A stretch of 37,838 bases of DNA from a virus (taxonomy: Duplodnaviria; Caudoviricetes), in IMG/VR virus record IMGVR_UViG_3300048856_000128, positions 1-37,838 of that record. One strand, 5' to 3'. The notes beneath the pieces were generated by a model. The model made no database searches, was not told where the DNA came from, and saw only the letters and a list, made by a program, of their open reading frames with translations. This document shows, piece by piece, positions 1 through 37,838 of this stretch; positions within the stretch are counted from its first letter, which is position 1; each line of letters starts with the position of its first letter. Made by a program: the position numbers and the translations under genes.

Positions 1-939
1 ATGGACGAGCCGGACCAGCCTGAGGTCCAGGAGATGGATCAAGACTTGATCCAACTGCGCTTTGGCGACGAGCAGGGCGAGTACCACGACATCAACGCCA
101 TCGACCTGGCGGAAGTCCTGCAGGGGCTCACGACGCTCGTGTCCGACTCAGCTAAGGCCGGCGTCTTCGGTGAGGGCCCACCCCCGGAAGTCCGGGTCCG
201 GCCTATTAAGGAGGGCTCAGTCACGGTCGAGGCCGTGCTGCAGTGGGCCGTCGACAACCAGGAGTGGGTGTACCCCACCGGCGGAGCCGGCGTCCTGGCC
301 GGGGCCGGGTGGGTGCTGAGGGGCGTGATCGGCACCGCGATCAAGCGCCTGCGGGGGCGGCCCGAGGCTGCTGAGCGCCTGGACAACGGCAACTACATGA
401 TCACGTGGCCGGGAGGGGGCGTGGAGGAGGTGCCGGAGGAGGTCTGGAAGATTCTGAACAAGCCCTCCAAGCGCACTCGCAAGGCCATGGCGCAACTCCA
501 AGCCCCGATGTCCGAGGACGCCTCCTTCATGGAAGTGCGCGCGGCCGACCGCAACGCCGACTCCCGCGCCATCCTGGAAACGCCCACCGACGTTCGAGCG
601 GAGAAGCGTGACTACTACGCGGCCGCGGCGACCGAGCCGGAGAAGGAACCCTTCCGCATCGAGCACGAGGACATCGAAGCCCAGCTCGGGGCGATCAACT
701 TCCGCGACCCGACCAAGTGGCAGGTCGCTGCCCTTGGCCGTACTAAGAGAGCTACGATCGCTGACGAGGAGTTCCTCGCGAGCGTCGAGCGCGGAACGCA
801 GTACGGGAAGAATGACATCTTCCGCGTGACGCTCGTCGAGATCGTGCAGGTGCGCGAGGGCCGGAACAAGATCGACTGGACACTGACCAAGGTGGTCAGG
901 ACGCGACGAGGTGCGGATGATGCGGGGGAAGGCCGATAG
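1..939 (+). CDS. Accessory hypothetical protein (312 aa)
   Basis: Long ORF with globular composition; visibly more A/T-rich than core phage genes; lies between the inferred left att and int. Confidence 0.8.
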   Translation: MDEPDQPEVQEMDQDLIQLRFGDEQGEYHDINAIDLAEVLQGLTTLVSDSAKAGVFGEGPPPEVRVRPIKEGSVTVEAVLQWAVDNQEWVYPTGGAGVLAGAGWVLRGVIGTAIKRLRGRPEAAERLDNGNYMITWPGGGVEEVPEEVWKILNKPSKRTRKAMAQLQAPMSEDASFMEVRAADRNADSRAILETPTDVRAEKRDYYAAAATEPEKEPFRIEHEDIEAQLGAINFRDPTKWQVAALGRTKRATIADEEFLASVERGTQYGKNDIFRVTLVEIVQVREGRNKIDWTLTKVVRTRRGADDAGEGR

Positions 940-1159
940 TCGGGTGCGCCGAACGAACCGTGCGCTCCTTGCCGTCGACGCGCTCGCGCTCGTCTTCGGT
1001 GTCGCTGGCACAGTCGTAGCGATCTTGGCAGTCGCACGAGGGTCCAACCCGGCGCTGCTGCTCGTCCTTGCTGCTGTACTGCCGCTCGTCATCTGGTCGA
1101 TTCGTGACGGCGCCTTCGAGATCAAGCTCTGGCGCGCGCTCAACCGATCGCCGAGATAG
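917..1159 (+). CDS. Small two-TM membrane protein
   Basis: Two hydrophobic stretches (ALLAVDALALVFGVAGTVVAILAVA; PALLLVLAAVLPLVIWSI); overlaps the end of gene 1; start uncertain (911/917/920). Confidence 0.65.
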   Translation: MMRGKADSRVRRTNRALLAVDALALVFGVAGTVVAILAVARGSNPALLLVLAAVLPLVIWSIRDGAFEIKLWRALNRSPR

Positions 1160-1172
1160 CACACAGCAACGA

Positions 1173-1203
1173 ACGGCCCTCCTGGATCGAGTGGGAGGGC
1201 CGT
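1173..1203. terminator. Hairpin terminator between convergent genes
   Basis: ACGGCCCTCC / GGAGGGCCGT 10-bp inverted repeat between convergent stops at 1159 and 1224. Confidence 0.7.
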
Positions 1204-1223
1204 GGTCGTACCCAGGGGCCGGA

Positions 1224-2402
1224 TCAGCGCGCATGCCGGCGTGCGCGGCGGGCAGCGAGTTCGTCGACCGGGCCGGTGCCGCCGGCAGCCGCGGGGGCCG
1301 GCCCGAGGGCGGCGAGCACCTTGTCGGCCTCGAGCTCGCCGAGGTGGGCGTAGCGCTGGGTGGTCAGCGGCGAGACGTGCCCGAGCAGCTTGCCGACCTC
1401 AGCCAACGACACACGGCCGGACTGGATCAGCCAGGAGGCGTAGGTGTGCCGCAGATCGTGCACGCGGGCGTGCCCAATGTCGGCCCGGGCGACAGCGCGG
1501 CGGAAGGCCTTGGCGTACTGGGCGTACTCGACCTGGGCGCCGCTGGGCATGGTGACCAGGAGAGGCCCGACGCAGGCACCCTCAAGGTGCCGGTATCCGC
1601 AGGTGCGCCCGGTGGCCGGCTGCTCGAGCGCGGACAGATCGATCCACTCCGGGACGGGCACCTGCCGTTGACGCCGGCCCTTGGGGTAGGGCTTCATGTG
1701 ACGGCCCTTGTCCGACCACGCCTCGATGACATGCACGACGCCGCGGCGGGCGTCCACGCGGGCGCGGTGCAGGCCAGCGGCCTCGCCCCAGCGCATCCCG
1801 GTGGCCACCAGCAGCAGCGTCATCGCGAGGTAGGGCCCGTCGAGGTGCTCGCAGATGGCGTCGAACTCGGCGTGGGTGAGGTAGCGCTCGGTGCCCGGCG
1901 GCGTGCCGGGCAGCTCGAGCCGAATGGCGGGGTTGGCGGGCAAGATCTCGGCGTCGACGGCGGCCGCCAGGGACACCGACAGCAGGTTGACGATCGCCTT
2001 GACGGTGGCGGACGCGCGGGTGCGCTCGACGCCGTCCTCGTCGGTGTAGACGGCCAGCTCGGCGGCCCAGGCCTTGACGTCCTGGCGGGTGATGTCGACC
2101 AGCCGGACGTCGCCCCAGCGCGGCCGCAGGATCTTGGCGATGCGCCCGGCGTCGGTGGCCATCGTCGAGGCCGCGCGCCGGCGGGTTGGCCACCACTCGT
2201 CGCACCACTCGCCCCAGGTGCGCCCGGCGGCGCTCGGATCGCGCCAGCCGAGCGAACGCGCGTCGAGCTCGGCGGCCGCGCCGGCGCGTTCGGCGGCCTT
2301 CTTGTGCGTGAACGGCCCGCCCGGGGCGGTGCGGACGCGGCCGGTCGCGTCGCGGTACTTCGCGACGTACCGTCCGGCCGACGTGGTGACGACCCAGGCC
2401 AT
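1224..2402 (-). CDS. int: Tyrosine integrase (392 aa)
   Basis: Catalytic motifs TGMRWGE, HDLRH, LGH, TQRY; ATG at 2402 overlaps the upstream TGA. Confidence 0.95.
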   Translation of the reverse strand: MAWVVTTSAGRYVAKYRDATGRVRTAPGGPFTHKKAAERAGAAAELDARSLGWRDPSAAGRTWGEWCDEWWPTRRRAASTMATDAGRIAKILRPRWGDVRLVDITRQDVKAWAAELAVYTDEDGVERTRASATVKAIVNLLSVSLAAAVDAEILPANPAIRLELPGTPPGTERYLTHAEFDAICEHLDGPYLAMTLLLVATGMRWGEAAGLHRARVDARRGVVHVIEAWSDKGRHMKPYPKGRRQRQVPVPEWIDLSALEQPATGRTCGYRHLEGACVGPLLVTMPSGAQVEYAQYAKAFRRAVARADIGHARVHDLRHTYASWLIQSGRVSLAEVGKLLGHVSPLTTQRYAHLGELEADKVLAALGPAPAAAGGTGPVDELAARRARRHAR

Positions 2403-2845
2403 CAGCCCACGGCTCGCAGATGCCGGCTCGCGCGGACCGCGGCCATGCCGGCGCTTGCGGCCGTGCGGCGCAGCACGTGGTCGCGCCAGACCTGCACGAG
2501 GTGGCTGTCGACGTCGAGCTCGCGGGCAATCGCGCCGAGGTGGCCCTCGTGCAGCCGCTCGGCCAGCGCGTAGTCGACCGGCGAGATGAGCAGGCGCGCG
2601 GCGTGGGTGTCGGCCTGCAGCTCGTCGCGGGGCACGTCGTGCGCCGCGGACCAGTCGTGCCCGTGCACCCAGTGGCCGATCTCGTGCGCCAGCGCGATGC
2701 GCTGAGTGGTCTCGGACTTCCGGTGGTTGAGCAGCGTCAAGCCGCTGCGGCGCACCTCCCCCGCCCGGCGACCCAGGTCGCACCACTTGATCGTCATGCC
2801 CAGCGACTCCGCGTGCGCGATCAGCGCGTCCATCGACATCTGCAC
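2402..2845 (-). CDS. ImmA/IrrE-family metallo-endopeptidase (antirepressor protease)
   Basis: RIALAHEIGH (HExxH) followed by E.QAD..AARLLI; located between repressor and int. Confidence 0.9.
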   Translation of the reverse strand: MQMSMDALIAHAESLGMTIKWCDLGRRAGEVRRSGLTLLNHRKSETTQRIALAHEIGHWVHGHDWSAAHDVPRDELQADTHAARLLISPVDYALAERLHEGHLGAIARELDVDSHLVQVWRDHVLRRTAASAGMAAVRASRHLRAVG

Positions 2846-2875
2846 CCTGCTATCTCCCCCCCACGTGCTCCCTTG

Positions 2876-3259
2876 CTACGGCTCGACCTGCCGACCCTCG
2901 ATCTCGTCGTCGGCGTCGCGGTCCATCGCTGCGAGCTCGAAGTCATCAGCGTCCACGACCTCACCGTCGAGGGTCACTAGCTCCGCCTCCCCCGCCGTGC
3001 CGGCGCTCGCGGCGACGCGCTCCTCGGCCCAGCGCACGACGTCCGAACCGCGGAGGTCGAGCACCTCGCCCATCTCATAGATTTCGCCGACCGTGGCCGG
3101 CGGGGCTTCGGCGTTGAAGATCTTGCCGAGCCGCTTCCGAGAGATGCCGGTGCGCGCCTCGAGCTCCACCTGCGTGATACCCGCTTCGGTAAAGCGCTCG
3201 CGCAGGATCTCGGCCACCTTCTCGTCGAGGGGGCCCAGCAACTTCGGGGTGCGTGCCAT
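2876..3259 (-). CDS. XRE-family immunity repressor (127 aa)
   Basis: HTH ITQVELEARTGISRKRLGKIFN; acidic C-terminal tail; divergent from cro. Confidence 0.85.
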   Translation of the reverse strand: MARTPKLLGPLDEKVAEILRERFTEAGITQVELEARTGISRKRLGKIFNAEAPPATVGEIYEMGEVLDLRGSDVVRWAEERVAASAGTAGEAELVTLDGEVVDADDFELAAMDRDADDEIEGRQVEP

Positions 3260-3362
3260 ACGGCACACGTTGCCATATGGCCCGCGACACGCGCTAGTCC
3301 CGCTTGACACTGTGCCATTTGGCCCACATGCTTTCACCCATGGTTGATGTGCCAAATGGCCC
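3253..3362. promoter_or_regulatory. Genetic switch: four operators plus rightward promoter
   Basis: GTGCCATACGGCAC 3253-3266, TTGCCATATGGCCC 3270-3283, GTGCCATTTGGCCC 3312-3325, GTGCCAAATGGCCC 3349-3362; TTGACA(3304)-17bp-CATGCT(3327). Confidence 0.85.
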
Positions 3363-3636
3363 AGGGGGGATCACCGAAGCGCTCGCCGGCGAGATCCGGC
3401 GCGAGATGGAGTGCCAGGGGCTCACGGGGGTCGCCCTCGCCTCCCGGAGCCGGCTGGACCGCGCGTCGCTGTCTCGGTGGACCCGCGGGCTCCGCGCGAT
3501 GTCGACGGAGACCCTCAGCCAGGTCGCGGCCGGTCTCGGCCTCACCGCCTCACAGCTTCTAGCGCGGGCGGAGGCCGCCCTGGAGCGCGGACCGACCGCG
3601 TCCGGCCCGCGCGTCGACGACGACGCCGCGGCCTGA
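3340..3636 (+). CDS. Cro-like XRE HTH regulator
   Basis: LTGVALASRSRLDRASLSRWTRG HTH; first gene of the early operon; probably leaderless. Confidence 0.85.
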   Translation: MVDVPNGPGGITEALAGEIRREMECQGLTGVALASRSRLDRASLSRWTRGLRAMSTETLSQVAAGLGLTASQLLARAEAALERGPTASGPRVDDDAAA

Positions 3637-3646
3637 GACAGCAGAA

Positions 3647-3681
3647 AGCCCCGGCATCGGTCCTGCCAGACCGCCGGGGCT
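3647..3681 (-). terminator. Hairpin with U-tract on the minus strand (possible antisense RNA terminator)
   Basis: AGCCCCGGC/GCCGGGGCT plus GGTC/GACC stems; GAAA upstream on + reads TTTC after the stem on -. Confidence 0.5.
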
Positions 3682-3706
3682 CCCTACACCGAGAGGAAGC
3701 CTAGCC

Positions 3707-4003
3707 GTGAGCCCCGCCCCGATGCACGCCCCCGCCCCGGCCGGCGCAGCGCCCGCACCCATGGACGTGTGGGAGCGCGAGCCGCTGACGCCCGCCGAGG
3801 TCAGCGCCGAGTTCCGCCGCCACCCCGAGACGGTCCGCGACGCCATCCGCGCGGGCGACCTGCACGGCCACCAGCGCGTCAAGCGCGGCCGCTGGTTGGT
3901 CGAGCGCCGCTGCGCCGCCGCCTGGGTCCGCGGCGCCCAGTGCCCGCACCAGACCAACGCCACCGTCGTTCCGATCACCGCCGCCCGCGGGGGTGCTCGA
4001 TGA
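3707..4003 (+). CDS. Excisionase-like HTH protein
   Basis: LTPAEVSAEFRRHPETVRDAIRAGDLHG..GRWLV (MerR/Xis-like HTH); RBS GAGAGGA. Confidence 0.8.
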   Translation: MSPAPMHAPAPAGAAPAPMDVWEREPLTPAEVSAEFRRHPETVRDAIRAGDLHGHQRVKRGRWLVERRCAAAWVRGAQCPHQTNATVVPITAARGGAR

Positions 4004-4188
4004 AGGACCTCACCGCCGCGGTGCTGATCACCGCCGCCGTCGCGCTGAGCGCGTTCGCCGGCTGGCTCGCCCTCTACGCCCCGCCGCTGTCCGGCGGCAC
4101 CGGCTGGGCGATCGTCCTGCTCCTCATCGCGCTCGCGCTCGTGCTCCGCGCCCGCCGCATCCGGCCCGAGGGGGAGGCGAACCGATGA
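4000..4188 (+). CDS. Small membrane protein
   Basis: ATGA overlaps at both ends; two hydrophobic helices. Confidence 0.75.
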   Translation: MKDLTAAVLITAAVALSAFAGWLALYAPPLSGGTGWAIVLLLIALALVLRARRIRPEGEANR

Positions 4189-4556
4189 CCGTGACTGACC
4201 TGCCCTCGACGTCCGCGGCCACCGCGGCCGGCGCCCGAGCCCGCCGCTACGCCGGCGACCTGTGCACCACGGCGCAGGTCGAGGCATTCATGGCCGCCAT
4301 CGGCGCCGTGCGGCCGGGCACGGAGTTCTCCGTCAACCTCATCCGTCGCCAGCTCGACGCCGCCTCGGTGCCGACCGCAGCGCGCTCGGCCCTCTTCGAC
4401 CGCGCCGTCGCGGACGGTCTGGTCGAGCGCGTGTGGGTCACCACGGCCGGTCGCCGACTGGCCGTCGTCGAGCCGTCCACCGGCCGCAGCGCCAAGGGCG
4501 CCCGCGTCCGCGTCTACCGCCGCACCGGCACGCCCTACCGGCCCGCCGGCGGGTGA
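4185..4556 (+). CDS. Hypothetical phage protein
   Basis: RBS GGAGG, ATGA coupling, high GC3. Confidence 0.75.
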   Translation: MTVTDLPSTSAATAAGARARRYAGDLCTTAQVEAFMAAIGAVRPGTEFSVNLIRRQLDAASVPTAARSALFDRAVADGLVERVWVTTAGRRLAVVEPSTGRSAKGARVRVYRRTGTPYRPAGG

Positions 4557-4560
4557 CGGC

Positions 4561-4734
4561 GTGACGGACGACGACTGCGGCCACGGCTGGCGCAAGGGCG
4601 AGCGCACCCGCGGCGGCTACCTCGCCTGCCCCACCTGCCGCCGTGCCCAGGCCGCCGCCGTCGACCGCCTCGTGCGCATCCCCGCCCCACCCGTCGACTG
4701 GCAGGCCCTCGCCGCCGGCGACACCGGCGACTGA
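4561..4734 (+). CDS. Small Cys/His protein (57 aa; not in ORF track)
   Basis: Hand translation: VTDDDCGHGWRKGERTRGGYLACPTCRRAQ...DWQALAAGDTGD*. Confidence 0.65.
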   Translation: MTDDDCGHGWRKGERTRGGYLACPTCRRAQAAAVDRLVRIPAPPVDWQALAAGDTGD

Positions 4735-4775
4735 CTCGCCGCACCACCGCAAACCGCTGCCCCAGGGAGAACCCC

Positions 4776-5183
4776 GTGACCGAGCCCCACCTGTCCGTCG
4801 TGGCCACCGCCGGCCACCGCCCGGACCACCCCGTGCCCACACCGGCCGACATCGCACGCCGACGGCAGATCGCCGACGAGCTGAGCGGCGCGCTCGACGA
4901 CGGCGCCCCGCGCGGCTGCCTGCGCCCGACCACCGTCGACGTCCCCGTGCTCGACGTGCCGATGCGCCGCGACCACCCTCGCCCCGCCGACACGTTCACC
5001 GCTCGCATCGTCGACGAGGACCGTGGCGGCGCCGTCCACCTGGTGCACGAGGTCACCCACTGGCGCATCCACGACGGCGCCCTTGCGCTCTACGGAGAGC
5101 AGGACGGTCGCGCGGTGAAGCTTCAGACCATCAACGCGCTGCACTGGACGCGCGTCGAGCGCCTCGCCGGCGGTGCCGAGTGA
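4776..5183 (+). CDS. Hypothetical phage protein
   Basis: RBS GGAGA; GTGA overlap with the next gene. Confidence 0.7.
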   Translation: MTEPHLSVVATAGHRPDHPVPTPADIARRRQIADELSGALDDGAPRGCLRPTTVDVPVLDVPMRRDHPRPADTFTARIVDEDRGGAVHLVHEVTHWRIHDGALALYGEQDGRAVKLQTINALHWTRVERLAGGAE

Positions 5184-6586
5184 ACGCCCCCGCCGCCCCC
5201 CACGTCGCGCCGGCCACCCGCGTCGACCCGCGCACCCTCGTCCTCGCCGAGAACGTCCGCCGCACCGTCGTGCTCGACACCGACTTCAAGCGCGACGTCG
5301 CCGCCCGCGGCGTCCGCCAGCCGATCGAGGTGCGCCTCGACCCGCTCGGTCAGCTCCTGGTCGTCACCGGCCAGCGCCGCACCCTCGCGGCGCTCGAGGC
5401 CGGCCTCGACGAGGTCCCCGTCGTGCTCGTCGACGACATCGCCGACGAGGCCGACCGCATCGTCGAGCAGCTCGCCGAGAACCACCACCGCGCCGGCATC
5501 ACCGCCGCCGACGACGCCACCGCTGTCAAGCAGCTCGCCCTCTTCGGCCTCTCCCCCGCCCAGATCGCCAAGCGCACCGCCCGACCCAAGGACGAGGTCC
5601 ACGCCGCCCTGGCGCTCGCCGACGCCTCCGAGCAGACCCGCACGGCGCTCGCGGACGTCGACCTGGTCACCGCGGCGAAGATCGCCGAGTTCGACGGCGA
5701 CGAGCAGACCGTCACGCGCCTCACGGCGCTCGCGGCCGCGGAGCCGCAGCGCCTCGACCACGAGATCGAGTGGGCCCGGCGCCGAGCGACCGAGCGCGCC
5801 GCGATCGACGCGCGCCGTGCCGAGCTCGTCGCCCAGGGCGTCAACGTCCTTGACGAGGCGCCGCGCACGGGCGTCGCCGGCGCCACCGCCGCGTGGCTGT
5901 CCGATCTCACCGACCAGCCCAAGGCCGACGGCACCGCGGCGCCGATCGAGCCCGCGGCCCACCAGATGACCTGCCCGGGTCACGCCGTGCATCTGCCCGA
6001 CGCCGACCTGCTCTCCGACGGCTCCGTCCACGTGCGGGAGCACCTCTACTGCCTCGACTGGCAGACGCACGGGCACTTCAAGCGCTCGGCCCGCAACACC
6101 GCCACCGCCACCTCGGGCCCCAAGCCCGAGGAGGCCACCGCCGAGCGGCGCCGTGTCGTGGCGAACAACAAGGCCTCGGACGCCGCGCAGGAGGTCCGCC
6201 GGGCGTTCCTCGCCCAGGTGCTGCAGCGCCCGCAGCTGCCGAAGGACGCCGTCGAGCACGCCGCGGTGATGATCGCCGCGTTCGGCCGCTTCCTCGGCGA
6301 GTACACCGTCCGGCAGATCCTCGACGAGGTCTGGCCGACCGTCGACCGCCACCCCGAGCGCGGCGGCGTGCACGCCCACCGCGCCCTCCTCGCGCAGGCC
6401 TTCGCCCTCGGCGAGTGGGGCCTGCCCCGCGACTTCTGGCGCCAGCCCACCACCGACGGCTGGGGCACCACCAAGGCCAAGGCCAAGGGCGTCCTCCACC
6501 TGGAGCGGCTGCAGCAGTGGGGCTACGGCCCTGCCGACGTCGAGTCCACCTGGCTCACCACCGACGACACCACCAAGGAGGCCTGA
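5180..6586 (+). CDS. ParB/Spo0J-like domain protein (468 aa)
   Basis: GVRQPIEV..VVTGQRRTLAA..EQLAENHHR ParB N-terminal motif followed by HTH. Confidence 0.85.
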   Translation: MNAPAAPHVAPATRVDPRTLVLAENVRRTVVLDTDFKRDVAARGVRQPIEVRLDPLGQLLVVTGQRRTLAALEAGLDEVPVVLVDDIADEADRIVEQLAENHHRAGITAADDATAVKQLALFGLSPAQIAKRTARPKDEVHAALALADASEQTRTALADVDLVTAAKIAEFDGDEQTVTRLTALAAAEPQRLDHEIEWARRRATERAAIDARRAELVAQGVNVLDEAPRTGVAGATAAWLSDLTDQPKADGTAAPIEPAAHQMTCPGHAVHLPDADLLSDGSVHVREHLYCLDWQTHGHFKRSARNTATATSGPKPEEATAERRRVVANNKASDAAQEVRRAFLAQVLQRPQLPKDAVEHAAVMIAAFGRFLGEYTVRQILDEVWPTVDRHPERGGVHAHRALLAQAFALGEWGLPRDFWRQPTTDGWGTTKAKAKGVLHLERLQQWGYGPADVESTWLTTDDTTKEA

Positions 6587-6589
6587 CCC

Positions 6590-7018
6590 ATGGCCTGGAC
6601 CACGATCGACGTCGAGGCCGCCCTCGACGACCTCGGCGCCGAGCACCGTCGCCACCTCGCCGCCGGCACAGCCCCCGCCCCAGTCCCCGCGCCGATCAAC
6701 TCCGCCGTCGTCGTCTCCTACACCTGCTACGAGCTGGCCAGGGGCCTCCGCGACGCCCGCCGCGAACTGCATGAGGCGCTCGCGGCCGCGCAGGCGGAGG
6801 CCGACACCATGGCCGTGCTGATGAAGTTCCGCATGGGCGCCGCGCTGGACCCGCGACTCGACGAGGAGCAGCTGCTCGTCGAGTGCATGACGCTGCTGCA
6901 CCTCGGCGGCGTCGGCATCATCCCGCAGCAGCGCGCACGTGACGCCGTCATGGCCATGCTCGAGGGCTGGCAGCAGCGCCACCAGCTCGCCGTCACTGGC
7001 CGCCTGGCGGTGGCCTGA
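6590..7018 (+). CDS. Hypothetical phage protein
   Basis: RBS AAGGAGG; TGATG overlap. Confidence 0.75.
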   Translation: MAWTTIDVEAALDDLGAEHRRHLAAGTAPAPVPAPINSAVVVSYTCYELARGLRDARRELHEALAAAQAEADTMAVLMKFRMGAALDPRLDEEQLLVECMTLLHLGGVGIIPQQRARDAVMAMLEGWQQRHQLAVTGRLAVA

Positions 7019-8259
7019 TGCGCGCCCTCGGCAACACGATGTCCGGCGGGCCGCGCTACTCCGGTGCCGTGGCCGACTTGCCCCGCGAGCCGCGCGAGAC
7101 GCCCGAGCAGGTGCGCGCCCGCCGCGAAGCCAAGGCCGACTGGCGCACCCGCTCCCCCTTCGCCAACCGCACCGAGCGCGAGGAGAAGGCCGCCCTCTTC
7201 GCCCCGCACCAGGACACCACCTACTCCGACTACGCCTTCACCACCCCGCCGCCCCGCGACGACGAGCCCGCCGCCGCCCCGGCGCCGGTGCCAGCGAAGC
7301 CGCGCCGCCCCCTCGCGCCGGCCACGCGCCCGGTCCAGTGCGGCGACACCGTCGAGGCTCACGGCCAGCAGATCCACTGCCACCTCCCCACCGGCCACGA
7401 CGGCCCGCACGAGGACCGCTCGCACCGTTGGGACCTCCCTTGCCCGGCCGCCGCGACCGAGACGCAGCCTCCGGCGCTCGCGGCGCGGCCTCGTCGCCGC
7501 TCGGCGCCGACGCCACGCCCGGTGACGCGCCCGGCCGCGCAGGCGGGCCCTCGCCTGGCAGCCGCCACGCGCCCGGCCCCGGATGCCGCAGGGATCGTGC
7601 GCGACTACGTCGAGGACGGCATGACGATCCCGCAGATCGCCCGCCAGCGCGGCCACTCGACCCGCACGGTGCGCGACCTGCTCAAGGCCACGCCCGGCGT
7701 CGTCATGCGAGACGACCGCTCCACGCATTCCGGTGGACGGAACAAGATCGCCGACGACCCGCGCGTCGTCGCCGCGATCCGACGCCTCTACGTCGACGAG
7801 GGCCTCACCCAGCGCCAGGTGGCCGAGCGTCTGCAGCTGACCTACCAGGTCGTGCGTCGCGTCATGCAGGCCAACGGCATCGAGGCGCGACCGCCGGCCA
7901 GCGTCGCCGGCCACGGCTCCGCACGGCCGGGTACCTCCACGCTCGCCCGGCTGCGCCAGGCGATCGAGGACGCCGGCCTGACCGCGCGCACGCTGCGCGA
8001 GTGGGCGGCCGCGCACGGCATCGACGTGCCGACGACCGGGCTGCCCGGCTGGGACGTGCTCAACGCCTACCTCGCTGCCCGGCCCACCGCCACCGCCCCG
8101 ACCGCCCGCGGCTCCGTGCGCCGCGTCGGCAACCGGTGGCAGGCCACCTGCTCCGTCTGCGGCCGCCTCGACATCGCCGCCGTCAGCCACGCCGCCACGC
8201 TCGCCGCGCTTGGCAGCCACCTGCGCACCCACCAGCCCGCCCAGAAGGCCTCCGCATGA
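7018..8259 (+). CDS. Multi-domain DNA-binding protein (two HTH repeats, Lsr2-like domain, Cys/His motifs)
   Basis: YVEDGMTIPQIAR and YVDEGLTQRQVAE repeats; TLREWAAAHGIDVPTTGLPGWDVLNAY; CSVC..H...H. Confidence 0.75.
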   Translation: MRALGNTMSGGPRYSGAVADLPREPRETPEQVRARREAKADWRTRSPFANRTEREEKAALFAPHQDTTYSDYAFTTPPPRDDEPAAAPAPVPAKPRRPLAPATRPVQCGDTVEAHGQQIHCHLPTGHDGPHEDRSHRWDLPCPAAATETQPPALAARPRRRSAPTPRPVTRPAAQAGPRLAAATRPAPDAAGIVRDYVEDGMTIPQIARQRGHSTRTVRDLLKATPGVVMRDDRSTHSGGRNKIADDPRVVAAIRRLYVDEGLTQRQVAERLQLTYQVVRRVMQANGIEARPPASVAGHGSARPGTSTLARLRQAIEDAGLTARTLREWAAAHGIDVPTTGLPGWDVLNAYLAARPTATAPTARGSVRRVGNRWQATCSVCGRLDIAAVSHAATLAALGSHLRTHQPAQKASA

Positions 8260-8396
8260 CCCCCGGCCGCCGCCAGACCAACGACGACGCCCGAGCCCAC
8301 CTGCTCGCCTCGCTGGAGTACGGCGTCAACCCCCTCGTCGGCCGCTGGACCGCCGAGCCCGAGACCGAGACCGACACCAACCAGGAGAACGCATGA
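8256..8396 (+). CDS. Small hypothetical protein (46 aa)
   Basis: ATGA overlaps at both ends. Confidence 0.6.
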   Translation: MTPGRRQTNDDARAHLLASLEYGVNPLVGRWTAEPETETDTNQENA

Positions 8397-8806
8397 CCAA
8401 GCTGTCGTCGGGTCTGCCGAGGGACCCCGAGAAGAACGGCCTCGCGTGGATCGCACGCGACCTGGTGGCCAGGCCGATGAACCGCCACCTGATGATCGCC
8501 GTCGTCGACTGCTCCAAGATCACGACGGACACCGACACCGGGATGCGTGAGCCCACCGTCCGCGTGCTGCGCATCGAGCGCGTGCATCCCGACGACGCCC
8601 CCGAGGTGGAGCGGCTCGTGCGCCGCGCCCTCGAGTACCGCTCGGGCGAGACCGTCCTGCCTATCGACGTCGAGCGCGAGATCGAGTCCTGGCTCGGCGC
8701 CGGCTTCCGGCTGGACACCGACACCGGCGAGCTCGTGCCCATCGAGCCCGACGACGCCAGCGCCGACGCTGCCGGCGACGACGCCCCCGACGCCGACCAC
8801 GACTGA
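8393..8806 (+). CDS. Hypothetical phage protein
   Basis: RBS AGGAGA; starts MTKLSSGLPRDPEKNGL; acidic tail. Confidence 0.8.
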   Translation: MTKLSSGLPRDPEKNGLAWIARDLVARPMNRHLMIAVVDCSKITTDTDTGMREPTVRVLRIERVHPDDAPEVERLVRRALEYRSGETVLPIDVEREIESWLGAGFRLDTDTGELVPIEPDDASADAAGDDAPDADHD

Positions 8807-8850
8807 CCCACCCCGACCACGCCGCGGCGCTCGCGGCCGGAGGACCCGCC

Positions 8851-9324
8851 ATGCAGATGAACTTCCCGCCCCAGCTCGTCGCGCTGACCCTCACCGCGAC
8901 GCACAAGACCCAGACCGGCGCGCCGGCCGAGATCGTCGAGCTCGGCGAGATCGAGGTGCCCGTGACCGTCGGTGGTGAGGGCGCCAACCTCACCCTCTCG
9001 ATCGACGGTGACGGCTTCATGCGCGCGATGGCCGCGAAGCTGCGCAAGGCGGCCGACGAGATTGACGCCGAATTCCCCGCGTCCAGCGACGCCGTGCGGC
9101 CGCCCGCGACCGAGCAGACGGCACGCCTGAGCGTCAACCTCAACCTGGAGACCGCCGACGCGCTTCGCGCGATCGCCGACGAGGTCGGTGGCGAGTCCGA
9201 GGCCATGCGTCGAGCGATCGGCCTCATGAAGCACCTCGCCGACGTCCAGCGCGGCGGCGGCACGGTGGAGGTGGTTGGCGACGACGGCCGCTCGCGCCTG
9301 GACGTTCTCGGCGGCGTGGCGTGA
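8851..9324 (+). CDS. Protein with C-terminal ribbon-helix-helix-like domain
   Basis: RLSVNLNLETADALRAIA...SEAMRRAIGL; RBS GGAGG. Confidence 0.7.
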   Translation: MQMNFPPQLVALTLTATHKTQTGAPAEIVELGEIEVPVTVGGEGANLTLSIDGDGFMRAMAAKLRKAADEIDAEFPASSDAVRPPATEQTARLSVNLNLETADALRAIADEVGGESEAMRRAIGLMKHLADVQRGGGTVEVVGDDGRSRLDVLGGVA

Positions 9325-9458
9325 GCACCGCCGTCGTCATCACGCTCACCGCGGCCGCCGTCGTCGTGGCCGCCTCGCTGACTGTCGTGGCGCTCGCGGC
9401 CGTGGAGGCTTCCGCCGCCCGCCGGCAGCTGCGCGGCCGCGGGCAGGGCGCCGCGTGA
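9321..9458 (+). CDS. Small single-TM protein (45 aa)
   Basis: GTGA overlaps at both ends; hydrophobic N-terminus. Confidence 0.6.
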   Translation: MSTAVVITLTAAAVVVAASLTVVALAAVEASAARRQLRGRGQGAA

Positions 9459-9829
9459 CGGCGCCGGGCCGCCCGCCCGTGACGGGCCGACAGCGGGCAC
9501 CGATGACGCCCGAGGAGTACCGCTCCCACGTCGCCGGCGCGATGACCGAGGCCGCCCTCCTCGAGCGCGTGCGCCGCACCGCCCGCGAGCTCGGCTACCT
9601 GACCTACCACACGCACGACAGCCGCCGCTCCGAGCCGGGCTTCCCCGACCTCGTCCTCGTCGGCCAGCGCGTCATCTACGCCGAGCTCAAGCGAACGCTC
9701 GGCCGCGTGAGCCCCGAGCAGAAGAAGTGGCTCGCGGCGCTCGCCGCAGCCGGCGCCGAGACCCACGTCTGGCGCCCTGTCGATCTCCTCGACGGCACCA
9801 TCACCGCCGTCCTGACCCGGAAGGACTGA
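9455..9829 (+). CDS. VRR-NUC family nuclease (resolvase-like)
   Basis: GFPDLVLV...AELKR..GRVSPEQKKW PD-(D/E)xK motif; start could be further downstream. Confidence 0.9.
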   Translation: MTAPGRPPVTGRQRAPMTPEEYRSHVAGAMTEAALLERVRRTARELGYLTYHTHDSRRSEPGFPDLVLVGQRVIYAELKRTLGRVSPEQKKWLAALAAAGAETHVWRPVDLLDGTITAVLTRKD

Positions 9830-9831
9830 CC

Positions 9832-10302
9832 GTGCCGAGCACCGCCGCACGCACCGCACCGCTGCACCGCGCCCAAGACGTCGTCGACGCCCGCCGCTGG
9901 TTCGTGTACTCCCACGTCGAGGCTGGCTCGGGCTGGTTCGAGAACGTCGAGGCCGCCGAGAACCTCTTCGACGGCATCGCCCACGGCCTAACCCGTGAGG
10001 TCGTGCTCGAGTGGGCCACCAACATGCGCCGCGCCGACGAGCCGTCCGTCGGCCCCACCGAGTCGGGGACCACGCCGGCTGCCCGCGCCGCGGCCGTGAT
10101 CGCCGCCCGCCTCCACCGCGACGTCGAGCAGCTCGACGTCGACCTCGCCCGCGACATGCTCTCCGCCGCCCTCGACCGCGACGAGCTGGCCCGCGCGATC
10201 GCCGCCTCCGACGGCAACGGCCCGGTCGAGTTCAACACCTACCGGACCCCGTACCGCCGCAACGCCGACGGCGTCATCGAGCACCTGTTGCGGCAGACGT
10301 GA
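9832..10302 (+). CDS. Hypothetical phage protein
   Basis: RBS AAGGA; high GC3. Confidence 0.7.
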   Translation: MPSTAARTAPLHRAQDVVDARRWFVYSHVEAGSGWFENVEAAENLFDGIAHGLTREVVLEWATNMRRADEPSVGPTESGTTPAARAAAVIAARLHRDVEQLDVDLARDMLSAALDRDELARAIAASDGNGPVEFNTYRTPYRRNADGVIEHLLRQT

Positions 10303-10481
10303 CCGGCCCCCGGCGCTCGCGGCCCTGCACCTCGTGCGGCAAGGCGCCGGCCCGTCTGTACGCCGGCGGCTGGCGGTGTGACGAGCACGCGCCGCCGCGG
10401 CAGCCGGCCCCGCCGCCGGGCACGACCCTCGCGGAGATCCGCGCCCGCTACGAGCAGCAGAAGGAGGTGACCACCACGTGA
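10299..10481 (+). CDS. Small Cys/His protein
   Basis: CTSCG...WRCDEH; GTGA overlaps. Confidence 0.65.
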   Translation: MTGPRRSRPCTSCGKAPARLYAGGWRCDEHAPPRQPAPPPGTTLAEIRARYEQQKEVTTT

Positions 10482-10570
10482 CGACGACCCCGAACCCGCA
10501 GCCCCTGCGCTGCGAGTCCTGCGGCGGCGTGATCAACCCGATGACCGGGGAGTGCCGCTGCTCCGACTGA
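10478..10570 (+). CDS. 30-aa Cys-rich peptide (not in ORF track)
   Basis: RBS AAGGAGG; VTTTPNPQPLRCESCGGVINPMTGECRCSD*. Confidence 0.6.
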   Translation: MTTTPNPQPLRCESCGGVINPMTGECRCSD

Positions 10571-10606
10571 CCCACCCGACCCGACTCCCGGAAGGAGCCG
10601 CACCGC

Positions 10607-11722
10607 GTGTCCTGGACCCGCGGCGGCGACAGCGCCGCCACCCACCCCGACCTGATGAGGGTCGCGGGGCATGACCCGGAGGACGAGCGACTCCTCAACG
10701 AGGTCGCCGGCTTCGTCTTCCGGTGCTACTTCCAGGTCGCGCTTCACACCACCGACTACGTCGTCGACCCGGGCACCGCGATGACGATGGGCCTGTCGCG
10801 TTGGCGGCAGCTCGTCGCCCACGCGGTGCGCGCCGGCCTCATGACCGAGGTCGACGTCGACGGCATCACGCACTGGCAGCTCAAGGCCGACGCCGAGTTC
10901 ATCCACGTGCGCACCCGCGCAGAGATCGAGTGGGACCGGCAGCGCAAGCGGGACCTGAGCGACCCGCGCCTGTACGTACAGGTGCGTCTGCGCGACGGCG
11001 ACAACTGCCGCTGGTGCGGCATCCTCGTCCACTGGACGGGCCCGATGACCAACCGCACCGGCACGCTCGACCACCTCAACCCTGGCGAGTCCGGCACGCC
11101 CGACACGCTCGTCGTCGCCTGCGCTCAGTGCAACCAGGGCCGCGGCGCCGACCGCGAGACCTGGGACTCCCGCAAGACACTCCGCCCGGCACCCGACCGG
11201 CCCGTCTACGGCGTCCACACCGCCGGCGTGCTGACACGCAACGGGTGGCCCGTCGAGCCGAACCACCTCAGCGACGACGACCGCCGCAAGGCGCCGTCGG
11301 CAGCGGACCCCGCACGCCCTGATCAGGCTGTGCGACCCGCGCCGACCGGCGACGGCCAGCGTCGGCGCTCCAAGGCAGCAGCGGACCCCGCACGCCCCCA
11401 GGCTGGGCGACCCGCAGCGCCGGCAGCAGCGGACCCCGCACCGCCCCCGCGTGCGACCCGCAGCGCCACCCCGCCGGAGTCTCGCCCGAGTCCCACCCGA
11501 GTCCCGGACTCCCAGTCTCCGGAGACAGGTCTTGTCGGGTCGGGTCGGGAAGGGTCGGTAACCCCCACCACAGAGGACGCCCGCGAGGGCGCTACCTCCC
11601 CCGGCTCAGCACCCGCACCTTCTCGCCAGTCTCAGCCCCAGCAGACCTCGTCCTCTCGCCGTCGCCGTCGTGGCAAGCGTGGAGGTCGCCCTCGCCCCAC
11701 CCCCGGAGGTTCCTCCTCGTGA
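10607..11722 (+). CDS. Putative replication initiator with HNH-like Zn domain
   Basis: RDGDNCRWCG..TLDHL..LVVACAQCN; low-complexity C-terminus containing iteron-like repeats; position in the early operon. Confidence 0.7.
   Translation: MSWTRGGDSAATHPDLMRVAGHDPEDERLLNEVAGFVFRCYFQVALHTTDYVVDPGTAMTMGLSRWRQLVAHAVRAGLMTEVDVDGITHWQLKADAEFIHVRTRAEIEWDRQRKRDLSDPRLYVQVRLRDGDNCRWCGILVHWTGPMTNRTGTLDHLNPGESGTPDTLVVACAQCNQGRGADRETWDSRKTLRPAPDRPVYGVHTAGVLTRNGWPVEPNHLSDDDRRKAPSAADPARPDQAVRPAPTGDGQRRRSKAAADPARPQAGRPAAPAAADPAPPPRATRSATPPESRPSPTRVPDSQSPETGLVGSGREGSVTPTTEDAREGATSPGSAPAPSRQSQPQQTSSSRRRRRGKRGGRPRPTPGGSSS
11300..11461 (+). repeat. Iteron-like direct repeats (candidate origin)
   Basis: GCAGCGGACCCCGCAC at 11300, 11378, 11426 alternating with GCGACCCGC at 11332, 11407, 11453. 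Confidence 0.7.
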
Positions 11723-12633
11723 AGCACTTCGCCCGTTCCTCGCTCCCAAGCTGCAAGGTCGAGACCGGACCCCACGAGCGGCTCTGCGGCAACACCGTCC
11801 CGCCCGGCATGACCGTCTGCGGCGACTGCGCCAACGACCTCGCCGTCGCGCTGCTGTTCGTCGGCCAGACGGGCCGGGCGCTCGAGGCCGCCTACCTCAA
11901 GCAGCAGCGCTTCTCGGCCGACCGCGTCGGCGTCGTCCACCAGCCCGACGAGTCGCCCGTGCACTGGAACAGCCGCGCCGGCGACGTGCGCGACCAGCTG
12001 CTCGCCACGCTCACTGAGGCCGCCGACGCGATCGCCCGAGCCCAGCAGCTCTACCGCCCGCTCAACACCTTCGACGCCCTCGGCTACTTCCTCGCGAAGA
12101 ACGTCCCCTGGATGCGAGCCCAGCACAACGGGCACGACATGCACCGCCACCTCATGGCCGCGCTCGCCGAGGCCGATCGCGTGGTCGACGCCCCGTCCCT
12201 GCGCCGCTTCGTCGGCGAGTGCGGTGCCCTGCTCACCGACGCCGGCGACACCTGCCGCGCCATGCTCTGGGCCCCGCCGTCCCGCTTCCGGGGCGAGGTC
12301 ACCTGCCGCGACTGCGGCACCACCCACGACGTCGAGGACCGCCGGCGCTCGCTGCTCGGCAAGGCCGACAACATGCTGCTCGCCCGCACCGACCTCGCCC
12401 GGGCGCTGTCGGGCTTCGGCGTCGACGTGACGGTGAAGCAGCTCGAGCACTGGGCCGCCCGCGGCCGCCTCGAGCAGCACGGCACGACGTCGACGCGACC
12501 GGCGCGCCCGCTCTACCGGCTCGGCGACGTGCTCGACGTCCTGGCGGCGGACCGCGCCCGCCACGCCGAGAAGGCGGCCGCCCGCCGCGCCACGACCGAC
12601 GTCATCCCCACCACCACAGGAGGAGCACTATGA
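11719..12633 (+). CDS. Zn-ribbon/HTH protein, candidate late-gene activator
   Basis: CxxC pairs; C-terminal HTH (KQLEHWAARGRL..LYRLGDV); last large early gene before the late promoter region. Confidence 0.65.
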   Translation: MKHFARSSLPSCKVETGPHERLCGNTVPPGMTVCGDCANDLAVALLFVGQTGRALEAAYLKQQRFSADRVGVVHQPDESPVHWNSRAGDVRDQLLATLTEAADAIARAQQLYRPLNTFDALGYFLAKNVPWMRAQHNGHDMHRHLMAALAEADRVVDAPSLRRFVGECGALLTDAGDTCRAMLWAPPSRFRGEVTCRDCGTTHDVEDRRRSLLGKADNMLLARTDLARALSGFGVDVTVKQLEHWAARGRLEQHGTTSTRPARPLYRLGDVLDVLAADRARHAEKAAARRATTDVIPTTTGGAL

Positions 12634-12851
12634 GCAACGCTGGCCGCACGGCCGTCCTGACCCTCGGCCGCCTCGCGATCGTCGCAGCGATGGTGTTGGG
12701 CCTCGCCGCGATCTGGATCACCGCCCACTGGTGGCAGTTGCTGCTGAGCGCTCTGCTCGCGCTGGTGATCGGAGCAGCCATCCTCGGCACTCCGTCGCCC
12801 AAGCCGCCTCGACGCGGCCACGACCTGATGCGGTCCGACTGGCCGATCTGA
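12630..12851 (+). CDS. Small membrane protein
   Basis: RBS AGGAGGAG; two TM segments. Confidence 0.8.
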   Translation: MSNAGRTAVLTLGRLAIVAAMVLGLAAIWITAHWWQLLLSALLALVIGAAILGTPSPKPPRRGHDLMRSDWPI

Positions 12852-12874
12852 GCGGCGCGTCAGACGCCCGCCAC

Positions 12875-12967
12875 TTGCGCGGGCCGAGGTTTGGGGAGTA
12901 CCTTCCGTTTCGATGAGCCGTAGTGGCTCCGGAGGCCTCGCAGCACCACCTGGTGCGCGGGGCCTTC
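12875..12967 (+). promoter_or_regulatory. Candidate late promoter with structured leader
   Basis: TTGCGC(12875)-18bp-TACCTT(12899), followed by hairpins at 12916-12930 and 12931-12967. Confidence 0.45.
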
Positions 12968-13058
12968 GTCGTACTCGGGATCGGGTGCGTGCGAGCGGGC
13001 CGGCGTTGGGACGGGCATCCTGGGGCCGCCGGCCCGCTCGCCTTCGAGGAGGTGGGCC

Positions 13059-13340
13059 GTGGCCGCGCGCGACGACCGCTCGTCGAAGGCGATGAAGAAG
13101 CTCAAGCGCGACCAGCGGGCGAAGCGACTGCCGTGCTGGCTGTGCGGGCAGCCCATCGACTACGAGGCCGCGCCTGACGAGCCCGAGTCCTTCTCCTACG
13201 ACCACGCCAAGCCGTGGTCGACGCACCCGGAGCTGCGCCTCGATCCCGGCAACGGACGGTCGGCGCACCTGCGGTGCAACAAGTCGCGCGGCAACCGCGA
13301 CCTCAAGCCGAGCCTCGGCCTCCTCTCGCGCCAGGTCTGA
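13059..13340 (+). CDS. Packaging-associated HNH endonuclease
   Basis: CWLCGQPID..DHAKP..N.RSAHLRCNKSRGN; RBS GAGGAGG. Confidence 0.92.
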   Translation: MAARDDRSSKAMKKLKRDQRAKRLPCWLCGQPIDYEAAPDEPESFSYDHAKPWSTHPELRLDPGNGRSAHLRCNKSRGNRDLKPSLGLLSRQV

Positions 13341-13345
13341 CCGCA

Positions 13346-13416
13346 GGGGTAGGGGCGTTCGGATCGCTGGACGCCGCCGGCCGGACCACTCCACCGGCAG
13401 TGGTCTGTCCCTCCCC
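13346..13416. other. Candidate cos site
   Basis: Non-coding gap after HNH; dyad GACCACT-N8-AGTGGTC (13384-13405) flanked by a G-tract and a C-tract. Confidence 0.45.
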
Positions 13417-13488
13417 GCAAGGACCGACCCCCCTCCCTCGCGGGAGGTGACGTGGCAACGAAAACGGACCCTGACCAGGGAGGACGCC

Positions 13489-13725
13489 GTGCAGCTACCG
13501 GACTGGATCGCGCTCGCGATCGCCGCGGCTCCGTGGCTGATCGGCGCGGCGAGCCTCTACAGCGGAGGGCCTTCCCGGGACTGGCACGCTCTGCACCTCG
13601 TGCGCCGCGGGCATCAGGTGCACGTCCGCACGGATCCGCGTTGCGTGCTCTCCGCCCCTCCGCGGCGCGGCTCGCCGCTCGACCGTCGCTCGCGCGGCGT
13701 CCTCTGCCCCCGGTGCCATGCATGA
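13489..13725 (+). CDS. Small protein with N-terminal hydrophobic helix
   Basis: RBS GGAGG; overlaps the next start. Confidence 0.55.
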   Translation: MQLPDWIALAIAAAPWLIGAASLYSGGPSRDWHALHLVRRGHQVHVRTDPRCVLSAPPRRGSPLDRRSRGVLCPRCHA

Positions 13726-14104
13726 CCGTCGAGCGATTCATGACCGGCGCGAAGCCGGCGGCACCATCCGCGGGATCGCCCGCGACGTCGGCGCCTCGCG
13801 CAACGCGGTGCGCCGCGCGCTCGCGCCGGGCGCGCGCGACCGCTATCACCGCCGCTCCTCGACCGAGGAGGTCGAGCTCGCCGTCCGCGAGGTGCTCGCC
13901 GACTACCCCCTGCTGACGGTCGAGGAGATCGGGCAGCTCGTGGAGTGGCGGCGCTCGCGGCGCACCCTGTCCAACCTCGTGGCCCGGCTGCGGCCGGAGT
14001 ACCTCGAGCGGGCGCAGCAGCACCAGCCGCGCGCGGCCGTCGGCACGCTCCGCGTCGGCACCATGCACGTCGGGACCATGGCCGTGGGGAGGGCGATCTT
14101 GTGA
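13718..14104 (+). CDS. HTH protein resembling the N-terminal DNA-binding region of IS21 IstA
   Basis: IRGIARDVGASRNAVRRAL..VREVLADYP..IGQLVEWRRSRRTLSNLVARLRPEYL. Confidence 0.7.
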   Translation: MHDRRAIHDRREAGGTIRGIARDVGASRNAVRRALAPGARDRYHRRSSTEEVELAVREVLADYPLLTVEEIGQLVEWRRSRRTLSNLVARLRPEYLERAQQHQPRAAVGTLRVGTMHVGTMAVGRAIL

Positions 14105-14718
14105 CCGCACGCCGCTCCCCCAAGAAGCCGCCGGCCCCCCCGGCGCACCTGGAGGACGACGTCGCCGCCGTGTGGCGCGAGGTCGTCGCCGAGCACCAGC
14201 TCGTCGAGCCGATCGACCGGGTCGGCCTCGAGGCGTACTGCACCACCGTGGTCCGCTACCGCGCGGCCGCGGCGAAGGTCGCTGAGGAGGGCCTGGTCGT
14301 CGCCGGCGGCCGCGGCCCGATCGTCCACCCGGCGCTCGCCGTCGAGCGGCAGTTGGCCGACCAGGTCACGGCGCTCGCCGGCCGGGTGCTCCCCCGCCGC
14401 GCGCCGGCGCGCCGCCGCGGCCCGATGTACGACGCAACGAAGGCCTCGGTCGACGCCGCGACGCACCTGTCCTCGGCGAAGTACACCGGCCCGGTGGCCG
14501 CGGTGCTGACCCTCGCGTGGCTGATCGACGAGGCGCAGCGCGCCGGGCTGGACGCCCTGCAGCGCGCGGCGTTCGGCGCCATCCCGTCCTACCTCAAGGC
14601 ATGCGCCGAGCTGCAGATCACGCCGGCGTCCGTCCCGACGACGAAGGACGCGAAGCCGCGCAAGAGCAAGCTGACCATGCTGCGCGGAGGTGCCGATGGA
14701 GCGGAGGCGACAGGGTAG
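14101..14718 (+). CDS. terS: Terminase small subunit (P27-like N-half plus second TerS-like half)
   Basis: PPAHL..VWREVV..LEAYC..EEGLV..HPAL; directly upstream of TerL. Confidence 0.85.
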   Translation: MTARRSPKKPPAPPAHLEDDVAAVWREVVAEHQLVEPIDRVGLEAYCTTVVRYRAAAAKVAEEGLVVAGGRGPIVHPALAVERQLADQVTALAGRVLPRRAPARRRGPMYDATKASVDAATHLSSAKYTGPVAAVLTLAWLIDEAQRAGLDALQRAAFGAIPSYLKACAELQITPASVPTTKDAKPRKSKLTMLRGGADGAEATG

Positions 14719-16348
14719 CGAGACCCCGCGGATTTGGACCAAGCCGCTGCGGCCGCTGACCCCCGAGACGTCCCTGGGCTTCTCCGTCATCGCGTTCGCC
14801 GACGCGATCGGCATCGAGCTCTACCCGTGGCAGAAGTGGCTCCTGATCCACCTGCTCGAGCTGCTGCCGTCGGGGCGGCTGCGGTTCCGCACGGTCGTCA
14901 TCATCGTCGGCCGGCAGAACGGCAAGTCGATGCTGATGAAGGTGCTGGCGTTGTGGTTCCTGTACATCCACGGCACGCGGCTGATCCTCGGCACCGCCCA
15001 AGACCTGGAGACCGCCGAGGGCCTGTGGGAAGAGGCCGTCGAGATCGCCGAGAACGACGAGGAGCTGGCCGAGGAGATCGCCCACGTCTATCGCACCAAC
15101 GGCGCCCACGCGCTGGTGCTGGACTCGGGGAACAAGTACCAGGTCAAGGCGGCGAACAAGCGGGCAGGGCGCGGCAAGTCCGCGCGCGTGGTCTTCCTCG
15201 ACGAGCTGCGCGAGCACTCCTCGTGGGAGGCCTGGGCGGCGATCTCGAACACCACGCTCGCGCAGGAGGAGGCGATGGTCATCGCCCCGTCCAACGCCGG
15301 GACGCTGGAGTCGGTGGTGCTGCGCAGCCTGCGCCGCCTGGCGCACCTGCTGCTCGGCGACCCGGACGGCACCTTCGGCGGCGACGGCCAGGTCCTCGAC
15401 TCGGACGACGTGGTCGGCGACGTCGACGACGATCTGGCGATCTTCGAGTGGTCGGCGCCGCCGACCGCCGACATCTGGGACCGCGACGCGTGGGCGATGG
15501 CCAACCCGTCGATGAACTACATCACCGCCGACGGGCGCAACGCGATGCCTGAGTCGAACATCGCCTCGGCGGCCCGGGCCGCGCAGGCCGACGCCGAGGC
15601 GCGCGGGAAGTTCCTCAACGAGGTCATGGGCCAGTGGATCGACGGCAAGCGCGAGGGCCCGTTCCCCGCCGGCGCCTGGGAGGCCACGCTCGACCCCGAG
15701 TCGCGCGTGCCCGACGACGCCACGCTGTGGTTCGGCCTGGACGTGTCGTGGGACAAGACCACCGCCTACGTCGCCTGGGCGGCGCTGCGCGAGGACGGCG
15801 ACCCGCACGGCGAGGTCACCGCGGCTCGCGCGGGCACCGACTGGGTGGTGCCGTGGTTCGAGCAGCGCGCCAGCGCCGAGCGGCCGCTGACCGTCGTGCT
15901 GCAGGGCCGCGGCGCCCCGGTGTCTGCCCTGGCGGACGACCTCGAGGCGCTCGAGCACGTCACGGTGGTCCGCCTGCAGGGCGAGCACCTCGGCAACGCG
16001 ACCGGGCGCCTGTGGAACCTCGTGCGCGCCGCGCTGCCGGTCACCGACGGCGACGTCGAGCCGCGCCTGCTCGGGTCGGTCTCGCTGCCCGAAGAGGACA
16101 CCGAGCGCGAGCTCGAGGCCGTGCGCGGCCGCCGGCTGCACCGCATGCCGCAGCCGCTGCTCGACGTCGCGGCCGCCGCGGCCGCGGTGAAGGTCTCCGG
16201 CGACGGGGCGATCCTGCTGGACCGCTCCAAGTCGCCGGTCGACATCGCCCCGCTGATCGCCCTGCAGAACGCCGTCTGGCAGGCCACCCAGCCCGTCGAG
16301 GACGGCGGGACGTCGGCCTACGAGGACAACGACCTGATGATCGTGTGA
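14696..16348 (+). CDS. terL: Terminase large subunit
   Basis: PWQ motif, Walker A GRQNGKS, Walker B VFLDELRE, nuclease GLDVS and DIAPLIA. Confidence 0.97.
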   Translation: MERRRQGSETPRIWTKPLRPLTPETSLGFSVIAFADAIGIELYPWQKWLLIHLLELLPSGRLRFRTVVIIVGRQNGKSMLMKVLALWFLYIHGTRLILGTAQDLETAEGLWEEAVEIAENDEELAEEIAHVYRTNGAHALVLDSGNKYQVKAANKRAGRGKSARVVFLDELREHSSWEAWAAISNTTLAQEEAMVIAPSNAGTLESVVLRSLRRLAHLLLGDPDGTFGGDGQVLDSDDVVGDVDDDLAIFEWSAPPTADIWDRDAWAMANPSMNYITADGRNAMPESNIASAARAAQADAEARGKFLNEVMGQWIDGKREGPFPAGAWEATLDPESRVPDDATLWFGLDVSWDKTTAYVAWAALREDGDPHGEVTAARAGTDWVVPWFEQRASAERPLTVVLQGRGAPVSALADDLEALEHVTVVRLQGEHLGNATGRLWNLVRAALPVTDGDVEPRLLGSVSLPEEDTERELEAVRGRRLHRMPQPLLDVAAAAAAVKVSGDGAILLDRSKSPVDIAPLIALQNAVWQATQPVEDGGTSAYEDNDLMIV

Positions 16349-16363
16349 GAGGACGTGGAGCGC

Positions 16364-16576
16364 ATGAGCTGGAGGATCGTCCTCAAGCACCGGGTGGTCG
16401 TCAACCTCCTGACCGGCAACGCCATCGAGGGCGTGCTGCTGCGCCGCTCGGGCCCGCTGCTGGTGCTGGTCGACTGCACACTGCACCCCGTCCAGGGCGA
16501 GGCGGCCAAGGTCGACGGCCAGGTCGTCGTCGAGCGCAGCCAGGTCGAGTTCGTCCAGGCACTGAGCAGGGGGTGA
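16364..16576 (+). CDS. Small Sm/LSm-like fold protein
   Basis: VVVNLLTGNAIEGVL..LLVLVDC..GQVVVERSQVEFVQ resembles the Sm1/Sm2 pattern. Confidence 0.7.
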   Translation: MSWRIVLKHRVVVNLLTGNAIEGVLLRRSGPLLVLVDCTLHPVQGEAAKVDGQVVVERSQVEFVQALSRG

Positions 16577-16579
16577 GCC

Positions 16580-18541
16580 GTGGCCTTCGTCGTCTCTGAG
16601 GGCGCCCTGAGGGCGCTCGACCGCTCCCCCGCCACGCCGTCCTACAGCGTGCGCATCACCGACGACTACACCGCCGACTACGCCGCCATCTGGCGCACGC
16701 AGCCGGCCGTGCGGACCGTCGTGTCCTTCCTCGGACGCAACATCGCCTCGCTCGGCCTGCACACCTACCAGCGGCTGTCGGACACCGACCGCAAGCGGCT
16801 GACCGACCACCCGCTCGCCGCGCTGCTGAGCCGGCCCGCGCCGTGGATGACGCGCTACCGGCTGATGGACGCCACGGTCCAGGACTACGCGATCTTCGAC
16901 GCCGCCTACTGGCTGAAGATCCGCACCTCCGACTCGGTCGACGGCCTGGCCCGGCTGACGCCGCCGAACGTGACGCTGCTCGGCGCAGGGGGCTTCGCGC
17001 CCGACGGCTTCCGCTACCGCGGCGACAAGGGCGCCAAGGACTTCCCCGCCGACCAGGTCGTCTACTTCCGCGGCTACAACCCGCTGGTCTCGGTCGCTGG
17101 CGCGCCGCCGATCGAGGCGCTGCGCCGGGTGCTGGCCGAGGAGTGGGAGGCCGGGCGCATGCGCGAGCAGGTGCTGCGCAACGGCGCCCGCACGGCCGGC
17201 TACCTCGAGCGGCCCACGGAGGCCCCGAAGTGGTCGGCCGAGGCCCGCACGCGGTTCGCCCGCGCCTGGAAGGCGCAGTACGCCGGCGGAGGCCCCGAGG
17301 CCGGCGGCACGCCGATCCTCGAGGACGGCATGAAGTTCGTGCCCGCCTCGCAGACCGCCGAGCAGCTGCAGTACGTCCAGGCGCGCAAGCTCACGCGCGA
17401 GGAGGTCGCTGCGGCCTTCCACGTCCCGCCGCCCATGGTCGGCATCCTCGATCACGCCACCTTCGGCAACATCGAGGAGCAGCACAAGATGCTCTACCAG
17501 GACACGCTCGGCCCCTGGCTGACGATGATCCAGGAGGAGATCGGGCTGCAGCTGCTCCCGGACTTCGACGCCAAGGGCATCTACGTCGAGTTCAACCTCG
17601 CCGAGAAGCTGCGCGGCTCCTTCGAGGAGCAGGCCGCCTCGCTGCAGACCTCGGTCGGCGCGCCGTGGCTGACCCGCAACGAGGCCCGCGCCCGGCAGAA
17701 CCTGCCGGCCGTGCCCGGCGGCGACGAGCTCGTCACCCCGCTCAACGTCCTGGTCGGCGGCCAGGCCTCCCCGTCCGACAGTGGCGCGCAGAACCTGCGC
17801 GCCGGCGTCGCCCGGGCCAAGGCCGGCGGGCCGGTGCTCTCACGCGAGAGCGCCGATGCGCCGCTCAAGGTCAAGGCCGACGCCCGCGAAGAGGACGAGG
17901 CCGCGGCCAAGCAGGTCCTCGTGCGGTTCTTCAAGCGCCAGCGCGCCGTCGTGCTGTCCCGCCTCGGCGCCAAGGTCGAGGACGAGTGGTGGGACGAGGA
18001 CCGCTGGAACGACGAGCTCGCCGACGACCTCGAGGGCCTCGCCGTCGACGTCACCACCGACATCGCCACGGCGACGCTCGCCGCCCTCGGCATCGACCCG
18101 GACACCTACTCCACCGCGCGCACCCGCAAGTTCCTGCGGGCCGTGGCCGAGTCGCGGGCCGGGGCGATCAACTCCACCACCCGCGCCCAGATCGCCGCGG
18201 CGCTCGCGGGCGACCTCGAGGACGACGCCGAGGGGTCCACTCCGGCCGGCGTCTTCGACCTGGCCGAGACCTCCCGGGCCGAGCAGTCCTCCACGACCCT
18301 GGCCACGACGCTGGCGGCGTTCGCGGTCAAGGAGGCGGCCGCCCAGATGAACCGGCCCCGCACGACCAAGACGTGGGTCGTGCAGTCGGGCAACCCCCGC
18401 TCGTCGCACGCCGCGATGAACGGCGAGACCGTCGGCATCGACGACACCTTCTCCAACGGCATGCAGTGGCCGGGCGACCCGGCCGGCGGCGTGGACGAGG
18501 TCGCCGGCTGCATGTGCGGCGTCGAGGTCACCATCCCCTGA
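16580..18541 (+). CDS. HK97-family portal fused to a MuF-like minor head domain
   Basis: Portal motifs (ILEDGMKF, AAAFHVPP, LTRNEARA); C-terminal KTWVV..RSSHAAMNGE..WPGDP..CMC. Confidence 0.93.
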   Translation: MAFVVSEGALRALDRSPATPSYSVRITDDYTADYAAIWRTQPAVRTVVSFLGRNIASLGLHTYQRLSDTDRKRLTDHPLAALLSRPAPWMTRYRLMDATVQDYAIFDAAYWLKIRTSDSVDGLARLTPPNVTLLGAGGFAPDGFRYRGDKGAKDFPADQVVYFRGYNPLVSVAGAPPIEALRRVLAEEWEAGRMREQVLRNGARTAGYLERPTEAPKWSAEARTRFARAWKAQYAGGGPEAGGTPILEDGMKFVPASQTAEQLQYVQARKLTREEVAAAFHVPPPMVGILDHATFGNIEEQHKMLYQDTLGPWLTMIQEEIGLQLLPDFDAKGIYVEFNLAEKLRGSFEEQAASLQTSVGAPWLTRNEARARQNLPAVPGGDELVTPLNVLVGGQASPSDSGAQNLRAGVARAKAGGPVLSRESADAPLKVKADAREEDEAAAKQVLVRFFKRQRAVVLSRLGAKVEDEWWDEDRWNDELADDLEGLAVDVTTDIATATLAALGIDPDTYSTARTRKFLRAVAESRAGAINSTTRAQIAAALAGDLEDDAEGSTPAGVFDLAETSRAEQSSTTLATTLAAFAVKEAAAQMNRPRTTKTWVVQSGNPRSSHAAMNGETVGIDDTFSNGMQWPGDPAGGVDEVAGCMCGVEVTIP

Positions 18542-18606
18542 CCCACCACCCATCACGAGCGGACGCACCCGGCGCCCGCCGCTGACACCTGCCCGGAGGA
18601 GGGCAC

Positions 18607-19383
18607 ATGGACATCAAGACCCTGCCCGTGCAGGTGAAGGCCGGTCCGGCCGACGGCCTCGCCGAGGGCGAGTTCCTCGTCTACCCGTCGACGTTCATCC
18701 GCAAGGCCGACGCCTACGGCGACGTCGTAGCCAAGGGCGCGTTCCTCGACACGATCGCCGCGTGGAAGGAGTCGGGCAACGTCCTGCCGGGCCTGTACGG
18801 CCACCGCATGGACGACCCGGACTTCTTCGTCGCCGGCGCCGCCGACATGGGCGAGGACGACCACGGCTGGTGGGTCCGGGGCTGGTTCGACCTCGAGTCG
18901 CCCAAGGGCCCGCAGGTCTACCGGCTGGCCAAGGGCCGCCGGCTCAACCAGCTGTCGTTCGCCTACGACGTGCTCGAGGAGGGCAAGGTCACCCTCGAGG
19001 ACGGCACCGCGGCCAACGAGCTGCGCAAGCTGCACGTCTACGAGTTCTCGTTCGTGCCGATCGGCGCCAACCAGGACACCTCGATCGTCGCGGTCAAGGC
19101 GCTCGCCGAGGGCCTGAAGGCCGGGCGCGTGCTGTCGGCCAAGAACGAGTCGTCGCTGCGCGAGGCGCGCGACGCCATCGACTCCGTGCTCGCGTCCCTC
19201 GGGGACGACGAGCCGGCCAAGTCCGCCCGCCAGGGCGGCGCCCACCAGGACACGGCCAGCGGTCACAGCCGCGCCAACGCCGAGGAGCCCGTCGGGGCCA
19301 AGGCGGAGGAGCGCGGCCTCAACCCGTCCGCACGGGACCTGGCGACCCTCCAGTCCATCGAGCTCGCCGCACTGGCGGGCTGA
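18607..19383 (+). CDS. HK97-family prohead protease
   Basis: DAYGDVVAKGAF, YGH, LSFAY, EFSFVPIGAN. Confidence 0.95.
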   Translation: MDIKTLPVQVKAGPADGLAEGEFLVYPSTFIRKADAYGDVVAKGAFLDTIAAWKESGNVLPGLYGHRMDDPDFFVAGAADMGEDDHGWWVRGWFDLESPKGPQVYRLAKGRRLNQLSFAYDVLEEGKVTLEDGTAANELRKLHVYEFSFVPIGANQDTSIVAVKALAEGLKAGRVLSAKNESSLREARDAIDSVLASLGDDEPAKSARQGGAHQDTASGHSRANAEEPVGAKAEERGLNPSARDLATLQSIELAALAG

Positions 19384-19401
19384 CCCGGAAAGGGGCGACC
19401 C

Positions 19402-20718
19402 ATGAGTCGCATGAAGCAGCTGCTCGAGAAGGCAGCCGCCGAGGCCAAGTCCGCGCGCGAGATCGCGGAGAAGGCCGACGCCGAGGGCCGCGAGATGACC
19501 GCCGACGAGCGGTCGCGGTTCGACAACCACTTCAAGTCCGCCACGCAGGCGAAGGCCGATGCCGACGTCGCGAAGAAGGACGCCGACCTCGTGGCCCAGG
19601 CCAAGGCCCTGGCCGACGAGGTCGGGCTGGTCCTGCCCTCCGACGCCGAGACGGCCGCGATCGTCGCCGGCGACCTGGGCGCCCAGAAGGGCAACCAGGT
19701 CCCGCTCGAGAAGCGGATCACCGGGTCCAAGCAGTTCAAGGACCTGCTGGCCTCCTTCCCCGGCGGCCGCGTGCCCGAGAAGTCGCGCGTGCAGTCCGAC
19801 CCGATCGCGGTCAAGTCGCTGTTCGTCGGCGGCGACACCGGCTCGGCCGGCGCGTTCGTCACGCCCGAGCAGACCGGCATCGTCGAGATGCTCGGCCGCC
19901 GCACGCTCGCCCTGCGCGACGTGATCTCGGTGCGCCGCACCGGCTCGGACGCCGTCGAGTACGTGCGCCAGACGGCCCACACGAACGCCGCGGCGCCCGT
20001 GCCCGAGGCCACCAGCTCCGCGCCGATCGGCGACGGCACCGGCGGCACGACCACCGCCGTGGCCGGCGGCCTCAAGCCCGAGGGCTCGTGGTCCTTCGAG
20101 CGCGACACCGCGACCGTCAAGACGATCGCCGAGTGGGTGCCCGCCACCAAGCGCGCGCTCGCCGACGTCGCCGCCCTCGAGGGCCTGATCCGCGACGAGC
20201 TGGTGGCCGACCTGAAGGAGGAGGAGGAGGACCAGATCGTCTCGGGCGACGGCACGGGCGAGAACCTCACCGGCATCCTCTCCACCAGCGGCACCCAGGC
20301 CCAGGCCTTCGACACGGACATCTTCAAGACCGTCCGCCGCGCGATCACCAAGGCCCGCCGCGTCGGGCGTGTGATCCCCAACGGCGTCGCCCTGTCGCCG
20401 ACCGACGTCGAGACCGTCGACCTCATGCGCGAGGACGGCGACACCGGCAAGTACTTCGGCTCGGGCCCGTTCGCGATGGGCCCGCGCACCCTGTGGGGCG
20501 TGCCGATCATCGAGACCGAGGCGCTGCCCGACGGCACCGCGGTCGTGGGCGACTTCAAGAAGGCCGTCCTGTGGGACCGCGAGGAGGCCACGGTCACCCT
20601 CTCGGACTCGCACGCGGACTTCTTCACCCGCAACCTCGTCGCCGTCCTCGCCGAGGAGCGCGTCGCCTTCGCAGTCACCCGCCCGTCGGCGTTCGTCGTC
20701 ACCGACGTCGCGGCCTGA
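19402..20718 (+). CDS. Major capsid protein (HK97 fold with delta domain)
   Basis: Coiled-coil N-terminus; GDGTGENLTGIL, TLWGVPII, AVVGDF, FTRNLVAVLAEER. Confidence 0.97.
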   Translation: MSRMKQLLEKAAAEAKSAREIAEKADAEGREMTADERSRFDNHFKSATQAKADADVAKKDADLVAQAKALADEVGLVLPSDAETAAIVAGDLGAQKGNQVPLEKRITGSKQFKDLLASFPGGRVPEKSRVQSDPIAVKSLFVGGDTGSAGAFVTPEQTGIVEMLGRRTLALRDVISVRRTGSDAVEYVRQTAHTNAAAPVPEATSSAPIGDGTGGTTTAVAGGLKPEGSWSFERDTATVKTIAEWVPATKRALADVAALEGLIRDELVADLKEEEEDQIVSGDGTGENLTGILSTSGTQAQAFDTDIFKTVRRAITKARRVGRVIPNGVALSPTDVETVDLMREDGDTGKYFGSGPFAMGPRTLWGVPIIETEALPDGTAVVGDFKKAVLWDREEATVTLSDSHADFFTRNLVAVLAEERVAFAVTRPSAFVVTDVAA

Positions 20719-20730
20719 CCCGCACCCGGC

Positions 20731-20763
20731 GGGGGGCGGGACAGACCAGCCCCCCCCCCCCCC
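20731..20763 (+). repeat. G-rich arm and C14 homopolymer hairpin after the capsid gene
   Basis: GGGGGGCGGG (20731) and C14 (20750-20763). Confidence 0.6.
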
Positions 20764-20797
20764 GACCCCACCCCGACTCGTCACCGGAGGCAAGCCG

Positions 20798-21046
20798 ATG
20801 CCCGGCCTGAAGAAGTACGACGCCGTCGTGAACGGCGCCCGCACCACGTTCAACCTCACCGAGGCCGACGCCAAGAAGCGCGGCCTGACCGAGACCAAGC
20901 AGAAGGCGCCCGCGAACAAGGGCCGCGGCGCCGCGAACAAGACGCGCGGCGCCAGCACGCCGGCCGCCAGCACCAGCGGCGCGCAGACGCCGCCGGCCCC
21001 CAGCGGCGCGCAGACGCCGCCCGCCGGCAGCACGTCGAACGCCTGA
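20798..21046 (+). CDS. Small basic protein following the capsid gene
   Basis: RBS GGAGG; QKAPANK repeats; 22-bp repeat at 20973 and 21000. Confidence 0.8.
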   Translation: MPGLKKYDAVVNGARTTFNLTEADAKKRGLTETKQKAPANKGRGAANKTRGASTPAASTSGAQTPPAPSGAQTPPAGSTSNA

Positions 21047-21068
21047 GCCCGACCCCGAGGAGGTGGCC

Positions 21069-21632
21069 GTGGACTACCCAGCACTGCTCACCCCGGCCGC
21101 CTTCTCGGAGGGCACCGGCCGCAAGATCCCCGAGACCGACCCGCGGCTCAAGCCGCTGATCGACGGCGCTACCCGCGGCATCCGCCGCTACTGCGGCTGG
21201 CACATCGCCCCCAAGATCGAGGAGAAGTTCCGCCTCGACGGCCCCGGCGGGCGACTGCTGCCGCTCAAGACCATGCGCCTCGCCAACGTCACCTCGGTCA
21301 CCGAGCGCGGCCAGGCGCTCGCGGACGACGTCGACTTCGAGTGGTCGGAGAACGGCGAGCTGCGCCGCCTACGTGGCTGCTGGACCGACCGCTACCGCGC
21401 CATCGTCGTCGAGGCCGAGCACGGCTTCGACGACGCGCCCGACGTCGCCCAGATCATCCAGCAGGTCGTCGCCAACGCGATCGCCTCGCCGCTGGGCGCC
21501 ACCCGCGAGCAGGCCGGCGCGATCTCGGTGCAGTGGGCCACCACCGCGCCCGGCGTCGCCGGCGGCCTGTCCCTGCTCGAGCGGGACATGGCCATCCTCA
21601 ACTCCTACCGGCTGCCGGGCATCTCGTGGTGA
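21069..21632 (+). CDS. Head-to-tail adaptor
   Basis: IRRYCGWHIAP..LDGPGG motif; synteny. Confidence 0.85.
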   Translation: MDYPALLTPAAFSEGTGRKIPETDPRLKPLIDGATRGIRRYCGWHIAPKIEEKFRLDGPGGRLLPLKTMRLANVTSVTERGQALADDVDFEWSENGELRRLRGCWTDRYRAIVVEAEHGFDDAPDVAQIIQQVVANAIASPLGATREQAGAISVQWATTAPGVAGGLSLLERDMAILNSYRLPGISW

Positions 21633-21781
21633 GCCGGCGCAATCGGTGTGAACGGTGCGGGCAGCGGCCCTGCCGCGGCGCCGGGTACAGCGCCGACGGC
21701 CGCACCTACTCCTTCACCTGCAGCGGTCAGCTCAGCGGCCAGACCATGACCGACCTCATCGCAGACGAAGAGGACGACTGA
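21629..21781 (+). CDS. Small Cys-rich protein inserted in the neck genes (50 aa)
   Basis: GTGA and TGATG overlaps; CERCGQRPC..C. Confidence 0.55.
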   Translation: MSRRNRCERCGQRPCRGAGYSADGRTYSFTCSGQLSGQTMTDLIADEEDD

Positions 21782-22122
21782 TGCTCCCCTCCTTCGCGAC
21801 CCAGACCATCGAGGTCGTCGAGCCGACGATGGTCGAGGAGCGCGGCCAGCTCGTGCCCGACTGGGACGCCGAGCCCGCGTCCGTCACCCCGGTGCCCGGC
21901 TGCTCCGTGCAGCCCGGCGCGTCCTCGGAGGACCTGGCCGGCCGATCCAACGTCATCGTGCGCTGGACCGTCTACGCCCCGCCCGACACCCCCGTGACCG
22001 CGCACTCCCGGGTGCGCTACGCCGGGCGCCTCTACTCCGTCGACGGCGAGCCGGCGCGCTGGCCGTCCGCGACCGGCGCGCTCGACCACACCGTCCTCCT
22101 GCTCATCGACTGGGAGGGCTGA
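21781..22122 (+). CDS. Head-to-tail stopper
   Basis: PDW..GCSVQP..YSVDGEPARWPS; synteny. Confidence 0.85.
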   Translation: MLPSFATQTIEVVEPTMVEERGQLVPDWDAEPASVTPVPGCSVQPGASSEDLAGRSNVIVRWTVYAPPDTPVTAHSRVRYAGRLYSVDGEPARWPSATGALDHTVLLLIDWEG

Positions 22123-22125
22123 GCC

Positions 22126-22374
22126 GTGGCCACCAAGGTCCGCATCGAGATGAACTCCGCCGGCTTCCGCGCCCTGCTGCGCTCGCAGCCGGTGCTCGAC
22201 GACCTGGCCCGGCGCGCCGATGCGATCGCCGCGGCCGCTGGCGAGGGCTTCGAGGCCGACGCGCGCGTCGGCGCGAACCGTGCGCGCGCGTCGGTGCGCA
22301 CCGCCACGGCCGAGGCGCGCCGGGCCGAGGCTGTCGACAAGGCACTGACGTCCGCGATCGACGCGGGGAGGTAG
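22126..22374 (+). CDS. Neck / tail-completion protein
   Basis: MNSAGFRALLRS..RARASV; synteny. Confidence 0.8.
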   Translation: MATKVRIEMNSAGFRALLRSQPVLDDLARRADAIAAAAGEGFEADARVGANRARASVRTATAEARRAEAVDKALTSAIDAGR

Positions 22375-22376
22375 CG

Positions 22377-22790
22377 ATGGCCGAGCTCATCGTCTTCCCC
22401 GACGTTGAGGACCTGCTGCGCCGGCACTTCGCCGAGCGCATCCCGCCGCGAATCTCCGGCGTGCAGGCCTTCGCCGCCACCCTGCCTGCCACGCTGCCGG
22501 CCAAGTCGGTGCTGGTGCGCCGCACCGGCGGCCCGGCCGACTCACTGGTGATCGACCGCGCGCAGATCACGTGTGAGTCGCGCGCCAAGACGCCGGGCGC
22601 CGCGCACGAGCTCGCCCAGCTGGTGCGGGCCCTGATCGGCGCCGCCGAGCGCGAGGGCGTGATCGGCGACGTCCCGGTCTACGACGTGCGCGAGTTCTCC
22701 GGGCCCTACCTCGACCCGGACCCGCTCAACCCGACGCACGCCCGATACTCCGCCACCTACCAGGTGGCGGTGCGCGGCACGGCCGCGTAG
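22377..22790 (+). CDS. Tail terminator
   Basis: VRRTGG..GPYLDPDP..RY; precedes the major tail gene. Confidence 0.85.
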   Translation: MAELIVFPDVEDLLRRHFAERIPPRISGVQAFAATLPATLPAKSVLVRRTGGPADSLVIDRAQITCESRAKTPGAAHELAQLVRALIGAAEREGVIGDVPVYDVREFSGPYLDPDPLNPTHARYSATYQVAVRGTAA

Positions 22791-22838
22791 TTCCGCCCAT
22801 CCCAGGGCTCCCGCAGATCGCCTGAGAGGGGCATCACT

Positions 22839-23426
22839 ATGGGTGTCAACGCCCAGAACGTCCTCGTCGGTGCGCCGGACCAGGCGACCACCGGCGCCAT
22901 CCTGTCCGCCGCGCACGGCGTCACCCTGCCGACGTCGGCCGTCGACGCGCTCGACCCGACGTTCAAGAGCTCCGGCTACGTCGGGCCCGACGGCGTCACC
23001 CTGACGCCCGAGCGCTCGACCACGGACATCACGGACTGGTCGGGCGCCCTGGTGCGCCGGATCCTCGAGACCTTCAACGGCACGCTCGCCTGGGCGCACC
23101 TCGAGGTCAACGAGGAGTCGCTGAAGAACTCCTTCGGCGACGACCACGTCACCGTCACCGAGGCCACCGCCGAGCACGGCCGGCAGATCAAGGTCGAGAT
23201 CGGCGCGCACGAGATGCCGCGCAAGTCGTGGGTCTTCCGGATGAAGGACGGCACCAACCGCATCCTCATCGTCGCGCCCGACGGCCAGGTCACCGAGACC
23301 GGCGAGATCACCTTCGTGAAGTCCGGCGCGATCACCCTGCCGGTGACCCTGTCGACCTACCCCGACGGCGACGGCAACTCGATCTACATCTACACCGACG
23401 ACGGCCGCCTGCTCGGCGCCGCCTGA
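22839..23426 (+). CDS. Major tail protein
   Basis: GYVGPDGVT..DWSG..; size and synteny. Confidence 0.92.
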   Translation: MGVNAQNVLVGAPDQATTGAILSAAHGVTLPTSAVDALDPTFKSSGYVGPDGVTLTPERSTTDITDWSGALVRRILETFNGTLAWAHLEVNEESLKNSFGDDHVTVTEATAEHGRQIKVEIGAHEMPRKSWVFRMKDGTNRILIVAPDGQVTETGEITFVKSGAITLPVTLSTYPDGDGNSIYIYTDDGRLLGAA

Positions 23427-23429
23427 GAC

Positions 23430-23498
23430 CAGCGGGGCGGGCGTCATCCGTGCGGGAGCCCGCGCCCGCCCCGCTGCACCACCCACCGGCTCCCGCAC
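23430..23498 (+). promoter_or_regulatory. Predicted H-type RNA pseudoknot between the major tail and chaperone genes
   Basis: Stem 1 23430-23443/23463-23476 (14 bp); loop 23450-23460 complementary to 23488-23498 (11 bp). Confidence 0.65.
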
Positions 23499-23521
23499 CG
23501 CACCAGAGAGGGCACCCGCAC

Positions 23522-23791
23522 ATGGCGCTCGAGCAGTTCCACTACACGACCACGTCCGGCACGGAGATCGTGCTGCCGAAGTACAAGCACCTGAAGGCCG
23601 GCCTCGTGCGCCGGATCCGCAAGCTCGGCCCCGTCGACCAGATCTTCACCGCGCTCGAGGAGGTCGGCACCGAGGACGACCTCGCCGTCATCGACGAGAT
23701 GACCCAGGAGGAGATGAACGACTTCGTCGCCTCCTGGCAGAAGGACTCGGGGGTCACCCAGGGGGAATCGAAGGCCTCCTCCGGCTCCTAG
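23522..23791 (+). CDS. Tail assembly chaperone (gpG-like)
   Basis: RBS GAGAGGG; ends ..WQKDSGVTQGESKASSGS*. Confidence 0.9.
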   Translation: MALEQFHYTTTSGTEIVLPKYKHLKAGLVRRIRKLGPVDQIFTALEEVGTEDDLAVIDEMTQEEMNDFVASWQKDSGVTQGESKASSGS

Positions 23792-24147
23792 ACGAGCACG
23801 GGGAGGCCGTCGAGTACGACCTCATCACCCTCGGCCTCCGGCTCGACGACCTCGGCACCGAACGGCTGACGTGGCGCGACCTGTGGGTCGTCGTCACCAA
23901 CCTGCCCCGCACGTCCGCCGTCGCCCGCGCGGTGCTCGGCGACGACGTCGAGTGGGGCCTGACCGACCACCTGCTCGCCCAGCTGATCGACGCGGTCAAC
24001 GAGGGCAACTGGCAGCGCCAGGGCAAGCCGCACGCACCCCGGCCGAAGCCGGTCAAGCGCCCCGGCGTCGAGGACAAGACGCAGACGTTCGGCAAGGACC
24101 CCATCCCGATCTCGCAGTTCGACGACTGGTGGCACGGCAGGGGGTGA
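23764..24147 (+). CDS. Tail assembly chaperone -1 frameshift extension (gpT-like)
   Basis: Slippery G GGG GAA at 23761-23767; the -1 frame is open to 24147 (GIEGLLRLLDEHGEAVEYDLI...). Confidence 0.88.
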   Translation, partial: GIEGLLRLLDEHGEAVEYDLITLGLRLDDLGTERLTWRDLWVVVTNLPRTSAVARAVLGDDVEWGLTDHLLAQLIDAVNEGNWQRQGKPHAPRPKPVKRPGVEDKTQTFGKDPIPISQFDDWWHGRG

Positions 24148-24151
24148 TCTC

Positions 24152-26329
24152 GTGGCGGACGCGATCGAGCTCGCCACCGCCTACGTCGCCCTGGTGCCGT
24201 CGTTCGCCGGCGCGCAGGGGGCGATCACCAAGGAGCTCGTCCCGGCCGCGGAGGCGGCCGGCGACGAGGCGGGGGCCAAGGCCGGTGGCCGGTTCGGCGG
24301 CGCGCTCTCTCGGGGGCTCGCCGCCGCCGGCGCCGGCGCGGCGCTCGCGGGGATCGGTAAGGGCCTGTACGACATCGGGGCCACCTTCGACGACGTCGCC
24401 GACACCATCCGCGTCGGCACCGGCGCGAGCGGTGAGGCGCTCGACGGGCTGGTCGACGTGGCCGCCAACGTGGGCAAGACCGTCCCGGCCGAGTACGAGA
24501 AGATCGGCCCGGTCGTCTCCGACCTCAACACCCGCCTTGGGCTGTCGGGCGACACCCTGCAGACCGTCGCCTCGCAGTACCTCGAGGCCGGCCGAATCCT
24601 CGGCCAAGACGTCGACGTCGCCAAGACCACCGCAGCGTTCTCGGCGTTCAAGATCGAGGGCGACGACGTCGCCGGCGCCATGGACACCCTCTTCCAGGTG
24701 TCGCAGGCGACCGGCGTCGGGATGAACGAGCTCGCCGCGGCCGCCCAGCAGAACGGCGCGGCCATGCAGAACCTGGGCTTCGGGTTCGACGAGACCGTGT
24801 CCCTGGTCGGCTCGCTCGACAAGGCCGGCATCAACTCCACCCAGACCCTCGCCGCCATGAGCAAGGGCCTGGTCACCCTCGCGAAGGACGGCGAGGAGCC
24901 GCAGGAGGCCTTCCGTCGCGTCACCGGCGAGATCGAGGGCCTGATCGAGAAGGGCGACACCGCGGGGGCGATCGACCTCGCCTCCGGGATCTTCGGCACC
25001 CGCGCCGCCTCGCAGTTCGTCGGCGCCGTGCAGTCCGGCACCCTCGCGCTCGACGACCTGGTCGGCGGGGTCGGCGCGACCGGCGACACGATCCTCGGCG
25101 TCGGCGCCGAGACCCAGGACTTCGCCGAGAAGTGGCAGATCGTCAAGAACAACGCGATGGCCGCGCTCGAGCCGCTCGGCTCGGCCGTCTTCGCCGCGCT
25201 CGGCGACTCGCTGACGGCGATCATGCCCAGCCTGCAGGCCTTCGGCGAGTGGCTCGCCGCCAACCCCGCCGTCATCCAGGGCTTCGCCATCGCGCTCGGC
25301 GTGCTCGCCGTCGGCCTCGGCATCGCCGCGGCCGCCCAGTGGGCCATGAACTCCGCCCTCCTGGCCAGCCCCATCACCTGGATCGTGGTCGGGATCATGG
25401 CCTTGATCGCGGGCCTGGTGCTGCTCATCGCCAACTGGGACACGGTCGTCGTCTGGCTCAAGAGCGTGTGGGGCTCGATCGTCGGCTGGCTCTCCGGCGT
25501 CTGGGCATCCATCACCGCCGGCATCTCGTCCTTCGCCGCCAGCGTCGCCCAGTGGTTCACCAACCTCTGGTCACGCGCCCAGGCGATCGTCTCCGCCGGC
25601 GTGTCCGCCGTCGTCGGCTGGTTCACCAACCTCTGGACCCGAGCCCGCGCCATCGTCTCCACCGGCATCAACGCGGTCGTCGGCTTCTTCACCTCCCTGC
25701 CCGGCCGAGCCATCGCCGCCGTGACCTCGCTCGCCTCCCGCATCGCCAACTTCTTCTCCTCAGCGCTCGCGGGCGCCCGGGCCGCCGTCGGGCGCGGCGT
25801 TGACGGCGTGATTGGCTTCTTCAGCGGGCTGCCCGGCCGGATCCTGCGGGCCCTGGGTAGCACCGGCCGGCTGCTGGTCAGCGCCGGCATGAACATCCTC
25901 GACGGGTTCCTGTCCGGGCTGCGGGCCGGCTTCGACCGGGTCAAGGGCTTCGTCGGTGGCATCGGCTCTTGGATCGCCGACCACAAGGGCCCCAAGGCCT
26001 ACGACCTGGCGCTCCTGGTGCCAGCCGGCGGCTGGATCATGCAGGGCCTGCAGACCGGGCTCGAGCGGCAGATCCCGCAGCTGCGTCAGACGCTCGGGCG
26101 CGTCTCGTCCGAGATCGAGACCGGCGTGCGTGCGGCACCGCAAGCCACGGCCCAGTTCGACGTCGCGTCGACGAAGGCGGGCACGGGCGCCAGCGGCGGC
26201 ATGAGCACCGACGAGCTGCTCGCCGAGCTCGTCGACGCCGTCCGGTCATGGGAGCCGGCCGGCGACCGCGGCGCTGCGCTCCTGCTGCAGCGCGCCAACG
26301 GATACCTGTCACGAAGGGGCGGCCGATGA
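24152..26329 (+). CDS. Tape measure protein (725 aa)
   Basis: ELATAYVALVPS start; Ala/Gly-rich; W/F periodic repeats; DHKGP..D. Confidence 0.96.
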   Translation: MADAIELATAYVALVPSFAGAQGAITKELVPAAEAAGDEAGAKAGGRFGGALSRGLAAAGAGAALAGIGKGLYDIGATFDDVADTIRVGTGASGEALDGLVDVAANVGKTVPAEYEKIGPVVSDLNTRLGLSGDTLQTVASQYLEAGRILGQDVDVAKTTAAFSAFKIEGDDVAGAMDTLFQVSQATGVGMNELAAAAQQNGAAMQNLGFGFDETVSLVGSLDKAGINSTQTLAAMSKGLVTLAKDGEEPQEAFRRVTGEIEGLIEKGDTAGAIDLASGIFGTRAASQFVGAVQSGTLALDDLVGGVGATGDTILGVGAETQDFAEKWQIVKNNAMAALEPLGSAVFAALGDSLTAIMPSLQAFGEWLAANPAVIQGFAIALGVLAVGLGIAAAAQWAMNSALLASPITWIVVGIMALIAGLVLLIANWDTVVVWLKSVWGSIVGWLSGVWASITAGISSFAASVAQWFTNLWSRAQAIVSAGVSAVVGWFTNLWTRARAIVSTGINAVVGFFTSLPGRAIAAVTSLASRIANFFSSALAGARAAVGRGVDGVIGFFSGLPGRILRALGSTGRLLVSAGMNILDGFLSGLRAGFDRVKGFVGGIGSWIADHKGPKAYDLALLVPAGGWIMQGLQTGLERQIPQLRQTLGRVSSEIETGVRAAPQATAQFDVASTKAGTGASGGMSTDELLAELVDAVRSWEPAGDRGAALLLQRANGYLSRRGGR

Positions 26330-27174
26330 CCACATGGGTAGGACCGCTCGGGGCGCTGGCGCCCGTCGAGTACTCCTCGAAGCTGCCGCGGAGCACGAAA
26401 CGACCGATGGGCACCCGCACCACTCTCGGCGGGGCGGTCAAGGCTCAACTCGGCAAGCGGACCGCGCGCGAGATCAAGGTTGACCACGAGATGGTCGACC
26501 CCGCCGGGATCGCGAACCTCGCAGCCCTGGTCGCAGGCGAGTACGGCGGCGGACCCTTCTGGTGGGTCGACCCTTGGGCGCAGGTGACGAACCTGCTCAC
26601 ACCCGCGGCCTCAGTCCTCGAGGTGGGCACCTGGCGTGCTGAGGACGCGGCCAAGGCGGTCTCCGCCGCCTCGGTGCTGCTGGCCGACGGCGGACGCGCG
26701 GGGCGATCGATCGTCGTCGGTGTCCCGTCGGAGTTGCTGACGCTGCCACGACGGCCGACCGCCTCGGGCTGGCCGGCGGCCGACAACATCCCCGTCCTGC
26801 CCGGCAAGCCCGTCACGGCGTCCGTATATGCCTCCGGCACCGCGGTCGACGTGCGCATGCAGTGGCTCGATGCCGCCGGCACATCTCTGGGTTCGCAGAC
26901 CGCCAGGACTGCTGCACCGGGCGCGATCGCCCGGCGCTGCAGCGTCACCGGTGTCCCGCCAGAGGGCGCCGCGTCCTGCTATGTCGCTGTCACAGGCGCC
27001 AACGTCATCGCGCGCCCCGCGGTCACCTGGACCGCTCGCGTCATGCCGTGGCACGTCGGCCAGGGCATGCCTCGCGTCGTCGTTGCAGCCATCGACGAGG
27101 ATCCCGCGCTCGCGAGCATCGCGCCCGGCCGCCAGTGGGCGGCGTCGTCCTACACCGTCACGGAGGTGGGATAG
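26326..27174 (+). CDS. Minor tail (distal-tail-like) protein with probable carbohydrate-binding insert
   Basis: ATGA overlap with the tape measure gene; PVLPGKPVTASVY..WLDAAG pattern. Confidence 0.8.
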   Translation: MTTWVGPLGALAPVEYSSKLPRSTKRPMGTRTTLGGAVKAQLGKRTAREIKVDHEMVDPAGIANLAALVAGEYGGGPFWWVDPWAQVTNLLTPAASVLEVGTWRAEDAAKAVSAASVLLADGGRAGRSIVVGVPSELLTLPRRPTASGWPAADNIPVLPGKPVTASVYASGTAVDVRMQWLDAAGTSLGSQTARTAAPGAIARRCSVTGVPPEGAASCYVAVTGANVIARPAVTWTARVMPWHVGQGMPRVVVAAIDEDPALASIAPGRQWAASSYTVTEVG

Positions 27175-29439
27175 GTGCAGTCCATTCCCGGCTGGGACCC
27201 CGAGGCGGACGTCACCACGCCGACGGCTCAGGTTACGGTCGATGGCACCGCGCTCGACATCGAGGACGTCGAGGTGAAGCGCGAGCTTGCGTCCTCCCTA
27301 CCGGGGACCGTGCTCGGCGCTGGCGGCATCACCGCCGCAGGAGGCGACGTCACGTGGGCTCAGCCCGAGGACGTCGAGACCCGCTCGCGCACACCGTGGG
27401 CACCGGAGGGCGCACTGCCGCCCGCTGGCGGCTCCCGTGCGGTCGTCACCATGGGCGACGAGCGGGGCACGTGCACCCTCCTCACCGGCCGCATCGACGA
27501 CGCGGCCGGTGCGTTCGCGGGCGGTGCGCTCACTTCGGCGCTGGTCGACGACATCGACAGGCTGAACCAGCCGGTGACGCTGCCCCCGCTGATCAACGCC
27601 ATGCCGCCGCTCGTCGAGGGCAACCCTGCGCGCTACGTGGGCCTGTCTGGCGTCTGGGTCGCCGACCGGGTTCTGCGCATGTGCGGGTACTACGCCACCC
27701 CGCCGGCCGTGTCCGGCACGGTGGTCTCCGCGACGGCCATGGGATCGATGTGGCCTGAAGTCGGTGAGGTCACGGCGTGCACCGACTTCGACGGCACGGG
27801 CTTCCCCCAGTTCGTCTCCACGCCATGGGGCGCCGCCGCGCAGGGCGTCAACGCCTATTACGCCCCCATCGTGGCGCGGACGCTGGACTCGCCGATCGAG
27901 GCAATGGTGTTGTGGCCGGGCGCTGCGGCGGGCAACTTCTCCGTCACCGTGACGTTCGGGTCGGTGTCTCTCCGCCTAGCCACGACTGCGGCGAACGTCG
28001 TGGCGCAGACCATCGCATCGGGCACCACGACGACCGTCGCGACCGCTGCGCGCGGAGCCGCCACCATGGCGGTGCTGCGGGCAACGCCTTCAGGCGCCTC
28101 GCTCCTCGTCGAGCTGCGGACGAACGCCGGGGCGTCCGTCTCCGCGACGATCACCCCGCCAGCTGGGATGCTGACGACCGCGCTCTCACAGGTTCGCGTC
28201 GCCTCGGCCAACGCGACGGCCCAGGTTGGTGCCGTCAAGGTGGGCTTCCCGGCTACCGCTTTCGCCGACCTCGCGTTTACGGCGACGACGGTGTTCCGAC
28301 TCCTCGCCTTCTCGCCGCACGCCCTGGTCGCGCAGCCCGCGATCATCAACCGCAACGCCCTCGACCTGCTCAAGGAGCACGCCGCTGCCGTCTGCGCTGC
28401 GATGTGGCTCGACGAGCAGGGACGCGTCCAGTGGGTCGCGCGCGATGTGCTGTGGCGCGGTGACTCCGTGCGCACGCTCACCGCGAAGGACGACCTGCTC
28501 GACGCGGCATGGTCAGACGAGTGGCGTGACGTGTACTCGCGGGTCGTCGTGAAGTGGTCCGAGGTATCCGTGACCCGCTCGTCCCGCGACAACGTGACCC
28601 TCTGGGAAGGCAGCAGCGGGACCGTCGAGAGCGGCTCGCTCATCGCCGACTTCGCCAGCCCGCCCGCAGGTGAGGACTGGATCATGGTCGATACGAGCAT
28701 CACGAAGGTCGGACCGTCGTCTGACCTCGCGGACTACAACTACGGCCGCGGCTCGTTCACCGGGGCGACGCTCTCCGACGGCGGTACCGAGACGTGGGCG
28801 TCCACTTCGCTCCTCAACACCGGGGTCCGCCGCATCGACTGGCGCACCTACGGTGTCTTTACCGATGTTGGCGCCGTCCCCACCGGCAAGCAGGCCAGCA
28901 TGCAGGGGCCCTCCGAGTTCGGCCTCGGCGTCTGGTCATCCCGGTTCGGGCAGAAGCTCCCCGTACTGCGCGGCCGCGCCAAGTTCGAGCTCACCGACAC
29001 CCAGTTCTACTCCGACACGCGCGGCCCCGCCGAAGCCGCCGTCTACACCCACGACGCGGGGTGGTGGGTGCAGTACGAGACCCAGGCCCAGGCGCTCGCG
29101 GATTGGATCGCCTCCACGGCGACGATCCGTACTCCCAACCTGCGCGACGTCCAGGTCGTGTTCGACCCGCGTCTACAGCTCGGCGACAAGGTCGTGATCG
29201 AGGACCCCGCCCGCTCCGGGTTGCGCGTCACGGGCGTCGTCTTCGGCCTGCAGCAGATCGTCGCTCAAGCGAACGCCGCGACGCGGCTCTCCCTGCGCGT
29301 CCTTGAGGTCGCCATCATCCACCCCACGCTCCGCCAGTACGACACCGTCTGGCAGGGCGCCACCCTCGCTCAACGCGACGCGCAGTGGTCCGGGAAGACC
29401 CTCGCGGCGTTCGACGCCAACCCCCTCAGGAGGGACTAA
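27175..29439 (+). CDS. Minor tail / baseplate hub protein (754 aa)
   Basis: AAMWLDEQG and DPRLQLGDKV hub-type motifs; synteny. Confidence 0.82.
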   Translation: MQSIPGWDPEADVTTPTAQVTVDGTALDIEDVEVKRELASSLPGTVLGAGGITAAGGDVTWAQPEDVETRSRTPWAPEGALPPAGGSRAVVTMGDERGTCTLLTGRIDDAAGAFAGGALTSALVDDIDRLNQPVTLPPLINAMPPLVEGNPARYVGLSGVWVADRVLRMCGYYATPPAVSGTVVSATAMGSMWPEVGEVTACTDFDGTGFPQFVSTPWGAAAQGVNAYYAPIVARTLDSPIEAMVLWPGAAAGNFSVTVTFGSVSLRLATTAANVVAQTIASGTTTTVATAARGAATMAVLRATPSGASLLVELRTNAGASVSATITPPAGMLTTALSQVRVASANATAQVGAVKVGFPATAFADLAFTATTVFRLLAFSPHALVAQPAIINRNALDLLKEHAAAVCAAMWLDEQGRVQWVARDVLWRGDSVRTLTAKDDLLDAAWSDEWRDVYSRVVVKWSEVSVTRSSRDNVTLWEGSSGTVESGSLIADFASPPAGEDWIMVDTSITKVGPSSDLADYNYGRGSFTGATLSDGGTETWASTSLLNTGVRRIDWRTYGVFTDVGAVPTGKQASMQGPSEFGLGVWSSRFGQKLPVLRGRAKFELTDTQFYSDTRGPAEAAVYTHDAGWWVQYETQAQALADWIASTATIRTPNLRDVQVVFDPRLQLGDKVVIEDPARSGLRVTGVVFGLQQIVAQANAATRLSLRVLEVAIIHPTLRQYDTVWQGATLAQRDAQWSGKTLAAFDANPLRRD

Positions 29440-31254
29440 ATGGCCCAGACCAGCCTCGGGATCGTCTACCCCGACGGCCCCGATCTCCACCCGTCGGAAG
29501 AGTGGTGGGAGCAGATGGCCCTCACCACGAACCAGGCGATCCTCAACGCGACGCTACCCATGCAGGGCATTAACGCGAACCAGGACCTCAACGTCCTGAC
29601 CGAGCCGGGCATCTACCGGCTTTCGGGCAGCAACGCCGCGACGGTGCTCAACATGCCGCCGGGGAAGACGGGCGCGACCGGGTTCGTCACCGTTACCAAC
29701 GCGCGCGTGGCCGGCAACACGTGGGCGTCGCAGGAGATCGCGATCTATGGCGCGGCACCTGAGCGGTGGTGGCGGGTGTCCAAGACGCTCGACGGGCAGT
29801 GGAACCCGTGGCAGCGGATGGACCCGGCCGGCGCCGCCCTCGGCACCAACACGCTCACCGGCGCCGAGCAGCTGGACGCCTTCGCCCTTGAGCCCGGCGT
29901 CTACGCGGTGCGCTCGGTCACCGCGGCGGTGGCGACGGCGAACCTTCCGGCACAGCTCCCCGGCGTGCTCACGGTCCTGGGTGACCGCCTCGGCGGGTCC
30001 GCGGTCAAGACGCTGTTCTACGCCGTCTACGGTAAGCAGCCGCAGCTGTGGTGGACCGTGTCGGACTCGCTCACCACGGTCAACCCGTGGAAGCGAATCG
30101 ACGACTCGAACGGCGGTCAAGCGGTCGCGGCCGCTGACCTTGGCACTCGACACGTCGCGGCACGGGAGCGATTCGCGCTGCGCCGTGGCGGGGTGATCGG
30201 CACAGCCGGGAAGCCGGTCGTCGCGCTCCGCTGGGACCACGGCCTGGTTAACTTCCGCGACAAGGTACTGCCTCACATCAAGCGGCTGGGGCTGCCGGGG
30301 TCCATGGCGATGAACAGCGCCGCGTCGCGGTGGAACCTGCCGGAGTCCGCCGGCGTGACCCCCGCCGACCTCGACGCGTGGGCCGTCGCGAACGGCCTGG
30401 AGGTGTGGAATCACGGCGCGACCCACACCGACGCCACCACGCCGGACGAGCTGAACGCGGAGATCGTCGACGCGTTGGCCGCGCTGCAGGCGCAGGTGCC
30501 GTCCGTGGCCGTCGAGGGCTGGGTGATCCCCGGCGTGGGCGGGACAGGCTACGACGGCTTCTCGGCCGGTGAAGAGCCGACCAACTGGGACACGACCGCC
30601 GGGCGGCTCATCCTCGGCTACCACGCCGTGTCGACCTCGCACATGGGCGCCGGCGCGTTCCCGATCACGGGACAGCGGTCGATCATCCCGCGGCACTACA
30701 GCCTCGACTCGGGTACCGCGGCCGACACCATCGCCATGCTCGACGCTCTGCCGCCCGGCTCCGGCACCGTGCTTTTCCTGCACCCCTCGCAGCTCGACCT
30801 CGCCGACCGGATCACGGCCGCGCAGTACGTGCAGATCCTTGAGCACGTCGCCGCACTGCGCGACGCGGGCACCATCGAGGTGCTGACCATGGGCGGCCTC
30901 GCACTGGCCGACGCGGCGGTCACGCTGCGCCGCGGGTGGTTCCCCACCCCGACGGGAAGTGCCGCGGCACCGTGGTCACGGTCCGTCCCGGCCAACGTGT
31001 GGCAGGCGCAGCGCGGCGGCACCCGGGCGCTCATGGGCCGCGCGCGTGCGACCGGAGCGAGCGCCACGGCAACGCTCACGGCGTCGTCTGGCACGGCGCT
31101 GAACGCCTCTCGAGCGATCGCCCTCACGAGCGCGTGGCAGCAGGTCGTGCTGCCCTTCACCATCCCTGCCGGCCTATCCGCCTCAGCAAGCATCGCTCTG
31201 GGTGTCACGGGCAGCGGCGTCGAGGTCACCGACATGCAGTGCGTGGCGGTGTAG
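29440..31254 (+). CDS. Tail fibre / receptor-binding protein: knob-like repeats plus CE4 polysaccharide-deacetylase-like domain
   Basis: DLNVLTEPGIY..WNPWQR repeat (x2); ALRWDHG, EVWNHGATH, LFLHP. Confidence 0.85.
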   Translation: MAQTSLGIVYPDGPDLHPSEEWWEQMALTTNQAILNATLPMQGINANQDLNVLTEPGIYRLSGSNAATVLNMPPGKTGATGFVTVTNARVAGNTWASQEIAIYGAAPERWWRVSKTLDGQWNPWQRMDPAGAALGTNTLTGAEQLDAFALEPGVYAVRSVTAAVATANLPAQLPGVLTVLGDRLGGSAVKTLFYAVYGKQPQLWWTVSDSLTTVNPWKRIDDSNGGQAVAAADLGTRHVAARERFALRRGGVIGTAGKPVVALRWDHGLVNFRDKVLPHIKRLGLPGSMAMNSAASRWNLPESAGVTPADLDAWAVANGLEVWNHGATHTDATTPDELNAEIVDALAALQAQVPSVAVEGWVIPGVGGTGYDGFSAGEEPTNWDTTAGRLILGYHAVSTSHMGAGAFPITGQRSIIPRHYSLDSGTAADTIAMLDALPPGSGTVLFLHPSQLDLADRITAAQYVQILEHVAALRDAGTIEVLTMGGLALADAAVTLRRGWFPTPTGSAAAPWSRSVPANVWQAQRGGTRALMGRARATGASATATLTASSGTALNASRAIALTSAWQQVVLPFTIPAGLSASASIALGVTGSGVEVTDMQCVAV

Positions 31255-31360
31255 CCATGGAGAACCCGTTCATTGGAGAGCGCAACACGCTGCGCGGCTC
31301 AGGCGACGGCGCGACCGGACTGCCCCTCGGGCGGTCCCGTTCGGCAAGGGGCGATGCAGT

Positions 31361-31810
31361 GTGACCCCAGGACCCATCCCCGACGGCGCCCCGTGGTGGG
31401 TGTGGCTCGTTGGCGTCGGCGTCGTGCAGCTCTTCGGGCTCGTCAGTCTGATGCTCACGCAGCGGCGCAACGGGCGGAAGATCGACCGGGCGGTCGAGCA
31501 GGTCGAGAACGATCATGCGAACCACCCCTATCCGAACCTGCGTCAGCAGCTCGACGCGATCCAGGACGCCGTCTCGGTGGCGGCAAGCACCGCCACGCGT
31601 GCCGCCGAGGCGACCGAGCGGCTCGAGCGCGGACACAACGAGACGCGCCGGGACATCGGCGGGCTGCGCGAGGACATCCGCCAGGTCCGCGGTGACGTCG
31701 GCGAGGCGCGTCGGGAGGCGAGCGCTGGGCACCGGGAGGCGGCCGTCGCCAGCCGCCGGGTGCGTGACCTCGAGGAGACCCTCACGGAGCACCTCAGCGC
31801 CGGCAGCTAG
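31361..31810 (+). CDS. Lysis-cassette membrane protein (single TM plus coiled coil, DUF2746-like)
   Basis: TM followed by EQVENDH..NLRQQLD..DIGGLREDIR. Confidence 0.75.
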   Translation: MTPGPIPDGAPWWVWLVGVGVVQLFGLVSLMLTQRRNGRKIDRAVEQVENDHANHPYPNLRQQLDAIQDAVSVAASTATRAAEATERLERGHNETRRDIGGLREDIRQVRGDVGEARREASAGHREAAVASRRVRDLEETLTEHLSAGS

Positions 31811-31837
31811 AACCGCACCACCTCAACCATTACCTGC

Positions 31838-31862
31838 AGGGCCCGTGCGATGCACGGGCCCT
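31838..31862 (+). terminator. Hairpin before the endolysin gene
   Basis: AGGGCCCGTGC-GAT-GCACGGGCCCT followed by TCGT. Confidence 0.6.
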
Positions 31863-31883
31863 TCGTCATGCCTGGGAGGCACC

Positions 31884-32900
31884 GTGTCGTTCCGCATCAT
31901 CCCCCGCAGCGAGTGGGGCGCGAAGTACGCGCCGAGCTCCAACACGCGCACCGTGCGCCGACTCGAGAAGTGGCTGCACCACAGCGTCACCGTCGCGCCG
32001 GACGTCGTGCCGCCGTTCGATGACGACTACGCCGCCGTGCGCAGCATCGAGGCCATCACCGAGGGCCGGTTCGGAATCGGCATGGCGTACACCTTCCTGG
32101 TCACCCCGGCGGGCCTGATCTTCGAGGGCCACCCCATCGACCGGGTCGGGGCGCACACGGCGGGCCACAACCGCTACGGGGTGGGCATCTGTCTGGTCGG
32201 CAACTACGAGAACGCCAAGCCGACCGCGGCGCAGAAGCAGGCCGTCGCCTGGCTGATCCGCTACGGCATCGAGCGGGGCTGGTGGGAGCACCCGTCGCTG
32301 AACGGCGGGCACCGCGACACCAAGGCCACTGCCTGCCCCGGCAGGTACGCCTACGCGGTGATCGACGAGATCAACGCCCTGGCTGCCGCGGGCGAGATCA
32401 GCGGCGGGCCGGGCGCGTCCGCCCCGGTGCCGGCGCCGGCGCCGGCCAAGCCCGGCGCCAAGCGCGAGCCCCGGTTCCTGCCCACGCTGCGTGAGCAGCC
32501 GTTGCCGCGGGAGAGCTCCGGCTGGGACGGGCTGTGGCAGGCCACGCTGCACGAGCTCGGCTACGGCGAGGTCGTCGGCAAGATCGACGGGAAGTTCGGC
32601 CCCGCCACCACCCGCGGCACGATCCAGTTCCAGAAGGACCACGGACTGACGCCGGACGGCGTCGTCGGCCCGCGCACCTGGACGGCGGCCATGCTGTCCG
32701 GCGGCGACAACCGCCTCAAGGCCGGCGACCGCGGCAAGCGCGTCGAGATCCTGCAGAACATCGTCCGCGTTGCGACCGACATGGTGTTCGGTGACGACAC
32801 CGGCAACGCCCTCGGCGAGGTGCAGCGGTGGCTCGGCATCGACCCCGACGAGGTGTTCGGCCCCGACAGCCGCAACGCGCTCATCCGAAAGTGGCCGTGA
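31884..32900 (+). CDS. Endolysin: PGRP-like Zn amidase plus peptidoglycan-binding domains
   Basis: PRSEWGA, LHHS, YTFLV, GAHTAGHN, GHRD..TACPG; FQKDHGLTPDGVVGPRTW. Confidence 0.95.
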   Translation: MSFRIIPRSEWGAKYAPSSNTRTVRRLEKWLHHSVTVAPDVVPPFDDDYAAVRSIEAITEGRFGIGMAYTFLVTPAGLIFEGHPIDRVGAHTAGHNRYGVGICLVGNYENAKPTAAQKQAVAWLIRYGIERGWWEHPSLNGGHRDTKATACPGRYAYAVIDEINALAAAGEISGGPGASAPVPAPAPAKPGAKREPRFLPTLREQPLPRESSGWDGLWQATLHELGYGEVVGKIDGKFGPATTRGTIQFQKDHGLTPDGVVGPRTWTAAMLSGGDNRLKAGDRGKRVEILQNIVRVATDMVFGDDTGNALGEVQRWLGIDPDEVFGPDSRNALIRKWP

Positions 32901-33058
32901 CGGTGACCCGCGTCCGTCGCGCGGCCGTGGCGACGGCCCTCGCGCTCGCCGCGGCCGCCCTCACTCTCGGGCTGTGCTGGGTCGCCCTCGCCCTCATCGT
33001 GCGGGCCTACCTGGAGCCCCTCCTCGTCCTGGCCCGACTCCTCACCCACGGAGGCTGA
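32897..33058 (+). CDS. Small membrane protein (53 aa)
   Basis: GTGA overlap; hydrophobic. Confidence 0.65.
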   Translation: MTVTRVRRAAVATALALAAAALTLGLCWVALALIVRAYLEPLLVLARLLTHGG

Positions 33059-33061
33059 CCC

Positions 33062-33673
33062 GTGCTCCTCACCGCCGACTTCTGGCGCGCCGCCGGCGTG
33101 CGCGCCCTGTACACCGTCCTCGCGGCCGCGCTGCCGCTCGTCGCCCCGCTCGTCGGCGTCCCCGACGTTCGCACCGTCCTCGAGGCTCTCGTCGCTCTCG
33201 CATTCGTCGCGGTCGCCTCGCTCGCCACGTCGCTGGCGAACCTGCCGGAGCTCGGCGGCGGCCGCTCCCATGCGGCCGCGGTCATCGACCGCATCGCCCG
33301 CAGCTTCTTCCAGGTCCTCGCCGCGGCGCTCGCGGCCGCCGTGACTTTCGGAGATGTCGACTGGGCAACCCTCCTCGTCCAGGCCGCCGCTGCCGCACTC
33401 GTCACGGCGATCCGCGTCGCGATCGCCGCGCTGCCCGAGGACATCACTGCAGCGCCAACGACGCCCGACGACGCCCGCGTCATCACCGCGATGCCCGAAG
33501 CTCCGTGGCCGGCCCGAGGCGCCCGGGCCATCACTCCCTCGGGAGACCATGGCGAGGTCGCCTGGACCAGCACGAGCGAGCACGCCACGACCGCCGCTCT
33601 CATCCCCGACGACCCGGCGAACCCAACCTGGTACGGCCCCGCGCACGAGCTCAGGCCCGAGGAGCCGGTATGA
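33062..33673 (+). CDS. Holin (r1t-like, apparently duplicated domain)
   Basis: FWRAAGVRALYT and DRIARSFFQ..VDW motifs; multiple TMs. Confidence 0.8.
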   Translation: MLLTADFWRAAGVRALYTVLAAALPLVAPLVGVPDVRTVLEALVALAFVAVASLATSLANLPELGGGRSHAAAVIDRIARSFFQVLAAALAAAVTFGDVDWATLLVQAAAAALVTAIRVAIAALPEDITAAPTTPDDARVITAMPEAPWPARGARAITPSGDHGEVAWTSTSEHATTAALIPDDPANPTWYGPAHELRPEEPV

Positions 33674-33780
33674 CCGGCGGCGTCGTCCAGAGCTCTGTGC
33701 CCACGTGCACCGACTGCGGCAAGCCCGAAGGCTCCTGCAGCGGCTGCATCGCGGCCGTCGCCGAGGTGCGGCGTCGCTGA
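33670..33780 (+). CDS. 36-aa Cys-rich peptide
   Basis: ATGA overlap; CTDCG..CSGC. Confidence 0.5.
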   Translation: MTGGVVQSSVPTCTDCGKPEGSCSGCIAAVAEVRRR

Positions 33781-33784
33781 AACT

Positions 33785-33824
33785 CACGGCCCCCACCTCC
33801 CCGAACGGGGAGGTGGGGGCCGTG
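33785..33824. terminator. Strong hairpin terminator between convergent genes
   Basis: Perfect 18-bp stem CACGGCCCCCACCTCCCC with GAAC loop. Confidence 0.85.
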
Positions 33825-33838
33825 TCGTCGTCTCTCCG

Positions 33839-34978
33839 TCAGGCGGCGTAGAGGTGGAAAGCCTCGACGGTCAGGTCGACGTCGGGGGTGATGGTGATCG
33901 TGATGTCGTGCTCGTCGAGCCCGAGCGTGACGGCGCGGCGGACGGTTTCCGGGAGGCCGCCGGTGAGCGCATGGGTGGTCGTTGGCTTGCCGGAGATCTC
34001 GACGGTGACCGTGCCGCGCTCGGTCGCGGCGAGCTCGAGCACGAGCTGCTTAGTCGCACCGAGGTAGCGGTCAGTGCCGCCGGACGTGACCTCGACGCGG
34101 TACGACTGCCGGGCGGGCACCATGGCGGTGTCGGTCCAGGGCGCCAGGTCGTGCCGATAGCTGCTGCCTACGTCCGCGATCCACATGCCGGAGTAGGACA
34201 GCACCTCGATTTCGCCGGCGTCGCGGCGGGCTGCGATGTCGGCCAGCACACGAGCGAGGTCTTCGGTGCTGAGGTAGCCGTCTCGGTCGAGGAGCAGCGG
34301 GTGCACCATGATCGTGATGCCTGCCCTCTGCTGGACGGCTTCGTCGAGGAACGCGGCGGCCTCTGCGGGGGTGTGACGGTCGATGTTCCGGTGCCACGCC
34401 CCGAACAGCATCTCGCCGTCGAGCGTCCACGTCCGCTCGCCCATGTAGCCGGCGACCGCTGCGTGGTGCTCGAGGATGAGTTGCCCGGCGTAGGTGTCGG
34501 TGTACTGCTCGACGGTCTTGAACGGCGCCGCGCCCATGTACGCCCCGGCCTTGACGCCCGGCGGCGCCCACCCTTCGACGGCGAGCCGCGGCATGTGCGC
34601 CCGGATCTGCTTGAGCGTCCCAACGACCTGGTCGCGGATCTCCGCTTGAGTGGCGGCGTCGCGGTGGTTGGTCCCGTGATTCCACACCTCGCCGCCGTAC
34701 TGCAACGCCAGCTCCTGCAGGCGGCTCCAGGTGAAACCGTCACCGGCGGCGGAGATCCCGACGCGGTTCGCGATCTGGGCCCACGGCAGCTGGTGCGCGA
34801 CGAGAGCTGGCAGCACCTTCCGCTCAAAGTCGTCGTAGTGGTGGTCGAACCGCAGCGCCACCGCCGGCTTGCCGCCGGTGCCGATGCTGCCGCCGCGACG
34901 AGCGCGGAACCGGGCCACGAGCTCCTCGTGTCGGTCGAGCACGCTCGCGCGAGCACTGAGCTGGCGGCTGGAGTCCAT
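33839..34978 (-). CDS. Stand-alone CE4 polysaccharide-deacetylase-like protein, paralogue of the tail fibre C-terminal part (379 aa)
   Basis: ALRFDHH, EVWNHGTNH, IMVHP; RBS GGAGA; alternative GTG start at 35053. Confidence 0.88.
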   Translation of the reverse strand: MDSSRQLSARASVLDRHEELVARFRARRGGSIGTGGKPAVALRFDHHYDDFERKVLPALVAHQLPWAQIANRVGISAAGDGFTWSRLQELALQYGGEVWNHGTNHRDAATQAEIRDQVVGTLKQIRAHMPRLAVEGWAPPGVKAGAYMGAAPFKTVEQYTDTYAGQLILEHHAAVAGYMGERTWTLDGEMLFGAWHRNIDRHTPAEAAAFLDEAVQQRAGITIMVHPLLLDRDGYLSTEDLARVLADIAARRDAGEIEVLSYSGMWIADVGSSYRHDLAPWTDTAMVPARQSYRVEVTSGGTDRYLGATKQLVLELAATERGTVTVEISGKPTTTHALTGGLPETVRRAVTLGLDEHDITITITPDVDLTVEAFHLYAA

Positions 34979-35049
34979 GGGGAAGTTCTCCCCTGGCAAT
35001 GGTGTCCGGCGCAACTTCCGGGCGGGTGAAACCTCCTGCACCGTCCCGA

Positions 35050-35688
35050 TCACGCGAATCTCCGACTGCGCGGCGCAAGCATCGCGCGGATGCTCGCCAG
35101 TGTCTCGGGGCGGGCAGGGTTGGCAGCGGCGTGCGCCGCCTCGTCGACGAGCTGCTTCTGCACGATCGAAGGCGCGGGCCGCACGCCCCACCGGGGTGCG
35201 CCCGTCTTCCTCCAAAGGGAGGGGAAGGCCTGCCGTCCTGTCACGTTGGGAGCGCCGCCGGAGCGGGCGGCACGGGCCCTGGCGCGGGCATCCTTGGCGG
35301 CGCGGGCGCCGGGCAGCATCGCGACGAGGACGCGCTTGGCGAGGCGCAGGAGCGAGGCCACGCCGTGCAGCCCCCGACGGGCGCCGCGTCGCAGTTGCTC
35401 GAGTACGCCGGCGTCCTGCAGCCATGTGCGCGCCCGGATGATGGTGCGCACCGACAGCCCGGCACGCTCGGCCGCCTGACCGTCGGTGACTTCGGCGACG
35501 CCGGTGCGCGCGTCGGCGAGCCGACCGAGGGCGATGAGGTAGGTGCGCACGGACTGCGGGGCGTCGCGCAGTTCGCCCCACCCGGAGGCGGCGAGGGCGT
35601 CGACGATGCGCCACAGCGGCGCGTGGGCGTTGATGCGCACAGGGGGCGGCGATGTCACCGCTCCCCCGCTATTCTGCGGGGTAGCCAT
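35050..35688 (-). CDS. Winged-helix protein, Rep-initiator-like (212 aa)
   Basis: VTDGQAAERAGLSVRTIIRARTWLQDAGVLEQLRRG wHTH; very basic. Confidence 0.75.
   Translation of the reverse strand: MATPQNSGGAVTSPPPVRINAHAPLWRIVDALAASGWGELRDAPQSVRTYLIALGRLADARTGVAEVTDGQAAERAGLSVRTIIRARTWLQDAGVLEQLRRGARRGLHGVASLLRLAKRVLVAMLPGARAAKDARARARAARSGGAPNVTGRQAFPSLWRKTGAPRWGVRPAPSIVQKQLVDEAAHAAANPARPETLASIRAMLAPRSRRFA
35173..35254 (+). repeat. 82-bp structured direct repeat, copy 1
   Basis: 68/82 identical (ungapped) to 36077-36158. Confidence 0.9.
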
Positions 35689-35717
35689 GGAGAGGGCCTC
35701 ATCCTCTTCGGTGGTCA

Positions 35718-35761
35718 GGCCCCGTCTGGTGTTGGTAGCACCTGGCGGGGCCGTTCTGTTG
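35718..35761 (+). terminator. Hairpin plus T-rich tail antisense to the wHTH gene leader
   Basis: GGCCCCGTC-T-GGTGT-TGGTA-GCACC-T-GGCGGGGCC followed by GTTCTGTTG. Confidence 0.6.
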
Positions 35762-35793
35762 TTGTCGTCGGCGCGGTGAACCGCGCCTACTGA

Positions 35794-35985
35794 TCAGTAG
35801 CTGTCGCGGATTTGGTAGACCCGCTGGCGGGCTAGGCCGGTGGCGGCCACGACGTCTGCGACGCTGACGCCTGCGGCCAGCGCCTCGCGGATCGCCGCGT
35901 CGCGCTCGTCGCGAGCGGTCTGCGCGCCGCGCTCTGCCGTCGCGACGGCGGCGGCAAGATCAGCGAGCTTCGCGAGGTCGGCCAT
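35794..35985 (-). CDS. Small HTH regulator (63 aa)
   Basis: RDAAIREALAAGVSVADVVAATGLARQRVYQI. Confidence 0.85.
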   Translation of the reverse strand: MADLAKLADLAAAVATAERGAQTARDERDAAIREALAAGVSVADVVAATGLARQRVYQIRDSY

Positions 35986-35991
35986 GGAGCC

Positions 35992-36033
35992 AGTATGTCT
36001 AGCCCGCTTGTCATTTGTCTAGCGCGCTTGACA
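35992..36033 (-). promoter_or_regulatory. Leaderless promoter overlapped by two palindromic operators
   Basis: TGTCTAGCCCGCTTGTCA 35996-36013 and TGTCTAGCGCGCTTGACA 36016-36033; minus strand reads TAGACA-18bp-CATACT-6bp-ATG. Confidence 0.75.
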
Positions 36034-36076
36034 CGTTCGGCGGGTGAAGTCGTCGCGCGGCGGCGCCGCGCGGACC

Positions 36077-36158
36077 CGCGGGGCGCACACCCCCACTGGG
36101 TGCGCCCGCCTTCCTCCGATAGGAGGGGAAGGCCTGCCACCGTGTCAGGTTGGAAGCG
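36077..36158 (+). repeat. 82-bp structured direct repeat, copy 2
   Basis: 68/82 identical to 35173-35254; two hairpins. Confidence 0.9.
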
Positions 36159-36205
36159 ACAGCGAGACACTGAAGTCGGCCGAACTGAAGGCGCACACTG
36201 AACTC

Positions 36206-36454
36206 ATGTACGGCCACGACCCCAAGCCAGAGCAGGCGATCCTCAACGCGCACCCCGTGCCGCCGCGGCGCGCGCAGGAGGACCGCCCGGAGATCGCCGT
36301 GACGGCGCGAATCGAGTGGGAGCTCGACGGTGAACAGTTCGTCGAAACCGTGGCCTACGCGTCCTGGCGCAACCTCGTGCTGGTCCGCGTCGAGGACCCT
36401 CGCGCACGCGTGCGCGGGTACTGGCTCGACGCAGGCGACGTCCGGCGACGCTGA
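36206..36454 (+). CDS. Small hypothetical protein (82 aa)
   Basis: MYGHDPKPEQAILNAHP..WLDAGDVRRR; CACACT 6 nt upstream of the ATG suggests a leaderless transcript. Confidence 0.75.
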   Translation: MYGHDPKPEQAILNAHPVPPRRAQEDRPEIAVTARIEWELDGEQFVETVAYASWRNLVLVRVEDPRARVRGYWLDAGDVRRR

Positions 36455-36542
36455 TCAAAGGCCAGCGGCTTCATCGGCGATCCTCAAGGACGCAACCTTG
36501 AACGCCCCAAACGACCAGCCGCACCTCTCCAGTCGTCGCCTC

Positions 36543-36561
36543 GTGTAGCAGATGTGTAGCA
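36543..36561 (+). repeat. Candidate integrase arm-type sites
   Basis: GTGTAGCA at 36543 and 36554 (11-bp period), about 130-150 bp inside the att core. Confidence 0.6.
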
Positions 36562-36689
36562 ACGGCCCGCAGTACGGGGCTGCACGACGCTTTACCCGGT
36601 CGCCGCACGGAGCTCATGTGCGTCGCGCCTGGCCTGCGAGAACGCCGCACGAGACCGCAGGAGACCGCACGAGGCGGTATCCGTCGGGA

Positions 36690-36737
36690 CGGACTTTTAA
36701 TCCGCGGGTTGTGGGTTCGATCCCCACGGGGCCCACC
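36690..36737 (+). other. att core: duplicated 3' half of tRNA-Lys(TTT)
   Basis: CGGA-CTTTTAA-TCCG anticodon arm, GTGGG-TTCGATC-CCCAC T-arm, GGGGCCC-A-CC acceptor strand; no 5' half upstream. Confidence 0.92.
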
Positions 36738-36800
36738 CCTCACGCCTCCGGTCGGCGCCACGTCGGCGTGACCGCCGTCACCGTCCGATAGCGTGCCGTC

Positions 36801-37403
36801 ATGGCACCTGACGGGCACCGTCGCGCGAACGTCGTCCTGTGCGCCCTCGCCGCAGGGTCCGTCGCCGCGCTGGCCGGCTGCGCCGGTCTGGCCGGCCCGG
36901 CCGACGCCGCGGACGTCGCTGCGCACGCCGCCCCGGCGGGGGTGGCACCCGAGCTGGTCTACGTGCTGGACCTCGACGGCTTCGAGCTGGCGCCGCAGTC
37001 GGTGGGCGTCTCCGGCAGCGACGGGATGTCCGCGGCGTACGTGGGCACCAGCGGCGCAGAGGCCTCCACCGTCATGCTCAGGACCGACCGGGGCGGCGCG
37101 GGCGACCCGTGCGCGTCCCTCCCCGACGGCGACCGGCCGACGTACACGTGCACCGTCGTGCTGGGCGAGGCGACGGTGCGGCTGGAGGGGTCGGGTGTCG
37201 ACGCCGCGACGATGCGCGAGGCGGCGCAGACGGTGCGCGTGCCCACGAAAGGCGAGCTCGACGAGCTCTTCGCCGCCGTCCCGGCCGTGGAGGGGCCCGG
37301 CGAGCACGGCGACCAGCCCGACCCCGGCGGCCCGGTCGAGCGGGGCGACCTGCCTCAGGAGGGCGACGGCGCACCGCTCAACGAGGTGGGCGCGGGCGGG
37401 TGA
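36801..37403 (+). CDS. Host putative lipoprotein
   Basis: Signal peptide with lipobox LAGC; outside att. Confidence 0.8.
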   Translation: MAPDGHRRANVVLCALAAGSVAALAGCAGLAGPADAADVAAHAAPAGVAPELVYVLDLDGFELAPQSVGVSGSDGMSAAYVGTSGAEASTVMLRTDRGGAGDPCASLPDGDRPTYTCTVVLGEATVRLEGSGVDAATMREAAQTVRVPTKGELDELFAAVPAVEGPGEHGDQPDPGGPVERGDLPQEGDGAPLNEVGAGG

Positions 37404-37424
37404 CCCGGCCGGGCACGACGGTCG

Positions 37425-37838
37425 CTACGACAGCCCGTCCTCGTCCACGGACGCCGACTGCTCCGCCACGCGCGGCACCGTCCCGTCGTTGCGCCGGGCC
37501 GGCAGCTCGGGGATCGCGCGGAACGTGTCCGGGTCGTCGTCCTTGCGGATGCGCGGGATGAAGCTGCTGTATCCCACCGCCGACAGCCCGGCGGCGCGCA
37601 GGCGTTGCGCGAAGATCGGCCACGCCCGCGACTCCCACAGGGCGTCCGTCGCCGCGGTCGCGGCGTCGTGCTCGTTCCGGTCGTGCACGGCGCGCTCCGC
37701 GACGACCCGCTCGGCCGCGGTCCACAGCTCGTCGCCGGGCGAGCTCTTGAGCACGGCCGCGCGCAGCGCGACCGGGTCGACCACCTCGACCTCGACCTCG
37801 AGCACGAGACGTACGTACCTGCGCAGCTCCTCCCCCAT
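37425..37838 (-). CDS. Host hypothetical protein
   Basis: ORF with plausible composition; outside att. Confidence 0.6.
   Translation of the reverse strand: MGEELRRYVRLVLEVEVEVVDPVALRAAVLKSSPGDELWTAAERVVAERAVHDRNEHDAATAATDALWESRAWPIFAQRLRAAGLSAVGYSSFIPRIRKDDDPDTFRAIPELPARRNDGTVPRVAEQSASVDEDGLS

Follow-up and report, generated by a model that had tools for sequence, protein, structure and literature searches.

An apparently temperate phage genome carries, beyond its lysis genes, a free gene for a predicted CE4 deacetylase (P0001) that is homologous to the tip of the phage's own tail fibre (P0002). Receptor modification, which had been put forward in a previous reading made from the sequence only, remains the best guess for its function. 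P0001 is tentatively predicted to be a cytoplasmic, receptor-modifying enzyme of lysogenic conversion, with a rough probability of 40%. According to this proposal, P0001 is an anchor-less tail-tip protein of a lineage other than that of the phage's own fibre tip, and would probably be made in the lysogen from a leftward unit that is not late. It would then stay in the cytoplasm and remove acetyl groups from a host wall glycopolymer, or from the lipid-linked precursor of such a polymer, before export. This would weaken the binding of phages with tips that depend on the acetylated sugar.

The window (the whole stretch of DNA that was analysed) is a single virus record of 37,838 bases, IMGVR_UViG_3300048856_000128, with a G+C content of ~72%. 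It contains genes for a tyrosine integrase, repressor-like proteins, terminase, portal, capsid, tape measure, tail proteins, amidase, and holin, and is read as a temperate prophage of the siphovirus type. The features around the free gene are listed in Table 1. The tRNA fragment, which we take to be Lys from our reading of the anticodon, likely marks attR, and thus the free gene would lie inside the prophage. ARAGORN reports no whole tRNA, and attL has not been found in the first 5 kb of the window. The relatives of the phage suggest a high-G+C actinobacterium as the host, which is taken to be of soil type. A comparison with plasmids returned no match. A mis-assembly is contradicted by a 15 kb Logan contig from one run, possibly the source sample itself, which bridges the fibre to the free gene with 0 differences. 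Elsewhere in the window, an ORF at 1-939 adjoins the integrase and has matches to DUF7946 and to PDC-S42, a model for a candidate defence system in PADLOC (E 3e-18). A short HTH ORF at 13718-14104, just 5' of the small terminase gene, resembles a transposase N-terminus.

Table 1. Features of the window in the region of the free deacetylase gene (positions in the window).
Feature	Position	Strand	Remarks
Baseplate/minor tail gene	27175..29439	+	One full-length relative (L005/L107, 59-60%)
Tail fibre P0002, 604 aa	29440..31254	+	Anchor 1-42; two pyocin-knob-like repeats ~43-225; CE4 barrel and beta-sandwich 231-604
Lysis cassette	31361..33780	+	Between fibre and free gene; membrane protein, amidase endolysin, holin, small ORFs
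Hairpin	33785..33824		Perfect, 18 bp, G+C; between the convergent lysis genes and free gene
Free deacetylase gene P0001, 379 aa	33839..34978	-	ATG start; PF01522, phrog_11373, AlphaFold model
Spacer, 71 nt	34979..35049	-	RBS-like GGGGAG; DNA likeness to related prophage ends is lost at 35066-35084, where the HTH gene finishes
HTH-like gene, 212 aa	35050..35688	-	Directly 5' of free gene
Small HTH gene, 63 aa	35794..35985	-	First gene of leftward unit; phrog_686, E 7e-10
Promoter-like site TAGACA-18-CATACT	35992..36021	-	7 nt before small HTH start; 1 found, 0.1 expected
tRNA 3' part (presumably Lys)	36690..36741	+	Likely attR; fragment also in relative L003

The reading frame of P0001 is intact, its codon pattern is like that of a real gene (GC3 0.90, GC2 0.48), and an identical protein is present in a public protein collection. 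The purine-rich RBS-like site lies ~8 nt 5' of the ATG. A longer product of 591 aa from an upstream GTG has been ruled out, as the upstream frame is not coding-like. A broken fibre gene has been ruled out as well: the open stretch 5' of the gene (to 35614) contains no fibre remnant by HMM (E at least 0.43, compared with 8e-33 for the N-terminus of the fibre itself). The protein consists of an N-terminal helix (residues 2-27), a CE4/NodB barrel (~30-273), and a beta-sandwich (~277-379). It starts just before the conserved helix, with only ~13 residues ahead of it, and neither a hydrophobic nor a Tat signal has been found. The sequence-only reading had described P0001 as a CE4/NodB protein on the opposite strand, with its own RBS and with neither a virion anchor nor a signal peptide, and all of this is borne out. 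P0001 scores 28.1 bits against PF01522 (cut-off 23.1) and E 3e-74 against phrog_11373, annotated "tail protein"; P0002 is also above the PF01522 cut-off and also matches phrog_11373. Searches of the PDB by sequence, of NCBIfam, and of PADLOC return no match for P0001.

The AlphaFold model of P0001 has a pLDDT of 92 (26-row alignment). The best solved structural match is the HFTV1 turret deacetylase 8qpg (Z 19.6, rmsd 3.6, 217 residues aligned). The match to Mycobacterium smegmatis 3rxz has a Z of 17.5, and CE4 chains overall give Z 14-17.5 with rmsd about 3. Among predicted structures, the best matches are Arthrobacter phage tail proteins (Mudcat and Kumotta models, TM 0.88-0.90). Asp45, His101, His105, and His226 are invariant in all 26 aligned sequences, and His46 is also listed as conserved. 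Going by the canonical CE4 consensus, we take Asp45 to be the motif 1 aspartate, His101 and His105 the two metal-binding histidines of motif 2, and His226 the catalytic histidine of motif 5. Measured against the same motifs, P0001 deviates in two places: motif 1 is D-H, with His46 where a second aspartate is expected, and motif 3 has WAPPG in place of RxPY, so that the arginine is missing. These deviations make the activity of P0001 less than certain, though D-H is the common state within the family; the residue after Asp45 is His in 144, Asp in 36, and unread in 18 of the 198 family proteins. Based on the fold and the four key residues, and with these two deviations, P0001 is predicted to work like a CE4 deacetylase.

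The homology between P0001 and the fibre tip is clear. BLASTP aligns P0001 with fibre residues 227-533 at 37% identity (114/311, E 2e-47), as the sequence-only reading had noticed; the 42-residue block that it quoted is 25/42 identical by hand count, and the other motifs that it quoted are present. The N-terminal third of P0002, which folds like pyocin fibre knobs by structure match, has no counterpart in P0001. At the DNA level the two genes are 53% identical over 1056 aligned nt, third codon positions at shared residues are identical in 44 of 90 cases, and the longest exact match is 17 nt, inverted, located at the EVWNH motif within a catalytic motif and not at a junction. An exhaustive search of 1.84 billion representatives returned 636 matches to P0001. 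Among the 150 matches listed, P0002 ranks 104th, with 103 cluster representatives scoring higher.

Two unrooted trees have been built, a 124-row FastTree and a 33-row IQ-TREE, after dropping 4 short and 5 duplicate rows. The sister of P0001 is P0003 (377 aa, also anchor-less, 52% identity, support 98/95). This pair is nested in a clade of fused tips, and the fibre tips of other phages come next. The P0002 tip, on the other hand, is the sister of the fibre at locus L013 (100/99). Forcing P0001 and P0002 into one clade, as expected for a duplicate, lowers the log-likelihood by 168.7 (AU test, 33 rows, p 6e-61). A recent duplication of the fibre tip has been ruled out by the DNA identity, the rank of the fibre, and the AU test. 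The two genes are thus best described as xenologues. The term "paralogue" used in the sequence-only reading survives in a loose sense only; the idea that the prophage keeps a free copy of its own enzyme has to be given up, as the free gene belongs to a different clade of fibre tips.

The anchor-less state is the minority state in this family. Among 198 family proteins, 179 are fused, 132 of these with the N-terminal repeats of the fibre, and 19 are short, several of which are fragments. As the trees are unrooted, the direction from fused to free is taken from the majority state; on the 124-row tree, in which 12 rows count as free and 77 as fused, anchor-less forms would have arisen at least three times. 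P0003, being anchor-less at 52% identity, would make the free form old. P0003 may be a contig-edge fragment; its genomic context was not found in the viral contigs searched, and neither was a closer free relative. A single-protein scan of viral contigs for close relatives returned none for P0002 and one weak 27-residue match for P0001.

The arrangement of the two genes had also suggested a silent donor, and this proposal finds little support. A donor cassette, or an invertible segment of the Mu G or P1 C type, could swap the fibre tip; the geometry fits, since the free gene is on the opposite strand and begins about where the fibre tip begins, and the 17-nt exact match is inverted. However, the low identity in DNA and at third codon positions speaks against exchange between the two genes, no longer inverted repeat is present at the junctions, and inversion would flip the lysis genes. 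Among the subset of ORFs scanned there is neither an invertase nor a single-strand annealing recombinase, only the tyrosine integrase. In run X1, none of the joints inspected is a strand switch (15 of 16 joints in one set and all 3 in another, read from contigs, which drop rare variants). A donor or inversion function is therefore highly improbable.

The fibre itself looks like a mosaic, with a tip from a clade other than that of the free gene. For the anchor, 5 of the 9 best hits carry tips at least 48% like the free gene, and for the first knob this is the case for 6 of 9. The two best hits of the second knob, on the other hand, carry tips that are 58-59% like the window's own tip, and the second knob and tip together resemble P0142, P0158, and L013 (58-59%). 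Behind the only full-length relative of the baseplate gene, in L005/L107, lies a fibre gene with a tip of the same clade as the free gene, 53% like P0001 and 40% like the P0002 tip; a second baseplate match ends at the edge of its own contig. DNA likeness to L005 is about 68% for both the tail module and the free gene. These patterns fit a history in which the fibre swapped its tip and the older type was kept as a free gene. Such a history is suggestive only, because P0115, the protein that matches the anchor best, has a tip of neither type, and a similar baseplate is combined with a tip of a third clade in prophage L023.

If this history is taken at face value, P0001 could simply be a retired tip, stranded behind the HTH gene as a functionless, neutral, and recent passenger. 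The fibre mosaic and the baseplate relative are what such a past would leave behind, and the pairing of fibre and free gene has been seen once. Counting against this are the intact frame, in which every invariant residue is retained, the position of the start directly ahead of the helix, the RBS-like site, and the lack of any trace of the fibre upstream. The anchor-less sister P0003 also argues against it, as do P0115 and L023. We consider a functionless remnant unlikely.

The genomic position of P0001 bears on how it might be expressed. The hairpin downstream (z about -7 on both strands, as stable in 0 of 200 shuffles) is likely a bidirectional terminator lacking a U tract. Upstream, the HTH label of the 35050-35688 product is our reading of its sequence, and the protein has no match in Pfam, PHROG, or NCBIfam. 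An 18-nt direct repeat that overlaps the promoter-like site is possibly an operator. A scan for sigma-70 types found no promoter-like site in the 71-nt spacer and one ~1 kb upstream. With the HTH genes and the promoter-like site on one side and the hairpin on the other, the free gene appears to be part of a leftward unit distinct from the late operon. This unit may be active in the lysogen, as the proposed conversion enzyme would require.

The same position is relevant to a role at lysis. Soluble P0001 could gather in the cytoplasm, be freed at lysis, and deacetylate the receptor on debris, which would release progeny, or on neighbouring cells. This would account for the missing signal peptide in an enzyme whose parent fibre tip has its substrate at the cell surface, and the gene adjoins the lysis cassette. 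Anchor-less, soluble depolymerases have also been put forward as a hypothesis for the Klebsiella phages PKP126 and 1513 (PMC6872550). However, P0001 is outside the late operon, on the opposite strand and behind a strong hairpin, and its clade differs from that of the fibre tip whose receptor would need clearing. A release function is possible but, on balance, rather unlikely.

The place occupied by P0001 is held by another gene in related prophages. In all 5 comparable prophage ends, defined by lysis or tail genes next to them (L002, which equals L098, L003, L099, L100, and L101), a gene for a DUF2637 membrane protein takes the place of the free gene. Other HTH loci have not been counted: six close ones (L083, L084, L085, L102, L103, and L104) lack DUF2637 and show no obvious genes for tail or lysis, four are distant, and G879 ends at the HTH gene. 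No remnant of DUF2637 is present in the window. P0001 thus replaces DUF2637 and is absent from this place in these relatives, as a moron would be, and the replacement is the pattern expected of gained cargo.

Several other elements have been observed in this region. A conserved pair of HTH-like and DUF2637 genes adjoins the attachment site in several actinobacterial prophages (L002, L003, L099, L100, and L101). An 82-nt direct repeat (83% identical) has one copy within the HTH-like gene, towards its 3' end (35173-35254), and the other 5' of a small rightward gene (36077-36158). It is also matched in L002, L003, L099, L102, and L103 and is possibly an origin or a regulatory site of the module next to the attachment site. 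An inverted repeat at 35703-35733 lies upstream of the HTH-like gene, and L003 has a similar element in the equal place. In L003, a glycosyltransferase gene for capsular-polysaccharide synthesis (PF05704, 3261-4196) is found right behind the holin and is another glycan-modifying cargo of the corresponding region.

The pairing of a fibre with a free reverse-strand copy is so far known from this one genome, an argument against a conserved system. In the 14 IMG/VR records that were selected because they contain the family (6 of them at least 90% complete), there is one copy each, and none has the fibre together with a free gene. The sequence-only reading had looked to co-occurrence in relatives, and in this respect its expectation is partly disappointed. 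The family is matched in 38 phage records of GenBank, of which 6 (three phages) have matches in two places, and the two places in Heisenberger are tandem fused tail genes. A profile that recovers known positives detects no member in 337 genomes of the probable host family or in 401 genomes of another family. As the family is this rare, the chance co-occurrence of two members in one 38-kb element would be unlikely without a shared target glycan or donor pool, and the co-occurrence may suggest that the two share a target glycan.

Dual tips within one phage raise the question of whether P0001 could be a second receptor-binding spike, which would dock through its N-terminal helix or through another tail protein and provide two tip specificities like those of branched fibres. 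The family does use dual tips: Heisenberger (L004 5318-9059) and the metagenome locus L040 (8975-12499) have two divergent CE4 tips in tandem fibre genes, and the proteins P0080, P0116, and P0127 each have two divergent CE4 tip domains in one chain. P0001 has retained the conserved N-terminal helix, and KP34 gp57 is a known example of an anchor-less spike that uses a short peptide for docking (PMC6872550). However, both tips in the Heisenberger and L040 loci have long N-terminal parts and are encoded on the late strand, whereas P0001 lies outside the late operon and offers only about 13 residues before the helix. A complex prediction that combines P0001 with two fibre tips has a score of 0.01, which speaks neither for nor against docking. 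We regard a second spike as decidedly improbable.

Homologues in bacterial chromosomes link the family to wall glycans. In a Rothia locus (L026, 9932-11059), an anchor-less and signal-less homologue is located between wecB/wecC-like genes (UDP-GlcNAc 2-epimerase and UDP-sugar dehydrogenase), TagF-like polymerases, and glycosyltransferases. A Brachybacterium homologue (L027, 10001-10840), also anchor-less and signal-less, is surrounded by genes for glycosyltransferases and heparinase-like proteins, and metagenome locus L052 is arranged similarly. A Paenarthrobacter homologue (L019, 9878-11002), likewise without anchor or signal, adjoins a hexapeptide acyltransferase. The L022 homologue (9650-11080) keeps ~120 N-terminal residues and has a neighbour gene similar to the glycosyltransferase gene of L026. 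The family is matched 3 times in each of two Brachybacterium genomes. The Clostridium homologues have hydrophobic N-termini or long extensions. Domestication of phage tips may be the origin of the chromosomal copies in Rothia, Brachybacterium, and Paenarthrobacter, and the contexts of these copies suggest that signal-less members are kept where wall glycans are made. TagF-type polymers are built on the cytoplasmic face of the membrane. The missing signal peptide of P0001, which the sequence-only reading had left unexplained, becomes less puzzling in light of the signal-less host homologues in wall-glycan synthesis loci.

Several observations count against the conversion enzyme. The pairing has been seen once, the D-H of motif 1 and the absent arginine of motif 3 bear on activity, and a tip that evolved on a surface polymer may not reach a cytoplasmic precursor. 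As its clade differs from that of the fibre tip, the free enzyme may not act on the receptor of its own phage. Also, the host homologues belong to clades other than that of P0001, their function is putative, and the window itself contains no host glycan locus. A broader form of the proposal holds that phages and actinobacterial hosts repeatedly free fibre deacetylase tips as intracellular receptor editors. The prophage would pre-strip the wall glycan of its lysogen with the tip of a rival, perhaps its own former, class as a defence against superinfection, and the Rothia and Brachybacterium copies would be the host-domesticated version. This generalization is speculative, and we consider it somewhat improbable.

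If the conversion reading is correct, the use of a receptor-destroying tail-tip enzyme inside the lysogen would be a new route of exclusion. It would also tie the swapping of fibre tips to the diversity of surface glycans in Actinomycetota, a group for which little is known about phage receptors. A genome with two divergent tips, of which one is free and predicted to be soluble, is a convenient starting point for finding the substrate of this family of predicted tail deacetylases. Should P0001 be no more than a stranded tip, it would document fibre mosaicism and be of minor importance.

Parts of this picture are already known: glycan acetylation by temperate phages, deacetylating spikes, the hypothesis of anchor-less soluble spikes, and a CE4-like domain in a virion. 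A free tail-tip CE4 deacetylase in a prophage has not been found described in the literature searched, in which coverage of subscription journals is poor. Among known systems, the closest are minor tail proteins with a CE4 domain in Arthrobacter phages (Mudcat gp18, Heisenberger gp18/gp19, Kumotta gp25, and Adaia/Atraxa gp14), which have the same barrel and beta-sandwich at 26-36% identity and for which the literature searched contains no activity tests. These are fused to N-terminal virion parts and encoded among tail genes, whereas P0001 is anchor-less, on the opposite strand, and beyond the lysis genes; it belongs to their family, in which being free sets it apart. With the CE4 enzymes (NodB, PF01522; PdaC, PgdA, and ArnD-like), P0001 shares the fold and the Asp/His/His/His positions, but it differs in the two motifs described above and is 11-21% identical to the solved chains listed. 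The turret head of Haloferax tailed virus 1 (HFTV1; 8qpg) has a virion CE4-like domain with a carbohydrate-binding module, which is proposed to act on host glycan (10.1101/2024.12.09.627619). It is unlike P0001 in being a virion-bound trimer with the reverse domain order, from a virus of an archaeal host, at 13% identity.

Other systems resemble P0001 in its proposed role and not in fold. The extra depolymerases of Klebsiella phages PKP126 and 1513 are anchor-less receptor-processing enzymes that are hypothesised to be soluble (PMC6872550). For the deacetylase spike gp63.1 of coliphage G7C, receptor deacetylation is essential (PMC10743462). Unlike P0001, these have beta-helix and SGNH folds, belong to lytic phages of Gram-negative hosts, and are encoded within the tail region. 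Temperate phages also carry serotype-converting morons, proposed to alter glycan acetylation and thereby exclude rivals, with O-acetylation by Salmonella A3/A4, by Shigella phages, and by Pseudomonas D3 as cases (PMC13123978). The known serotype-converting prophages add acetyl or glucosyl groups by means of transferases, and their function has been shown, whereas that of P0001 is predicted. P0001, a hydrolase derived from a receptor-binding tip, would instead remove the acetyl groups.
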